DNA of 64,000 bases from positions 37,791 through 101,790 of the forward strand of contig JAJRUS010000047.1 in the NCBI GenBank assembly GCA_024277675.1. The letters are read 5' to 3'. Of the stretch, positions 1 to 64,000 are shown piece after piece. A program made the position numbers and the translations under genes. The notes under the pieces are model-generated. The model saw only the letters and a program-made list of their open reading frames with translations. It did no database searches and was not told the DNA's origin. Positions within the stretch are counted from its first letter, which is position 1; the number at the start of each line of letters is the position of its first letter. The DNA comes from a bacterium (GTDB lineage: Bacteria > SZUA-182 > SZUA-191 > JAJRXT01).

Positions 1-938
1 ACATTGGCCCAGCCCTCTTTGGAGCTTGCCAGGCCAAAAATATCAGCCGCACTATACCATTTATACAGCTCATCATAGGGGCGGCGGCCGGCAAAATAAA
101 CCGCATCTTTTACGCCTAACCGATTAATCAGCTCATCCAACCGGGCTTTATAATCGCCTTCTATGCCGGCAGCCCCCACAATTACCAGTTGCAGATCCCC
201 CCTACCCTGCTCGGCCAGTATCGAAATCGCCCGGATTATATGCTGAAATCCCTTGCGCACCACCAGATGCCCAACCGAGAGGATAATTCTTTTATCCCGC
301 GGCAAGCCCAATTCCTCTCTGGCGACAAGTTTATCTATCGGGTGAAACAAGCGGGTATCCACCCCATTTGTTGCCAGCACAATTTTTTCTCCGGCTATCC
401 CCAATGCTACCGCTTCCCGCTTTAAGGCATCGGCCACCGAAAATACAATGTTCGCCTGCTTCAGCGCATAAACCACCTGCCGCTTACGTATCGGATATTG
501 GGGCAGCTCAAATATATCGTGTCCCCTTAAGGTGATAGCTACCGGTTTTTTAAGCAGCTTGCCCAGCAACACCGCTGCAAAACCATCCGGATAGGCCAGG
601 TGGGCGTCGATAACATCAAAATCGAATTCTTTACGAATCCGGCGGCAGAACAATACCAGACACAGAAAATAAAACACTCCGTCTAGCGGTTTTAGTATCA
701 TGGGAATGGAAAAAAAGCGGGGGTAATAAACCTCCAGCCCGTCGATATTCAGTTTATGCTTAACCCGGGCTCGATAGGCGTAACGCTTCAGCCTTCCCAC
801 TACCGGGCAATACGGGATGGGATTTACCACTTTTAACCGGCAATGCTTACTCATGCGCACAAGCCGCTGCTGGACAAATATGCCAAAGGTCGGCTGCACA
901 TTATTGGGGAACATACTGCTTATTACCAGGATTTTCAT
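1..938 (-). CDS. Glycosyltransferase family 4 (GT1-fold), N-terminal part; gene continues beyond the window start
   Basis: Reverse-strand translation from ATG at 938..936 gives MKILVISSMFPNNVQPTFGIFVQQRLV..., a typical GT4 N-terminus. The ORF runs off the window edge, so it is absent from the ORF track. Confidence 0.7.
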   Translation of the reverse strand, partial: MKILVISSMFPNNVQPTFGIFVQQRLVRMSKHCRLKVVNPIPYCPVVGRLKRYAYRARVKHKLNIDGLEVYYPRFFSIPMILKPLDGVFYFLCLVLFCRRIRKEFDFDVIDAHLAYPDGFAAVLLGKLLKKPVAITLRGHDIFELPQYPIRKRQVVYALKQANIVFSVADALKREAVALGIAGEKIVLATNGVDTRLFHPIDKLVAREELGLPRDKRIILSVGHLVVRKGFQHIIRAISILAEQGRGDLQLVIVGAAGIEGDYKARLDELINRLGVKDAVYFAGRRPYDELYKWYSAADIFGLASSKEGWAN

Positions 939-1132
939 AAGGAAAGCGAGATCACGGTGGTCCAGGCATAACGGGACAAAAACGGTATATGTTCAAATAG
1001 ATAATTATCCGCCGCCTCCAGTTTAGGCAACAATTTGTTAAACCATTTTTTATTTTTAAACAGCCCGGCGGCAAAAATAACCGGCAGCGAAAGCAAATTA
1101 AATTCGCGATGCTGCACTTTAGCAAAATATTG

Positions 1133-1702
1133 CTACAACATTTTAAAATCGCTGCTGGTCAGCGGGTGTTCATCTTCAGTTCTGGAATGGGGGGTTAACC
1201 TGCGATACAGGTTTAAGCAGGGATTGGTGCCCATCGGTTCAATAAATAAGGCCCACCCGCCGGGTTTCAGTACCCGCCTTATCTCAGGCAGCGCCACTTC
1301 CAGCCTTAAATGATGCAATATAGCCCGCCCGACCACCAGGTCAAAGCTGGCATCGGCAAAGCACAACACCTCACAATCCATTTTTAAGGGTGCAACCTGC
1401 TTTAACAGGCCGTTAGCCTTTAGAATCCGGTAGGTGCTCCTCACTGATTCCCCTGAAAGGTCTGCTGCGGTTACCCTGGCGCCGGCACGGGCTAATTTTA
1501 GCGACAGGTCGCCATAATTGCCGCAGCCATATTCCAATACCTGCTGGCCGCATAAATCACCGAGCAAAGACTCGAAGTAACTTATAAAAGCCTCCTGGAA
1601 GCCTAAATCGTTAAGCCGGTCATATAATTTAGTTTTCGATGCATCATGGGTCAGTTGATCAAAAAATCTTGCTTCCTGTTTTTTATGTGAATCGTTTAGC
1701 AT
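1133..1702 (-). CDS. Class I SAM-dependent methyltransferase
   Basis: 189-aa ORF. LEYGCGNYGDLSLKLARAGARVTAADLS matches Rossmann motif I; also VLKPGGWALF. Confidence 0.75.
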   Translation of the reverse strand: MLNDSHKKQEARFFDQLTHDASKTKLYDRLNDLGFQEAFISYFESLLGDLCGQQVLEYGCGNYGDLSLKLARAGARVTAADLSGESVRSTYRILKANGLLKQVAPLKMDCEVLCFADASFDLVVGRAILHHLRLEVALPEIRRVLKPGGWALFIEPMGTNPCLNLYRRLTPHSRTEDEHPLTSSDFKML

Positions 1703-1708
1703 ACTGGC

Positions 1709-3025
1709 TCACATACTGGGTTGCTTATATATGTAATTATAAATTAAACTGACCCCAATTATGCCTACCAGGAAGTTGGTGGTTACTGATGCGGCGGCGG
1801 CGCCTAATGCCCCATAGACCGGAATCAGTAACAGGTTGATTCCAGCGCTCAACAGCAATCTGATAATACACAACAGTGATAATATACGGGGCTTATTCAC
1901 CGAATATGCTACAAGATATATGGGATCAACAATAAAAGTAACCAAGAAGCCGAAAAACATAATCTGGAAAATTAAAATGGAAGGGGTATACTCCGCACCC
2001 ACTACCAAATGAATAACCGGGCCGATTATAAAAATTACCGGCAACAACAACAATGCGCAAGTAAAGGTAATTTTGGGTATTTTTCGTACATACTCCCTGA
2101 TTTGCGTCATATTATCGAATTTGCAGACATAAGGCAGCAAAACATTGACAAATGAACTTGTAAGAATGGTAAATACACTTATTATCATATAAGCCATAGA
2201 GTAATAACCTAAGACTTCGTCTTTGACAAAGTAGCCCAGAATCAACAAATCAACCCGGCTGGAAAGCATCAAGAAGAAGTCGATCAGAAAAATCCATTTA
2301 CTGAATTTAAACAGACTTCTGGCGGTCTGCTTAAATTTGCCCCTGGCTTTGAATAATGGAGTGGGAGTAAAGATAATGCCCAAAATGAAGCCGACCACCG
2401 GAATCAAAATATAGGCTATTAATACATTGACTACCGTCATGGCCGCCAGATATACTAATATCCCGATAACCCCCAGTTTGAGTAAGCCGATAATCACGCT
2501 AAAGACGGCATAGCGGGAGAAAAACTCGCGGGCGTGAAAGCTGGAGAGGAGATAGCTCCAAAGAATGCCCCCAATTACGGCTACAAAGGCTAAGCGTATG
2601 GGATTCACTAATTGGGGTTTATGATATATGCGGATGGCTATGGTAGGCGATAAAATTATACCTAATCCGGCTACCAGAAAAGCGGATACCAACAGGCACC
2701 AAAAACCCACTTTCAAATAATAATCGGCTAATCCCGCATCTTTAACAGAGTACATGGGGACGAACCGCACCAGGCTTATTCCAATACCGATTTCGGTAAA
2801 TACTACCGCAATTTCAAACACCGCCATGGCGATGGAGAAAACCCCGAAATCGGCCGGCTTCAGCATACGCGCTACCAGTAAACCAATCAAAAGCCCCAGC
2901 GCTGAAGCTATAAATCGACCACCGGATAAAATAAAGGTATTGGTGGTAACCTTGTGGGTGAAGATATTCCTGAGAGTAGATCTTAAGTCTTGTCCGATAA
3001 CCGATTCCAGCCAGTTTATACCCAT
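1709..3025 (-). CDS. Polysaccharide biosynthesis protein / oligosaccharide flippase (Wzx-like, MOP superfamily)
   Basis: 438 aa, 12+ predicted TM helices, typical polysaccharide-export flippase architecture. Sits inside a glycan locus. Confidence 0.7.
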   Translation of the reverse strand: MGINWLESVIGQDLRSTLRNIFTHKVTTNTFILSGGRFIASALGLLIGLLVARMLKPADFGVFSIAMAVFEIAVVFTEIGIGISLVRFVPMYSVKDAGLADYYLKVGFWCLLVSAFLVAGLGIILSPTIAIRIYHKPQLVNPIRLAFVAVIGGILWSYLLSSFHAREFFSRYAVFSVIIGLLKLGVIGILVYLAAMTVVNVLIAYILIPVVGFILGIIFTPTPLFKARGKFKQTARSLFKFSKWIFLIDFFLMLSSRVDLLILGYFVKDEVLGYYSMAYMIISVFTILTSSFVNVLLPYVCKFDNMTQIREYVRKIPKITFTCALLLLPVIFIIGPVIHLVVGAEYTPSILIFQIMFFGFLVTFIVDPIYLVAYSVNKPRILSLLCIIRLLLSAGINLLLIPVYGALGAAAASVTTNFLVGIIGVSLIYNYIYKQPSM

Positions 3026-3141
3026 GTATAGTTTCCGTTTATAGATAAACCTATATTTACATCAAGGGGACCTGCCCCCAAGGGGTCAGTGATCCCAACT
3101 CTGTGATAATACAAAAATAGAGCTAATAAAGTTGTATATGA

Positions 3142-4260
3142 CTATATTTTTTGAGAAAAAGCTAAAACAGTCTCAATAATATAGTCTATTTGGGAAGGAG
3201 TCAAGTCGGGAAATAAAGGCAGGGTAACTATTTTCTGCCAGATGCTTTCAGCTACCGGCAGTTTCCGGTAATATGGTTTATATACCGGATATAAATGATT
3301 GGGATAGTAATGAACCCCGGTGGAAATACCCTTGTCGGCCATATACTGGACAAACTTATCTCGTTGTTCCAGCTTGATCACGTAATTGTGCGAGGCGCTG
3401 CGAGTATAACTCTTCTCAACCGGAATAGTTATCCAGGCTGCTGCTGAAAAGGCCATATTATATTGCTTTACAATCTGGCGGCGGCGTTCATTTAATCTAT
3501 CGAGTTTTTTAAGCTGTACCAGGCCCAGTGCGGCCGGAATATCATTCATGTGTGCCTTATAACCCACTTCTTCTACATTATAAAACCAGGAATAGTTTTT
3601 CGTCTTGGCCCGATCCCAGGTGTCCTTGGTAATTCCCAGCCAGCGTAAGCTCCTGAGTTGAGTATCTAATCCCTCATCATTTACGGTAATCATTCCCCCC
3701 TCTCCACAGGCCAGGTTTTTCACCGCATGAAAGCTAAAGCAGCCAATATCTCCAATCGAGCCGCTGGGTTGCCCGTTATAGCTTCCCCCGCAGGCATGGG
3801 CGCAATCTTCTATTACCTTAAGCCGGTGTTTTCGGGCTAAATCCATAATGGCAGACATAAGGCAGGCATGTCCCCCGTAATGCACTACCACAATGGCTTT
3901 GGTGTTTTTGGTGATCAGCTTTTCTATTTCAAGCGGATCAATATTTAAGGTGTCTGCCTCAACATCGGCAAATACAGGGGCGGCATGGTTATACAAAATC
4001 GCATGATTGGTGGACACAAAGGTAATCGGAGTGGTAATTACCTCCCCGCCGCTAACGCCCATAACCTGCATCGCCAAATGTAGGGCGGCAGTCCCTGAAT
4101 TTAAACCTACAGCATATTTAGTACCGATAAACCGGGCAAATTGCTTCTCAAATTCGTGTGTTTTGGGCCCCAGCCCAATCCAGCCCGAGGAAAACGGCTC
4201 CCGCAAAGCCTCCAGTTCTTCATCATCATACGACGGTTTAAATACGGGTATCATGTCCAT
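3142..4260 (-). CDS. DegT/DnrJ/EryC1/StrS family PLP-dependent sugar aminotransferase
   Basis: 372 aa. GLNSGTAALHLA, ...HYGG..., and SFHAVKNL (PLP-binding Lys) motifs. Confidence 0.85.
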   Translation of the reverse strand: MDMIPVFKPSYDDEELEALREPFSSGWIGLGPKTHEFEKQFARFIGTKYAVGLNSGTAALHLAMQVMGVSGGEVITTPITFVSTNHAILYNHAAPVFADVEADTLNIDPLEIEKLITKNTKAIVVVHYGGHACLMSAIMDLARKHRLKVIEDCAHACGGSYNGQPSGSIGDIGCFSFHAVKNLACGEGGMITVNDEGLDTQLRSLRWLGITKDTWDRAKTKNYSWFYNVEEVGYKAHMNDIPAALGLVQLKKLDRLNERRRQIVKQYNMAFSAAAWITIPVEKSYTRSASHNYVIKLEQRDKFVQYMADKGISTGVHYYPNHLYPVYKPYYRKLPVAESIWQKIVTLPLFPDLTPSQIDYIIETVLAFSQKI

Positions 4261-4398
4261 AGATTAAAGCTACCTCCTGATATATGGCGTAAAAGTTTCA
4301 AGATTAATTCATGTATCCATTGGTTAGTTTTTGTATAGGAAATTATATAAGTGCATTTGCCAAAAAAGCTTATGTTGGCCGAATGGTTCATCGCATAA

Positions 4399-5430
4399 TT
4401 AATCCAGCCCTTGGCTGGTTAATTCCTGCGCAATACTCAGTACCGAGCGCACATATTTTTCAAAACTCCAATGTTTCTTTACATCGGCTAAAGCATTTCG
4501 TCCAATCCGGTTGCATTCTTCTGAATTATCGAGTAGAGACAATATCTTCTCCCTCAAGGCTTGAGGGTTTTCCATTTCCACCAATAGACCGTTTTCTCCG
4601 TCATTGATAAACTCCACATTAGAAATCGCCCGACTGTTGATAGTGGGCTTACCGAGCGCCATCGCCTCCAGCATAACCACCATTCCCAATGAGCGGATGT
4701 GTGGACTTAGCGGCAGGACAACTACCATCGAATCTTTCAGTAATTCAAGATAGTTATCATAGCTTATATCATAATATACTTTAACGTTGGACGGAATTTT
4801 AATTCCCTGCATGCTAGCCCGATCGCTTACCACAATCAATTCTACCGGGAGATTTTTTGCCGCCTCCATCAATGTCTTATAATCACGGCCTGATTTACCG
4901 GCGCTAAACAGATAGCCGGCATTGGCTGAGATCATTTGCGGTTGCGTAATATTAGTATGATACGGTACAAATCTGAACTTATCTGCACTTATGTTTAACA
5001 CCCTTGAATAATATTCTAATTCACTTCGGGAAAAAACCAACATGCAATCTACTGAGGCTAATATTTTCTTTTGTATAAAGCGCTTAATTCGCCAGCGCAG
5101 GCTCTGTCTCTCGGCATCCAGCATCAAATCCAACAGCAGGTGGGGACAACTGTTTCCGGCAAATAACTTTCTGAATAGCGCATAAAAAATTCCTGCTTTA
5201 AAATCACCGGTTATAACAATATCATAATCCTTTTTATTTTTAAACAATCTAAGGGCAATTACGACCGGTAAATTGTCGATATGCTGTATAAACTTTCTAA
5301 GCGGTGGGGGAATAAAAGCCTGCCGGGACAACCTGGAGCCCCATGAAGGAAAATAGCGGACATTATGCGTACGTTCTTCCCACAGCGGACACTGACTCTT
5401 TATAATTCTGTATTCGGTTAATACCTTCAT
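4399..5430 (-). CDS. Glycosyltransferase family 1/4
   Basis: 343 aa. C-terminal GT1 fold with E-x7-E-like region (MVVMLEAMALGKPTI). Confidence 0.7.
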   Translation of the reverse strand: MKVLTEYRIIKSQCPLWEERTHNVRYFPSWGSRLSRQAFIPPPLRKFIQHIDNLPVVIALRLFKNKKDYDIVITGDFKAGIFYALFRKLFAGNSCPHLLLDLMLDAERQSLRWRIKRFIQKKILASVDCMLVFSRSELEYYSRVLNISADKFRFVPYHTNITQPQMISANAGYLFSAGKSGRDYKTLMEAAKNLPVELIVVSDRASMQGIKIPSNVKVYYDISYDNYLELLKDSMVVVLPLSPHIRSLGMVVMLEAMALGKPTINSRAISNVEFINDGENGLLVEMENPQALREKILSLLDNSEECNRIGRNALADVKKHWSFEKYVRSVLSIAQELTSQGLD

Positions 5431-5453
5431 CTGATAATTTTTTTAATTATGGG

Positions 5454-6209
5454 TTATTTCCTGCGGGCAATTACAATACTATAGAACCCATATTTATGAT
5501 CCAGCCAGGGGTCAAAGCGTTTAAGCGCTTTCTTAATATAATTCAAGGCTAAATGATAGCCTCGAGACAGGAATGAATGTTGATTATAGTCATATATGTT
5601 GTATAAAACGGTCATGATAGAATTACTGAATCCCCTGGCATAATATTCCAGTACCTCAAAATCGCACTGTTCGAGCATTTCCTTCAACTCATGAGGGCGG
5701 TAATAATCCTCATACTCGTCAATCGGAAAGTATTTGGTTCTCAAGCTCCAGATACCCTTATTGGGAGTATTCAAAAACAATATGCCCCCCGGTTTTAACA
5801 TCCGTTTCATTTCAAGTAACGGCAACCGGGGCTGTTTGAAATGCTCTATTACCCCTAAGCTGGTAATAAAATCAAAGCGTTCTGGTTTAAATGGGAGCTT
5901 TAAAATGTCAGCTTTGGCAAAATAAGGCGAGCTCAATTTATGCTTTTTCTTATATCGCTGTGCCTCAAGCAAACAATCCGATATATCCACCCCCACAGAA
6001 AAATCTATCCGTTCATCAGCGCTAAACAGAAAATTCCAATAACCCGGGCCGCAGCCGGCTTCCAGCCAGCGTATTTGCCCGGTCAGACAATACCTGTTTA
6101 TACAATTAAGCAGTTCCGGCAACAGATATTGGTCCTCATATTTTTTTATCTCTTCTTCCAGCAGGGGATTCTTGTTCCATAACTCATCCCAATATTCCTT
6201 TTTGGGCAT
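5454..6209 (-). CDS. Class I SAM-dependent methyltransferase
   Basis: 251 aa. WLEAGCGPGYW motif I; LKPGGILFL. Confidence 0.75.
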   Translation of the reverse strand: MPKKEYWDELWNKNPLLEEEIKKYEDQYLLPELLNCINRYCLTGQIRWLEAGCGPGYWNFLFSADERIDFSVGVDISDCLLEAQRYKKKHKLSSPYFAKADILKLPFKPERFDFITSLGVIEHFKQPRLPLLEMKRMLKPGGILFLNTPNKGIWSLRTKYFPIDEYEDYYRPHELKEMLEQCDFEVLEYYARGFSNSIMTVLYNIYDYNQHSFLSRGYHLALNYIKKALKRFDPWLDHKYGFYSIVIARRK

Positions 6210-6231
6210 AATATAGGCTTTCTTATAAGGG

Positions 6232-6368
6232 TACCTTGAAAAATTGTCTTTTCGCCCAAGTCCTGCGTTATGCTAAAAAATTTAATCCTCAGAATATCAA
6301 CTATATGCCTGCGGTTAAATTTTTCGCATGCCTTGATCTTGAACAAAAATCCTAATTTTTCAAGATAC
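6232..6368. repeat. 137-bp element with terminal inverted repeats (TACCTTGAAAAATT ... AATTTTTCAAGATAC), copy A. MITE-like or structured-RNA repeat.
   Basis: About 85% identical to 25259..25395. Termini are shared with 36382..36518. Internal inverted repeats (TAAAAAATTTAA/TTAAATTTTT and ATCTTGAA/TTCAAGAT). The terminal ...AGATAC TGA supplies the last two codons and the stop of the upstream GT gene. Confidence 0.75.
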
Positions 6369-7490
6369 CCATAAGTTTAAAACTTGTCGATATAGCTTTT
6401 CGTAATTTGTAACCATCTGCTCAAGGCTAAATTGTTCTTCCACCTGCCGGCAACCGGCATTCCCCATTTGTTTTCTTAAATGCTCATCGGCAAACAGTTG
6501 CAACAAGCGGTCAGCCAGGGCCTCCGGGTCGCTTACCGGCACCAAAAATCCAGTTACTCCATCTTCCACCACTGCCGGATTGCCCCCTACCCTGCTGGCT
6601 ATCACCGGTTTTCCCGCCGCCATCGCCTCCAGGAGAGTAATGGAAGTCCCTTCGTAGAAGGTAGCTAACACCGCTATATCCAAAACAGCCAGTAATTCCG
6701 GGATATCCCTTCTGCTGCCGGTAAAAATCACTTTATCGGCTAACCCTAATTGTCGGACTAAGTTCTCAAGCTCGGTTTTTTTAGGCCCGTCCCCAATGAG
6801 CAGCAATCTGGCCTGTGGATATTTTAAAATTACCTTGGGCAGCGCCTTTATCAGCGTGGCCTGATCCTTCTCGGTGCCCAATCTGGCTATCATACCACAT
6901 ACTAAATCGCCGGGAGCCAGTCCCAGCGATTTTTTTTTGTTAATTTCATGGTTGTTTGTTTTGAACTTGCAGCAATCAATGCCGTTAAAAATTACCTCTA
7001 TCCGGCGGCCCGGCATGACTTCATAGGTGATCAAGCTTTGCTTTACCGCCGGGGAAACCGCAATTATCCTGGCGGTAAAAGGCAGCATCAGTTGATTGAC
7101 TATAACCCGTTTAGTATTTCGCTGATCGGGATAATGTCTGCCATGTTCGGTAAATATTAATTTTTTAAATCGTGAACTTATCGCTGCCAACCCCCCATAA
7201 AAAAATGCCGTATACTGATGGGCATGAATTAAATCCACCCTTTCTGTTTTAATTATTCGCCTTAGTTTTTTTATTATTCCCCAATCGGTTCCCGGTTGTC
7301 GGTTTAAGCAGAAAACCTTTACTCCACTTGCCTTAAGCTCCTCTCCCAGGGCGCCGGTTTCATCTAAACAACAGAGCATGGGATTAAACAAAGATCGATC
7401 TAAATGCTGAATTAAGTTATGGACTACAACTGCAGCCCCCCCTTTTGCAAAATTATCCACCACAAACAATAAATTAGTGAGGCCGGCCAT
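6360..7490 (-). CDS. Glycosyltransferase family 4
   Basis: 376 aa. GT4 N-domain plus GT1 C-domain (EGTSITLLEAMAAGKPVIAS). Confidence 0.8.
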   Translation of the reverse strand: MAGLTNLLFVVDNFAKGGAAVVVHNLIQHLDRSLFNPMLCCLDETGALGEELKASGVKVFCLNRQPGTDWGIIKKLRRIIKTERVDLIHAHQYTAFFYGGLAAISSRFKKLIFTEHGRHYPDQRNTKRVIVNQLMLPFTARIIAVSPAVKQSLITYEVMPGRRIEVIFNGIDCCKFKTNNHEINKKKSLGLAPGDLVCGMIARLGTEKDQATLIKALPKVILKYPQARLLLIGDGPKKTELENLVRQLGLADKVIFTGSRRDIPELLAVLDIAVLATFYEGTSITLLEAMAAGKPVIASRVGGNPAVVEDGVTGFLVPVSDPEALADRLLQLFADEHLRKQMGNAGCRQVEEQFSLEQMVTNYEKLYRQVLNLWVS

Positions 7491-7532
7491 TTTTTGTTCA
7501 CCCTTTCGGCGTTAGTCCACCAACTCGATTAA

Positions 7533-9476
7533 CTAACCCCCTGCTCTTAAAATTCCCATTCCAACAGTAGTATACAGCCAATAGCCAAACAATATTAACC
7601 CCAAAATTGAAATAGCGGCGCTATGTTTTTCAGCCGGCTTGAGTACTATATAACAGAGCGAAGAGGTCAGGGCATATACAACATAAATAAGTATTTGCTG
7701 AGGATTGTTCAAGAACATGGCGGTGGTTGCATAAGAGAGAATGCTCAATTCAAGAGCATGACTCAAATAGTGGATCCAATCGGTATCCTCGTTTAAGGGA
7801 ACCTGTTTCCTCAAATCCCGCAGTTTCTTTATCGAACGAAAAATCAGCCATATAAAAACTATTAAAGCGGGAATGCCATATTGTCCCCCTAAAGCCCCAT
7901 AAGCATTGTGAACAACAAAATTTTTACCCGGTTTTTCCAATAGCAGGGAATCATCTTCAGTAAATCCGGTTCTAATCAGTACCCCAAAATCGGGGAAAAA
8001 GGGTATTACTTTACCGCTGCTGAATGATCCTTGTCCAAAGAGCGGGGAATCCTTCATCATTTCCCAAGCCGCAATTACACTGATTATCCTGTTTTTAGCT
8101 GATTGATCCTCTTGCCAATTTTCAATTGATGCTACCCGGCTATTTATCTTTTCATGAAATACCCCGTAACCGGCTAAAACCAAAACACTTGTCAGCGCAA
8201 TCGGCAATATTTTATTTTTATTACCAGAGAGAACTAATTTAAAAAACAAAGGGATGCTTATTACTCCCAAACCCAGTAATCCACCGCGTGATCTGGTATA
8301 AATCACCGCTGCAATGGCCATAATAAAAGCCATCAGAAAAAAAGCCTTCCTGGGTTTAGTTTTTGAACATAAAAACAATGCATAAAATATTGGTACTGCC
8401 ATAGCAATACAAGCTGCTAATTCATTGTTATCGGCCAACTGCCCTCCGGCGCCGCCGGTAACTGAATAATCAGTGCCGAATCCAAAATAGGCCGCCTTTC
8501 TTAAAATTTTATAAGTAAAGTAAGCATATATACCGGCAACGGCGGTCACCATATAAAAAAATTTCTTCTTATCCTTGCCTATAATATAAATAATAACAAA
8601 AAATATTAAGCAGGCATTGGCAAAAGGCAAATAATCGCCTAATTCAGCGCCTATAGACAAATATTCCGGGATGGCAAACAAGGCTGATATAGTTAAAAAT
8701 CCCCAAAAGAGAATCATCAGAGAATTGTTTGAATCATAAATACCCCTGAATCTTTCTTTTTTATTGACCACTTCAATTAACCAACTCAACATGGTAGCCA
8801 GTAAGATCGGGGTGCTGAGAAACATAGGCAATCCCAAAAAACTACTGGGAAAATTCCACATAGTGAATTGAAGTACAGTAACGCTGAGAAATAAATATAC
8901 ACTTACCCCAAAAACAGGCTTCATCGCTATAAAAGCTATAGCAAGAGGTATCATGGTGAATACCACAACATGCCTCGGCGATAAGGTGATTATACCCTGT
9001 GCCATTAGATATCCCGTCATAACGACTATTAAAATCAGACCTTTTTTTCTAATAATATTAATTATACGGGGTAATAATTTATGTTGCTTTTTTTCATGCG
9101 ATTGAAATAATAATACATATATAGACTCCGTCAGTTCCAATATAGGCTTAAATAGTGCATTCAACATATTCGTTATATTAATATTATGCTGAGAATGTTT
9201 CTCGGTGGGGGCCTTTGGCGGATGTTCGGCATTGAAAGGATAGATTGATTCCAGCGCATTAAAAAACTTGTTGACTGATTTATTTATCAGGTTTTTAAAA
9301 AACCCAATAAAACCGGCGGCTTTTGTTTCGTCATAAGTGCTCTTATTGTTTAATGATTCTGTACTTGAAATAAATAAGGGGCGCTCAAGGGAAGGGTGTC
9401 TTAATCGATAAATAAATAATCCGATTTTTTCCGCTAATGAGGTGGGGGTTGATTTATTATGTTTAAAGAGCGCCAT
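7533..9476 (-). CDS. O-antigen ligase / Wzy-like polymerase family membrane protein
   Basis: 647 aa, multi-TM. Wzy_C-like YTRSRGGLLGLGV motif plus a large periplasmic loop. Confidence 0.6.
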   Translation of the reverse strand: MALFKHNKSTPTSLAEKIGLFIYRLRHPSLERPLFISSTESLNNKSTYDETKAAGFIGFFKNLINKSVNKFFNALESIYPFNAEHPPKAPTEKHSQHNINITNMLNALFKPILELTESIYVLLFQSHEKKQHKLLPRIINIIRKKGLILIVVMTGYLMAQGIITLSPRHVVVFTMIPLAIAFIAMKPVFGVSVYLFLSVTVLQFTMWNFPSSFLGLPMFLSTPILLATMLSWLIEVVNKKERFRGIYDSNNSLMILFWGFLTISALFAIPEYLSIGAELGDYLPFANACLIFFVIIYIIGKDKKKFFYMVTAVAGIYAYFTYKILRKAAYFGFGTDYSVTGGAGGQLADNNELAACIAMAVPIFYALFLCSKTKPRKAFFLMAFIMAIAAVIYTRSRGGLLGLGVISIPLFFKLVLSGNKNKILPIALTSVLVLAGYGVFHEKINSRVASIENWQEDQSAKNRIISVIAAWEMMKDSPLFGQGSFSSGKVIPFFPDFGVLIRTGFTEDDSLLLEKPGKNFVVHNAYGALGGQYGIPALIVFIWLIFRSIKKLRDLRKQVPLNEDTDWIHYLSHALELSILSYATTAMFLNNPQQILIYVVYALTSSLCYIVLKPAEKHSAAISILGLILFGYWLYTTVGMGILRAGG

Positions 9477-9485
9477 ATCTGTTTC

Positions 9486-10637
9486 TTAGGGCAAATAATT
9501 CCACAGCTTAGTAGTAAGAACACAGCACTTCAGACATTTGGGAAACAGCCCTTTTTCTTTCAAGATAGTCCTGAAACGGATATAATTTTCACTGTTCCAT
9601 AATTGGCTGAATGAGTGCTGGTGGATATTGCCGACCTTGAAATCAATTGAACAGGGATATACATCCCCATATGGATTAATTCTGCTGGAGTACCATGGCA
9701 GGAAGCATTTGTTACAATAAGAATAGTCATCATCAAAAAAATAGCGGTTGAGTTCCGATTGCTTTAAGGGAGGGTTGAAATTCACCGATACATCAGCTGC
9801 CTTGGCATAACACTTATCTATCTCTGATTGAAGCACAACCGGATCAATTTGTTTTAAATAATCGGGTAATACCTGATCTTCCGGTTTGGCTTGTTTCAGC
9901 GGGATTAGTTGTTGTGTTTTATCTATCGCTGCCTGTTGAGTAAAGAATAAAAATGCGTAATTAACCGCACCCAGATTATATCTTTTTGCGGTATCGACCA
10001 ATTGGCTGAATTTGTGTTGGTTCAGCGAAGATATAGTGCAATTAAGGCCCAGATACGGTTTGTTCTTACCCTGAATCTGCTTTTGTTTTTGAATAGCTTC
10101 AATTGAATGACAAACCTTTGCGTAAGATCCCTTAACGCCCCTGACCTGATCATGAATTTCCTCCGGCCCATCCATTGAAAAGGTAATGGTATCAACCTCG
10201 GCGCTAACCAATTCGGCGGCTATTTTGGGATTAATTAACATGCCGTTGGTCAAAATATTACATCCAATTCCCTTAGTCTTAATATGGGATATTATGTCTA
10301 AGATATCCTTTCTCAGGAAAGGCTCTCCACCGGTAAGGGTAATGATTTTAACCCCCATTTGTGCCGCATCGTTAACTACAGCCCTAATATCCGTCAAACT
10401 TATTTCTTCGGCTTGCCGGGGGAGCGAAGTTGACTGTCCGGCGGCTTTCTGTTTGTCCTTATATAATTCTTGCGGACAAATTTTACATTTTAAGTTACAT
10501 CTGAAAGTAAGCTCCATATCTATTGAAACCGGGGCAAAAGCCCTCCCTGCTGAAAAAGCATAGGAAATCCAATAATGCGGAACAGCCAGCATTTGCTTTA
10601 CATCCGTTTTCAAGTTTCCCAATAACCGAGAAAACAT
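9486..10637 (-). CDS. Radical SAM protein with C-terminal SPASM-like Cys cluster
   Basis: 383 aa. CNLKCKICPQ (CxxxCxxC). C-terminal CNKCFLPW...YPCS and CLKCC cysteine motifs. Confidence 0.8.
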   Translation of the reverse strand: MFSRLLGNLKTDVKQMLAVPHYWISYAFSAGRAFAPVSIDMELTFRCNLKCKICPQELYKDKQKAAGQSTSLPRQAEEISLTDIRAVVNDAAQMGVKIITLTGGEPFLRKDILDIISHIKTKGIGCNILTNGMLINPKIAAELVSAEVDTITFSMDGPEEIHDQVRGVKGSYAKVCHSIEAIQKQKQIQGKNKPYLGLNCTISSLNQHKFSQLVDTAKRYNLGAVNYAFLFFTQQAAIDKTQQLIPLKQAKPEDQVLPDYLKQIDPVVLQSEIDKCYAKAADVSVNFNPPLKQSELNRYFFDDDYSYCNKCFLPWYSSRINPYGDVYPCSIDFKVGNIHQHSFSQLWNSENYIRFRTILKEKGLFPKCLKCCVLTTKLWNYLP

Positions 10638-10818
10638 TCCTCAAAATTTCCTGTGGTGGTGGAGGTATATATTACCTCACGTTACCAGCATGGGAGAATA
10701 AAACAATACTTAATAAAACAATAACATAATAATGATAATATATAATAAACCCTTTCCTGTCAAGCAATTTAGGCATTAGCGGAGACATTAGGAAATTCCG
10801 GGTACAGACGTTAGCTGC

Positions 10819-10833
10819 TAAAGTCCGACAAAC
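10819..10833 (+). promoter_or_regulatory. Recurrent 15-mer TAAAGTCCGACAAAC in the divergent promoter region
   Basis: The identical 15-mer recurs at 55723..55737, and inverted at 55582..55595. Confidence 0.3.
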
Positions 10834-10930
10834 GCCTATGAGCCGGATATAATAATACCTTGACTTTAATTTATGCTGTTGCTATGTTAATGCCATTCTG
10901 ATTGTTCCGAATTACTATGGCTTAATAATC

Positions 10931-13102
10931 ATGGGCTTAGCCGAAAAAACCGTGGTAGAACAAAAACACCTCAAGGAATGGGTTAGGAAAAAATGGCTGC
11001 TTTTGCTGGTTATTTCCCTGAGCTGCTTCCTGGTACTTGCTCTTTTCTCCTGGTTGGCCGGAGCTACCAGCTACGGGCGTCGGCATCTTTCCTTCCAATC
11101 GAACAGCCTGGATCTGCTTTTTGATCTATCATATAAGAATAAAACAGTTTTCTTCAGTCTGCCCCAGGAAAATATATCTCTAAAAATCCCTTACTGGAAA
11201 TTGGCCAGATTCGGCAAAAAATATTGGTTGTATTTAAAGATTACGATTTTAAACCTTTTATTCCTGATATTTGTTCTGCTAATCAGGCGCATAATAAAAA
11301 ACCGTCGCCGGTTAATCAGCCGCTTTAAGGATTTTCGGGAACAACCCGGATCAGTCGGACTGCTATTTATCAGTAAAATTATAATAGTTGTGGCCTGCCT
11401 ACTCAGTATATTTCCAACTCCCCATTTCAATTTCTGGTGGAAGCGGTTTGCTTTTGTTTCCTCCCCTCCAAAACACTCCGGCATAACGCTGGCGCTGTAT
11501 GAGTTTATGCGTATTATGTTAATAGATAAGGGGAATCGCTTCTTTTATGCGGTTTTATTCACCCTGCCCCGCTTTATAGTTAAATGGATCGGGGTAAGCA
11601 GTTTTCTGCTGCTTGTTTCAGGGCAAATCAAGCTACCCGGCGCCTGGAGTGCCCTGACAAATCGTTATCTGGACAAGTTATCCAATTTAGATTATAAAAA
11701 ATGGTTGCCCGGAGCATCTTTATGGGTTTTTGTGCTGGCCAACCTTATTTCTTTAATAAAGTATCAGCGCCTGCCGGCTTATATTGAGGATACGGCTCAA
11801 TTTTTTCAAGCCAGGCTTTTTGCGGTGGGCAGGTTAGCGGAATCAATTAATTTCAGTCGGGAGTTCTTTGAGTTTCCCTTGCTAAACATGGGGACTCAAT
11901 GGTATTCTACTCTGGCGCCAGGGCAATCATTTTTACTGGCTTTGGGACACAAGGCCGGGGCTGCCTGGCTGATAAATCCGTTATTCGGACTGTTGGCAGT
12001 AGTAGTGCTTTATAGCCTGGCCAACCGAATTTATGGTCGTTCAACGGCCTTGCTGTCCATCATGTTTATGGTTCTTTCCCCGTTATATCTGACATTATCG
12101 GCTTCATACCTTAACCATTTGTCATTTATATTTTTTATGCTGTCGGCATTACTTCTTTTTCATTATAGCCTGCTGAAACAGGGGCTGGGTTATCCTATAT
12201 TGAGTGGATTGTGTTGGGGCCTGGCGCTTATGATCAGGCCCTCGAGCGCTATAGTTATGGCATTACCCTTCGGGGTTTATTCAATAAAGCAGACCCTGTC
12301 CCGGCGGTCTAGTTTTGGGTTTAAGTGGAAACATTTACTGGTCTTTATGGGATTAGCGCTCTGCCTGTTGTTATTGCTGACATATAATCAGCTTTTGCAA
12401 GTAGATCAGGGGGGAATAACCCCCGGTTATTGGCTAACCAGGGGCTTGCAAAATCCATCCCGGGGATTATTTTACCTGATGACTAATCTATTTACCCTTA
12501 ACGAACAACTATGGGGCTTTATTATCCCCGGTCTTTTCCTGGTTATGCTATGGATATTATCCAGCCACCAGTTGGAGCCTTGGGATTATATGCTGTTATG
12601 GTCAATAATATGCCTGCTTATTTTCAATTTCTTAGCGTATGACATCCGTCCGGGCCTGGCAAATCCTTTAATGGTAACCATACCCTTCTGGGCCTTACTT
12701 ACGGCCAGAGCCGTTATGAAACTGCCGGCAGTTCTGGTCGATTTTGGCTTTTCTGCGCAAGACATTAAATCAGTACTGGCCTTAGGCATATCTGTATGCT
12801 GCATATCTTTATTAAGCCTCCGGGTAGCTCCCCTGCTCCACTCCAATGATACTTATCGGCTTAATATCGCCAGCTTAATAGAAGAAAAAAGAATTAATAA
12901 CGCCATAATTTTTCTAGAACGAGAACCCTTCTGGCAGACCTTTGCCTATAACCAACCGGATCTGAATAATGATATAATATTTGCCCGACACCTGAAAGGG
13001 TATAACTATAAATTAATTAGAGAGTTTCCTGCACGCAGCTATTATTTTTACGACGCAGGCGAAAATAAGCTGGTATCAATCAACCCCCGGGAAAGCCCAT
13101 GA
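10931..13102 (+). CDS. Large polytopic membrane protein, putative ArnT/PMT-like (GT39/GT83-type) glycosyltransferase
   Basis: 723 aa with many TM helices. Placement in the glycan locus. Family assignment is by architecture only. Confidence 0.4.
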   Translation: MGLAEKTVVEQKHLKEWVRKKWLLLLVISLSCFLVLALFSWLAGATSYGRRHLSFQSNSLDLLFDLSYKNKTVFFSLPQENISLKIPYWKLARFGKKYWLYLKITILNLLFLIFVLLIRRIIKNRRRLISRFKDFREQPGSVGLLFISKIIIVVACLLSIFPTPHFNFWWKRFAFVSSPPKHSGITLALYEFMRIMLIDKGNRFFYAVLFTLPRFIVKWIGVSSFLLLVSGQIKLPGAWSALTNRYLDKLSNLDYKKWLPGASLWVFVLANLISLIKYQRLPAYIEDTAQFFQARLFAVGRLAESINFSREFFEFPLLNMGTQWYSTLAPGQSFLLALGHKAGAAWLINPLFGLLAVVVLYSLANRIYGRSTALLSIMFMVLSPLYLTLSASYLNHLSFIFFMLSALLLFHYSLLKQGLGYPILSGLCWGLALMIRPSSAIVMALPFGVYSIKQTLSRRSSFGFKWKHLLVFMGLALCLLLLLTYNQLLQVDQGGITPGYWLTRGLQNPSRGLFYLMTNLFTLNEQLWGFIIPGLFLVMLWILSSHQLEPWDYMLLWSIICLLIFNFLAYDIRPGLANPLMVTIPFWALLTARAVMKLPAVLVDFGFSAQDIKSVLALGISVCCISLLSLRVAPLLHSNDTYRLNIASLIEEKRINNAIIFLEREPFWQTFAYNQPDLNNDIIFARHLKGYNYKLIREFPARSYYFYDAGENKLVSINPRESP

Positions 13103-15993
13103 AAAAACATATTTTGAATAAAAACACCATAATTGCCCTATTGGGCTACCTGTTAATATTTGTTCCCAACCCAAGTTGGGCCGCTCTCCGGCTTGAATTA
13201 AAGGTGGAAAACCGGGCTTCGGTTAATAGAGTCAACGAACCGCTTACCTCCGGTGTTCCGCTGCCCCGGGGTTTGATTTTTGCCGATGCCGCCAGCGGCC
13301 GGCTGCCACTAAAAATTACCGATCAAACAGGAAAACAAATACCGGCCCAGTTTTCTGTATCAGCTAAATGGCCCGATGGGAGTGTGCGTTGGGTATTGCT
13401 GGATTTTCAGGCATCAGTGGAGGATGAAGAGCAGGCGGTTTATTATTTAGAGGATGGCATACCAGGCGATACTTCTTATGGAATAAAAATAGAAGAATCT
13501 AATCAAAAAATAAATATTGATACGGGCAAATTATACTTTAGCATAAATAAAAAAGAGGGAAATTTATTTGGCGAGGTTTTCCGCCAAGGCCTGAAAGTTC
13601 AGCCCATTATCAGCGCTCAAGAGCAAAACGGTATAACCCTGCTGGGCGCTGACAATCGGCTATATGCCAGTTATTTTATTGATCCTGATCAAGTTGTTGT
13701 CGAGGAACAAGGCCCCTTAAGGGCAGTCATCTTAGTGCGCGGGAAGTTTGCCGCCGCCGATGGAAAAATATTCCATCCGCAAACTGCCCGTTATAGCTTG
13801 CGCATCCACAGTTACTTTAATCAAGACTACCTAAGGTTATTTCTTACACTGGAGAATAACGGCAGATACGGCTTCAGGCATGAAAGTTATAAAAGCGAGA
13901 CTTATGACTTTAAGGAGCTGGCCCTGAATCTAAAATTTAACCTTAACCAGACTGTTCAACTGCGTACCCAAGGCTACCGCGGTAAAATTAAGCCTGATGA
14001 CCGATTTTTCCTTCACCAGCGTCATCGTATTATTAATCCGGCAAATGAGGCTGAAAATTTCAGCTACGTTATAAAAGAGGGGGATAAGATAGAGGAAAAA
14101 GGAAAGCGGTCTCCGGGCTGGCTGGATATATCGGATCAAAACCAGGGAGTAAGCGTAGCTATAAGGCACTTCTGGCAGAACTTTCCGAAATCGATTACCT
14201 TCCAACACCAGACCCTGTCCCTTGGATTATGGCCACTGGGAGGGAAATGGCCGCCCCAGGCCGTTGAAAATTACCGCTTTCGCGGGGGAACCCATAAAAC
14301 TTATGAGATTTTGTTACGTTTTTATAATAAAGCCATTCCTGCCTTAACAGCGCAGAAGCTGCTGGAATGTTTTAATAACCCGCTATTTGCGATTGCGCCA
14401 CCAGCCTGGTATGCCAATACAGGGGTGCTGGGGCTGACTGCCCCCAAGGGCGTAACCAGCCAGAATCCTATATTGGCTGAGGCTTTGCAGCGTTATGAAA
14501 AACTTCAGGCCTGCAAGGTTCATCTGGAGGAATCAGAAGAACAGCATGGAAAATATCCGCCTTCAACCATATATACCGAAAGGGAGGCGCGGGGAGAAAA
14601 TCAGGATTGGTATGGTTGGATGGATTTTGGCGATATTCCATGGGGTGGTCAAAGTGGAGACGGGGCATACTCATCCGGGCATTATGACTGGCCTTACGGC
14701 ATGTTACTTCAATTCCTGAGAACCGGGGATTATGCCTTCTTTAGATTAGGGGATGAGCTGACCCGCCACCGGATGGATATAGATCAATATCACACCGACC
14801 GTGGCAGCCCCTATCTCAATCATTTTCAGTGGAATGAATTCGGCAATCACGATCGCAGCCCGGAACCCTGGGAACCCAATCCCAGCCACACTTGGATACA
14901 GGGGTTAGTGTTATACTATTTGCTTACTGGAAATAAGAAAGCCAAAGAAGCTGCCCTGGAGGTGGGAGAAGCCACCAAAACCTATTGGAATAAAGTTCCC
15001 GGTTCGGCCGAACTCAGGATTCAGGGCTGGAGCATAGAAAACCTGTTAGCGCTTTATCAACTCACCGGTAAACAAGATTATTTAGATTTAGCAATCAAGA
15101 TATACAAAGACAGAACCATTCGCTTTATTGCCCCCGATGGATATGTGGGCAATCCAAAGGAACTGAATATTTTTCAAGCGGTATTGGTATTGGAGCCGCT
15201 TATCAAACTGAATTTACTCACCAAAGACGAAAACATACAGGATACTATATTGAAGTTATTGGATTTTTTGATTCATAAGGCCTATCGTGGCGGAAAGAGC
15301 GAGGGGAAAGATTGGTATTATCCGATGTATCTTCCGTTTAGCTTTAACATCCAGACCGGCCTCAGGTTTGGGGTGGCTCCCGGCTATAATTTTATGACCA
15401 GTAATGCCCTGGCATATGCCTATTTAGTAACCGGTGAAAAGGAATACCTTAATCTGGCTCATCAAATATTTAAAGATGCGGTCTTTTACTGGCAAGAGGA
15501 GGCTACCACAATTAATCCCAAAGAGCGTTCGCCGATTGCCTATGCCGCCGCTCATTTTCCCGGCTCGCGCAGTAAGATCCATGGCTGGATAAACCGCTAC
15601 CCCCAAATCTACCTTTTTATGGAAGCCCATCCCAAATTGGATACAACTCCACCGGCAGCGGTGAAAGATCTGGAGGTTAGTCTTGGTGATAAACCAGGCT
15701 CGGTAATCCTGGATTGGACTGCTCCCGGAGATGATGGGAGAAAAGGAACCGCCAGGCGCTATCAGATTAAATATGCTACCCAGCATTTGCAATCTCAACT
15801 GGAATGGCTGCAGGCCGAAAATGTAGCCGGTGAAACCGCTCCCCGGGCGCCTTACAGCCTGGAGCATTTTACCATTAAAGGTTTAATCCCTGGCACCACT
15901 TACTTTTTTGCCATCAGGGCTTATGATGAGGAAAGTAATATATCGCCCATATCAAACTTAGCCTCTATTACCATAGATGTGGCTAAAGATTAA
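13099..15993 (+). CDS. Secreted 964-aa protein with C-terminal fibronectin type III domain; putative polysaccharide-active enzyme
   Basis: Signal peptide MKKHILNKNTIIALLGYLLIFVPNPSWA. C-terminal Fn3 signature (DWTAPGDDG...YQIKYAT...YFFAIRAYDE). ATGA start overlap with the upstream gene. Confidence 0.5.
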   Translation: MKKHILNKNTIIALLGYLLIFVPNPSWAALRLELKVENRASVNRVNEPLTSGVPLPRGLIFADAASGRLPLKITDQTGKQIPAQFSVSAKWPDGSVRWVLLDFQASVEDEEQAVYYLEDGIPGDTSYGIKIEESNQKINIDTGKLYFSINKKEGNLFGEVFRQGLKVQPIISAQEQNGITLLGADNRLYASYFIDPDQVVVEEQGPLRAVILVRGKFAAADGKIFHPQTARYSLRIHSYFNQDYLRLFLTLENNGRYGFRHESYKSETYDFKELALNLKFNLNQTVQLRTQGYRGKIKPDDRFFLHQRHRIINPANEAENFSYVIKEGDKIEEKGKRSPGWLDISDQNQGVSVAIRHFWQNFPKSITFQHQTLSLGLWPLGGKWPPQAVENYRFRGGTHKTYEILLRFYNKAIPALTAQKLLECFNNPLFAIAPPAWYANTGVLGLTAPKGVTSQNPILAEALQRYEKLQACKVHLEESEEQHGKYPPSTIYTEREARGENQDWYGWMDFGDIPWGGQSGDGAYSSGHYDWPYGMLLQFLRTGDYAFFRLGDELTRHRMDIDQYHTDRGSPYLNHFQWNEFGNHDRSPEPWEPNPSHTWIQGLVLYYLLTGNKKAKEAALEVGEATKTYWNKVPGSAELRIQGWSIENLLALYQLTGKQDYLDLAIKIYKDRTIRFIAPDGYVGNPKELNIFQAVLVLEPLIKLNLLTKDENIQDTILKLLDFLIHKAYRGGKSEGKDWYYPMYLPFSFNIQTGLRFGVAPGYNFMTSNALAYAYLVTGEKEYLNLAHQIFKDAVFYWQEEATTINPKERSPIAYAAAHFPGSRSKIHGWINRYPQIYLFMEAHPKLDTTPPAAVKDLEVSLGDKPGSVILDWTAPGDDGRKGTARRYQIKYATQHLQSQLEWLQAENVAGETAPRAPYSLEHFTIKGLIPGTTYFFAIRAYDEESNISPISNLASITIDVAKD

Positions 15994-16080
15994 ATCTGCC
16001 AACTGACTCTATCAACCAGACAGTATATCTTGCCTTAGACAGCCGGCTGGTATATACTGCTTATTATTCGGATAATTCTA

Positions 16081-16908
16081 TTGCTTAATGCCCTCAGCAT
16101 CGACCTGGAAGATTATTATCACGCCAGAACCCTGGCCGGAGTGATTAGCGAAGCAAAATGGGATGCGTGTGAAAGTCGGGTAGCTGATAGTGTCCGCCGT
16201 TTGCTGACAATTTTAGCTGAGTATGAGGTATCAGCCACCTTTTTTGTGTTGGCCTGGGTAGCTGAGCGTGAACCGCAATTGATAAAAGAGGTGCAGGCCG
16301 CTGGGCATGAAATAGCCTGCCATGGTTACGGCCATAAACTAATTTATGAGCAACAACCCGATGAGTTCAGGGCTGATATACGGCGGGCCAAACAAATACT
16401 GGAGGATTTGATTAAAGAACCGGTTAAGGGCTATCGGGCGCCGGTCTTCTCCATAACAGAGGATAGCTTGTGGGCATTGGATATCCTGATTGAGGAAGGG
16501 TTTTTATATGATTCCAGCATCTTCCCCATAATTCATGACCGTTATGGAATCCCGAAGGCGGAGCGTTTTCCCCACCGGATTAGCCGCAACAGCGCTGGAG
16601 AAATCTATGAATTTCCGTTGTCTACCATCCGCTGGCTCGGATATAATATTCCGATTGCCGGCGGCGGTTATTTAAGATTTATGCCTGATTGGTTTATAAA
16701 AAAAGGAATTACCCGCTTGAACAAAAATGGTAAACCGGCTATTATTTATCTTCATCCCTGGGAAATAGACCCGCAGCAGCCCCGGCAGGCGGTTGGCGCT
16801 TTATCGTCTATCAGGCAATATTATAACCTGGATAAGATGGAAGCTAAATTAAAAAAACTGTTGACCGATTTCTCCTTTGCTCCGGTAGCCAAGGTATTAG
16901 ACATATGA
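16081..16908 (+). CDS. Polysaccharide deacetylase family protein, PEP-CTERM/XrtA-locus subtype (DUF3473-like)
   Basis: 275 aa. LSIDLEDYYH N-terminus, FFVLAWVAE, and HGYGH motifs typical of the exosortase-locus deacetylase. TTG start. Confidence 0.7.
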   Translation: MLNALSIDLEDYYHARTLAGVISEAKWDACESRVADSVRRLLTILAEYEVSATFFVLAWVAEREPQLIKEVQAAGHEIACHGYGHKLIYEQQPDEFRADIRRAKQILEDLIKEPVKGYRAPVFSITEDSLWALDILIEEGFLYDSSIFPIIHDRYGIPKAERFPHRISRNSAGEIYEFPLSTIRWLGYNIPIAGGGYLRFMPDWFIKKGITRLNKNGKPAIIYLHPWEIDPQQPRQAVGALSSIRQYYNLDKMEAKLKKLLTDFSFAPVAKVLDI

Positions 16909-17537
16909 AGAGATTAATGTTAATCAGGCACCCTGAGATTGCCGACGCCGAGCAACTTAAATATTTCGGGGCCACCGATGTGCGCTTAAGCCAACACGGG
17001 TATAAACAAGCTGAACGGCTGGCGGATTTTTTGAGTAAACGGCAGGTCAAAGCGGTATATTGCAGTCCGCTGCAGCGGGCTAAATACACCGCTCAATTGA
17101 TAGCTGACAAATCCGGGCTTACAATTAATATCATACCAGAATTAAAGGAAATAAATTTCGGGCGCTGGGAAGGCAATTCATATCAGGAAATATTAAGCGT
17201 TGATGAGCAGTTGTGCCGGGAGTGGCTGGAAATGAAACCCGAGTTCCGCTTTCCGGCGGGAGAGTCTTTAGCGGAATTTTATCAAAGGGTGATACAGGAG
17301 TACAACCGTATATTATCAACTGACTTAGAAACACAAGCCGGCGAGCTGATAGTGGTAGTTGCCCACGGTGGGGTAATAAGGCTTATTTTAGCGGATTTAC
17401 TGGATATTAACTGGGGCCGGGTAAATTGTATAAAACAGGATTTCGGAGCGCTTAATATAATTGAATATCATGATGATTGCGGATTATTACGCCTGCTGAA
17501 TGACACCTGTTATCTGGACGGTAAATGTCGCATATAG
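16905..17537 (+). CDS. cobC: Histidine phosphatase family protein, probable alpha-ribazole phosphatase
   Basis: 210 aa. LIRHPE...RHG catalytic His motif. Immediately precedes and overlaps cobU. Confidence 0.6.
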   Translation: MKRLMLIRHPEIADAEQLKYFGATDVRLSQHGYKQAERLADFLSKRQVKAVYCSPLQRAKYTAQLIADKSGLTINIIPELKEINFGRWEGNSYQEILSVDEQLCREWLEMKPEFRFPAGESLAEFYQRVIQEYNRILSTDLETQAGELIVVVAHGGVIRLILADLLDINWGRVNCIKQDFGALNIIEYHDDCGLLRLLNDTCYLDGKCRI

Positions 17538-18073
17538 CGCTGATAGTGGGCGGCTGTCGCAGCGGTAAATCGGCTTATGCCCGTAAACTGGCTTGCCGCT
17601 ATAAGCAGGTAGCCTATATAGCCACCGCCACCGCTTCAGATGATGAGATGCGAGAACGCATCGCCCGGCATATAAATGATCGCCCCAAGCATTGGCTGAC
17701 CATAGAGGCGCCATTGGATGTTGCTTCGGCGCTTAAAGATTTGAACAATGAGGTTGAGGCGGTAATTATAGATTGCCTGACCCTGTATTTAAGTAATATA
17801 ATAGCAGCCGGTAAATTTAAGCTTAAGGATACCGCAAGTTATCCTGAATATGAAAAACAAATTAACGCTCAGATAAATGGACTTATCCAGGCAGCGAAAG
17901 AGATAGCGCCCATGGTGCTTATGGTCAGTAACGAATTGGGGCAAGGGCTGGTGCCCTATGAACCGTTAAGCCGCTTTTTTCGCGATATGGCGGGCTTGAT
18001 GAACCAACGTGTAGCCCAGGCAGCGGACGAGGTGTATAAACTGGAAGTAGGAATTCCGGTAAGGCTGAAATAG
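17525..18073 (+). CDS. cobU: Bifunctional adenosylcobinamide kinase / adenosylcobinamide-phosphate guanylyltransferase
   Basis: 182 aa. IALIVGGCRSGKSAYA P-loop typical of CobU/CobP. Confidence 0.85.
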   Translation: MSHIALIVGGCRSGKSAYARKLACRYKQVAYIATATASDDEMRERIARHINDRPKHWLTIEAPLDVASALKDLNNEVEAVIIDCLTLYLSNIIAAGKFKLKDTASYPEYEKQINAQINGLIQAAKEIAPMVLMVSNELGQGLVPYEPLSRFFRDMAGLMNQRVAQAADEVYKLEVGIPVRLK

Positions 18074-18106
18074 TAAGATAGAAATTATAAAGTTGGAGGA
18101 ATAAAG

Positions 18107-18334
18107 TTGGAGAGAATCGTGGCGAATCCCGAAATACTGGGAGGCAAACCAATTATCAAAGGTACCAGACTCAGTGTGGAATTTATCCTGGAGTTATTGG
18201 CATCTGGAATGACCAGGTCAGAAATTCTGGCAGATTATTCCCATATTACCGAAGCAGACCTGAATGCGGTTTTGGAATATGCTGCCCATGCCTTTAAAAA
18301 CGATGTTTATGTCTCTTTTGAGAAGGCTTCATGA
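18107..18334 (+). CDS. DUF433 domain protein (antitoxin-like)
   Basis: 75 aa. IVANPEILGGKPIIKGTRLSVEFILELLASGMTRSEILADY matches DUF433. Confidence 0.7.
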   Translation: MERIVANPEILGGKPIIKGTRLSVEFILELLASGMTRSEILADYSHITEADLNAVLEYAAHAFKNDVYVSFEKAS

Positions 18335-18467
18335 ACCTGCGTAGGAAAATTGGCTGAAAAAGTGAAATTTGAACAAGGCATGATTATTATCCTGACCGAT
18401 GCCGGTATTCGAATTCGGCGTAATTAAAGTAGGTCTTCTTTAATTATAGATTTTGGTGAGCCTGTTT

Positions 18468-18623
18468 ATGAAAAAATATACTTTAACTGCCGTAATCTGG
18501 AAAGAGGAGGCCGGGTTGGTATCTAAGTACCCGGAATTAGGGGTGGCAAGCGCCGGCGATGATCCAGGGGATGCCCTGAAAAACCTTAAGGAAGCGGTAG
18601 AACTTTATCTGGATAATGTATAG
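18468..18623 (+). CDS. HicB-like antitoxin family small protein (UPF0150)
   Basis: 51 aa: MKKYTLTAVIWKEEAGLVSKYPELGVASAGDDPGDALKNLKEAVELYLDNV. Below the ORF-track size cutoff. Confidence 0.55.
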   Translation: MKKYTLTAVIWKEEAGLVSKYPELGVASAGDDPGDALKNLKEAVELYLDNV

Positions 18624-18631
18624 GTGACAAC

Positions 18632-19702
18632 ATGGATATAAAGAAACTTAGAGAACAGATTGATAAGCTTGACAGCCAGATTTTGGATTTGCTCAATAAA
18701 AGGGCTGAAATTGTGCTTCAGGTCGGCAAGATAAAAAGCCAGCATAACCTGGAGGTATATGTTCCCAGCCGTGAGGAAGAAATATATAAAAGGCTTGAGC
18801 AGGCAAACCGGGGCCCCTTCCCTTCTTCAGCTATTAAGCCGGTGTTCAGGGAGATAATGTCGGCTTCATTGTCGCTGGAGAAACCACTTCGGGTGGCTTA
18901 TCTCGGCCCCAAGGCCACCTTTACGCATTTGGCCTGTATGCAGAAATTCGGCTTGTCGGCAGAGTTTGTGCCGGTACGCAGTATCGAGGATGTGTTCCTG
19001 GAGGTTGAGCGCAATCAGGTTGACTATGGGGTGGTTCCGGTGGAGAATTCACGCGAGGGAATCGTCAGTCACACGCTGGATATGTTCGTGGATTCAGATT
19101 TACATATCTGGGGTGAAATTTTGGTAAAAATCTCTTTATGCCTGTTATCCAAGGCCAAGCAGCTTGAGGGGATCAGCAAGATTTATTCTCATCGCCAACC
19201 CATTGCCCAGGCGCGCGGCTGGTTGCGGGAGAATCTGTTTAATGCGAAAATCATCGAGGTGGGCAGTACGGCCGAGGCGGCTGAAGAAGCGGCGGCTGAC
19301 CCTGAATCGGCAGCCATTGCCAGCGAGCTGGCCGCCAGGCTGTATAATCTGAATATATTACAAGACAGCATTGAGGACAGCGCAAACAACTATACCCGGT
19401 TTCTGATTATCAGCCAGGCCTTAAGACCGCCTACCGGCAAGGATAAAACCTCCATTGTGTTTTCCATCAAGGACAGGGTGGGAGCGCTGTATTCCATGTT
19501 GCAGCCATTTCATAAACGCAATGTAAACCTGACCAAGATTGAATCCCGTCCGTCAAAGAAGAAGATTTGGGAGTATATCTTTTATCTGGACATGCAGGGT
19601 CACATTGAGGATAGCAATATTAAGGCCGCTATAGATGAGTTGTCCGAGCGGGCGCTGTATCTGAAAATCCTCGGTTCTTATCCGGTGGGAGAGTTGAAGT
19701 AA
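18632..19702 (+). CDS. pheA: Bifunctional chorismate mutase / prephenate dehydratase (P-protein)
   Basis: 356 aa. N-terminal CM domain, VAYLGPKATFTH PDT domain, C-terminal ACT domain. Confidence 0.9.
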   Translation: MDIKKLREQIDKLDSQILDLLNKRAEIVLQVGKIKSQHNLEVYVPSREEEIYKRLEQANRGPFPSSAIKPVFREIMSASLSLEKPLRVAYLGPKATFTHLACMQKFGLSAEFVPVRSIEDVFLEVERNQVDYGVVPVENSREGIVSHTLDMFVDSDLHIWGEILVKISLCLLSKAKQLEGISKIYSHRQPIAQARGWLRENLFNAKIIEVGSTAEAAEEAAADPESAAIASELAARLYNLNILQDSIEDSANNYTRFLIISQALRPPTGKDKTSIVFSIKDRVGALYSMLQPFHKRNVNLTKIESRPSKKKIWEYIFYLDMQGHIEDSNIKAAIDELSERALYLKILGSYPVGELK

Positions 19703-19752
19703 GGGGCAATGCCCTTTATTATAAGTGTATGAAATGTATTTGGTTAGTATAA

Positions 19753-19778
19753 AAAGGGCACTTGTGCCCCTTGACTTA
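19753..19778 (+). terminator. Rho-independent terminator after pheA
   Basis: AAAAAGGGCACTTGTGCCCCTTGACTT GC-rich hairpin. Confidence 0.5.
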
Positions 19779-19924
19779 AAGTAAAAATAATGCTAATTTA
19801 CCCGACTAAGTTAGGTTTTATCAGCCGCAGTTGGGGTCATTGACCCCTTGGGGATACGTTCCCTTTTTCAAGGCACCCATTAATTGTCTGAAATAAAGAG
19901 TTATTTGGATTAAGCCGGTTTCCG

Positions 19925-20017
19925 GGAGAGGTGGCTGAGTTGGCTTAAGGCACTCGCCTGCTAAGCGAGAGAGGGGAGAAATCCCCTCCGGGGGTTCGAA
20001 TCCCCCCCTCTCCGCCA
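19925..20017 (+). tRNA. tRNA-Ser (anticodon GCT)
   Basis: Cloverleaf: acceptor GGAGAGG/CCTCTCC. Anticodon loop CTGCTAA. Long variable arm. T-loop GGGGGTTCGAATCCCCC. Encoded CCA. Confidence 0.9.
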
Positions 20018-20038
20018 AACAATGAACACAAGGAGTTA

Positions 20039-20620
20039 ATGATGAATCGTTTTTTTAAATTATGTTTTTTTAGTGGACTGATATGCTTGTTGATAACCGG
20101 CTGTGAACAGAAAACTCCGCCGGAGACCAAAAAACCGAAGGCGGAAGCTCCCCCGGCAACGGAATCTTCACGTCAGTCACCTGCTAACCCACATCAGATG
20201 ATGGGGGATTCTCAGCAGATGGGTTCAGGCACACATCAAATGGATACTAAACAGGATGTGCCCAAACCCCCCAAGCAAGTAGTAGTGCCTGATGCAGTAA
20301 AGCAGAAATGGAAAACGCTCAGCATATTGGTAACCGATAAAACCAGCGGAAAATCGGTCAGTTATGAAGTTAAACCAAACTCGGAATTTGAAGTTCCCGG
20401 TACCGACTTGAAGTTGGATATAGGGGCGTTTTTGCCGGATTTCAGCATGGATGGTCAGCAGATTACTTCAGCCTCCGCAAACCCTAACAATCCCGCGCTC
20501 CAAGTATCTATAAAAGAGCAGGGTCAGGAAAAATATAGCGGCTGGTTATTCTCCAAGTTCGCCAATATGCATGCCTTTGAGCATGAAAAGTATAGCATTG
20601 TCCTGGAAAACAAGTTTTAA
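20039..20620 (+). CDS. Lipoprotein of unknown function
   Basis: 193 aa. Lipobox LITGC after the signal peptide. Pro/Lys-rich linker. Confidence 0.6.
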   Translation: MMNRFFKLCFFSGLICLLITGCEQKTPPETKKPKAEAPPATESSRQSPANPHQMMGDSQQMGSGTHQMDTKQDVPKPPKQVVVPDAVKQKWKTLSILVTDKTSGKSVSYEVKPNSEFEVPGTDLKLDIGAFLPDFSMDGQQITSASANPNNPALQVSIKEQGQEKYSGWLFSKFANMHAFEHEKYSIVLENKF

Positions 20621-20749
20621 GCCGTAGCGAAAACCGGCAATATTTAACCCTAATGCTGTGGGTCTTATTGGTGGTGAATTTATATGCTTACTGGAAAGCA
20701 TTCAATTTATCAGCCAGCTAACAGGTTTTCAGGTAAACATAATTTAGAT

Positions 20750-20823
20750 TGGGGGATCGTCTAGCGGCAGGACACAAGACTCTGAATCTTGTTACCGGGG
20801 TTCGAATCCCTGTCCCCCAGCCA
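20750..20823 (+). tRNA. tRNA-Gln (anticodon CTG)
   Basis: Acceptor TGGGGGA/TCCCCCA. Anticodon stem CAAGA/TCTTG with loop CTCTGAA. T-loop TTCGAAT. Encoded CCA. Confidence 0.9.
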
Positions 20824-20831
20824 AAACGTTA

Positions 20832-20870
20832 AGGGCGGAAGCTGACAAGTGTTCCGCCCTTTTTGTTTTC
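20832..20870 (+). terminator. Rho-independent terminator after tRNA-Gln
   Basis: GGGCGGAAGCTGACAAGTGTTCCGCCC hairpin followed by TTTTTGTTTT. Confidence 0.6.
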
Positions 20871-20930
20871 TATCTTATTATAGTCTTAGTAATTAAATCA
20901 AATACAGAAACGTTGGATATTTTATTGGCT

Positions 20931-21014
20931 GATGTTTCGGCCTGTCCCAAGGCCGAAACCGGAAAGGGAAATCGTCCCTGCTGATATTTTCGGCTTGAGG
21001 ACAAGCCGAAAATA
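20931..21014. repeat. Two related perfect stem-loops sharing a TTTCGGC/GCCGAAA core
   Basis: GTTTCGGCC-TGTCCCAA-GGCCGAAAC, and GATATTTTCGGCTTG-AGGA-CAAGCCGAAAATATC (15-bp perfect stem) followed by ATTTTTT. Confidence 0.5.
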
Positions 21015-21074
21015 TCATTTTTTGATTGTTTTTTGCTGTGCGCAAGAACCTAACCGGACAACGCTGATATTTTA

Positions 21075-21650
21075 TTAATGTTTGGAACTATCCTGAAGGA
21101 TTATCGGGTAATAATATGGATGGGGCCACCAATATGGGTATGAACCAGGAGAATAAGTATAGTTAGGGCTTTCTGAATAGCGGGTATCTTCCCATAAATA
21201 TATACTTTTAACCTCTAAATACGGGTAAGTGTATTTTATTTCATCTAATGGCCGGGTCTCGGCCCCTAAAACCTCCCCGGCTATAGTTACGGTGCGCCCC
21301 GGTTTATAAATCGCTGTATCCAGATATCCCTTATACAGCACTAAAAATCTCCCCCCGGATTTATCCGTATCCTCTGGTATATTATAATAAGCCAGCGGTT
21401 TTTCCAATACTTCTAATTCTGTCCCCTCCTTGGTGTTTTTTGCTTTCAGTATCGTGCCTCCCAGGGCCACCAACTTCCCCTTATAGCTCGTCGGAGATTC
21501 CTCTAGTTCCTTAAAGCTTATACTCTTATCCACTTTCTGGGCCAACTCCTTAGGAATTGCCACAATACAGCCGCAAAACAAGACAATTCCCCACACCAAG
21601 GCCCACCTTAACCCCGGTTTTATATAAATCTGAAATCCGTCTTCATTCAT
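21075..21650 (-). CDS. slp: Slp family outer-membrane lipoprotein
   Basis: 191 aa. Lipobox LFCGC. YKGKLVALGGTI and GRFLVLYKGYLD motifs typical of Slp/YeaY. Confidence 0.6.
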   Translation of the reverse strand: MNEDGFQIYIKPGLRWALVWGIVLFCGCIVAIPKELAQKVDKSISFKELEESPTSYKGKLVALGGTILKAKNTKEGTELEVLEKPLAYYNIPEDTDKSGGRFLVLYKGYLDTAIYKPGRTVTIAGEVLGAETRPLDEIKYTYPYLEVKSIYLWEDTRYSESPNYTYSPGSYPYWWPHPYYYPIILQDSSKH

Positions 21651-21744
21651 TATTAATGCTCCTTAATATTGCCCTATTTGACTATAGCACAAGTTTCTTT
21701 GAATATCCACGGCTATTAAAATATGTCCGGGCATATTATGCAAC

Positions 21745-21764
21745 CATTATTATATGACAGGTGT
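21745..21764. promoter_or_regulatory. Perfect 9-bp inverted repeat TATATGACA-GG-TGTCATATA upstream of slp
   Basis: Palindrome about 95 bp upstream of the slp start codon. Candidate operator. Confidence 0.35.
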
Positions 21765-22254
21765 CATATAAATAACTTTCTGCTATCGACTGTTTCGCTA
21801 AAACCTTTTACTCACAAGCGTATTCCAATTAGCCCCCGGCAATAATTCTGAATCAACCGGAATAGTCGGGTTTACCATCAACTCTTCATTTATAGATAAC
21901 CCAAGTTACCCTGTAGTTAACCGATTTCGAGTTGCATTAAAAGCTGATAAGGGGGTGGATGAGGTGGATATTTCTTATGGTTGCAGCTTCTTCTATTTGA
22001 AAGGGATATCATCTGGTGGGAATAGTGGGACATGCCACATGTATTGTGGTAAAGGATACGATATCGGCAGTAAATGTAATAAATCCTGTCCTGGTTTCAG
22101 GCAAATAAAAACCTTGTCGGTAGCTCCTCACAGAGAGCATTTTTTACAGGAAGTAGTCGATTTTTTATTCCTGTCTATTCCGAGCTGGTTGAATATAAGG
22201 CTGCCTAAAATCAGCAAACCGTAGGGCAGCAAGTATCCTGGTTAATATTTCCCC

Positions 22255-22292
22255 AAAAAAGGCCGGCCTTAAAAAGGCTGGCCTTTTTTGGG
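22255..22292. terminator. Bidirectional rho-independent terminator hairpin
   Basis: AAAAAAGGCCGGCCTTAAAAAGGCTGGCCTTTTTTGGG. Confidence 0.6.
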
Positions 22293-22361
22293 AGTTGGAT
22301 GCTGTGATAGTGCCCGCCATAAAATTTCCTTACCACCCTGGCCTGAAATATAGTATAATAA

Positions 22362-22853
22362 TTGGGATTTAATCATCATATCATAAAAGGATATGTTAAC
22401 CAGATGAAGGCCTCGGTTCATTTTTATAGTTCATGGTTGTTGGGAGGGATTGTTTATAAATTATCACAATCGGTGGGAATCTCTATGGCGGCATTTTTAA
22501 GTACTATCTTAATAGATATAGATCATGTGTTTGATTTTATAATCTTTTCCGGAGAAAAATTTTCCATTAAGAATATATTCAGTTGGTGTAATCATGGACG
22601 CTGGTAAAGGGTGGCCTTGATTTTTCATTCATATGAGCTTTATTTTTTATTAGGGGTTATAGCCTATTATTTTCCCGCTGAGATAATGACAGGATTAATG
22701 ATTGGAATAGGGGGTCATCTCATATTAGATCAAAGCTGGAATTGTCATCTGCGCAAAGATTATTATTTGTCGCCCTGGTTTTATTTTTTAACCTATCGGA
22801 TTTACGCCGGGTTTCATAAAGATAAATTACGCATTGAATTTGGGAGGCAATAA
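22362..22853 (+). pseudogene. YdjM/DUF457-like membrane-bound metal-dependent hydrolase, interrupted by in-frame TAA at 22608..22610
   Basis: ORFs 22362..22607 and 22611..22853 share one frame and are separated only by TAA. The joined 164-aa product has ILIDIDHVFDF and GGHLILD motifs resembling YdjM family. Matches the family size. Confidence 0.5.
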
Positions 22854-22987
22854 ACCCTTTGATTGTTTAGCAGGCTCCTAATGATCCTGATAGCACATAT
22901 CAACTTATTGCTAAGCTGCTTAAGTATCTTATGGTAATATTATGGATTAACTATTTTAACTGATAAACCAAGGAGGGATTACCCTAT

Positions 22988-23752
22988 ATGGCGGATATTC
23001 TGGATTATAAAATTTATGGCAATGACATGCAGATTGTGGAAATTGAGTTAGACCCTGGCGAGGGTGTGAGAGCGGAAGCGGGAGCCATGGTTTACATGGA
23101 TCAGGGAATCGAGATGCAAACTGCTACTGATGGGGGAATATTTACCGGATTTAAACGAAAGATAACCGGAGAAAGCTTCTTTATCACCACCTTTCTTTAT
23201 CGGTTGTCCGGTAAGGGACATGTGGCTTTCGGGGCGCCTTATCCAGGCAAAATAATTCCGCTTGATCTAAAGGAATTGGGGGGCCGCTTTTTGTGTCAGA
23301 AAGATGCCTTCCTGTGTGCCGCCAGGGATGTTGAAATTGAAGTGGCTTTCACTAAAAAAATTGGCGCCGGTCTGTTCGGCGGTGAGGGTTTCATTCTGCA
23401 ACGGCTGGAAGGCTATGGCCTGGCATTTATCCATGCCGGCGGAACCATCATTCAGAAAAGCCTGGCCGCCAACCAAATTTTGCGGGTAGATACGGGTTGC
23501 CTGGTGGCATTCTCGGCGTCGGTAAATTATGACATTCGGTTTATCGGTGGATTTAAAAATGCACTATTCGGCGGTGAAGGGCTGTTTTTTGCTGAGTTAA
23601 CCGGCCCCGGGCTGGTTTATGTACAAAGCCTGCCTTTCTCACGCCTGGCCGACCGAATTTCTGCCGCATCCCGCTTCCAGCAAAAGGGAGAACAAAGGGG
23701 TATTGCCGGTGTCGGCGCCGGTCTGTTAGGCGGGATTTTGAGCGGCGACTGA
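22988..23752 (+). CDS. AIM24 / TIGR00266 (DUF124) family protein
   Basis: 254 aa. MADILDYKIYGNDMQIVEIELDPGEGVRAEAGAMVYMD N-terminus typical of TIGR00266. Confidence 0.7.
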   Translation: MADILDYKIYGNDMQIVEIELDPGEGVRAEAGAMVYMDQGIEMQTATDGGIFTGFKRKITGESFFITTFLYRLSGKGHVAFGAPYPGKIIPLDLKELGGRFLCQKDAFLCAARDVEIEVAFTKKIGAGLFGGEGFILQRLEGYGLAFIHAGGTIIQKSLAANQILRVDTGCLVAFSASVNYDIRFIGGFKNALFGGEGLFFAELTGPGLVYVQSLPFSRLADRISAASRFQQKGEQRGIAGVGAGLLGGILSGD

Positions 23753-23837
23753 TATTTAAACTAGGCTATTGGCATTATATAGTTTATACTATGTTTTTAT
23801 CAGCTCTATTGAAATAGTCATTGATAATGGGAAGATA

Positions 23838-25250
23838 ATGAGACGTAATTTATTTTTTAGCTATATGTTATTTGGTAGTCTTCTTATCGCAGGTTGTATC
23901 AGCACCCTCAGGTTATATTCCGGTCCAGAATTACCCCGGGATAAAATCGCTAAAGTAATAATAGAATCCCCTTTATTACTATATGCAGTGGACAGGAACC
24001 CCCCATTTTACAATCAGCGGCGAAGTATAGTAGCCTGGGAACTGGAGCTGCTTCCCGGATATCATACAATTACCCTTAAGTATAATTCAAATATCAACGG
24101 CCAATCCCTGTTAACGGAAAAAACTATTCCGGTAAAATTTTTGGCTAAAGCCGGACATACATATCGCGCCATGTCTTCCACTGACTGGAATACAAAGAAT
24201 ACGCAAACTTTTAAGGTCTGGTTTGATGACGAAACGCAGGCAGTTCTTAGCGCAGTTGAGCCTAAACCGAAAGATATTAATTCAGCCTTAATAGAGGCGA
24301 TAAAAAAAGGCGATTTAAATGCCGCCAGAACGCTCATGGAGAAAGGCGCTGATGTAAATAACCGGGATGCGGGTGGTTGGACGCCCTTAATGTATGCGGT
24401 TAGAAATAATCAGAACTATCTCGTACATGTGATGCTGATTAAAGGCGCTGATGTAAACGCAACCACCGAGCTGGGCACGACAGCCTTCATGTTGGCGGCC
24501 GGTACCGGCCAGAAAGATATCTTACAAGCTATGCTGGATAAGGGCGCTGATCTGAATGCAAAAGACAGGGCCGGCTGGACACCCATAATGCTGGCCACCA
24601 GAAACGGTCATGCCGGTATCGTGAAATTTTTGCAGAATAAGGGCGCCGATGTAAATGCAGAAACAGAGACTGGGCTGACCGCCTTTCTCTTGGCGGTAGA
24701 AAAGGGTCGGCTGGAGATTGTAGAAACCCTATTAAATAAAACCGCCGATATTGACCTGGCGCTTGAGGATGGGACAACCCCCTTGATATCTGCGGCCAAA
24801 AGTGGCCATATCGATATTGCCAAGGCCTTGTTAGGTAAGGGCGCCGATGTAAATTTAAAGACTGATGCCGGGGTAACGGCTTTAATGTATGCCGCTAAAG
24901 AGGGCTACACTGACATTGCAGAAGCTATCCTGGCTAAAAATGTCAATATAAATGCAAAAGACAATCACCAGGTAACCGCTTTGATGGAAGCCGCCGCTGG
25001 CGGCCACACTGATATCGTACGGTTACTACTATATAAAGGGGCTGAGGTAAATATCAAAAACAATGACGGTACAACAGCTTTAATGTTGGCAGCAATCGAG
25101 GGTCACACCGCTGTTCTACAGGCACTGCTGGATAAGGGCGCTGATTTAAACCAGCAGGATAACTATGGCCGAACGGCCTTAACCCTGGCGGCCAGGAATC
25201 TCCAAACGGGGGCGGTTATATTGCTTAAAGAGGCTGGAGCAAAAGAATAA
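23838..25250 (+). CDS. Ankyrin-repeat lipoprotein (about 10 ANK repeats)
   Basis: Start moved to the in-frame ATG giving MRRNLFFSYMLFGSLLIAGC (lipobox). Repeated (G)ADVNAKD..G.T(P/A)LM(L/Y)AA...GH motifs. Confidence 0.8.
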   Translation: MRRNLFFSYMLFGSLLIAGCISTLRLYSGPELPRDKIAKVIIESPLLLYAVDRNPPFYNQRRSIVAWELELLPGYHTITLKYNSNINGQSLLTEKTIPVKFLAKAGHTYRAMSSTDWNTKNTQTFKVWFDDETQAVLSAVEPKPKDINSALIEAIKKGDLNAARTLMEKGADVNNRDAGGWTPLMYAVRNNQNYLVHVMLIKGADVNATTELGTTAFMLAAGTGQKDILQAMLDKGADLNAKDRAGWTPIMLATRNGHAGIVKFLQNKGADVNAETETGLTAFLLAVEKGRLEIVETLLNKTADIDLALEDGTTPLISAAKSGHIDIAKALLGKGADVNLKTDAGVTALMYAAKEGYTDIAEAILAKNVNINAKDNHQVTALMEAAAGGHTDIVRLLLYKGAEVNIKNNDGTTALMLAAIEGHTAVLQALLDKGADLNQQDNYGRTALTLAARNLQTGAVILLKEAGAKE

Positions 25251-25258
25251 TTTTTGGG

Positions 25259-25395
25259 TATCTGGGAAAATTGCCCTTTCGTCCAATATCGGCGTTATGC
25301 TAAAAAATTTAATCCTCGGAATATCAACCATAGCCTTGAGTTAAATTTTTCGCAGGCGCTTTATCTTGAACGAAATTTCTAATTTTTCAAGATAC
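25259..25395. repeat. 137-bp TIR element, copy B
   Basis: About 85% identical to 6232..6368, same orientation. Lies 8 bp beyond the stop of the sigma-54 regulator gene. Confidence 0.75.
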
Positions 25396-25402
25396 ACTTT
25401 TA

Positions 25403-26803
25403 TTATAAGTGATATTTCTTGATCTTGCGGTAGAGGGTTTTATAGTCTATTTTAAGTCGTTGGGCCGCCTTAACCTTATTGCCATGTGCCTCTTCTATGG
25501 CCTGTCGTATGGCCTGTTTCTCTACCTGTTCTATGGCAGCCTGGCTTATTTCCTTTAAAGATGTCCGGTTATTATAATTAGCAGCCGGGCTCATATTAGA
25601 CGGCATAAATTGAGATATGGGCGACTGAAACAAATGATAGGGTTGAATAATATCCGGTGAGAGTAATACTGCCCGGCGAATGACGTTTCTCAATTCCCTG
25701 ACGTTTCCCCGCCATTCCTGTTCCGATAGCCAGTTTATGGCTTCTTCAGAAAAACCGTGAAGCTTCTTGCCCAGTTCAGTTGAGGTTTCATGCAGAAATT
25801 TCTTGGCTAAAAGCAGTATATCCTCTTGCCGCTCACGTAGCGGCGGCAGGTAAATAGTAAATTCATTCAATCTATGATATAGGTCTTCCCGTAGATTTTC
25901 TGCGTTAACTTCTTCATCCAGCATAAGGTTTGAAGCGGCAATAATTCTTACATCCACGGTTATGGGTTTATTACCCCCCAAACGATAAAATTGCCGCTCT
26001 TGAAGTACTCGCAACATTTTTCTCTGGGTGCTCAGTGGAATATTGGCTACTTCATCCAGGAACAGCGTACCATCCTGAGCTAATTCAAAATAACCGGCTT
26101 TACTTTGATTAGCGCCCGTAAAGGCTCCTTTTTCATAGCCGAACAACTCGCTTTCGATAAGCGTATCGGGTATGGCGCCGCAATCAACCGGCACAAAAGG
26201 CTTATCTTTTCGAGAACTTTTCCGGTGGATAAAATGAGCCACCAGTTCTTTGCCGGTACCGGTTTCTCCTTGCAAAATCACGGTAAAGTTGGTTTTAGCC
26301 ACTTGTTCCACTTGATAGCTTATTCTCTGTATCTGGTGACTGGTCCCCATCAGTGAAAACAACGATGATTGGTCTCTTAGTTGTTCCCGTAGAAATTCAA
26401 CCTCCTGCTGCAACATAAAGTGATCCAATACCCGTTTAATGGTATACACAATCTGCTCATTGTCAAAGGGTTTGGTGAGAAAATCAGAAGCGCCCGTCTT
26501 TATGGCCTGAACAGAAGAAGGGATATCGCCATGAGCGGTAAGCATAATCACCGGCAACGAATAATTAATCTCCTTAATCTTTTTTAAAGCTTCCATGCCA
26601 TCCATGGTGGGCATCTTTATATCCAACAGCACTATATCGGGGGGCTGTTTTTTAACTTTGCCGATAGCATCGAGGCCATCTACTGCCTGCTGAACTATAA
26701 ACCCTTCGGCTTTCAGAATATTAGCCAGCAACCAGCGCATATCCTGTTCATCATCTACTATTAAAACAGTAGCCGGACAAAGCTTATCTTTCACTCTATT
26801 CAT
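25403..26803 (-). CDS. Sigma-54-dependent two-component response regulator (NtrC family)
   Basis: 466 aa. Receiver (VLIVDDE...LLDIKMP), AAA+ (GETGTGKE, GAFTGA, ESELFGYEKGAFTGA), C-terminal Fis-type HTH. Confidence 0.9.
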   Translation of the reverse strand: MNRVKDKLCPATVLIVDDEQDMRWLLANILKAEGFIVQQAVDGLDAIGKVKKQPPDIVLLDIKMPTMDGMEALKKIKEINYSLPVIMLTAHGDIPSSVQAIKTGASDFLTKPFDNEQIVYTIKRVLDHFMLQQEVEFLREQLRDQSSLFSLMGTSHQIQRISYQVEQVAKTNFTVILQGETGTGKELVAHFIHRKSSRKDKPFVPVDCGAIPDTLIESELFGYEKGAFTGANQSKAGYFELAQDGTLFLDEVANIPLSTQRKMLRVLQERQFYRLGGNKPITVDVRIIAASNLMLDEEVNAENLREDLYHRLNEFTIYLPPLRERQEDILLLAKKFLHETSTELGKKLHGFSEEAINWLSEQEWRGNVRELRNVIRRAVLLSPDIIQPYHLFQSPISQFMPSNMSPAANYNNRTSLKEISQAAIEQVEKQAIRQAIEEAHGNKVKAAQRLKIDYKTLYRKIKKYHL

Positions 26804-26808
26804 CTCCT

Positions 26809-28962
26809 TTATGCTTTTTCTTGAAAAATGGGGAGCGAAATCTTCACCTTAAGCCCCCCTTGAGCCAGATTAAAAGCGGAAATCTTACCCTGATGTTGTT
26901 CCAGAATTCTTTTTGAAATCGATAATCCCAGCCCTACACCCCTGACCCGGGTGGTAAAAAACGGATCAAATATAGAGGCTAAATACTCTTCGGGAATACC
27001 AGGGCCATTATCAATTATATATAAGTTAAGCAGTTGATTTGTCTGGTCTGATTCTGCCGTTATCCGAATTTCTCCCGCTTGGGTCAGCCCCTCGATAGAG
27101 TTAAGGGTTATGTTCATCAATACTTGCTCTAATTGGTTTCTATCACCCATAATAATCGGCATATCAGGCGGATACTCCCGTTTGACCTTGATCCCTTTTT
27201 TGTTTAATTCCGATTTCAATAACAATAACATCTTTTGTACCAGATCACCCATGTTTATGGGCACAAATTTAGTGTTACTCGACGAAGGTCTGGCAAAGTT
27301 CAACAGGGCATTGATTACCTTACTGGCAGCAGATGCATTGCGATTTATGACTAGAAGGTGTTCGGTGATATTAGCCGGAGGGTTTAGGTTTTGTAAACAG
27401 AATTGAGCCGACCCGGCGATAATAGCCAGCGGATTACCTAAATCATGAGCTAAGCCAACCGCAATCTGACCCACTGCCGACATTTTTTCGGAATCTACCA
27501 GAATTTGTTCTTGCTTTTTCTGAGTGGTAATGTTCTGGGTCAGTTCTAATACTTGAATCACCTCGCCGGTATGATCACAAATCGGAGTGGTGGTAATTTG
27601 ATAATAGTGAACCTGTCCATTCTTGTCAAGCCGCAACTCATGTTGTTCAACCCTGTTATGCTCAAAGGTTTTGACTGCCGGACAATTATCACAGATGCGC
27701 TGAAGCCGGTAACAGGTCTCATAGCAATGTGTATCGGTAATGCTTTTGAGAGAACCCACCCGCTGGGTTACATTTTTATTGGCCCAGAGCAGCTTAAAGT
27801 TTTTGTCTATTACAGATAGCTCCGCCCCGATGGCGCTTATGATGTTGTCCAGTTTTTGTTTTTCCTGCTTGATTTCTAAAGTCTGGGCATCCACTTCCTT
27901 TTCCAGTTTGTCGGCATATAAGGCCCGGTTTTCGGCTTGCATCCGTTCTTTGTTGATTCGAAAGATAAAAAAGTTGGTTATCAATAACCCACTGATTACT
28001 GCCAGAGAAAAGAATAGTATTTGATAGAAACTTTTTCGTACCAACTGGGTGACTTCACTGAAAGGGGCTGATATGACTATCATCCAGGTGTGCGGCCCAA
28101 TCTTGATGGGCGAGTAGGCCACCAATTTGTCCTTTTTGCCGGCAGCCAGGTAGCGGCCGTTACCGGCAATTTTTTCTTTCGTTATTTTCCTTTCCATATC
28201 AAAAGAAATGTGGCAGCCAAAGCATTTATCTTTGACTTTAACTATAGATCGATTGATCATTTCAGGGTGTTCGGGGTGGTGTAGTAAAGCCCCATTTCCA
28301 TCTAATAAAAAGGCGTAGCCGGATTTACCCGATTTAATGTGAGAAATGAATTTTGCGATAATCCTGTTCAACGAAATCGCAAATGCCAGCACCTGGGGTT
28401 CGTCAGTCCCGGCTGATATCGCAGCCGGCAATTTAGTGGCTATTAGAAAGGCTTTGGTATTATAGGCTTTATTGCGGGAAATATTAAACTGCTCGAATTG
28501 GAAAATTGCAGAAATTTTAATTTCTCCGGGTTTAATACCGGATATTTTCCCCCAGAATTGCTTTTCCAAATTTTTTGAATAAGCGTCAGCCAGTTTACTC
28601 AGGGTGCGGTCTTCGACCCCGTTTTTCGTTATGCGCCAGACATCAATAACCGCTGTTCCTTGAATGCTGCTATATAATTTAGTTTTAAAATCCTGCTTCC
28701 AGAGCAGATCATCTATGGCGGCCAGTTGCCTCAAATTCCGCTTAAGTGAAGCCAGGTATTCCTCTATACCCGTGGCTGCCTCTTGGGCCAAAATGAGTTG
28801 TTGCCCATTGAATTGGTTAGCCATTTCCTTTTCGGTGGTATAATATATAAACGCTCCAAAGCCGATGGTAAGACAAATAAATATTATTGAAGCTATCCAC
28901 ACTATTCGTTGAATATTGAACTGCTTTTTAGGGAGATTTTTTTTATTCTCAGTCTTTTCCAT
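26809..28962 (-). CDS. Sensor histidine kinase with periplasmic sensor domain carrying a CXXCH heme-c motif and a Cys-rich PAS domain
   Basis: 717 aa. TM helices flanking a ~270-aa periplasmic region containing KCFGCH. Cytoplasmic PAS with CYETCYRLQRICDNCP. HisKA (LAHDLGNPL). HATPase (DNGPGIP...GVGLGLSISK). Confidence 0.85.
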   Translation of the reverse strand: MEKTENKKNLPKKQFNIQRIVWIASIIFICLTIGFGAFIYYTTEKEMANQFNGQQLILAQEAATGIEEYLASLKRNLRQLAAIDDLLWKQDFKTKLYSSIQGTAVIDVWRITKNGVEDRTLSKLADAYSKNLEKQFWGKISGIKPGEIKISAIFQFEQFNISRNKAYNTKAFLIATKLPAAISAGTDEPQVLAFAISLNRIIAKFISHIKSGKSGYAFLLDGNGALLHHPEHPEMINRSIVKVKDKCFGCHISFDMERKITKEKIAGNGRYLAAGKKDKLVAYSPIKIGPHTWMIVISAPFSEVTQLVRKSFYQILFFSLAVISGLLITNFFIFRINKERMQAENRALYADKLEKEVDAQTLEIKQEKQKLDNIISAIGAELSVIDKNFKLLWANKNVTQRVGSLKSITDTHCYETCYRLQRICDNCPAVKTFEHNRVEQHELRLDKNGQVHYYQITTTPICDHTGEVIQVLELTQNITTQKKQEQILVDSEKMSAVGQIAVGLAHDLGNPLAIIAGSAQFCLQNLNPPANITEHLLVINRNASAASKVINALLNFARPSSSNTKFVPINMGDLVQKMLLLLKSELNKKGIKVKREYPPDMPIIMGDRNQLEQVLMNITLNSIEGLTQAGEIRITAESDQTNQLLNLYIIDNGPGIPEEYLASIFDPFFTTRVRGVGLGLSISKRILEQHQGKISAFNLAQGGLKVKISLPIFQEKA

Positions 28963-29221
28963 CGTATATATATACTTCGTCCGCTGTTATATTCAGTTAA
29001 CTACACTACTATCGACAAGCTCTGATTAACCGCAGTCAGCTTGAGGGGGATGATTCCGGTAGCAGGCGGGAGAGCAGCGGGGCCTGGGGTTCGGCAAATG
29101 CGTCTATATAATTTCCTGTACAGGAACAAAAAACACAAAAGCCCCCCGCTTTCCACTACCGGGCAGGCAAATATGAACACAATGCTTTGCTGAATACAGG
29201 CTGCATTTGATGAAAAATTTT

Positions 29222-30022
29222 CTAAGGTACTGATTTGGCACACCTGAAGCCAACATTTTCATCATCGGTAATAGGGGTAAATTTACTACGCATAGTAGTA
29301 AGTGCATCATATTTGGCATCCATAAATGAGCCGCCTCGCAATACGTAACGCTCCTTACCGTAGAACTCATCTTCATGCTTATTACCGGGGTACGGCAGAT
29401 AATTATCGGCGGTCCACTCCCACACATTGCCGGCCATATCATAACAACCGTATGGACTGACCCCCTTAGGGTAACTGCCTACCTTGGTGGTGCCGCGTTT
29501 TCTGGATTTTTCAAAGTTTAATTTCTTCCTGGAGAATTTATTCCCCCAGGGAAACAATCTGCCGTCGGCGCCGCGGGCGGCCTTTTCCCATTCAGCTTCA
29601 GTAGGCAAGCGTTTACCCACCCATTCACAATAAGCCACCGCATTTTCCCAATTAACATACACCACCGGGTGTTTGCCCTTACCCCTGGGCATATCCCCGC
29701 CGGCATCCTCCCAGCTAAGCGGAATCGCCGCCCCGGTAGCCGCTATAAACTTTTTATACTCGTCATTAGTTACTTCGTATTTATCAATATAAACGGCATC
29801 CACATTAACCTTATGTGCCGGGGTAGCGCTGTCATGGTACTTAACCATTCCCCCCAAAGTGCCGACTATTTTTTCCAGCCGGGCCTCATCTATACCCATA
29901 GTAAATTCACCGGCCGGCACCAATACCATTCCAGTTGGAACATCCTCCGCAGCCACGGATTTAATATAAAAAACCAACAAACATATCACTAAAACAACAA
30001 GTTTTTTCTTACTCATAAACAC
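29222..30022 (-). CDS. Secreted formylglycine-generating enzyme (FGE/SUMF1) family protein
   Basis: 266 aa. Signal peptide. VNWENAVAYCEWVGKRLPTEAEWEKAARG...GNVWEWT...GFRCA motifs. Confidence 0.85.
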   Translation of the reverse strand: MFMSKKKLVVLVICLLVFYIKSVAAEDVPTGMVLVPAGEFTMGIDEARLEKIVGTLGGMVKYHDSATPAHKVNVDAVYIDKYEVTNDEYKKFIAATGAAIPLSWEDAGGDMPRGKGKHPVVYVNWENAVAYCEWVGKRLPTEAEWEKAARGADGRLFPWGNKFSRKKLNFEKSRKRGTTKVGSYPKGVSPYGCYDMAGNVWEWTADNYLPYPGNKHEDEFYGKERYVLRGGSFMDAKYDALTTMRSKFTPITDDENVGFRCAKSVP

Positions 30023-30053
30023 CTCCGTTCAGAATATTATAACAAACCGGACA

Positions 30054-30068
30054 GGGGTCATTGACCCC
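30054..30068. promoter_or_regulatory. Perfect palindrome GGGGTCATTGACCCC about 30 bp upstream of the FGE gene start
   Basis: Identical 15-mer at 19832..19846. Degenerate copy at 3082..3096. Overlaps a putative -35/-10 region (TTGTTATAAT downstream). Confidence 0.4.
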
Positions 30069-30096
30069 AGGTTGGATTAACGATGTGGAACCGTAA

Positions 30097-31098
30097 TTAA
30101 CGGGCACAACGAAATCCCACATCATCATAAATACCATCAGCCTTCAGCTTTTTACGATAAATGGTAGTGGCCATAAAGGGTTTTGACTTAAATGATCCTC
30201 CCCGGGCAACCCGCAGGTTTTGGTCCGCTGCTTCAACACTTAGGGCAGAGCCCGGATATGGTTTATACTTGTCGGCAGTCCATTCCCACACATTACCGGC
30301 CATATCATAGCAATCAAATTTACTGATTCCTTTCTCATACCTGCCGGTAATAGTGGGGGCGTTGAATCTTTCTCCTTTTGTATTAGTCCAGGCCCCTCGA
30401 AATTTTCGTCCCCAGGGAAAATAGAAGCTCTTTTTCCCGCCGCTGGCGGCTATTTCCCATTCCGCCTCAGTAGGCAGTCGCTTTTTTGCCCACTTGCAAT
30501 AGGCGGCTGCATCACTCCAGCTTACATTAACTACGGGATAGTCATCCTGATTCCTGCGGTAAGCGCCTCCGCGCCAGTGCCGTGGAGCCGGATGATGGGC
30601 AGCCTTTATGAATTTCTTGTAGCGGCTGTTGGTAACTTCATATTTGTCAATACGGAAAGCCTTCAATTTCACCGTATGTTTAGGAACGGATGCCAGGTAA
30701 TCCTTCTCGGAACCGCCTATGTTTTTGAGAATCCATTTTATTCTTTTTTGATCAATTCCCATGCTGTATTCGTCGGCAGGAATTGATACCATCCGGCTTC
30801 GGTCCTGATCGGCTCTAACCAGCGACAGGTTCACCTCGGCAACGGCGCCGGCAAATATCTCTATATTAGCCGTCTCCTGTAAATAGCCGCTGGTTTCCGC
30901 AATAATTACATGCTTGCCGACGTCTATATTTATTTTCAGCTTTTTGGTAGTAGCTAAATGAGCCGCCTGACCATCAATGAAAATATAGGCTTCCGGAATA
31001 CACTTAATTATCAACTTACCCACCTCGGCCCTGGCGATTGAATTACCAATCAGTAAAAACATCCCGCCTATTAACCAGCCTGCCAAAAAATTTTTCAT
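30097..31098 (-). CDS. Secreted PEGA-like domain + FGE/SUMF1 domain protein
   Basis: 333 aa. Signal peptide. N-terminal beta-rich PEGA-like segment (GKLIIKCIPEAYIFIDG...VGKHVIIAE). C-terminal VNVSWSDAAAYCKWAKKRLPTEAEWE...GNVWEWT...GFRCA. Confidence 0.8.
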   Translation of the reverse strand: MKNFLAGWLIGGMFLLIGNSIARAEVGKLIIKCIPEAYIFIDGQAAHLATTKKLKINIDVGKHVIIAETSGYLQETANIEIFAGAVAEVNLSLVRADQDRSRMVSIPADEYSMGIDQKRIKWILKNIGGSEKDYLASVPKHTVKLKAFRIDKYEVTNSRYKKFIKAAHHPAPRHWRGGAYRRNQDDYPVVNVSWSDAAAYCKWAKKRLPTEAEWEIAASGGKKSFYFPWGRKFRGAWTNTKGERFNAPTITGRYEKGISKFDCYDMAGNVWEWTADKYKPYPGSALSVEAADQNLRVARGGSFKSKPFMATTIYRKKLKADGIYDDVGFRCAR

Positions 31099-31144
31099 TA
31101 TAATTACCTCTTAGATTCAAAGAACTGTACCGGAAAATTAAATC

Positions 31145-32014
31145 TTATTTTACGGTTACACAACTAATGCCAACTTCCTTGGGACTGTTTCCGGTATCAT
31201 CAAAATCGCGATCTATGCAACGCAAGTAAAACTTAACGTTTAAAACCGACCCGCCTCGCACTACTTTATAAAAACCGGTCTCAGGCCCCGTCGGGTTTTT
31301 ATTCGGGCTATACTTATAATATCCGGGATCATACCAATCAGCTACCCATTCAGCCACATTACCGGCCATGTCCAAGGCCCCATATGCTGAAAAACCTTGA
31401 GGCTTGCTGCCCACGGGTTGATACGTCCGGTTTCCATCCCATTGCCGGCCGAAGGGAATATTTATCGACTCAGGCGGTTGGTTGCCCCAGGGATAAAGTC
31501 TTTCGTCAATCCCCCGAGCGGCTTTCTCCCATTCCGCTTCAGTGGCTAAGCGCTTACCCGCCCACTTGCAATAGCTGTCTGCATCCTGCCAACTCACATC
31601 AACCACCGGATAATTATCCAATCCAGCCGGAAAGCCAGCCTTGCTCCAGATATCAAATTCCGGATCGCTGGTATGCGCCGGTATTCGATGATTAGTAGCC
31701 TGCACAAACTTAAAATATTGAGCATTTGTAATCTCATGTTTGTCAATGTAAAAGGCATCCAGATAAACCTTATGTGCCGGTTTTTCGTCATTATAATAAG
31801 GTTTATCGGTGCCCATTACAAACTCTCCCGCCGGCACCAGCATCATCAGGGATCCATCTTTTTTATTAAGCCGGGTAGCCGGCAAACCAGCGGCCACAGC
31901 TAAACCGGGAAAGAAAAAACAAAATGTCAATATTCCCGGTAAACATCGCCTGCCAATAATTACGGCGCTTTTGGTACGACCTTTTTTTGTCTCTGGCCCG
32001 GTATCAATCGGCAT
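31145..32014 (-). CDS. Exported FGE/SUMF1 family protein
   Basis: 289 aa. Hydrophobic N-terminus. VDVSWQDADSYCKWAGKRLATEAEWEKAARG...GNVAEWV... Confidence 0.8.
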   Translation of the reverse strand: MPIDTGPETKKGRTKSAVIIGRRCLPGILTFCFFFPGLAVAAGLPATRLNKKDGSLMMLVPAGEFVMGTDKPYYNDEKPAHKVYLDAFYIDKHEITNAQYFKFVQATNHRIPAHTSDPEFDIWSKAGFPAGLDNYPVVDVSWQDADSYCKWAGKRLATEAEWEKAARGIDERLYPWGNQPPESINIPFGRQWDGNRTYQPVGSKPQGFSAYGALDMAGNVAEWVADWYDPGYYKYSPNKNPTGPETGFYKVVRGGSVLNVKFYLRCIDRDFDDTGNSPKEVGISCVTVK

Positions 32015-32078
32015 TATTTGTTACCTCTTAGTTAACTGGTTAATCAAGCATAGTATATACTATTAGACTATTATTTGG

Positions 32079-32489
32079 CTAAGAATTTTTTACCGCCTTC
32101 ATATTATTGCTCTTGGCCGGGGGAAATAAGGCCTGTTTTACGGTGGTAACGAGGTTTTCAATTACAAACGGCTTAGCCACAAATTCATAGTTACCAATTT
32201 CCTGTAGCCTGCTATATAGAACATCATTTCTATAAGGGCCGATAACTATTACCGGCGTGTTTGGCTGGTGATTCCTTATACATTTCAATATGTTATTAGT
32301 AGATAAGTTGGTCAGCGGCGTATCCAGCAATACCAAATCAAGTCCTTTTTTAGAAACAGCCTCAAGCGTATCGGCTAAAGAATCACTGGTTATGATATGG
32401 CAATTCTGGGTCTGGAATACTTTTTTAAGCAGCCAACACATATCTGCGTCTGAACCCACCACGAGTATATTTTTAGCGTCCTTAGGCAT
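32079..32489 (-). CDS. Single-domain response regulator (CheY-like receiver)
   Basis: Receiver fold (ILVVGSDADM...DLVLLDTPL...KPF). Start placed at MPKDAKN (ATG 32489..32487) downstream of GGGAGA and of a sigma-54 promoter. The ORF track's longer ORF starts at 32516. Confidence 0.7.
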   Translation of the reverse strand: MPKDAKNILVVGSDADMCWLLKKVFQTQNCHIITSDSLADTLEAVSKKGLDLVLLDTPLTNLSTNNILKCIRNHQPNTPVIVIGPYRNDVLYSRLQEIGNYEFVAKPFVIENLVTTVKQALFPPAKSNNMKAVKNS

Positions 32490-32536
32490 AAATTTTCCAT
32501 CTCCCGAAATTAACATATAAAATCTTACCTATCCAT

Positions 32537-32554
32537 TTGCAACCCTTATGCCAT
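32537..32554 (-). promoter_or_regulatory. Sigma-54 (-24/-12) promoter TGGCAT-N5-TTGCA
   Basis: Minus strand reads A-TGGCAT-AAGGG-TTGCA-A with consensus GG/GC spacing. About 38 nt upstream of the receiver gene ATG. Confidence 0.6.
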
Positions 32555-32693
32555 ATACAAAGGCAGAAAACAGCCCTCATAAAATAAGTTAACTGGTTGA
32601 AAAGAATATACTATAAAAACAAACTAAGAAAATGAATTAGATTATGGTTAGTTAGAATATGGCATGGATGCCATATGGGAGGGCAATGTTGGC

Positions 32694-33689
32694 CTAAAAC
32701 CGTGCCAACAGTTTCCAGTATTCATCCAGCATCTGGAAGAAGCGGGGTTTGCTTTGCAGGGTATGCATTAGTCGGCGGAAATTAGCGCTACCAGGCAAGC
32801 TTTGAGTGTACCAGATAAGATGCTTTCTTATATGTAATAAGGCTGGTTCAAAGCCGTAATACCGACCAAATAACTCAAAATGACGGATTATAACCGATTT
32901 TCTCTCCGCCAAACCGGGCGCCGGGGGGCAATGGCCGGAAGCTAAATATCGGCCTGTTTGATCAAATATCCAGGGATTTCCCCTGGCCGCCCGGCCTATC
33001 ATAACGCCGTCGCAGCCGGTTTGGCTTAACATGCGGCCGGCATCCAGCGGCGTTTTAACATCTCCATTACCGATTACCGTACAGGATACCGTTTCTTTTA
33101 GTTTTCTTATAAGTTGCCAATCGGCCGCCCCGGTAAATCCTTGAGTCCTGGTGCGTCCATGTATGCTAATGGCGTCTACCCCGCAACCCTCAGCAATACG
33201 GGCAATTTCCAGCGCATTAATTTGGGCGGTATCCCAACCGGCTCGAATCTTAACCGTCAACGGAACATTAACCGCCCGGCGAACCTTTTTTAGAATTCGC
33301 TCGACCAGGCGCGGCTCTCTCATAAGTGCAGAACCCGCCCCGCTCCTTACCACCTTCTTCACCGGACAGCCCATATTAATATCTATTAAATCCGCCCCGT
33401 TTTCGGCGGCGATTATAGCCCCTGCTGCCAATATGTCGGGATCGGCCCCAAACAATTGCACCGCCAGAGGTTTTTCTGCCGGATGACTCATTAAATAACG
33501 GTTATTATGCTTAAAGTGATGTACCAAACCGTGGCTGCTCACCATCTCACTAAACACCAGCCCACAGCCATATTCTTTGGCCAGCAGTCTGAAAGGCAGA
33601 TTAGTGATGCCCGCCATAGGGGCCAATATAAGCGGATTTTTTAGTTTCAGCTTACCAATTTGCATAAGGCTTACAGGTATTTCCCCCAA
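32694..33689 (-). CDS. dusB: tRNA-dihydrouridine synthase
   Basis: 331 aa. LAPMAGITNLPFRLL, DINMGCPVKKV, IGNGDV motifs. Confidence 0.9.
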   Translation of the reverse strand: MGEIPVSLMQIGKLKLKNPLILAPMAGITNLPFRLLAKEYGCGLVFSEMVSSHGLVHHFKHNNRYLMSHPAEKPLAVQLFGADPDILAAGAIIAAENGADLIDINMGCPVKKVVRSGAGSALMREPRLVERILKKVRRAVNVPLTVKIRAGWDTAQINALEIARIAEGCGVDAISIHGRTRTQGFTGAADWQLIRKLKETVSCTVIGNGDVKTPLDAGRMLSQTGCDGVMIGRAARGNPWIFDQTGRYLASGHCPPAPGLAERKSVIIRHFELFGRYYGFEPALLHIRKHLIWYTQSLPGSANFRRLMHTLQSKPRFFQMLDEYWKLLARF

Positions 33690-34753
33690 CCCTTATCCCT
33701 TAACATATTCACCAGTTGCTTAATCTCCTGGGCCCGTTCGGCGTTACAAACCAACAATACATCCTCAGTTTCCACAATTATTATGTTTTCCAACCCGATG
33801 GTGGCTACCGGTTTATTGGGTGAGTGGATGATTATATCTTTACTGTCCAGCCCCAGGTGCCGCCCCAAGGTTACATTGCCGGCTTCATCTGCCGGGAACA
33901 CCTCCCGCAAACTGGGCCAGCTTCCCACATCATTCCAGCCCAGATCACCCCTTACCACCACTGTATGAGGGTATTTCTCCATAATGCCATAGTCAATGGA
34001 AATGGACGGCAGACGCGGATAAACACCGGCCAGGCTTGATTCTTGCTGCGGCGTCCCCAAAGCAGGCTCAATGCCGAGTAACGATTTATAAATATCCGGC
34101 AGGTATTGTTCGAAGGCGGACAATATAACTTCACTTCGCCATACAAAAATGCCGCTGTTCCATAAGGCGCCGTCAGCTAAATATTTTTCAGCCTCGGTCA
34201 ATTCCGGCTTTTCGGTAAAGGTTTTGACTTTATATGCTTTAAGCCCTGCCGAATGCGCTATCTCGTCCGCCAGCAGAATATACCCATAACCGGTATGCGG
34301 AGACTGAGGCTTTACCCCCAAGGTAACCAGACAATCATCAGTCTCAGCTAATGAAGCCGCCATAAGCAGCGCTTGCTTAAATTCATCGGTATCTTGAATC
34401 AAGTGATCGGCCGGCATCACCACCATTACGGCTTGTGGGTCGGATTTTTTAAGATATAAAGCTGCCAGCGCAATGCAGGGGGCGGTATTACGCCCAATTG
34501 GCTCCACTAAGATATTCTGGCGGGGGATTTGGGGTAGTTGCTGCCGGATAGCATCCGCCTGATTAGCGGCGGTTACCACCAACACCCGTTCGGCAGGGAT
34601 AATATCAGCCAAACGCTGTACGGTCTGCTGAATAAGGCTCAGCTCGCCCCCCAGTCTGATTAGTTGCTTGGGATATTTGGCCCGACTTAAGGGCCAGAAG
34701 CGAGTGCCTGAGCCACCAGCCATTATTACCGCATATAGTGACTTATTTGCCAA
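33671..34753 (-). CDS. manC: Mannose-1-phosphate guanylyltransferase (GDP-mannose pyrophosphorylase)
   Basis: YAVIMAGGSGTRFWPLSR nucleotidyl-transferase motif. Start placed at TTG 34753..34751 to remove a 47-nt overlap with the upstream gene. The longest ORF extends to 34801. Confidence 0.8.
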   Translation of the reverse strand: MANKSLYAVIMAGGSGTRFWPLSRAKYPKQLIRLGGELSLIQQTVQRLADIIPAERVLVVTAANQADAIRQQLPQIPRQNILVEPIGRNTAPCIALAALYLKKSDPQAVMVVMPADHLIQDTDEFKQALLMAASLAETDDCLVTLGVKPQSPHTGYGYILLADEIAHSAGLKAYKVKTFTEKPELTEAEKYLADGALWNSGIFVWRSEVILSAFEQYLPDIYKSLLGIEPALGTPQQESSLAGVYPRLPSISIDYGIMEKYPHTVVVRGDLGWNDVGSWPSLREVFPADEAGNVTLGRHLGLDSKDIIIHSPNKPVATIGLENIIIVETEDVLLVCNAERAQEIKQLVNMLRDKGWGKYL

Positions 34754-34754
34754 T

Positions 34755-35681
34755 TTAGTATGGATTATCTTCCTCTTCCCGTTCCAGTATGTTGCCGACA
34801 ATGCGCTCTATCTCTCTAGCTGGAGAAGAATATGGGGCTTGCAGTAAAAAGGGGGTCATGGTCTTAACCGATTTACGTATCGCCTGATCGCTATAGACAC
34901 ACCCCACAAAATTTACCTTAATATTCAAGTACTTCTCGGCTACCAGCTTTACTGCGCCCACGCTTTCTTGTTCTTCCCGGGTGGTTATCATATTTGTAAT
35001 TATCTGGGGTCTGAAGTTATCCAACAGCCGGCAGAAATCAGACCTCAGGTCGCCATTGTCAGTTCCCAGTCTGCTAATCAGCTCCGCCATGGATTCAATG
35101 CTTCTTACGCTTTTGGGTTTGCCCAGTTCTCGCAACAGTTCACAAATGAAATCATTTTTTCGGATATACATCCGGGTTAATTTTCTGAACAAAGCGGTTT
35201 TGATAAAACCGTAAGCATTCTGGATAGAGGTAGGATCAGGGGTAACCACTACCAGGCGCTCATCGGCAACCGAGAAGAAATCCAATACATTAAAGGAAGT
35301 ACCCGCTCCCAGATCCAGCAATATATAGTCAACATCCAGTCTTGACAAATGGTTAATAAGTTTAAGTTTCTGGGTATATTTGGGATTGGCCAATCCCAGG
35401 ATGGCGCTGGCGCCGCTGATTAGTTTCAGATTATCGACACCCACATCCTGCAGTATTTCTGCTAAGGATTTCCGCCGGCTGAGAAAATCATTCAGTGTGT
35501 ATTTAGTGGCCCGCAATCCGAGGACAATATGAAGGTTGGAACCTCCTAAATCGGCATCTACCAGCACCACCCGTTTACCCGTGTGAGCTAAGGCGATTGC
35601 CAGATTAGCGGTAATTATTGTTTTACCTACGCCTCCCTTTCCCCCGCCTACAGCCCATATTTTTTTACCGATCATGCTCAA
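34755..35681 (-). CDS. MinD/ParA/FlhG-family P-loop ATPase
   Basis: 308 aa. GGGKGGVGKT deviant Walker A. VLVDADL. Confidence 0.75.
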   Translation of the reverse strand: MSMIGKKIWAVGGGKGGVGKTIITANLAIALAHTGKRVVLVDADLGGSNLHIVLGLRATKYTLNDFLSRRKSLAEILQDVGVDNLKLISGASAILGLANPKYTQKLKLINHLSRLDVDYILLDLGAGTSFNVLDFFSVADERLVVVTPDPTSIQNAYGFIKTALFRKLTRMYIRKNDFICELLRELGKPKSVRSIESMAELISRLGTDNGDLRSDFCRLLDNFRPQIITNMITTREEQESVGAVKLVAEKYLNIKVNFVGCVYSDQAIRKSVKTMTPFLLQAPYSSPAREIERIVGNILEREEEDNPY

Positions 35682-35963
35682 TAATCCCGTGTGAATGGCT
35701 GCTGAATCAACAGTTAAAGGGAGTAATTTGTGAATTCCTCCTTAACATACCGACATAACTACACATTCTCCAGTATATCATTTATTCGGCTAACTGCCAA
35801 GCAAAATTTTAGTGCTTGGAACCGGGATGGTAACCGGTGTCCCCCCTGTTCCAAAACTTCAATTAAAATGTTGTTGACTTCTTATTTCAGAGGTGGTAGT
35901 TTGCTAATTATTAATTAGCCATATAGATTGTCAAGCTTGTTTTCAGGGACGTTGAAGCACTAA

Positions 35964-36389
35964 ATGATACTAATAAGCGAGCAATTGCTGAGTCGGATTT
36001 GTCAGCAGGCGGTGGCTGCTTACCCTGAAGAGTGTTGTGGAATATTGGTGGGTACGGGTGATGGCAAGAAGCAGATACAGCGTTTTTGTAAAACCGCCAA
36101 CATGAATAAACAGCGGCTGCGGGAGCGATATCTGATTGATGCCTTTGAACACTATAATATAGACAAACAGGCTAGGGCTGATGGGTTGAGCATTGTCGGC
36201 TTTTATCACTCTCATCCGGATTCTCCGCCCTACCCTTCTGAATTCGATATAAAAAGCGCCTGGCCCGCTTATTCATACATAATCATTTCAGTAGATAAGC
36301 ATAAAAATACTGAGGCAAAATCATGGATACTGGCTGGCCGGAACCGGTGTTTAGTAGCTGAAGAAATACGGTACTTAAGGATATCTTGA
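35964..36389 (+). CDS. Mov34/MPN/JAB (JAMM) family metalloprotease
   Basis: 141 aa. E...HSHPDSPPYPSEFD JAMM motif. Stop codon lies within the terminus of TIR element copy C. Confidence 0.8.
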   Translation: MILISEQLLSRICQQAVAAYPEECCGILVGTGDGKKQIQRFCKTANMNKQRLRERYLIDAFEHYNIDKQARADGLSIVGFYHSHPDSPPYPSEFDIKSAWPAYSYIIISVDKHKNTEAKSWILAGRNRCLVAEEIRYLRIS

Positions 36390-36518
36390 AAAATTAGAGA
36401 TTTTGTTCGGGGACAAGGAGCAGCGAGTCGAAAAAGCGCAGTGTACATACGAGTACATGAGCATTTTGAGGCGACCTGCGACGCCGTCAATCGGTGAGGA
36501 GAGCAATTTTTCAAGGTA
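36382..36518. repeat. 137-bp TIR element, copy C (inverted orientation, divergent core)
   Basis: Begins TATCTTGAAAAATTAGAGATTTTGTTC and ends CAATTTTTCAAGGTA. Both termini match copies A and B. The interior has diverged. Confidence 0.65.
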
Positions 36519-36545
36519 CTCTCATAGAGGAGATGGCAAAAATAA

Positions 36546-36995
36546 ATGCAAGCTAAAGATATTATGACTAAAAAAGTGTTTACTGTAACTGCGGATATGC
36601 CCATTAAAGAGTTAGCTCAATTTCTATTGGAACACCGGATTAGCGGTGCGCCGGTGGTGGACGAGCAAGGCAGCTTTTTGGGATTGATCACCGAAAAAGA
36701 GCTGATTGAACAAAATAAAAAGTTGCATATTCCCACAGTAGTAACTATAATGGAAGCTGTAATTTACCTGGAAAGTCTCAAGCATTTCGAGCAAGAGCTA
36801 AAAGAAATGCTGGCTACCCGGGTGGAGGATTTATATTTGAGAGAAGTGGCTACTATCGGCGAGGATACCGAGTTAGAAGATATTGCCACCCTGATGAGTG
36901 AATCCAGCGCTGAGTTATTGCCGGTAATGCGGGATAACGAGTTGGTGGGTATAGTCGGCAAGGCCGATGTGGTGCGTGCTATTACCAGGCAGTAG
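36546..36995 (+). CDS. CBS domain pair protein
   Basis: 149 aa. Two CBS motifs (DIMTKKVFTV...ISGAPVVD; LLPVMRDNELVGIV). Confidence 0.8.
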   Translation: MQAKDIMTKKVFTVTADMPIKELAQFLLEHRISGAPVVDEQGSFLGLITEKELIEQNKKLHIPTVVTIMEAVIYLESLKHFEQELKEMLATRVEDLYLREVATIGEDTELEDIATLMSESSAELLPVMRDNELVGIVGKADVVRAITRQ

Positions 36996-37058
36996 ATTAG
37001 CAGAACGATATTTAGTTAAACCTTTAAACTTATAAGCTTCCCGGACAACAAAAAAATC

Positions 37059-38078
37059 ATGGCGATATTTGATAAAGACAATAAAAACAAACAGCAAAGC
37101 CCCTGGGACAAGCTTTCCAGCGGTTCCAATCTACCCAAACTTCCGCAGATCAAGCTGCCCAATGCAGGGATAATTTTACTGATATTTTTAGTTCTCTGGC
37201 TGGCCAGCGGCATTTTCGTAGTGGGGCCTGATGAGCAGGGAGTGGTAAGGCGGTTTGGCAAGTTGACAAGGTTGGCGATGCCGGGCATAAGCTGGCATTT
37301 TCCCTCACCGATAGAGGAAGTGGATGTCCCTAAAATTACCGAGGTAAAGCGGGTTGAAGTTGGCTTTCGTACCCGTGATCCGGGGCCGCCGGCCATTTAT
37401 CAGGATGTGTTACCCGAAGCGCTTATGTTGACCAGCGATGAGAATATAATCAGCGTACAGTTTGTAGTGCAATATATGATCAAAGATGCTCCGGCCTATT
37501 TATTCAACGTGCGGAACGTTGATAAAACCGTACGCAATGCCTCAGAAGCGGCCATGCGGGAAGTAATAGGCAAAACCAATATCGATGAAGCGCTGACTGT
37601 GGCCCAGGCCAGTGTTCAGGAAAGTGTCCGAGAATTACTGCAACAGATACTGGATAGCTATAAGGCCGGTTTGAAGGTAAGCCTGGTACAACTGCAGGAA
37701 GTGAAGGTGCCGAGACAGGTAATCCAGGCCTTTGAAGATGTGGTTAATGCCAAAAAAGACAAAAAAAGGTTAATCAACGAATCGCAAGGGTATCAGGAGG
37801 ATGTGTTGCCCAAGGCCCGCGGCCGGGCAGCACAAATTTTAAAACAAGCTGAAGCCTACCGGGACAAAAAAGTAAAGCACGCCCTGGGAGATGCCAAAAA
37901 GTTCCTTGAAATTCTCAAAGAATACCGCAAGGCCAAGAATATTACCAGAAAAAGACTGTTTATTGAAACCATGGAAGAAGTCCTGCCTTCAATGGAGAAG
38001 GTTATTGTGGATAAAAATGTCAAAGGCGGAATATTACCGCTGTTGCAATTGAAACCAGCTACTAAATCCGCTAAATAG
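37059..38078 (+). CDS. hflK: FtsH protease modulator HflK (SPFH/band 7)
   Basis: 339 aa. N-terminal TM. SPFH domain. Followed by hflC. Confidence 0.85.
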   Translation: MAIFDKDNKNKQQSPWDKLSSGSNLPKLPQIKLPNAGIILLIFLVLWLASGIFVVGPDEQGVVRRFGKLTRLAMPGISWHFPSPIEEVDVPKITEVKRVEVGFRTRDPGPPAIYQDVLPEALMLTSDENIISVQFVVQYMIKDAPAYLFNVRNVDKTVRNASEAAMREVIGKTNIDEALTVAQASVQESVRELLQQILDSYKAGLKVSLVQLQEVKVPRQVIQAFEDVVNAKKDKKRLINESQGYQEDVLPKARGRAAQILKQAEAYRDKKVKHALGDAKKFLEILKEYRKAKNITRKRLFIETMEEVLPSMEKVIVDKNVKGGILPLLQLKPATKSAK

Positions 38079-38091
38079 GGATGGCCCACAT

Positions 38092-38946
38092 ATGAATAGA
38101 AAATTGTCCATTATTCTTATTGCCCTGTTTGCGGTGATGTTTGCCGCCAATCTGGTCTTATTTACCGTAGATGAGCGGCAACAAGTGGTAATTACCCGTT
38201 TCGGCAAGCCGATAAAAGTAATTAAAGAGCCGGGGCTGTACATTAAAAGCCCACTGGAGCAAACTACTTTATTTGACGACCGTTTATTGGATTACGACTC
38301 CCTGCCGGCCAAAATTTATACCAAGGATAAACAATTGCTGGTGGTAGATAACTACTGCAAGTGGAGAATAACGGATGCGTTATTGTTTTTACAATCAGTA
38401 ATGAATGAACGTTCTGCCCAGACGCGCATCGATGATATTGTGTTCTCTGAGTTGAGGTAGCGGTTGAAGCATTATACTCTAACCAATGTGGTCTCCACCG
38501 ACCGTGAGTTAATACTGAAATCAGTAACTGAGGCCAGCCGGAAAAAGGCTATAAAATTAGGCATTGGGATAGTCGATGTACGCATTAAACGGGCCGATCT
38601 GCCGGATGAAAACGCCAAGCATCTATATGGTGAAATGCGGGCTGAACGTGAGAAACAGGCCAAAAAATACCGCTCCGAAGGCGAAGAAGAGGCGGTTAAA
38701 ATAAGGGCCGCTACCGATGAAGAAAGGGTGAAAATTCTGGCTACGGCTTATCAGCAGGAACAGGAAATAAAAGGTAGAGGGGATGCCGAGGCCACCCGCA
38801 TTTATGCCGAGGCTTATAAGCAAGACCCTGAATTCTTTGCTTTCACTCGTTCATTGGATGCTTACAAAAAGACACTGAAATCACAAACCACGCTGGTCGT
38901 CTCGCCCGACAGCGAATTCCTGCAATACCTGCAAAAATCCCGCTGA
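38092..38946 (+). pseudogene. hflC: FtsH protease modulator HflC, interrupted by in-frame TAG at 38458..38460
   Basis: ORFs 38092..38460 and 38464..38946 share one frame. The joined 283-aa product aligns along its length with E. coli HflC (e.g. VDVRIKRADLP...RAEREKQAKKYRSEGEEEA...GRGDAEATRIYAEAY...FFAFTRSL). The stop falls in ...IVFSELR*RLKHY... Confidence 0.6.
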
Positions 38947-38969
38947 ATCTGCAAAACCGGCTCCCCGGC

Positions 38970-40418
38970 CTAAAATTCCAGTTGCTTTTCCGGCTTATGC
39001 CGTTCAGCTTGTTTAAATGTTTTATCGGTTAAATATGCCGGCGGTCGTTCGATTTTATTGTTCTGTAACAAATCACCTATGGTTATTATTTGGATTTTGG
39101 GAAATTGCTTATCCCAAATGGGGGGTTTATAATATCCTTGTGAGACGGCATAACTTTTCATCGGTTTGGTAGGTTCAGCCAAAGTGATAAACACCCCCAT
39201 TTGAGCATGGTTACTATCCACCACCGAACAGAAATCCCTGATCTGGGCTACTCCCACCTGTCGGCCACCTTTAACCTGCACCAATATTGATTTAATCTTG
39301 TTTGTTTTATCATCTTGAAAGTAGATTACCCCATCTATACCTCTGTCGGCTCCCTTCTTTTTACCTCCCATTGGCCTTGCGCCAATTAAACTCAAAGCCC
39401 ACCATTCAAACTGGTGTTTGTTGGCTTGCGCCAGGGCTTCGGCTCCGGCTAAATCCACCGGCTCACCGATAACCCTATATGGCAAATCACCATATTTATC
39501 CTTTAACCTGTTTTTTATCAAAGCGATAGCCAGATGAGTAATGTCTATACCGATCCACTGCCGGTTCAGTTCCTGAGCTGCGTCTATGGCAGTGCCACAA
39601 CCGCAGAACGGGTCTAACACTATATCTCCCTCGTTGCTGCTGGCCAGTATAATTCGCCGCAGCAATTCCAGCGGTTTTTGGGTGGGATAACCCAGTCGTT
39701 CTTTGGCCGAGGGGGCTATTATTGGAACTTCCCAAACATCATCAGGATGTTTACCCAACGGATGGAGACTTTGTTCTCCAAAATCTATGCCGTTTCTTAT
39801 GTTGCCTATATAATGTTTGAATCTTTCCTTAGTTGTATCTGCATATGGAACTCGTACATCATCAGCGTTAAACTTCCAGTTTACGCCCTTTGTATAATAG
39901 AAAATAATGTCATGTCTTCTGCCATATCTTTTAGGGGAAATACCAGCACCTTTATAGTACCAAACAATTTCATTCTGAAATCCTCCTCCTCCAAATATAA
40001 TATCCAATATAATCTTCAAATAATGGCTGGCGTTAGGGTCGCAGTGCAAGTATAATGCACCATTTTCTTTAAGAACCCTATGCAACTCCACCAAGCGGAT
40101 AGCCATCATAGTTAAATAAGTCATGGTGTCGCTCTCGCCCATAAACCCGCGAAAACCTCGCATTAACTCTACCAACTTGGCGGGGGCATATTCTGTCATC
40201 AGATGGTAAGCTTTCTCAGAAGTTTCTCCCCAATGCCAGCTATCGCTAAAAGCTTCCACCTGAGCTGCCGATTCAGCGCCGCCGGTATCTTTAAATAATA
40301 CATTATAATTTCGCTTGCTGTTAAACGGAGGGTCTAAATAAATTAAGTCCACACTCTCATCACTTATATATTCGCCTAACACATCCAGATTATCCCCATA
40401 GTAAAGACAATTAGTCAT
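38970..40418 (-). CDS. Beta-class N6A/N4C DNA methyltransferase fused to a C-terminal Mrr-like (PD-(D/E)xK) nuclease domain
   Basis: 482 aa. Motif IV DLIYLDPPFNS near the N-terminus, then motif I VLDPFCGCGTA (beta order). C-terminal DRGIDGVIYF...LVQVKGG resembles the Mrr catalytic core. Markedly AT-rich. Confidence 0.75.
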   Translation of the reverse strand: MTNCLYYGDNLDVLGEYISDESVDLIYLDPPFNSKRNYNVLFKDTGGAESAAQVEAFSDSWHWGETSEKAYHLMTEYAPAKLVELMRGFRGFMGESDTMTYLTMMAIRLVELHRVLKENGALYLHCDPNASHYLKIILDIIFGGGGFQNEIVWYYKGAGISPKRYGRRHDIIFYYTKGVNWKFNADDVRVPYADTTKERFKHYIGNIRNGIDFGEQSLHPLGKHPDDVWEVPIIAPSAKERLGYPTQKPLELLRRIILASSNEGDIVLDPFCGCGTAIDAAQELNRQWIGIDITHLAIALIKNRLKDKYGDLPYRVIGEPVDLAGAEALAQANKHQFEWWALSLIGARPMGGKKKGADRGIDGVIYFQDDKTNKIKSILVQVKGGRQVGVAQIRDFCSVVDSNHAQMGVFITLAEPTKPMKSYAVSQGYYKPPIWDKQFPKIQIITIGDLLQNNKIERPPAYLTDKTFKQAERHKPEKQLEF

Positions 40419-40448
40419 TTTTCGCTACCCCTTGTCAAACACATTTAT

Positions 40449-41642
40449 TTATACCTCGCCCCGTATTTCGTAGCCGAAGTTTTTAGGCAGGCAAGTCTCT
40501 TTGAAGCAATCATTGAAATAATCATCAGTCATCCCGGCGATAAAATCACGCACTATCTCAGCTTTATGCTTATTCAAATAAGCTTCATTTTCTATTGGAA
40601 TATCCTTATGATTTAAGAAATCCTGATAAATTCTGGATTCAAGGTTTTCTGAGGTCATATCCTCTATAAACCGGTCAAATAAAATAGAGAACATTCTTTC
40701 AATTTTATTCGCCTCAGTTTTTATCTGCGGGTTCAGATAAATATGCCGGTAATTAAACTGCTTTAATTTAAAAAGCGCTGCTGAAATATCAGGGCTGAAA
40801 CCGACCGAATCCCGATCAATGCTGCTTTCGATAACATCCTTAACCAGCGTATCCACTATCTCCCGATTGTCGTTACCCAGTATTTTAGTACATTCTTCGG
40901 GAACATCCGCTTTACTTATTAACTTTACCATTATGGCATCCTGGATATCCCGGCCGATATAGCTGATGGTATCGGCAAGCCTGACCACACAGCCTTCCAG
41001 CGTCATAGGCGTTATTTCAAAGGCTTTACCCTTATTCACTTTGGCCTGCAACTCCGCCGCATGTATATCCCAGTCCTTGTCTTTGTCGGGCGTCAATCTC
41101 ATATTATGTATCTCCCCGTCATGACACAGGATTCCATCCACTACCTGCAAGGTAAGATTTAAGCCCCAGCCTTTGTTTTCAATCTGTTCTAAGAAGATAA
41201 CGCTTTGCACATTATGCAGAAAATTATTTATGCCATGTTTTTGACATATTTGGGAAATATATGCTTCGCCGTCATGCCCGAACGGCGGATGTCCGATATC
41301 ATGCCCCAGGGCAATGGCCTCTATCAAATCCTCATTCAGGCGCAAGGCCCGGCCGATGGTGCGGGCAATCTTGGATAATAACTGCACATGAATCATGCGG
41401 TGGGTAATAAGGTCGTTTTTAAACAGATAAAAGACCTGGGTCTTATCTATATAACGCGAGAAGGCGAAAGAATGCAGAATCCGGTCGGCATCCCGCCAGA
41501 ATATGGGGCGGATATCAAGCTCATCCGAGGCGTCGGGCCGCTTCCTGGCTCCACATTCATTTTTGGCGGCGAATTTGGATAGGGTGGCCGTTTCCCGCTC
41601 TCGCAGCTGATTTTTTAAACGGGCAATAAGTTCTTGATCCAT
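40449..41642 (-). CDS. HD-domain dGTP triphosphohydrolase-like protein (Dgt family)
   Basis: 397 aa. RDADRILHSFAFSRYIDKTQVF, THRMIHVQL, GHDIGHPPFGHDGE motifs. AT-rich. Co-oriented with the MTase-nuclease fusion. Confidence 0.8.
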   Translation of the reverse strand: MDQELIARLKNQLRERETATLSKFAAKNECGARKRPDASDELDIRPIFWRDADRILHSFAFSRYIDKTQVFYLFKNDLITHRMIHVQLLSKIARTIGRALRLNEDLIEAIALGHDIGHPPFGHDGEAYISQICQKHGINNFLHNVQSVIFLEQIENKGWGLNLTLQVVDGILCHDGEIHNMRLTPDKDKDWDIHAAELQAKVNKGKAFEITPMTLEGCVVRLADTISYIGRDIQDAIMVKLISKADVPEECTKILGNDNREIVDTLVKDVIESSIDRDSVGFSPDISAALFKLKQFNYRHIYLNPQIKTEANKIERMFSILFDRFIEDMTSENLESRIYQDFLNHKDIPIENEAYLNKHKAEIVRDFIAGMTDDYFNDCFKETCLPKNFGYEIRGEV

Positions 41643-41646
41643 AACT

Positions 41647-41826
41647 CACTTCCGGCTCATCAAGCCTTCCAGCTTAAGCGGCATAATCAGGCGATTAAAT
41701 AAAATAACATCATCCACCACATTGCCGCAATTTATGCAGACAGAAACATCCAGCGTACCCATATAGGTATAAACCCGCTCACGGTACATATAACCATTAC
41801 ATCTTATACAGCGCACATATTGCATA
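41647..41826 (-). CDS. Small zinc-ribbon protein (59 aa), first gene of the putative three-gene island
   Basis: MQYVRCIRCNGYMYRERVYTYMGTLDVSVCINCGNVVDDVILFNRLIMPLKLEGLMSRK has two CxxC pairs. Stop lies 5 nt upstream of the dGTPase start. Below the ORF-track size cutoff. Confidence 0.4.
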
Positions 41827-41938
41827 ATTATACTGACCTATTCTAAATCCACCCCGAATTCACCAGGCTCATTCATCGAATAGCAGCTCAAAACCAACGT
41901 CCCTGAAGAAACAGGCTGTGCCTGCCCGAATTTTCGGG

Positions 41939-43108
41939 CTACATCAATACTAGGTTGTCTCGATGGATTACCTCATCATAAGATTTGTACTTTAAGATAG
42001 TTTTAATCTCACTAGTCTTTCGACCCTGAATCCGCTCTATTTCATTAGCGTTGTAGTTACTCAACCCACGGGCAATCTCCACCCCGTCCAGCCTCACACA
42101 ACTTACCATATCCCCGACACTGAATATACCCTCCACTCTTAGAATTCCAGAGGGCAGCAGACTTTTGCCCATCTCAAGCAGCGCCTTGCCGGCGCCATCA
42201 TCTACCACGATTTTACCCCTGGGTTTTAGGGCATGGGCAATCCAATGCTTGCGGCTGGTCAGCCCCTTTTGTTTGGGTAAAAACATGGTGCCCACCTCAT
42301 CCCCCTGCATAATCTGCTTAATTACTCCCGGCCGGCGTCCATTAGCCACCACCGCCGGCACCCCAAACCTGGCCGCTTTGTGGACCGCTTGCAGCTTGGT
42401 AATCATCCCCCCGGTACCCAAATGCTTACCATCACCCGCCAACCGCTCTATCTCCGGGGTAATCATCTCCACCACACTTATTAGACAGGCAGTATCATCT
42501 TTACAGGGATCAGCCGAATGAAAACCCTCGACATCAGACAGTATAATCAACAAATCCGCCTCAGCCAGGCTGGTTACTAAGGCCGAAAGATTATCGTTGT
42601 CTCCCAGCTTTATTTCCTCCACCATTACAGTATCATTTTCATTTATAATCGGCACCACCCCATGATGCAGTAAGGTGAAAATAGTGTTGCGCGCATTGAG
42701 ATAGCGCCGCCGATTGTTTATATCATCGCTGGTGAGCAGCAGTTGGGCTACCTGCACCTGGTGGACATTGAACAACTTCTCATAATTCCACATAAGACTT
42801 GTTTGGCCGACCGCCGCCGCTGCCTGCTTGAAGTTAAGCGAATTAACAGCCAGGTTGAAGGCTTTATTAAAATTGGGCCCCAATTTAGTGCGCCCGGCCA
42901 GAATCGCCCCGGAGGAAACCAGCACCACTTCATGTCCGGCTTTACGCAAATCTGCCATCTCCTGCACCAGGTTACCCATAACCTGTAAATCCAAGCCACG
43001 TTCCAGTGAGGCCAACACCCGGCTGCCGATCTTAACCACAATCCGCCTGACACCCGCCAAAATATCCTTGCGGCAAAAATTTTGTTGAGTAGCTGAATTA
43101 TCTTTCAT
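41939..43108 (-). CDS. proB: Glutamate 5-kinase with PUA domain
   Basis: 389 aa. IVVKIGS...amino-acid kinase fold. C-terminal PUA. Confidence 0.9.
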   Translation of the reverse strand: MKDNSATQQNFCRKDILAGVRRIVVKIGSRVLASLERGLDLQVMGNLVQEMADLRKAGHEVVLVSSGAILAGRTKLGPNFNKAFNLAVNSLNFKQAAAAVGQTSLMWNYEKLFNVHQVQVAQLLLTSDDINNRRRYLNARNTIFTLLHHGVVPIINENDTVMVEEIKLGDNDNLSALVTSLAEADLLIILSDVEGFHSADPCKDDTACLISVVEMITPEIERLAGDGKHLGTGGMITKLQAVHKAARFGVPAVVANGRRPGVIKQIMQGDEVGTMFLPKQKGLTSRKHWIAHALKPRGKIVVDDGAGKALLEMGKSLLPSGILRVEGIFSVGDMVSCVRLDGVEIARGLSNYNANEIERIQGRKTSEIKTILKYKSYDEVIHRDNLVLM

Positions 43109-43136
43109 CTTGTTTCTTTCTTAACAACAGACAATT

Positions 43137-43640
43137 CTATGTTTGAGACATTTTGTTCTGTATAATCGCCATCAAGTTTTTTTCAAGACACTTAACTTCC
43201 ACAGCTAATTTTTCAAGTAGTTCTTGGAATTCTTCTACATAGCTTTCGTTGAAAGGAACTTCCTTAACTTCTGACGGTAAAGAAGCAAATGATAAATCTC
43301 CGTGAACGGTCAATTTGTTCCTACTATGCCTTGTGAAATCCCCAAAAGTTGTATTCCCAACAGGTAATTCCATAATTTCTCTAATTTTGTCCAATAGGCC
43401 TTCTAGTCCGATTGGTTTTAGGACTCTATAACAAAAGCCCCCCATTGGTTTGTTACCTTTATCAAGTAGAAACATAGTTGAGATCAAGTGAATGCCTGCA
43501 AATTCATTATATAAACGGGGTATCGGATCCGTAACCCCAAGAGCTTCTAAGGTAGGACTGTAAGTTTGGCTAAATCCATATTCAAACATCTTGCAATGAA
43601 AAATAACAGGTTCGATGTTTTCTTTGTCTTTTTCATTCAT
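43137..43640 (-). CDS. Hypothetical protein (AT-rich, accessory)
   Basis: 167-aa ORF. No recognisable motifs. Adjacent to hicAB. Confidence 0.4.
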   Translation of the reverse strand: MNEKDKENIEPVIFHCKMFEYGFSQTYSPTLEALGVTDPIPRLYNEFAGIHLISTMFLLDKGNKPMGGFCYRVLKPIGLEGLLDKIREIMELPVGNTTFGDFTRHSRNKLTVHGDLSFASLPSEVKEVPFNESYVEEFQELLEKLAVEVKCLEKNLMAIIQNKMSQT

Positions 43641-43704
43641 AGTTAATCACAGTTTCGCCTAACGCATTTTATACGAACTTACCAAAAGCTTTCAAAAAAA
43701 AGGA

Positions 43705-43944
43705 TTATTTTCTAAGCTCATTAAACTCATCAATGGTTAAATCTGCATCTTTCAGTATCGCTTTTAAGGTTTTTCTCTTGATGATCTTAGCTGAATGGAT
43801 GGGAACAACAGTTCTCCTTTTATCATTTAGCCTCTTATAAATGGCATGACTGCTGCCTGCTTGCCGAATAAATTGAAAGCCAATCTTCTCTAAAGCCCTG
43901 ACAACTTCCTTGGAAGTAACTGCCGGGAATCGTTTGGACGTCAT
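43705..43944 (-). CDS. hicA: Type II toxin HicA (YcfA-like mRNA interferase)
   Basis: 79 aa. SKEVVRALEKIGFQFIRQAGSSHAIYKR...RRTVVPIH...TLKAILKDADL. Confidence 0.75.
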   Translation of the reverse strand: MTSKRFPAVTSKEVVRALEKIGFQFIRQAGSSHAIYKRLNDKRRTVVPIHSAKIIKRKTLKAILKDADLTIDEFNELRK

Positions 43945-44168
43945 ACAGCAACCTTCAAAGAAGTTATGGTTATCTCATCATTTGGAATCGCTTCTCCATC
44001 AGCCACATAGTCTGAAAGCACAGCATCTATCGCCGTTCGCATCTCGGCAATAGTTTCCTCATATGTTTCGCCCTGGACATGACATCCGGGTAGTGCCGGA
44101 CAATCGGCAAAATAGCCGCCTTCAGCACAGGGTTCAATGATTACCGTAAAGCGATGTTCGTGTTTCAT
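43941..44168 (-). CDS. hicB: Type II antitoxin HicB (UPF0150)
   Basis: 75 aa. FTVIIEPCAEGGYFADCPALPGCHVQGETYEETIAEMRTAI. 4-nt overlap with hicA. Confidence 0.75.
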   Translation of the reverse strand: MKHEHRFTVIIEPCAEGGYFADCPALPGCHVQGETYEETIAEMRTAIDAVLSDYVADGEAIPNDEITITSLKVAV

Positions 44169-44181
44169 TATATTATCCCCC

Positions 44182-45189
<1,008 letters not shown>

Positions 45190-45204
45190 CTATAATTAAA
45201 AAAG

Positions 45205-45240
45205 GGTTTCGGATATAAGTTCCAAAACCCTTTTGTTCTC
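45205..45240 (-). terminator. Rho-independent terminator downstream of rpmA
   Basis: Minus strand reads AAAAGGGTTTTGGAACTTATATCCGAAACCCTTTTTT. Confidence 0.6.
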
Positions 45241-45262
45241 TGAAGGAAAACCACTAAACAAA

Positions 45263-45541
45263 TTACACCGCATAGACGCTTATTTGGCGCTTGTATTTTC
45301 CCCGGTGTTCAAACTTAACCACGCCATCTATAAGAGCAAATAAGGTGTCATCTCCACCCTTTTTGACATTGGCTCCGGGAGAAAATTTGGTGCCTCGCTG
45401 GCGCACCAGGATACTACCGGCGCTGACTACCTGACCGGCAAAACGTTTCGCTCCAAGGCGTTTGGCAGCGCTATCCCTGCCATTACTGGAGCTGCCACCC
45501 GCTTTTTTATGTGCCATATTATCTAACCCCCTCCCGAACAA
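45263..45541 (-). CDS. rpmA: 50S ribosomal protein L27
   Basis: 92 aa. [16 protein letters not shown]. Confidence 0.95.
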
Positions 45542-45668
45542 GCTCGGGTATTATGCAGACAAACCTGCTTTTACTTAAGAAATTATCGTAAGCATTAAAC
45601 AATTATCAATAAACTTCAAGATTAACAAAAAATTTTGTAAAAAAGTGACTTGTCCCAGGGACTTGTCC

Positions 45669-45980
45669 CTAAGCCTTTATCTCCAGAATAGCTACCCCGG
45701 TAAAATATTGGCGGTGGCCCCATTTTCGCTTATATCCTTTGCGGCGCTTAAATTTAAATCCGATTATCTTGGCCGCCCGATCCTGTTCCGTTACCCGGCC
45801 AATAACCCTGGCCGCTTTAAGTTGAGCCTCTTTGGTAATAAGTTGTTCTTCCCCCCCTACCAGCAACACCCGGTCAAACTCAACCTGTTCTCCCAAAGAT
45901 GCATCCAGTCGCTCTACCCGAATGCAATCTCCCTCACTGACCCGATATTGCTTACCACCTGTTTCAATTACAGCAAACAT
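45669..45980 (-). CDS. rplU: 50S ribosomal protein L21
   Basis: 103 aa. MFAVIETGGKQYRVSEGD. Confidence 0.95.
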   Translation of the reverse strand: MFAVIETGGKQYRVSEGDCIRVERLDASLGEQVEFDRVLLVGGEEQLITKEAQLKAARVIGRVTEQDRAAKIIGFKFKRRKGYKRKWGHRQYFTGVAILEIKA

Positions 45981-46070
45981 GTATAAACTCCAATTTATTA
46001 GTTAACTCATTCTCCGATTTACGGCTATTTAATTAACACGGCAGGGGCATTTTGTCAAGAACTATCTTGC

Positions 46071-47228
46071 CTATATGCCGTTTTTAGTCAGCGTACTTAA
46101 CGCTTTACATACATAGTCCACTTCCTCGGCGGTATTAAAATAGCCCATGCTCAAGCGTACTGTACCATCAGGTGAAGTACCCATGGTTTTGTGCGCTATA
46201 GGGGCACAATGTAATCCCACCCGGGTCATTATGCCTTGCTGCTGGTCAAGATAATAGCCCACTTCATTAGAGCGCAGGCCATCAACATTAATAGACACTA
46301 CCGCAGTCTGTTTATCAGCATCCTGGGGCCCGTACATGGTTACTCCCTCAATCTTCTGCAGGCCTTTAATCAGTTGTTCGGTAAGCTCATGTTCATGCTT
46401 ACTAATTTTATCAATACCGGTTTCCATGATGAATTCAATACCGGCCGCCAGGCCCGCCAGCCCGCCGGTATTTTTGGTACCGCTTTCATATTTGTCGGGC
46501 AGGAAATCAGGATGCACCTCCTGCTCCGAAAGGCTGCCGGTTCCGCCTTCTTTAAAGGAAGGCATGATATCTTCCAATCCCTCGCCTATATACAAGCCCC
46601 CGGTGCCCTGCGGGCCAAACAGGCATTTGTGACCCGGAACGGCCAGTAAGTCCAGCTTGTATTGTTTTACATCGATAGGAATGACGCCCGCTGTCTGGGC
46701 CGCATCGATCATGTAATATACCCCATCATACTTAGAAACAATCTCCCCCACCTCTTCCACCGGCATAATGGTACCGGTAACGTTTGAGGCATGAATCAAG
46801 GTAACCAGCTTAGTGTTAGGTCGAATGCTCTTTTTAACATCGGCCGGGTTTAAAAAACCTTCTTTGGTGCAAGGTACAATGGTCAGCTCAATTATATCCA
46901 GTTGCTCTAAATGTCTTAAGGGCCTGATAACCGAGTTATGTTCAAAGGCGCTGGTTACAACATGATCTCCCTTGCGTAATAAGCATTTGATGGCCAGATT
47001 GAGTGAATCAGTGGCATTAAAGGTTAAGATCATCCGGGAAGAATCCTCTATCCCGAACAATTCGGCCGACGCCTCACGTGCATTTAATACAATTCGCTCT
47101 GCCTCCACCGACATTTTATGTCCTGAACGCCCTGGATTGGCTCCCACCTGCCGCGAAAAATAATCCATGGCTTTATAGACTGTCTCCGGTTTGGGCCAAC
47201 TGGTGGCAGCATTATCAAAATATACCAT
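46071..47228 (-). CDS. Aminotransferase class V / cysteine desulfurase family protein
   Basis: 385 aa. MVYFDNAATSWPKP. SGHK PLP-Lys motif. GLHCAP Cys loop. Confidence 0.75.
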   Translation of the reverse strand: MVYFDNAATSWPKPETVYKAMDYFSRQVGANPGRSGHKMSVEAERIVLNAREASAELFGIEDSSRMILTFNATDSLNLAIKCLLRKGDHVVTSAFEHNSVIRPLRHLEQLDIIELTIVPCTKEGFLNPADVKKSIRPNTKLVTLIHASNVTGTIMPVEEVGEIVSKYDGVYYMIDAAQTAGVIPIDVKQYKLDLLAVPGHKCLFGPQGTGGLYIGEGLEDIMPSFKEGGTGSLSEQEVHPDFLPDKYESGTKNTGGLAGLAAGIEFIMETGIDKISKHEHELTEQLIKGLQKIEGVTMYGPQDADKQTAVVSINVDGLRSNEVGYYLDQQQGIMTRVGLHCAPIAHKTMGTSPDGTVRLSMGYFNTAEEVDYVCKALSTLTKNGI

Positions 47229-47382
47229 AACCCCTCCTTAACAGGATAACTCCACATTACAAACTTTAAACTAAGCTTGACATAAAAAACGTAGTATAGC
47301 ATAATTCATATATAGTTGTAAAATAAAAATAGTTTCACCCCGGATAATTATTATTAAATGCAAAAGCGTATCTGTATATACA

Positions 47383-48159
47383 ATGAAATATTACGATAAC
47401 TTTAATTGGGGCTATATGCCTCAGACCAGTTATATACACCAATTAGACCCCCGCATCAAATTGCTGGCCCTGTTTGGATTGATGACTGGTTTATTCTTTT
47501 CCAAGCTGGGGATTTTGCTGGTATTCTGCTTAAGCGCGGTAGCTATCAAATTAGCCCGACTGCCATATAAAAGGTTGTTTCGCAGCCTGTATATGCTTAA
47601 GTGGTTGTTTTTGTTTGCCATATTATTCCACCTTTTCCTCACTCCCGGGCATTATATATTTAACGGCTGGGGTGGAACTTACGAGGGTTTAGAGAATGGA
47701 ATTCTGGTCAGTACTCGTTTAATGCTGTTGGTAGTAATCTCATCAATGCTGATGCTGACTACTTCACCGGTGAAGCTGACTCATGGGTTGGAAAGCCTGC
47801 TTAGTCCGTTGAAATATTTCAGAGTGCCGGTTGATGAGATGGCCTTAATGATTATGCTGTCACTGCAATTTATCCCGGTTTTGCTGGCGGAAGCCCAGCG
47901 CCTGGTCAAAGCTCAACGGGCCAGGGGAATAGATTTCAGTCAAACCAATATAATCCGTAAAGCCAAAAATATGCTGGCCTTGTTTATACCGCTGATCCTG
48001 GGGGCTCATCGAAAAGCTGAAAACCTGGCGCTTTCCATGCAGACTCGCGGCTATTGTGGACAACGCCAGCGCAGTCGTTTGCATCCATTAAAGCTTAAGC
48101 GTTCCGACTACATAGCCGGTATAATCGTTATTGGCATAATATTTGCCGCCGGTTTATAA
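47383..48159 (+). CDS. ecfT: Energy-coupling-factor transporter transmembrane (T) component
   Basis: 258 aa. CbiQ/EcfT family topology. ARGID-type conserved loop. Confidence 0.75.
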   Translation: MKYYDNFNWGYMPQTSYIHQLDPRIKLLALFGLMTGLFFSKLGILLVFCLSAVAIKLARLPYKRLFRSLYMLKWLFLFAILFHLFLTPGHYIFNGWGGTYEGLENGILVSTRLMLLVVISSMLMLTTSPVKLTHGLESLLSPLKYFRVPVDEMALMIMLSLQFIPVLLAEAQRLVKAQRARGIDFSQTNIIRKAKNMLALFIPLILGAHRKAENLALSMQTRGYCGQRQRSRLHPLKLKRSDYIAGIIVIGIIFAAGL

Positions 48160-48179
48160 TTTTAGAGCGCCTTTATACT

Positions 48180-48914
48180 ATGCGTAACTTGAAATTAAGC
48201 ATTGCCTACGACGGCACCAACTACCGGGGCTGGCAGGTACAGCCGAGGGATAAAACCATCCAGGGAACCTTAGAGGAAAAGTTATCCAAAATTACCGGCG
48301 AGTCTGTGCGTTTGCAGGCTGCCGGTCGCACCGATGCCGGGGTACATGCCTTAAAACAAGTGGCTAATTTCACCACCGCTCACCACATCCCGGCGCCTTC
48401 ATTACTTAAGGCCTTAAACAGTATGCTGCCGGATGATATTGTGATTAATGATATAGCAGAAGTGGAGCCGGACTTTCAAGCGCGTTACTGGGCTAAGAGC
48501 AAGAAATACATTTATCGTTTCCTGCAGCAGCCCTACCCTTCCCCATTTGAACGCCGGTACGCCTGGTATATACGAAAACCGCTTAATATAGAACAGATGC
48601 GCCAGGCGACTAAATACTTACTGGGTGAGCAGCATTTCGGTTCTTTCCAGGCTGCGGGTTGCAGTGCCAGAAATCCGGTCAAGACTATATATCAACTGGA
48701 TTTTCAAGAAAATTGCCAGCTATTGAGCTTTACTGTTAAAGCCGATGGATTTTTGCGGCATATGGTGCGCAATATTGTGGGTACCTTGGTGGAGGTGGGC
48801 CGGGGGAAATTGCCGCCGGCTGAGTTACAAACCATATTAGCGGCCCAAGACCGCACCCAGGCCGGCCCCACCGCCCCGCCGCAGGGGCTTTTTATGGCGG
48901 AAGTGGAGTACTGA
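48180..48914 (+). CDS. truA: tRNA pseudouridine(38-40) synthase
   Basis: 244 aa. IAYDGTNYRGWQ...AGRTDAGVHA catalytic Asp motif. Confidence 0.9.
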   Translation: MRNLKLSIAYDGTNYRGWQVQPRDKTIQGTLEEKLSKITGESVRLQAAGRTDAGVHALKQVANFTTAHHIPAPSLLKALNSMLPDDIVINDIAEVEPDFQARYWAKSKKYIYRFLQQPYPSPFERRYAWYIRKPLNIEQMRQATKYLLGEQHFGSFQAAGCSARNPVKTIYQLDFQENCQLLSFTVKADGFLRHMVRNIVGTLVEVGRGKLPPAELQTILAAQDRTQAGPTAPPQGLFMAEVEY

Positions 48915-48919
48915 ACTAT

Positions 48920-49408
48920 ATGAACCGGAGAATCCGCTTAATTTTAATAACTATTTTGATCATATCAGGAATCAGCTTAGCGGCTGAAACCTGGGCACAT
49001 AAGTTTAAATATGATATAATTGAGCTGACTTTAATTTCCAGGCAGGGCAGATTCAAAATAAAGGCCGAGATCGCTGATTCCTGGACCAAAAGAATCCTGG
49101 GGCTTATGCACCGTAAACACCTGGCTTCAGATGCCGGCATGTTATTTATTTTTGAAGATGAGGCGCCACGTTCTTTCTGGATGAAAAACACGCTGATTCC
49201 GCTGGATATGATATTTGTAGCCGATGATCTTAAGATTGTACATATAGCCAAAATGGCCACTCCCTGTAAGATCGACCCCTGCCCCAGGTATAACTCCGGT
49301 TATCCGGCAAAATACGTGGTGGAGATAAATGGGGGTTTGAGTGGTAAAATGGGACTGGCAGCGGGAGACCTTATTGAGTTTGAGCTATCTACATTGACCA
49401 GCCACTAA
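48920..49408 (+). CDS. DUF192 domain protein
   Basis: 162 aa. MLFIFEDEAPRSFWMKNTLIPLDMIF. Confidence 0.75.
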   Translation: MNRRIRLILITILIISGISLAAETWAHKFKYDIIELTLISRQGRFKIKAEIADSWTKRILGLMHRKHLASDAGMLFIFEDEAPRSFWMKNTLIPLDMIFVADDLKIVHIAKMATPCKIDPCPRYNSGYPAKYVVEINGGLSGKMGLAAGDLIEFELSTLTSH

Positions 49409-49420
49409 AAGGAGGATTTT

Positions 49421-51136
49421 TTGCTTTATTCTAAAATGCTGTTGCCTACACTGAAAGAGACGCCGGCTGAAGCGGATTTAATCAGCCATCAGTTGATGTT
49501 GCGGGCGGGCATGATTCGCAATCTGGCGGCCGGAATTTATTGCTATCTGCCGTTAGGTTATAAAGTAATCCGTAAGGTTGAGCATATAATTCGTGAAGAG
49601 ATGAATCGGGCCGGCGCCCAGGAGGTACTTTTGCCGGTGCTGAGTCCGGCTGAGTTGTGGCAGGAAAGTAAGCGCTGGGAGGTATATGGGCCGGAGTTAA
49701 TCAGGTTAAAGGATCGTCATCAGCGGGATTTTTGCCTGGGGCCGACTCATGAGGAGGTAATCACTGATTTAGTGCGGCGTGATGTGCGTTCATACCGTGA
49801 GCTGCCGCTTAATTTATATCAGATACAAACCAAGTTCCGGGATGAAATACGTCCCCGTTTCGGACTGATGCGGGCCCGTGAATTCATTATGAAGGATGGC
49901 TATAGTTTTGACGGCAGTGAAACCGAGGCCGAAGAAAGCTATCGCCGGATGTATGAAGCATACCACAACATCTTTAAGCGTTGCGGATTGGATTTCAGGG
50001 CGGTGGAGGCTGACACCGGGCCTATTGGGGGCAGTTTTTCCCATGAATTTATGGTGTTGGCGGATATGGGTGAAGACCGGATTGTAAGTTGTCCGGGCGG
50101 TGATTATGCCGCTAATATTGAACGGGCACATGCAATCCACCCCCAGGAGAAAAACAAATTGCCCATAGATTTGCGGGAATTAGAGCAAGTGGTCACCCCC
50201 GATATGAAGACGGTGGAGGAAGTATCAGCTTTTCTGGGATGTACTGCCGGGGATTTAGTAAAGACATTAGTGGTTCAAGTCGACAATGAAGTGGTGTTCA
50301 CTCTGCTGCGCGGGGATCACGAAATTAATCTTACCAAACTCAGGAATTTATTGGGATCGGAGCAACTGGCGCTGGCTGATGAGGAAACTATTGTCCGGGT
50401 GACTGAGGCGCCGGTTGGTTTTGCCGGTCCGCTGGGGATTAAAGGTTATAAGATCATTGCTGATCTGGCGACTAAAGAAATGAGTAACTTTGTTACCGGA
50501 GCCAACAAGCAGGATCGACATTATATAAATGTAAACTGGGAAAGGGACGTGATTCCCGCTCAATATGCCGATATCAGAGTGGCATCTGCCGGCGATTTAT
50601 GCCCGCATTGCCGTAAACCACTCGAGTTCAGTCGTGGAATCGAGGTGGGACATATATTTAAATTAGGCACTAAATACAGCCAGGCGCTACGGGCGACTTA
50701 CCTGGACGAGCAGGGCCGGGAGCAACTGATTATTATGGGCTGCTACGGTATCGGAGTGGGGCGTACTGTGGCGGCGGCCATAGAACAAAACCATGATCAG
50801 TATGGCATTATCTGGCCCAAGGCGTTGGCTCCCTTTAAAGTATTGTTGTTGCCGCTCGATATGGCGGATCAAGAGGTAATGAATTTAACTTCGGAGTATT
50901 ATGATGGTTTAGCGCAAGCCGGCATAGAATGCTTACTGGATGATCGGGATGTAAGGCCTGGAATAAAATTTAAGGACGCCGACCTTATAGGTATTCCGCT
51001 CAGGGTAACCATCGGCGCCAGAGACTTGAAACTCGGTACAGTAGAGCTTAAGATCAGAAAAACTGGCCAAACGCTTAAATCGTCTCCTGAACAAGCTCCG
51101 ACAACCATTAAACAATTGCTGGAACAGGTGGATTAG
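49421..51136 (+). CDS. proS: Proline--tRNA ligase (bacterial type with INS editing domain)
   Basis: 571 aa. Class II aaRS motifs, editing insertion, C-terminal anticodon-binding domain. Confidence 0.95.
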   Translation: MLYSKMLLPTLKETPAEADLISHQLMLRAGMIRNLAAGIYCYLPLGYKVIRKVEHIIREEMNRAGAQEVLLPVLSPAELWQESKRWEVYGPELIRLKDRHQRDFCLGPTHEEVITDLVRRDVRSYRELPLNLYQIQTKFRDEIRPRFGLMRAREFIMKDGYSFDGSETEAEESYRRMYEAYHNIFKRCGLDFRAVEADTGPIGGSFSHEFMVLADMGEDRIVSCPGGDYAANIERAHAIHPQEKNKLPIDLRELEQVVTPDMKTVEEVSAFLGCTAGDLVKTLVVQVDNEVVFTLLRGDHEINLTKLRNLLGSEQLALADEETIVRVTEAPVGFAGPLGIKGYKIIADLATKEMSNFVTGANKQDRHYINVNWERDVIPAQYADIRVASAGDLCPHCRKPLEFSRGIEVGHIFKLGTKYSQALRATYLDEQGREQLIIMGCYGIGVGRTVAAAIEQNHDQYGIIWPKALAPFKVLLLPLDMADQEVMNLTSEYYDGLAQAGIECLLDDRDVRPGIKFKDADLIGIPLRVTIGARDLKLGTVELKIRKTGQTLKSSPEQAPTTIKQLLEQVD

Positions 51137-51139
51137 CTA

Positions 51140-51904
51140 ATGCATAATTCTAAAAAATCTAAAGCCCTGTGGATAGGATTTATTATAATTTGTCTGGTGG
51201 GTATATATTTTAAAGCGGCCCACGCCAAAGCGCCCCAGGATATGGTACTCATCCCGGCCGGTGAATTTACCATGGGCAGTGAGGATGGTGATAAGGATGA
51301 ACTTCCACAGCGCCAGGTATACCTGGATGCCTTCTATATAGCTAAATATGAGGTTACCAATGCCCAATACCGTAAGTTCGTTAAAGCTACCGGTTATAGA
51401 GAGCCATATGGCTGGGATGATAAAAATTTTAATCAGCCCAATCAACCGGTAGTCGGTGTTTCATGGGAGGATGCAGCGGCATATTGCAAATGGGCCGGCC
51501 GGCGCCTACCCACTGAAGCCGAATGGGAAAAGGCGGCCCGCGGCGACGGGGGCTGGATATTTCCCTGGGGCCAGGATTGGAATAAGCAAAATGCCAACAG
51601 CTCATCATTGGACAAGCATAAAACTGCGCCGGTGGGCAGTTATCCTCAAGGAGTAAGTTCCTATGGGGTATATGATATGGCCGGCAATGTATGGGAATGG
51701 TGTGCTGATTGGTATGTAGCCGATTATTATCTCCTGGGTCCCGGGCGGAATCCCCCCGGTCCTTCAACCAGTGATTCGAAAGTAATCCGTGGCGGCGGCT
51801 GGTTTGATTCCCCTACCCAGTTGCGCACCACCAACCGCTATTACAGTCATCCGATGGTAAGGTACAACGGCATTGGTTTCCGCTGTGCCAAGGATTATAA
51901 ATAA
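51140..51904 (+). CDS. Exported FGE/SUMF1 family protein (fourth paralog)
   Basis: 254 aa. Signal peptide. VGVSWEDAAAYCKWAGRRLPTEAEWEKAARG...GNVWEWCADW...GFRCA. Starts 4 nt after the proS stop. Confidence 0.85.
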   Translation: MHNSKKSKALWIGFIIICLVGIYFKAAHAKAPQDMVLIPAGEFTMGSEDGDKDELPQRQVYLDAFYIAKYEVTNAQYRKFVKATGYREPYGWDDKNFNQPNQPVVGVSWEDAAAYCKWAGRRLPTEAEWEKAARGDGGWIFPWGQDWNKQNANSSSLDKHKTAPVGSYPQGVSSYGVYDMAGNVWEWCADWYVADYYLLGPGRNPPGPSTSDSKVIRGGGWFDSPTQLRTTNRYYSHPMVRYNGIGFRCAKDYK

Positions 51905-52025
51905 CCAGCCGGGGGCTGGATTTATCACTCAGGTAAATTTAAGGCCGGCCGCGCCCCCTGCCTATCCGATAGGTGGTAAGCCGGGACTTAATTTAAGCTA
52001 AAACAAATTATATGATTTCCGGTAC

Positions 52026-52778
52026 ATGAATAAATTAAAAGGTTTTATACTGGCGCTCCAGTTTTTAACCAAGTTTACTATAAAACGGAATATAACGGCG
52101 ACTCCCCGGGAGTTGGGGAAAAGCGGGGTTTGGTTTCCGGTGGTGGGCCTGGTATTGGGGCTGCTGCTGGTTGCGCTTAACCTGCTGCTTACTCCCTGGC
52201 TGCCGGAAATTATAGTAAGTATTATTTTGATACTCTGCCTGATCGGTTTTACCGGAGCCCTTCATCTGGACGGTTTTATAGATTTGGTAGATGGTTTTTA
52301 TGCTGGCCATAACCCAGCAGAAGTATTGAAAATAATGCGGGATACGAATGTCGGCAGTATGGGGGTGACGGCTCTTTCGGGTTTATTGTTACTCAAGATT
52401 TTTTCCTTTAATGCGCTTGATCCTGTATATAAAAATGTCGCTTTGATGCTTATGCCGGTTTTGGGTCGCTGGAGCCTGTTCTATGCAGCTTGCAAATATG
52501 ACTATGCCCGGCAGGAAACTGGTACGGGCCAGATATTCATCCAGGAAAATAGCCTGCAACAATTTATAAAGGCCAGTATATTTCCAGTTTTTTTCAGCGT
52601 CTTATTATTAAAGTCAGCCGCTATCTGGTTGGTGTTATTGGCGTTCTTCTCAATGGTCGGGCTCAGCGCCTGGTTCAATAAAAGAATAGGCGGTATGACC
52701 GGCGATAGCTTGGGAGCCGTTGTTGAAATAATGGAAGCCGTTGTTTTGTTGTTGTTATTGTTGTTACTCAACCGATAG
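52026..52778 (+). CDS. cobS: Adenosylcobinamide-GDP ribazoletransferase (cobalamin synthase)
   Basis: 250 aa. CobS topology and motifs (HLDGFIDLVDG). Unusual C-terminal poly-Leu (LLLLLLLL). Confidence 0.8.
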   Translation: MNKLKGFILALQFLTKFTIKRNITATPRELGKSGVWFPVVGLVLGLLLVALNLLLTPWLPEIIVSIILILCLIGFTGALHLDGFIDLVDGFYAGHNPAEVLKIMRDTNVGSMGVTALSGLLLLKIFSFNALDPVYKNVALMLMPVLGRWSLFYAACKYDYARQETGTGQIFIQENSLQQFIKASIFPVFFSVLLLKSAAIWLVLLAFFSMVGLSAWFNKRIGGMTGDSLGAVVEIMEAVVLLLLLLLLNR

Positions 52779-52862
52779 CCCTTAATTATTGGCGGCTGGA
52801 TTTTTTACTGACAATTTGATGTGTTTATATAGTCATAAGTCCTTAAAAAAAGGTGTTTCTCA

Positions 52863-53585
52863 TTGATAAATTATCTGAAATCAGTCATTTTTAATTGTCA
52901 ACACCCCAAATTTGAGGCTAACGATAGTAAAGTAAGATATTGGCACATTGTCAAGCGAAAATGTTTTCCCCAAGGCTGTGCGATCAGTGAAGGGGCGCCG
53001 ATAACTCCCGTGCTTACTGTATCCCAAGAGGAATACCGGGCTTTTTTAGATGGATTTAAGGTTTTTCAGAAATGGGCACATACCCGTAGCAAGAAGCTTA
53101 AGACCAATTTTATCGGCGTAATACAACGGGTAATCCCAAGATTTGAAATTGCCCTGGTGGAATCCACCTTGTTTCACACCTTTGAGGGTTATGCTCTGTT
53201 ATATAAAGAGTGTTTGATCGACAATACCTTTTTTGAGGATTATGTATATGTCTTAATTGATAAAGAAACTCAAGATATAATGAATTTCCATGATGATGAT
53301 ACGGTCTCCGGGGCAGGACGTTTCAATATAGATGAACGGGGGATTGTTACCATAAGTTCACCTGCTAAGCTTAAAACCATTATTCCCGGCAGCTCCAATA
53401 ATTATTGGGATGTTAAAGCCTTATCTCAAGTTTCTCTCCGCTATGTAAATTATCTACAACAAGATAACTGCTTGAGATGTCAATGGGCATTGATAAATAC
53501 CGAATGGTATCCTCACAGAAAGCGCCACCGTTTTCAGTTATGTTGTCCCCTTAAAGAATGTGTTTTACCAGCAAACGGGAATTAA
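52863..53585 (+). CDS. Hypothetical protein
   Basis: 240-aa ORF with a TTG start. Several Cys residues. No recognisable domain. Confidence 0.35.
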   Translation: MINYLKSVIFNCQHPKFEANDSKVRYWHIVKRKCFPQGCAISEGAPITPVLTVSQEEYRAFLDGFKVFQKWAHTRSKKLKTNFIGVIQRVIPRFEIALVESTLFHTFEGYALLYKECLIDNTFFEDYVYVLIDKETQDIMNFHDDDTVSGAGRFNIDERGIVTISSPAKLKTIIPGSSNNYWDVKALSQVSLRYVNYLQQDNCLRCQWALINTEWYPHRKRHRFQLCCPLKECVLPANGN

Positions 53586-53689
53586 CACTTTAATAAAAAC
53601 AGCACCATCTGGGTCGGGGGATATTAATAAATATAAGATTGTAGACCCAAACGGATCCCTTTATGGTATAATATGTGTAGGAGTGAGAA

Positions 53690-54475
53690 ATGGACTGTGA
53701 AAAATTCAGCCAGGAAATAGAGCTTATCTCTTTCCTCGAAGAAGATAATATCCGGTTGGAAGAGGCAATCGAACACTTAAAAAGTTGTCCTCACTGCCAG
53801 GAAAAAAAGCTGGCTAGTCGACAACTGGATAAGCTGATCGAGGAAAAAATGCAGGATGTACCTACCCCGCCCTTCCTCGCCAGTCGTATTCTAAATCAAA
53901 TCAAGAGTTCCGCTGAGCCACCCCGGAGAACATGGCGCTGGGGTTATGCACTGGGGGTGGCGGTTATTTGTTTGCTGGCCTTCGTCGGTTACAATCAAAC
54001 CCGGATTTTATCGCGGATAAATGGACTATATCTCCCCCGGCCAGCCGGCGCTTCGCAAAATTTGCAACCCAGCCATTATGCTTTGCTGAACATTATAGCT
54101 ACCATGTCGGCTAAACGCCATCAAAATATTATTTCCAGCCGTTTTGTGGTTTTTGACGACAACCTGGCCAATAAAAGTTTTAAAAGCAAATTCAGTTTTA
54201 AAATAGCCCTGCCGGATTTTTCCGGCAAGCTAAGATTGGTGGGTGGAAGTAAATGTCATTCCTGTAGCTATGAAGTAGCCTACTTATTATATAGAATTGA
54301 TTCCGACGGCGTTTCACTAGATTCCGACAGCGTTTCGCTCTGCGTGTCTTCTGCCAGCAACCTCGGTCTGACTAACTGGAACGGTAAGCCGACGATATTT
54401 AAGAAGAATAATTATAATGTAGCTGTATGGAAAAAGGGCGGCCTGGTTTACGCCATGGTATCCCATATTCCTTAA
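53690..54475 (+). CDS. Putative zf-HC2 anti-sigma-factor-like membrane protein
   Basis: 261 aa. N-terminal HLKSCPHCQ zinc-finger anti-sigma motif. One TM (WGYALGVAVICLLAFVGY). Periplasmic C-domain. Contains an internal 21-bp tandem duplication. Confidence 0.45.
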   Translation: MDCEKFSQEIELISFLEEDNIRLEEAIEHLKSCPHCQEKKLASRQLDKLIEEKMQDVPTPPFLASRILNQIKSSAEPPRRTWRWGYALGVAVICLLAFVGYNQTRILSRINGLYLPRPAGASQNLQPSHYALLNIIATMSAKRHQNIISSRFVVFDDNLANKSFKSKFSFKIALPDFSGKLRLVGGSKCHSCSYEVAYLLYRIDSDGVSLDSDSVSLCVSSASNLGLTNWNGKPTIFKKNNYNVAVWKKGGLVYAMVSHIP

Positions 54476-54527
54476 AGTGAAGCCAAAAGCATTATATGGA
54501 ATTCACAACAGTAAGCAAAAACTCTCA

Positions 54528-55493
54528 TTATAGCTTAAGGGTTATCCCAAGCATCAATCCATAAGTAAAAAGATCATTGTCCGGCCATTCTATGACCTTG
54601 CCGTTTTCTGTAGTAGTATCCCCTTCCAAATACTGCCATTCTCCAAGCCCCCCCACATAAGCCCCAAAAAATTCAGTAAACTGATAATTCACTTGGGTTT
54701 CAAAGTTTGCAATAAAACCTTCCTGGGCTTCAATGCTTGTATCAAAAAAATCATTTACGGCTCGGCCTCTCAATACGTAAGCAAAGCCCGGACTGAATGA
54801 CCATGACCATTTTTGTCCTATGTCGGCAGTAAGTTGGGGATTATACGCTATATAATCAATGGTATATTTCTCATCCACCATAAAGTCAAGCGGAAAAGCA
54901 GTCCCACTTGTATCAGTTATTACTAAGTTCCTTCTTTCAAACTCGATAACCCGACGTCCATATAATACCTTATGTTTTATTTCCCAAGCGCTTTCGAAGT
55001 CCTGAACATAGCCGAGGCCCAACTTAAGCTCCCAGCCTCTAAATTCAGTATCATTCTTCTGATCCACTACACTTATGGTCTTACCTTCCACATCATAAGT
55101 ATCATCCATATCCCAATTTTCTTCTTCTGTTGTAGTACGAAACAAGCCGAAATCTATGTCCAGACCTATTTTATCCCCTGAATCATTCTCATGATAAATG
55201 CCAGCCAGTAGATCTCCCCTGCTCATCCAGGCATCCCATTTGCTCTCTGTATCGGTAATCGTAGCGTGTTCTTTGTAAACCACCCGGCTTTGAGTAAATC
55301 TGGCGCCAAACTCGGTGCTTAATTTCATTCTGTTTTTCGTTTCAAATTGTATGGGTTCGTCCTTTTCAAATGCTTTACTCGCCCGTTCTTCGACCTCTGG
55401 AAAAATGTCAGTCTGGGCATTAGTAATACACACCATACTCAGCAATAACATGCAAATAACCACTACCCCAAAACCTATTCTATGTTGTTTCAT
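54528..55493 (-). CDS. Secreted/outer-membrane beta-rich protein of unknown function
   Basis: Start placed at MKQHRIGFGVVVICMLLLSMVCITNAQ (signal peptide). The ORF track's longer ORF extends to 55565. Alternating amphipathic beta-strand pattern. Confidence 0.5.
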   Translation of the reverse strand: MKQHRIGFGVVVICMLLLSMVCITNAQTDIFPEVEERASKAFEKDEPIQFETKNRMKLSTEFGARFTQSRVVYKEHATITDTESKWDAWMSRGDLLAGIYHENDSGDKIGLDIDFGLFRTTTEEENWDMDDTYDVEGKTISVVDQKNDTEFRGWELKLGLGYVQDFESAWEIKHKVLYGRRVIEFERRNLVITDTSGTAFPLDFMVDEKYTIDYIAYNPQLTADIGQKWSWSFSPGFAYVLRGRAVNDFFDTSIEAQEGFIANFETQVNYQFTEFFGAYVGGLGEWQYLEGDTTTENGKVIEWPDNDLFTYGLMLGITLKL

Positions 55494-55975
55494 TAATCTC
55501 CCCCTTTTACACCCGGACAAGCCGGGTTTTATTAGCCCGAAAAATTCGGGTCTTGTTATGGGCAAATCGACACTTAGGAGCCTGTCGGACTTTAGATGAT
55601 TCTACTGTGGAAAGTGATAAACATATCCATTTTCCCGCTCATTTTCGTTAAATAAACACGCTATTCGCCTCAAATGACCAAAAAAATGGGCTATATTGCT
55701 TTACTTTCCTCGCTACGAACCCTAAAGTCCGACAAACTCCTGGAAAGAAAAATATAAATTTACCAGCTTCCCATTCCTGGCCCCTCAGGCAAACAAGGTT
55801 TTATGGGACGTTGGCTCATAAACCTTATCCCATAAGGTGTCTGGCGAATCCAGCCTGAATTTATGAATAGCTCAGATTAGATAGCCAGTCTGTCTTCAGT
55901 TTGAAAATATTAAGTTTATCAAATCCATAGATTTTTATGAGATATAGGAAAACCTATATTATATTTGCCTTATAA

Positions 55976-56371
55976 TTAAACCAGGCCGTGCCTGGTGGCA
56001 ATTGCTTCAATCTCCAGCCTGGCTCCTTTAGGCAGCCCGGCAACCCCGACTGTGGCCCTGGCCGGCGGATTTTTGCTGAAGTATTGGGCATAAACCTGAT
56101 TAAATTCAGCAAAGTCAGCTAAATCAATCATATAAACCGTTACCTTAACCACATCTTCCAAGGCAAAACCGGCTGAGTCGAGAATAGCGGTTAAATTATC
56201 TAAAACCTTGGCGGTTTGCTTATTTATATCATTGCCGATGACTTCGCCGCTTTTTTGATCCAGTGGAATCTGCCCGGAGACAAACAGCCAATCGCCCGCC
56301 CTTATAGCCTGTGAATATGGCCCGATAGCAGCCGGTGCGTTTTTACAACTAACGACCTGTTTTTTCCCCAT
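55976..56371 (-). CDS. ridA: RidA/YjgF family reactive-intermediate deaminase
   Basis: 131 aa. APAAIGPYSQA...ARATVGVAGLPKGARLEIEAIA. Confidence 0.9.
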   Translation of the reverse strand: MGKKQVVSCKNAPAAIGPYSQAIRAGDWLFVSGQIPLDQKSGEVIGNDINKQTAKVLDNLTAILDSAGFALEDVVKVTVYMIDLADFAEFNQVYAQYFSKNPPARATVGVAGLPKGARLEIEAIATRHGLV

Positions 56372-56415
56372 GCTCCGCCTTTATTTAATGTATTTTATTA
56401 ACACATTGCACATAT

Positions 56416-57591
56416 TTAGCTGATAACATTGCCACTGGCAGCCATAGCAGCTTGATATACTTCCTTCAGCGGCCGGCCGGTTTTCCGGGCCACCCGCTTG
56501 CAATCCTCATATTCTGGAGCTATATTTTTAACCTTACCATTGATTCTGGCCACCTTTAATTTAATCCGGCCAAACCCAGTCTCCACCTCTTCAAGCTGAC
56601 GTTGCAATTTTGTTCGCTGCACCATATAACGCCTGACTCCCAGGCTGGTGCTTTCGGTTAATAGGAGTTCGGCTAAAGCATTGGCCAACTGCGGCGGGGA
56701 AAGTAGAGTGATACGGCTGGCCGGGCGATTTCGCTTCATGTAAATCGGAGCAAGGGAGACATCCACCGCCCCCATCTCAAATGCCCGTTCCATTATCCAG
56801 GCATACCACTCCGGGTTCATATCGTCAATATCGGTTTCCAGCACACTTAATTGATCTTGCAGATAATCATGGCAATCTTCCCCCACGGCTATTCGCAACA
56901 TATTGGGTAATTTCTCTATATTGTAATCACCGGCCCCATAACCTACCGCCGCCAGCCGCATAGCCGGGTACGGCCCATAGTCCTGGGCCAGGCCGGTAAT
57001 TATAGCCGCTCCGGTGGGGGTTACCAGTTCAAAATCGACCCCGCTGGAATATACGCCAACCCCCGTTAGCAGTTCCATGGTAGCCGGCGCCGGAACCGGC
57101 AAGCGGCCATGTTGTGTATCGACCATACCGCCGCCCACATTTATCGGGGATGCTACAACCTGTTCTATCCCCAGCAGAGCTAATCCAGCCACGGCCCCCA
57201 CTACATCTATTATAGTATCTACTGCGCCTGTTTCGTGAAAATGCACCTCTTCCAATTTCACTCCGTGAACCTTGGCTTCAGCCTCCGCCAATCGTTTGAA
57301 AATATGGGAAGCCGGCTGCTTTATGGAAGCAGCCAGGGAACTGTGATCAATAATCTGTTGAATATGATTGAGATTGCGTAGCGGTTGACTTGTTGAAGAG
57401 AGTTTAATCTCAAGCCTACTTCCCCGAATGACCCCTTTGACGGTTGATTTAAGCTCGAGCTGATAACCGCTTAATTTCAGTTTACCCAACTCACGCTTAA
57501 GATCGTTTAAGCTTACGCCTAAATCGAGTATCGCCCCCAGGATCATATCCCCGCTAATTCCCGAAAAACAATCAAAATAGGCGATTTTCAT
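56416..57591 (-). CDS. larC: LarC family nickel-insertion protein (nickel-pincer cofactor biosynthesis; DUF111)
   Basis: 391 aa. MKIAYFDCFSGISGDMILGA N-terminus typical of LarC. Confidence 0.8.
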   Translation of the reverse strand: MKIAYFDCFSGISGDMILGAILDLGVSLNDLKRELGKLKLSGYQLELKSTVKGVIRGSRLEIKLSSTSQPLRNLNHIQQIIDHSSLAASIKQPASHIFKRLAEAEAKVHGVKLEEVHFHETGAVDTIIDVVGAVAGLALLGIEQVVASPINVGGGMVDTQHGRLPVPAPATMELLTGVGVYSSGVDFELVTPTGAAIITGLAQDYGPYPAMRLAAVGYGAGDYNIEKLPNMLRIAVGEDCHDYLQDQLSVLETDIDDMNPEWYAWIMERAFEMGAVDVSLAPIYMKRNRPASRITLLSPPQLANALAELLLTESTSLGVRRYMVQRTKLQRQLEEVETGFGRIKLKVARINGKVKNIAPEYEDCKRVARKTGRPLKEVYQAAMAASGNVIS

Positions 57592-57705
57592 ACGTAAAAC
57601 CGATCCTTAACCTTTAAAACAAGCCACTAACCAGCCGAAATACCTGAAAAGACTACCATAGCCAAACGGGTTTAGTCAATTTTTTTTATCTTACAAGTTG
57701 AACCT

Positions 57706-58479
57706 TTAATATGACCCGGCCCCGTCGGGTTCTCCCAGCTTATTTATCTTATGTGCCAGGCAACCGGCCCCAAAACCATTATCGATATTTACCACCCCTA
57801 CCCCGGCGGCACAACTATTCAGCATAGTGAGTAACGCCGCCAGGCCGTTAAAACTGCTGCCATAACCCACGCTGGTAGGCACGGCAATCAAGGGTTTGTC
57901 CACCAGCCCCCCTACCACACTGGCCAGCGCACCCTCCATGCCGGCTACCACCACAATTACTCTGGCGCCGGACAACTTTGCTTCCTGCCCCAACAGGCGA
58001 TGAATACCGGCCACTCCCACATCATACAGACATTCTACCTGACTGCCCAACATACCGGCGGTAACCACCACCTCTTCAGCCACCGGAATATCCGAGGTAC
58101 CGGCGCTTATTATAAGAATCCGACCGCTGGTTTTAGGGCGCACTTCCAATTGAATAATAATGGTTCTTCCCTGTTCATTATAAATGGCCCGTGAGTCTAA
58201 CTTATATAGCGCCTGATATACTTCCGGTGTGGCCCTGGTGGCTAATAGATTGCAGCCCATAGCCAGAATCCGCTTAACGATTTCCTTAATCTGCGAAATG
58301 GACTTGCCCTGGCAGAAGACTACTTCCGGAAATCCCTGGCGCAGATGGCGATGGTGATCCAGCCGGGCAAAGCCCAGGTCCTCAAAAGGGAGCATCTTAA
58401 GCCGCTCCATGGCCTGCTCAACCGAGCACCCCCCCTCTTTTACCCGCTGTAATAATTCTTTCAGCTTATTAGGTTCCAT
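57706..58479 (-). CDS. larB: Nickel-pincer cofactor biosynthesis protein LarB (PurE-like carboxylase/hydrolase)
   Basis: 257 aa. ISAGTSDIPVAEE and PurE-like C-terminal fold. Confidence 0.8.
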   Translation of the reverse strand: MEPNKLKELLQRVKEGGCSVEQAMERLKMLPFEDLGFARLDHHRHLRQGFPEVVFCQGKSISQIKEIVKRILAMGCNLLATRATPEVYQALYKLDSRAIYNEQGRTIIIQLEVRPKTSGRILIISAGTSDIPVAEEVVVTAGMLGSQVECLYDVGVAGIHRLLGQEAKLSGARVIVVVAGMEGALASVVGGLVDKPLIAVPTSVGYGSSFNGLAALLTMLNSCAAGVGVVNIDNGFGAGCLAHKINKLGEPDGAGSY

Positions 58480-58482
58480 AAA

Positions 58483-59493
58483 CTAATTACCCATAATATC
58501 GGCAAATTCGCCTTTGATTTCGCGTTGCAACAATTCTTCCACCGCCTGTCTGGGAGGTTTATCTTCAAATAGTACCGCATATACCTGTTCGGTAATCGGC
58601 ATGTCCACCCCGGCTTTTCGAGCCAGCTCCAGGGCGGATTTGGTGGTTTCCACCCCTTCGGCCACCATTCTCATTTCGGCCAATATCTGGTCTAATTTTT
58701 GACCCTGCCCTACCTTGAGCCCCACATGGCGGTTACGGCTTAAATCACCGGTGCAGGTAAGCACCAGATCGCCCATGCCGGCCAAACCCAGGAAGGTAAT
58801 CGGCTTAGCTCCCTGCGCTGCTCCCAGTTTAGCCATTTCGATTAGTCCCCGGTTTATCAAAGCTGATCTGGTATTTAAGCCAAAACCCAGGCCGTCGGAT
58901 ATACCGGTAGCCAGCGCCATGATATTTTTTATCGCTCCGCCTAATTCGGTACCCACTATATCGTTATTGGTATATACCCTGAAACAGGGGGTACGGAAAA
59001 TCTGCTGAATTGTTTCGGCTATCCGGGCGTCATTGGCCGCCGCCACTACTGCGGTTGGATGTTTCCGGGCGACTTCGACGGCAAAACTGGGGCCGGAAAG
59101 CGCCCCCACCCGACATGGCAGCATTTGCCCTAACACCTGGCTCATGCGCAGCAGGGTATCATGCTCTATGCCCTTGGAAGTGCTGACGATGATAGTCTGG
59201 GAAGTGACATACGGCTTTAACTGTTGGGCTATCTGGCGCAAATGTTGCGAAGGCACCGCCATGACGATAAACTCAACCTGCTTTAACGCCTGCTCAAAAG
59301 AAGTACAAACTTGCAGCGATTCAGCCAGCTTTATGCCCGGTAAATAGACTACATTTTCCCGCTGCCGCTTAATAATTTCAGCTAACTCCGGGTTATGCAC
59401 CCACAGCTTCACCGGAAAACCTTTTTGAGCCAGCAAATCAGCCTGGGCGGTGCCCCAACTGCCTGCACCGATTACCAGCAGCGGTTGAGCCAT
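58483..59493 (-). CDS. gpsA: NAD(P)H-dependent glycerol-3-phosphate dehydrogenase
   Basis: 336 aa. VIGAGSWGTA Rossmann motif. GpsA C-domain. Confidence 0.9.
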   Translation of the reverse strand: MAQPLLVIGAGSWGTAQADLLAQKGFPVKLWVHNPELAEIIKRQRENVVYLPGIKLAESLQVCTSFEQALKQVEFIVMAVPSQHLRQIAQQLKPYVTSQTIIVSTSKGIEHDTLLRMSQVLGQMLPCRVGALSGPSFAVEVARKHPTAVVAAANDARIAETIQQIFRTPCFRVYTNNDIVGTELGGAIKNIMALATGISDGLGFGLNTRSALINRGLIEMAKLGAAQGAKPITFLGLAGMGDLVLTCTGDLSRNRHVGLKVGQGQKLDQILAEMRMVAEGVETTKSALELARKAGVDMPITEQVYAVLFEDKPPRQAVEELLQREIKGEFADIMGN

Positions 59494-59667
59494 ACATTGC
59501 TCCTTATCTTTGCATACGTTGTATTACCTTAAAAACAGGAGTCCGACAGATTCCCAGCCAATATTATCATTTTTAGCTGTAAAGTACAAACCGTTTACCA
59601 CATTGGGGCAGAATCTACAGCATAATTAATTTTTGTGGTGTACAGAGACACTTTGCAGTAATTTCTT

Positions 59668-59696
59668 GACAGTATCGACCAACAAGTATACAATTA
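59668..59696 (+). promoter_or_regulatory. Sigma-70 promoter (TTGACA-17-TACAAT) upstream of the mreC operon
   Basis: TTGACAGTATCGACCAACAAGTATACAAT. Perfect -35, 17-bp spacer, near-consensus -10. Confidence 0.55.
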
Positions 59697-59910
59697 CAAT
59701 TAATTAGCAAAACACCAGTTGAAACCCTGATGGACAGGAAAGTCTTTTTATCACGCCCGGCTGATACAAAAACAGTCTGCATTGTGACCTCTTAGGGAAA
59801 TTTTACTCTTTAAATGTCCCACCGAAGGCAGCAGCACCCTTTTTTTAAGCATTATCTTAAAGAAGCGGGGTTCATATCTAAAAACAGTAACAACTGATTC
59901 TGGTCGATTT

Positions 59911-60720
59911 ATGCCTAAGACAAAAAAAAAATATAAGCCGCTAATAACAATCATAGTTATTGCCATGCTGGCTATTTTCTTAATGACGGTCCAGATTCGC
60001 ACCGGCCAGCGCCCCACATTTATAGCTCGCCACATAATACACTTATATAGCTCAACCCATAAACTGGCAAACTATGCAATTCACCCGATTATTGAGCTGT
60101 GGGAAACCTATGCCTGGCTGATCGGAATTAAACAAGATAATATCAAGCTTCAAACCGAGGTAGACCGACTTAAAGAAATAAACAATCATTACCTGGAATA
60201 CAAGAAGGAAAATCAGCGGCTGCGGTTGTTGCTGGAGTTTAAAAAAGAGGCCAGTATTGTTGTATTTCCTGCCCAAATAGTTGGGAAGGATCCCTCCAGT
60301 TGGTTTAAAACTGTTATTATAGGCAAGGGCGCTGATGACGGCATAGAAAAGAATCAGGCCGTAGTAACCCATCAAGGAGTAGTGGGGCATATTATTGAGG
60401 TAACCCCTAAAGCGGCTAAGGTGCTGCTTATTTCCGATCAAAACAGTAGTGTGGCGGTAATTATCCAGGCAAGCCGGGCGGAGGGAATCATGGTGGGGGT
60501 GCAGCAGGGACGCTGTAAAATAAATTATCTGGCCCGAACCGCCGAGGTACGGGAAGGGGATGTGGTAATCACCTCCGGGCTGGGCGGCATATTTCCTAAA
60601 GGCTTGAGGGTGGGTGAGGTAACCCAGATCAAAAAGAAAACTTATGGCCTCTTCCAGGATGCCGAGGTGCGTCCTTATGTTGATTTTTCCAAGCTGGAAG
60701 AGGTATTAATCATTCGTTGA
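59911..60720 (+). CDS. mreC: Rod shape-determining protein MreC
   Basis: 269 aa. N-terminal TM. Coiled coil (LKEINNHYLEYKKENQRLR). C-terminal beta domain. Confidence 0.85.
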   Translation: MPKTKKKYKPLITIIVIAMLAIFLMTVQIRTGQRPTFIARHIIHLYSSTHKLANYAIHPIIELWETYAWLIGIKQDNIKLQTEVDRLKEINNHYLEYKKENQRLRLLLEFKKEASIVVFPAQIVGKDPSSWFKTVIIGKGADDGIEKNQAVVTHQGVVGHIIEVTPKAAKVLLISDQNSSVAVIIQASRAEGIMVGVQQGRCKINYLARTAEVREGDVVITSGLGGIFPKGLRVGEVTQIKKKTYGLFQDAEVRPYVDFSKLEEVLIIR

Positions 60721-60739
60721 TTATGCCTTACTGATAATT

Positions 60740-61246
60740 ATGAAGAAATTTTTAACTATAGGGTTGGTTTTCGCCGCTTTATTTATCCAGACCACCAGCT
60801 TTGATTTCTTCACTTTCCGGGGCATTAAGCCCGACTTAGGACTTATTTTGGTAATCTACTTCGCCTTATTGCACGGCCCAATAACCACTATCGGCGCCGG
60901 CATAGCAATCGGCCTGCTTGAAGACATCCTCTCCGGGGGATTGATGGGACTCAACCTGTTTACCAAGCCGCTCATCGGTTATCTCTTCAGCCTCATAGGC
61001 CATCAGGTGGTGGTGGTCAATCCGGTCAATCAAGGGGTGCTGGTATTTTTAGGCAGTTTGCTTAACGGGGGGTTGACCTACCTCATCCTTAAGGTTACCC
61101 CTGTAATTATCCCTGGAAAAGCGCTGCTGTTTAAGCTTATCTTTTTGCAGGCAATTTACAATGGATTATTGGGTGTTATATTAATTCCTATTTTGCAACG
61201 CTTATACTGCAGTTCCCATAAAAAGAGAAAGTCAATGGTACGTTAA
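60740..61246 (+). CDS. mreD: Rod shape-determining protein MreD
   Basis: 168 aa. Polytopic membrane protein between mreC and mrdA. Confidence 0.75.
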   Translation: MKKFLTIGLVFAALFIQTTSFDFFTFRGIKPDLGLILVIYFALLHGPITTIGAGIAIGLLEDILSGGLMGLNLFTKPLIGYLFSLIGHQVVVVNPVNQGVLVFLGSLLNGGLTYLILKVTPVIIPGKALLFKLIFLQAIYNGLLGVILIPILQRLYCSSHKKRKSMVR

Positions 61247-61251
61247 GCATT

Positions 61252-63108
61252 ATGCGCATATCCAGCAAGGGCACCTATCTACATAAAAAGCGCCGGATTC
61301 TGGCCTTTACTTTTCTGGTCATCATCGCCTTTGCCACCCTCATCTTAAGGTTGTGGTATCTACAAATAATCCAGTACGCTACCTACAGCGATCTTTCTAA
61401 AAACAATCGTATCCGCCTGGTGCGGATCAAATCCCCCCGTGGAATTATTTATGATAAGAATATGATTCCGCTGGTTACCAATCGGCCTGTCTTTGATGCT
61501 TCCTTAATCAAAGAAGATATTAGTGGAAAGCTTAAAGATGTACTTAAACCTGTAAGCGGCTTTCTGAAAATGGATCCAGCCCAACTAAAAGCCTTGGTCG
61601 CTCAAAAGCATCAGCCATTTCAACCCATAGTTCTTAAGCACAATCTGGATTTTAAAGAAGTGGCACAACTTGAGGAACATCAGCTTGAATTATCTGGAAT
61701 AATGGTACAGGTAAGCCCGGGGCGCAGCTACCCCTTTGGTCAATTAGCCGCTCATCTGCTCGGCTATATGGGGGAAATCAGTGAACGACAATTAAAACGC
61801 CCTCAATACCGAAAATTCAAATTAGGAGATTTTATCGGTCAGGCCGGGATTGAAAAAACATTCAATTCGGTACTTACCGGGACTGATGGTGGAAAGCAAG
61901 TTGAGGTGAATGCCCAGGGCAGAGAACTCAAGGTATTAGGCGAACTGGAGCCTAAACCTGGATTGAATTTGATACTAACCCTGGATAGTCGTCTACAAAT
62001 GCTGGCCGAAAAATTGTTTGAGGAAAAAACCGGAGCCCTGGTGGCCTTGAATCCTCAAAATGGAAAAGTGCTCTGCATGGTAAGCAAGCCCGCCTTTGAT
62101 CCTAATAAATTCGCTACAGGCATTTCCCAACTGGAATGGAATAAGATATTGTCTGATTCAAATGATCCCCTGCAAAACAGAGTCATCCAAAGCTATTATC
62201 CGCCGGGTTCGGTGTTTAAAATATTAACCGCTACCGCCGCTCTGGAGGAAAATATAATTGACAGTGCGACTTCCCTGACCTGTAACGGAGTATTTCGCCT
62301 CGGGCGTGGGAGTTATGATTGCTGGAAGCGGGGCGGACACGGCAAATTACAGGTTCACCAGGCGCTGGTTCACTCCTGCAATGTGTTTTTCTACCAACTG
62401 GGCAATCGCCTGGGCATTGAAAACATTGCTTACTGGGCCTTTAAGATGGGCTTAGGAAAGGCCACCGGCATCGACCTGCCGGATGAAAAAACCGGGCTGG
62501 TGCCCACTCCAGAATGGAAGCTTAAAAATATCGGGGAAAAATGGCAACCGGGAGAGACCATTTCTATTTCCATCGGCCAGGGTTATTTATCGGTCACCCC
62601 TATTCAATTGGCCAATCTGGTCAGCGCCATAGCCAATGGCGGCATTCTGTATAAACCCTGGATAGTTGATCGCATCCTCAATGCTGATGGGCAAACCAAA
62701 CGTATATACCATCCGGAAGTGTTAGCCAAGCCAAGTCCCGCTGACTCAACTTTACAGATAATACGCCGCGGGCTTTATGGGGTGGTCAATGAACAAGGAA
62801 CCGGCGCCCGGGCCCGGGTAGCCGGTTTGAGTATTGCCGGCAAAACTGGTACCGCCCAGGTGGTAAGCAAGCAAGCCACCGCAGAAACCGATGGGGAAGA
62901 AATTCCGCTCGAGCTTAAGGATCATGCCTGGTTTGTGGCCTTTGCTCCGGTGGATAATGCCGAAATTGCCTTAGCGGTGATGGTGGAACATGGCGGTCAC
63001 GGTGGAAGTGCCTCGGCTCCGATTGCCAGGGAATTAATTAAGGAATACTTTAAACTAAAGGGAACCTGGCCCCCACTCAAAAAGGCGCCGCCGGCTTCCA
63101 CTTCATAA
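61252..63108 (+). CDS. mrdA: Penicillin-binding protein 2 (peptidoglycan D,D-transpeptidase)
   Basis: 618 aa. SVFK (SxxK), SCN (HSCNVFF) and KTGT (GKTGTAQV) motifs. Confidence 0.9.
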   Translation: MRISSKGTYLHKKRRILAFTFLVIIAFATLILRLWYLQIIQYATYSDLSKNNRIRLVRIKSPRGIIYDKNMIPLVTNRPVFDASLIKEDISGKLKDVLKPVSGFLKMDPAQLKALVAQKHQPFQPIVLKHNLDFKEVAQLEEHQLELSGIMVQVSPGRSYPFGQLAAHLLGYMGEISERQLKRPQYRKFKLGDFIGQAGIEKTFNSVLTGTDGGKQVEVNAQGRELKVLGELEPKPGLNLILTLDSRLQMLAEKLFEEKTGALVALNPQNGKVLCMVSKPAFDPNKFATGISQLEWNKILSDSNDPLQNRVIQSYYPPGSVFKILTATAALEENIIDSATSLTCNGVFRLGRGSYDCWKRGGHGKLQVHQALVHSCNVFFYQLGNRLGIENIAYWAFKMGLGKATGIDLPDEKTGLVPTPEWKLKNIGEKWQPGETISISIGQGYLSVTPIQLANLVSAIANGGILYKPWIVDRILNADGQTKRIYHPEVLAKPSPADSTLQIIRRGLYGVVNEQGTGARARVAGLSIAGKTGTAQVVSKQATAETDGEEIPLELKDHAWFVAFAPVDNAEIALAVMVEHGGHGGSASAPIARELIKEYFKLKGTWPPLKKAPPASTS

Positions 63109-63141
63109 ACTGATATTTATATATAAATTGGGGTAACCTGA

Positions 63142-64000
63142 TAATGTTTGACAGGCGATTAATTCTTCATTTCGACTGGCTGTTATTGCTAATTACTATG
63201 TTGGTGTGTTTTGAAGGAGTAATAGTAATATATAGCGCCACCTATAACATGGGCGACCAATTTTATATAAAGCAAATATACTGGGTGCTGATGGGCCTGG
63301 GAGCCATGTTGGTTGTAATAAGCATCGACTACCGCGCTTGGGGCAGATCCGCCTATGCATTATATGCAATCAACATAATCCTTTTAATCGTGGTATTGAT
63401 GGGCGGACCAACCAGTCAGAAAGTCGGAAGGTGGCTTAAATTTGGTGGCTTCAGCGTTCAACCTTCCGAATTCATGAAAATCACTTTTATTCTTACACTG
63501 GCCACTTATTTTAAACGAAGCAAAGATCGCAGCAGTTCTATCCGCGATGTTTTCATTCCCTTATTTTTACTGTTAATTCCACTGGCTTTAATTGTAAAAC
63601 AACCCGATCTGGGCACGGCGATTACGCTGATTCCCATATTCTTATCTATCTTATTTATTGCCGGCATTGAGTTCAGATATATTTCATACATTGTCCTGCC
63701 GAGTATTTTATTTGCTCCTTTTGCCTGGGGATTGCTCAAGGAATACCAACGCGATCGCATTCTGGTTTTTCTTAATCCCAACGCCGACCCGCTGGGCGCA
63801 GGTTATCACTTAATACAATCCAAAATTGCAGTGGGATCAGGCAGCTTATGGGGCAAGGGATTTTTAATGGGCACTCAAAACAGACTCAATTTCCTGCCCG
63901 CCCAGTATACTGATTTCATATTTTCAGTGTTGTCGGAGGAATGGGGATTCATCGGGGCTCTATTGACATTAGGGCTTATCTTATTTATTATCTTGAGAGG
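63142..64000 (+). CDS. rodA: Rod shape-determining protein RodA (SEDS family), C-terminus beyond the window
   Basis: ATG at 63142. MFDRRLILHFDWLLLLIT... multi-TM SEDS protein. The ORF runs off the window edge. Confidence 0.85.

What the first reader, a model, noticed from the sequence alone, without database searches (positions are those of the whole stretch)
38092..38946. hflC split by a single in-frame TAG (38458..38460) while downstream reading frame and conservation are intact
The two ORFs are in the same frame. Joined, they give a full-length HflC that aligns with E. coli HflC on both sides of the stop. The stop sits at a poorly conserved position (...SELR*RLKHY...). Either the gene is a very recent pseudogene, or this is a sequencing or assembly error, or the stop is read through. 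A second conserved gene in this window (22362..22853) is likewise interrupted by a lone in-frame TAA.
Basis: seen in the sequence. Interest (0 to 1): 0.5.

Follow-up and report, generated by a model that had tools for sequence, protein, structure and literature searches.

The report
Lone G-to-T stop codon in hflC
The hflC gene really is cut by one TAG, but it is one of at least nine identical-looking Glu/Gly-to-stop G-to-T changes in this assembly and two sibling assemblies. This points to a sequence error or a very recent oxidative-type mutation, not to read-through or a new genetic code.

Summary
hflC (38092..38946, +) carries a single in-frame TAG at 38458..38460. Joined, the two parts give a full-length 284-aa HflC, directly downstream of an intact hflK.

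- **What the stop replaces.** All 15 closest homologues have Glu there (GAG or GAA in the two read at DNA level), so the TAG is one G-to-T change.
- **Other stops in the window.** There are two more stops of the same kind. The other is TAA 54473..54475 in a hypothetical gene.
- **Stops in related assemblies.** Two related NCBI assemblies (GCA_024277605.1, GCA_024276125.1) carry six more, in hflK, a corrinoid protein, porA, yicC and a beta-helix protein.
- **Pattern.** Of the nine, seven replace Glu, one replaces Gly (GGA to TGA), and one is undetermined. No stop is shared between genomes, no frameshift was seen, and relatives from other projects have none.
- **Against recoding.** TAG and TAA are the normal terminators here, and hflK itself ends in TAG. 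hflC dN/dS is 0.04-0.09 in both halves. No suppressor tRNA or read-through structure was found.

Most likely reading: G:C-to-T:A (8-oxoguanine-type) substitution errors in the assembly consensus. The main rival is real, very recent nonsense mutations with the same bias. Raw reads are needed to decide. Interest is low.

The parts
37059..38078 (+). hflK, intact (339 aa); ends in TAG at 38076..38078
   Evidence: TIGR01933 278.8 bits against a cutoff of 159.4. Same length as the L013 orthologue.
38092..38460 (+). hflC N-terminal part (122 codons plus the premature TAG): transmembrane segment and first part of the SPFH/Band_7 domain
38458..38460 (+). Premature TAG. The orthologous codon is GAG (L001) or GAA (L013), both Glu, so this is a single G-to-T change at 38458.
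   Evidence: DNA alignment, protein alignment, tblastn.
38461..38946 (+). hflC C-terminal part (rest of the SPFH domain, coiled coil, C-terminus). The deposited assembly has it called as a 160-aa protein from TTG 38464 (P0038).
   Evidence: dN/dS of this part is 0.039-0.087.
38454..38466 (+). GAGG (38454..38457), then TAG, CGG and TTG (38464..38466): a chance Shine-Dalgarno-like site plus start codon. It could allow re-initiation if the stop is real. GAGG simply encodes Leu-Arg and is also present in L013.
   Evidence: Read directly from the sequence. The function is inference only.
22404..22853 (+). YdjM-like small membrane protein gene, interrupted by TAA at 22605..22607. Homologues mostly have Glu there; the closest relative, L024, has GAG.
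53690..54514 (+). Hypothetical gene with premature TAA at 54473..54475 (GAA, Glu, in the L028 orthologue). Twelve conserved codons (SEAKSIIWNSQQ) follow, up to the original stop at 54512..54514.

Best explanation
The TAG in hflC is most likely not a biological feature of the organism. I read it as one of many G:C-to-T:A substitution errors fixed in the consensus of this assembly. The same kind of change appears in two sibling NCBI metagenome-assembled genomes.

This is the signature of oxidised guanine (8-oxoG) pairing with A when damaged, low-input or pre-amplified DNA is copied. Such a change at the first base of GAA, GAG or GGA gives TAA, TAG or TGA. Only changes that create stops are visible by eye.

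**Shown:**
- The stop exists in the deposited sequence.
- It is a single G-to-T change from a clade-invariant Glu codon.
- All nine stops found are compatible with a first-position G-to-T change: eight replace Glu or Gly, and the ancestral residue of the ninth is unknown.
- The stops are private to each assembly and come without indels.
- The gene shows no relaxed constraint.

**Inferred:** that the changes arose in vitro or in assembly rather than in the cell.
For: **1. A single base change.** Window TAG against GAG in L001 and GAA in L013. Glu is present in all 15 closest homologues.

**2. Same change elsewhere in the window.**
- TAA 22605..22607 replaces Glu.
- TAA 54473..54475 replaces GAA, with 12 conserved codons still readable after it.

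**3. Same change in sibling assemblies.**
- L001 hflK: TAA for GAA.
- L001 beta-helix protein: TAA in 'PGTYT*NI', where the internal repeat reads 'GTYTENI'.
- L025 corrinoid protein: 'FIP*LL' against 'FIPELL'.
- L027 yicC: TAA aligned to Glu of PDB entry 8ver.
- L027 porA: TGA aligned to the conserved Gly of 9bt4 and 5c4i.

**4. A skewed spectrum.** With this window's codon usage, only 12-18% of all single-base routes to a stop are coding-strand G-to-T. Eight of eight therefore has P of about 1e-6 to 3e-8 under an ordinary spectrum.

**5. No decay.** No frameshift or indel was seen in any affected gene. hflC is 285 codons with no gap in all five relatives, and dN/dS is 0.04-0.09 in both halves, as between intact orthologues.

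**6. Private to each assembly.** No stop is shared between assemblies, which are about 13% diverged at the protein level.

**7. Restricted to one group of assemblies.**
- 6 stops in 55.7 kb of the two JAJR-prefix assemblies, against 0 in 47.5 kb of close relatives from JGI and ENA.
- Outside these assemblies, hflK and hflC are intact in about 39 other copies.

**8. Density against contiguity.** Density falls as contig length rises: 3 per 13 kb in an assembly with 3.7-14 kb contigs, 3 per 43 kb with 44-131 kb contigs, and 3 per 64 kb on a 107-kb contig.

**9. Implausible load if real.** The affected genes include central and housekeeping functions (porA, hflK, hflC, yicC).

**10. Known artefact.** Oxidative G-to-T artefacts of sample preparation are documented (PMC3616734). 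Whole-genome amplification is commonly used for magnetically enriched cells (PMC9376291), and the lineage carries MamS/MamX-like genes.
Against: - No reads, coverage or methods are available for this assembly, so an in-vitro origin is not demonstrated.
- The documented oxidative artefacts are low-frequency read errors. They reach a consensus only at very low coverage or after amplification from very few templates. A 107-kb contig argues against very low coverage.
- I could not show that the window's assembly belongs to the same submission as the two JAJR-prefix MAGs, because its record is hidden from look-ups.
- The spectrum of private substitutions in JAB-CBS-hflK-hflC shows no clear G-to-T excess in the window or L001 over the controls. 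The test has little power: about 2 extra changes would be expected against a background of about 5.
- I found no unrelated lineage from the same batch, so batch and lineage effects could not be separated.
- The window entered this analysis because of its stops. With that ascertainment removed, the hflK/hflC contrast is 1 of 5 against 0 of 39 (P about 0.11).
Confidence: 0.55

Rival explanations
1. The stops are real and very recent nonsense mutations, produced in vivo by a strong G:C-to-T:A bias. Possible causes are unrepaired 8-oxoG from a MutY/MutM-type defect, or iron-driven oxidative stress in a magnetosome-forming lineage. On this reading hflC is a nascent pseudogene or a high-frequency null allele. 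Alternatively it may be expressed as two polypeptides through re-initiation at TTG 38464 behind the GAGG at 38454..38457.
For: - The mutational signature is the same as for the artefact reading.
- The stop lies on a long (107-kb) contig, which suggests reasonable coverage.
- The stops occur in three related genomes of one lineage, and none was seen in the relatives sampled from other projects.
- All nine changes are G-to-T on the coding (non-transcribed) strand. This would fit transcription-associated damage, but 71% is expected anyway, so P is about 0.05.
- A Shine-Dalgarno-like site plus TTG directly follows the stop.
Against: - At least 1 nonsense change per 5-20 kb implies that roughly 5-30% of genes are knocked out, including porA, hflK, hflC and yicC. 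Yet there are no frameshifts and no sign of relaxed selection.
- That pattern is unlike known decaying genomes (my knowledge: these carry many indels).
- No stop is shared between the genomes, so such alleles would have to arise and be purged continually. Even so, each would have to be the majority allele in a population consensus.
- The GAGG upstream of TTG 38464 is just the Leu-Arg codons, also present in L013.
Confidence: 0.3
2. The stops are decoded and the genes are functional. Mechanisms could be a suppressor tRNA inserting Glu at UAR, pyrrolysine at UAG, or context-dependent read-through.
For: - Seven of nine stops sit at Glu positions, and the interrupted genes remain otherwise perfectly conserved.
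- The TAG is followed by C. From my knowledge of E. coli, this is a relatively weak termination context.
- Corrinoid and URO-D methyltransferase genes occur in relatives. Pyrrolysine (Pyl) systems are often found alongside such genes.
Against: - TAG ends 31% and TAA 53% of the larger genes in the window, including hflK 14 bases upstream of hflC.
- One in-frame stop is TGA at a conserved Gly, so no single suppressor explains the set. A first-position G-to-T change explains all of it.
- No in-frame stop is conserved in any orthologue. Established recoding sites are conserved.
- No suppressor tRNA or pyl gene is present in the 64-kb window or in about 100 kb of related loci (and Pfam).
- No stimulatory RNA structure follows the TAG.
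Confidence: 0.04
3. This is ordinary, unbiased pseudogenisation: independent chance nonsense mutations with no common cause.
For: Single nonsense mutations do occur in any genome. hflC is dispensable in laboratory E. coli (my knowledge).
Against: - Eight of eight determinable stops being coding-strand G-to-T has P of about 1e-6 or less under ordinary spectra.
- There are no transition-type stops (from CAR, CGA or TGG) and no frameshifts.
Confidence: 0.03

Closest known systems
HflC (FtsH protease modulator; TIGR01932, SPFH/Band_7), partner of HflK in the HflKC cage around FtsH (PDB 7vhp)
   Same: - The joined product passes the HflC equivalog model, and the Band_7 match spans the stop.
- It is 76-87% identical and equal in length to intact orthologues.
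- It aligns to E. coli HflC on both sides of the stop.
- It sits directly after hflK, in the conserved JAB-CBS-hflK-hflC order.
   Different: The reading frame is broken at codon 123, inside the SPFH domain, by a TAG that no orthologue has.
Oxidative (8-oxoguanine) G-to-T / C-to-A sequencing artefacts (Costello et al. 2013, PMC3616734)
   Same: All stops arise by an exclusive G-to-T substitution type, with no indels. They are scattered over unrelated genes and restricted to particular assemblies.
   Different: The published artefacts are low-allele-fraction read errors. Here the change is in the assembly consensus, which needs very low coverage or amplification from few templates. Read-orientation bias could not be examined.
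MutY/MutM-deficient mutator lineages (G:C-to-T:A transversion bias)
   Same: The same substitution class is expected to generate mainly Glu-to-stop and Gly-to-stop nonsense changes.
   Different: The repair genes could not be inspected. The implied load of null alleles in core genes is much higher than a free-living population would be expected to carry.
Stop-codon recoding (pyrrolysine at UAG; reassigned stop codons; suppressor tRNAs)
   Same: In-frame stops occur in otherwise intact, conserved genes.
   Different: The stops are not conserved between orthologues. All three stop codons are involved. TAG and TAA are the predominant true terminators. No decoding machinery was found.

Membership tests
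HflC (TIGR01932 equivalog) | Whole-protein score above the curated cutoff | tested here: met
   224 bits against a cutoff of 134.4 for the joined sequence.
HflC (TIGR01932 equivalog) | SPFH/Band_7 domain and genomic pairing with hflK | tested here: met
   PF01145 matches residues 25-198. hflK lies immediately upstream. The synteny is shared with L001, L013, L025 and L026.
HflC (TIGR01932 equivalog) | Uninterrupted reading frame giving one polypeptide | tested here: not met
   TAG at 38458..38460.
Decaying pseudogene | Relaxed constraint (raised dN/dS), indels or frameshifts, further stops | tested here: not met
   dN/dS is 0.04-0.09 in both halves. There are no gaps in the 285 codons, and only one stop. 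If real, the lesion is very recent.
Pyrrolysine decoding of UAG | In-frame TAG conserved in orthologues | tested here: not met
   Orthologues have GAG or GAA.
Pyrrolysine decoding of UAG | pylT and pylSBCD genes present | not testable with these tools
   None is present in the window or the fetched loci (and the Pfam calls).
Stop-codon reassignment (alternative genetic code) | The codon is not used as a terminator and appears in frame at conserved sense positions in many genes | tested here: not met
   TAG ends 15 and TAA ends 26 of 49 larger genes. Only 3 in-frame stops occur in 56 genes.
Programmed read-through | Conserved stop with a stimulatory downstream context or structure | tested here: not met
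   The stop is absent from all relatives. Folding gives z = -0.79.
8-oxoG-type G:C-to-T:A process (artefact or mutator) | All changes belong to the G-to-T / C-to-A class | tested here: met
   Eight of eight determinable stops derive from GAR or GGA by a first-base G-to-T change. P is about 1e-6 under ordinary spectra.
8-oxoG-type G:C-to-T:A process (artefact or mutator) | Artefact only: imbalance between read orientations, low allele fraction or low depth at the sites | not testable with these tools
   No reads or coverage are available.
8-oxoG-type G:C-to-T:A process (artefact or mutator) | Accompanying excess of G-to-T missense and silent changes | tested here: inconclusive
   Private G>T plus C>A counts: window 5 and L001 7, against controls of 3 and 10, in 877 codons. 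The expected excess is only about 2.

The most novel reading that the evidence does not exclude
The stops are real. On this reading, a magnetosome-bearing, iron-loaded lineage suffers intense in-vivo guanine oxidation on the non-transcribed strand. It carries many Glu/Gly-to-stop alleles in core genes at high frequency. These would be tolerated through polyploidy, through complementation between cells, or through re-initiation or near-cognate read-through. For HflC, re-initiation could give a two-piece SPFH protein that still assembles with HflK.
Probability: 0.1. Interest if true: 0.6.

Novelty: not a real feature. Interest (0 to 1): 0.15.

Why it matters
As biology it matters little: this is a single premature stop in a well-known gene, with no evidence of recoding.

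As data quality it is useful. The window carries at least three G-to-T stops. These imply about 40 hidden G:C-to-T:A changes in its 55 kb of coding sequence. Two sibling MAGs show the same lesion.

- Gene calls, pseudogene counts, 'split gene' annotations and dN/dS estimates from these assemblies should therefore be treated with caution.
- If reads proved the stops real, the lineage would be an unusual natural case of oxidative hypermutation with a heavy nonsense load.

Tried and rejected
1. **Source genome or same-species sequence.** Scans of genome contigs and metagenome contigs returned only relatives of 52% identity or less. No independent copy of the site could be inspected.
2. **Frameshifts.** Three adjacent TTG-start ORFs at 32694..35681 turned out to be separate genes: Dus, a nucleotidyl transferase and a ParA-like ATPase.
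3. **Suppressor tRNAs and RNA families.** Only tRNA-Ser(GCU) and tRNA-Gln(CUG) are in the window. Related loci hold just one tRNA, tRNA-Arg(CCU) in L013, and no suppressor.
4. **Read-through structure.** None was found.
5. **Private-substitution spectrum.** This test for hidden G-to-T changes was underpowered.
6. **Sequence context.** The nine sites share no motif beyond the stop codon itself, so a methylation-motif explanation is unsupported.
7. **Literature on the accessions.** Searches for GCA_024277605, JAJRUU and JAJRXT found nothing. The study and its methods remain unknown.
8. **Unrelated MAGs from the same NCBI batch.** The three attempts all fell in other projects.
9. **The YdjM-like gene.** It is not the orthologue of the YdjM gene in L013.

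Full report
**The observation**

The window has ORFs at 38092..38460 (122 aa) and 38464..38946 (160 aa) in one frame, separated by TAG 38458..38460 and one CGG codon.
- The joined 284-aa sequence scores 224 bits on the NCBIfam HflC equivalog TIGR01932 (cutoff 134.4). It carries a Band_7/SPFH domain that spans the stop.
- An intact hflK (339 aa, TIGR01933 279 bits) ends 14 bases upstream.
- The gene order JAB-CBS-hflK-hflC is shared with four relatives.

**What the stop replaces**

A database search found ten homologues of 76-87% identity, all exactly 284 aa.
- In the alignment, all 15 closest sequences read SELR-E-RLK. More distant ones have E, V or K, and E. coli HflC has Ser.
- At the DNA level the window's TAG corresponds to GAG in L001 (GCA_024277605.1) and GAA in L013 (a JGI metagenome). 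That is one G-to-T change at 38458.
- A 160-aa protein identical to the C-terminal ORF is on record from an NCBI contig of 107,177 bp (P0038). The deposited assembly therefore carries the same stop.
- That record could not be opened.

**Is the gene decaying?**

No.
- All five orthologous hflC genes align over 285 codons without a gap.
- dN/dS between the window and its relatives is 0.04-0.07 overall: 0.040-0.047 for the N-terminal part and 0.039-0.087 for the C-terminal part.
- Two intact orthologues give 0.056 between them.
- Synonymous sites are near saturation. The test therefore says only that the lesion is very young relative to the divergence, or not real.

**Other stops in the window**

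A scan for same-frame stops with at least 70 open codons on both sides found only two inside genes. Everything else was a gene junction or an antisense frame.
- **YdjM-like gene.** Homologues start at ATG 22404. Most have Glu at the stop position, and the closest relative (L024, also GCA_024277605.1) has GAG.
- **Hypothetical gene at 53690.** A tblastn cross-comparison with relatives showed a third case. TAA 54473..54475 lies where L028 has GAA. It is followed by 12 conserved codons (SEAKSIIWNSQQ) and the original stop.
- **Frameshifts.** No frameshift was found. Three suspicious overlapping TTG ORFs are separate genes.

**The same lesion in sibling assemblies**

In GCA_024277605.1:
- hflK is cut by TAA where the window and L013 have Glu (GAA in the window).
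- A large beta-helix protein is cut twice by TAA. One cut is at 'PGTYT*NI', where its own internal repeat reads 'GTYTENI'. The other is at an undeterminable position.

In GCA_024276125.1:
- A corrinoid protein reads 'FIP*LLIASDAF', against 'FIPELLIAADAF' in L013.
- yicC is cut by TAA at a position aligned to Glu of E. coli YicC (8ver).
- porA is cut by TGA at the conserved Gly of the TSxxG motif in 9bt4 and 5c4i, that is GGA to TGA.

The tally is nine lone stops: six TAA, two TAG and one TGA. Seven are at Glu, one at Gly and one is unknown. Every stop is private to one assembly. Close relatives from JGI and ENA (L013, L026, L028; 47.5 kb) have none. Outside the JAJR assemblies and the window, about 39 further hflK and hflC copies in the fetched loci are intact.

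**What unifies the stops**

Every determinable case is a G-to-T change at codon position 1.
- With the window's codon usage, only 12-18% of single-base routes to a stop are coding-strand G-to-T. Eight of eight therefore has P of about 1e-6 to 3e-8 under ordinary spectra.
- The transition-derived stops that normally dominate (from CAR, CGA and TGG) are absent, as are frameshifts.
- Within the G:C-to-T:A class, 71% of nonsense routes are coding-strand G-to-T, and 79% of those are Glu codons. The Glu bias therefore needs no special explanation.
- Three stops in the window imply about 40 such changes in its 55 kb of coding sequence.
- A direct test for them in 877 aligned codons was underpowered.

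**Recoding is not supported**

- TAG ends 15, TAA 26 and TGA 8 of the 49 genes of at least 150 aa. hflK itself ends in TAG.
- All three stop codons occur in frame, and two different amino acids are replaced.
- No site is conserved between orthologues.
- The window contains only tRNA-Ser(GCU) and tRNA-Gln(CUG). The related loci contain no suppressor tRNA.
- The 120 nt around and after the TAG fold no better than shuffles (z = -0.79).
- Pfam annotation of essentially all window genes shows ordinary housekeeping and envelope functions, with no pyl genes or release-factor oddities. The genes include obg, rplU, rpmA, proB, proS, truA, gpsA, mreCD, a PBP2-like gene and cobalamin genes.

**Artefact or real mutation?**

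Both readings share the 8-oxoguanine signature.

For an artefact:
- The load is high, at least one nonsense change per 5-20 kb, and it falls in core genes such as porA, hflK, hflC and yicC.
- There are no indels and no relaxed constraint.
- The stops are restricted to assemblies with neighbouring WGS prefixes (JAJRUU, JAJRXT).
- Density is highest in the most fragmented assembly.
- Oxidative G-to-T artefacts are documented (PMC3616734).
- Whole-genome amplification from few cells is common for magnetically enriched bacteria (PMC9376291). This lineage carries MamS/MamX-like genes.

Against an artefact:
- Such artefacts are normally rare per read, and the window lies on a 107-kb contig.
- I have no reads, coverage or methods.
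- I could not show that the window's assembly belongs to the same batch.
- I could not find an unrelated MAG from that batch.

I put the artefact reading at about 0.55, real recent G-to-T mutations at about 0.3, and recoding or read-through at about 0.04.

If the stop is real, GAGG (38454..38457) followed six bases later by TTG 38464 could allow re-initiation and a two-piece HflC. This is inference only, and the GAGG is just the Leu-Arg codons.

**Verdict**

Of its three interpretations, read-through can be set aside. The other two await read-level data. There is no new biological system here. The useful result is a warning about G-to-T lesions in this assembly and its siblings.

Noticed in passing
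TAA lies where the L028 orthologue has GAA (Glu). Twelve conserved codons and the original stop follow.
   Followed up: yes
L001:5687..5689, L001:2106..2108, L001:2982..2984, L025:12293..12295, L027:508..510, L027:5884..5886: Six lone in-frame stops in two related NCBI MAGs (GCA_024277605.1, GCA_024276125.1). The affected genes are hflK, a beta-helix protein (two stops), a corrinoid protein, porA and yicC. Five of the six replace Glu or Gly by a first-base G-to-T change; for L001:2106..2108 the replaced residue could not be determined.
   Followed up: yes
L027:806..2016 (-): Two genes with MamS_MamX (PF26390) domains in the relative GCA_024276125.1. This suggests that the lineage is magnetotactic. 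No magnetosome genes were seen in the window itself.
   Followed up: no
window, all genes: Unusual terminator usage. TAG ends about 31% of the larger genes and TGA only about 16%. In most bacteria TAG is the rarest stop (my knowledge).
   Followed up: partly
window 38970..40418 (-): An N6/N4 DNA methylase fused to an Mrr-type restriction-endonuclease domain sits directly after hflC. It is absent at this position in L001 (an HD-domain gene follows), L013 (a corrinoid protein) and L025. It is probably an inserted restriction-modification-like gene.
   Followed up: no
window 29222..30022, 30097..31098, 31145..32014 (-) and 51140..51904 (+): Four paralogous FGE-sulfatase (formylglycine-generating-enzyme-like) genes, three of them in tandem.
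   Followed up: no
window 23769..25250 (+); L025:14166..17027: A 493-aa ankyrin-repeat protein in the window and an LRR-Roc/Ras-like protein in a relative. Both are eukaryote-like repeat proteins.
   Followed up: no
L025:8137..9912: In GCA_024276125.1 a PMT_2 glycosyltransferase gene is inserted between hflK and hflC, which are adjacent elsewhere.
   Followed up: no
The nearest named ProS relatives (62-66%) are Deltaproteobacteria/Desulfobacterota-like MAGs.
   Followed up: partly
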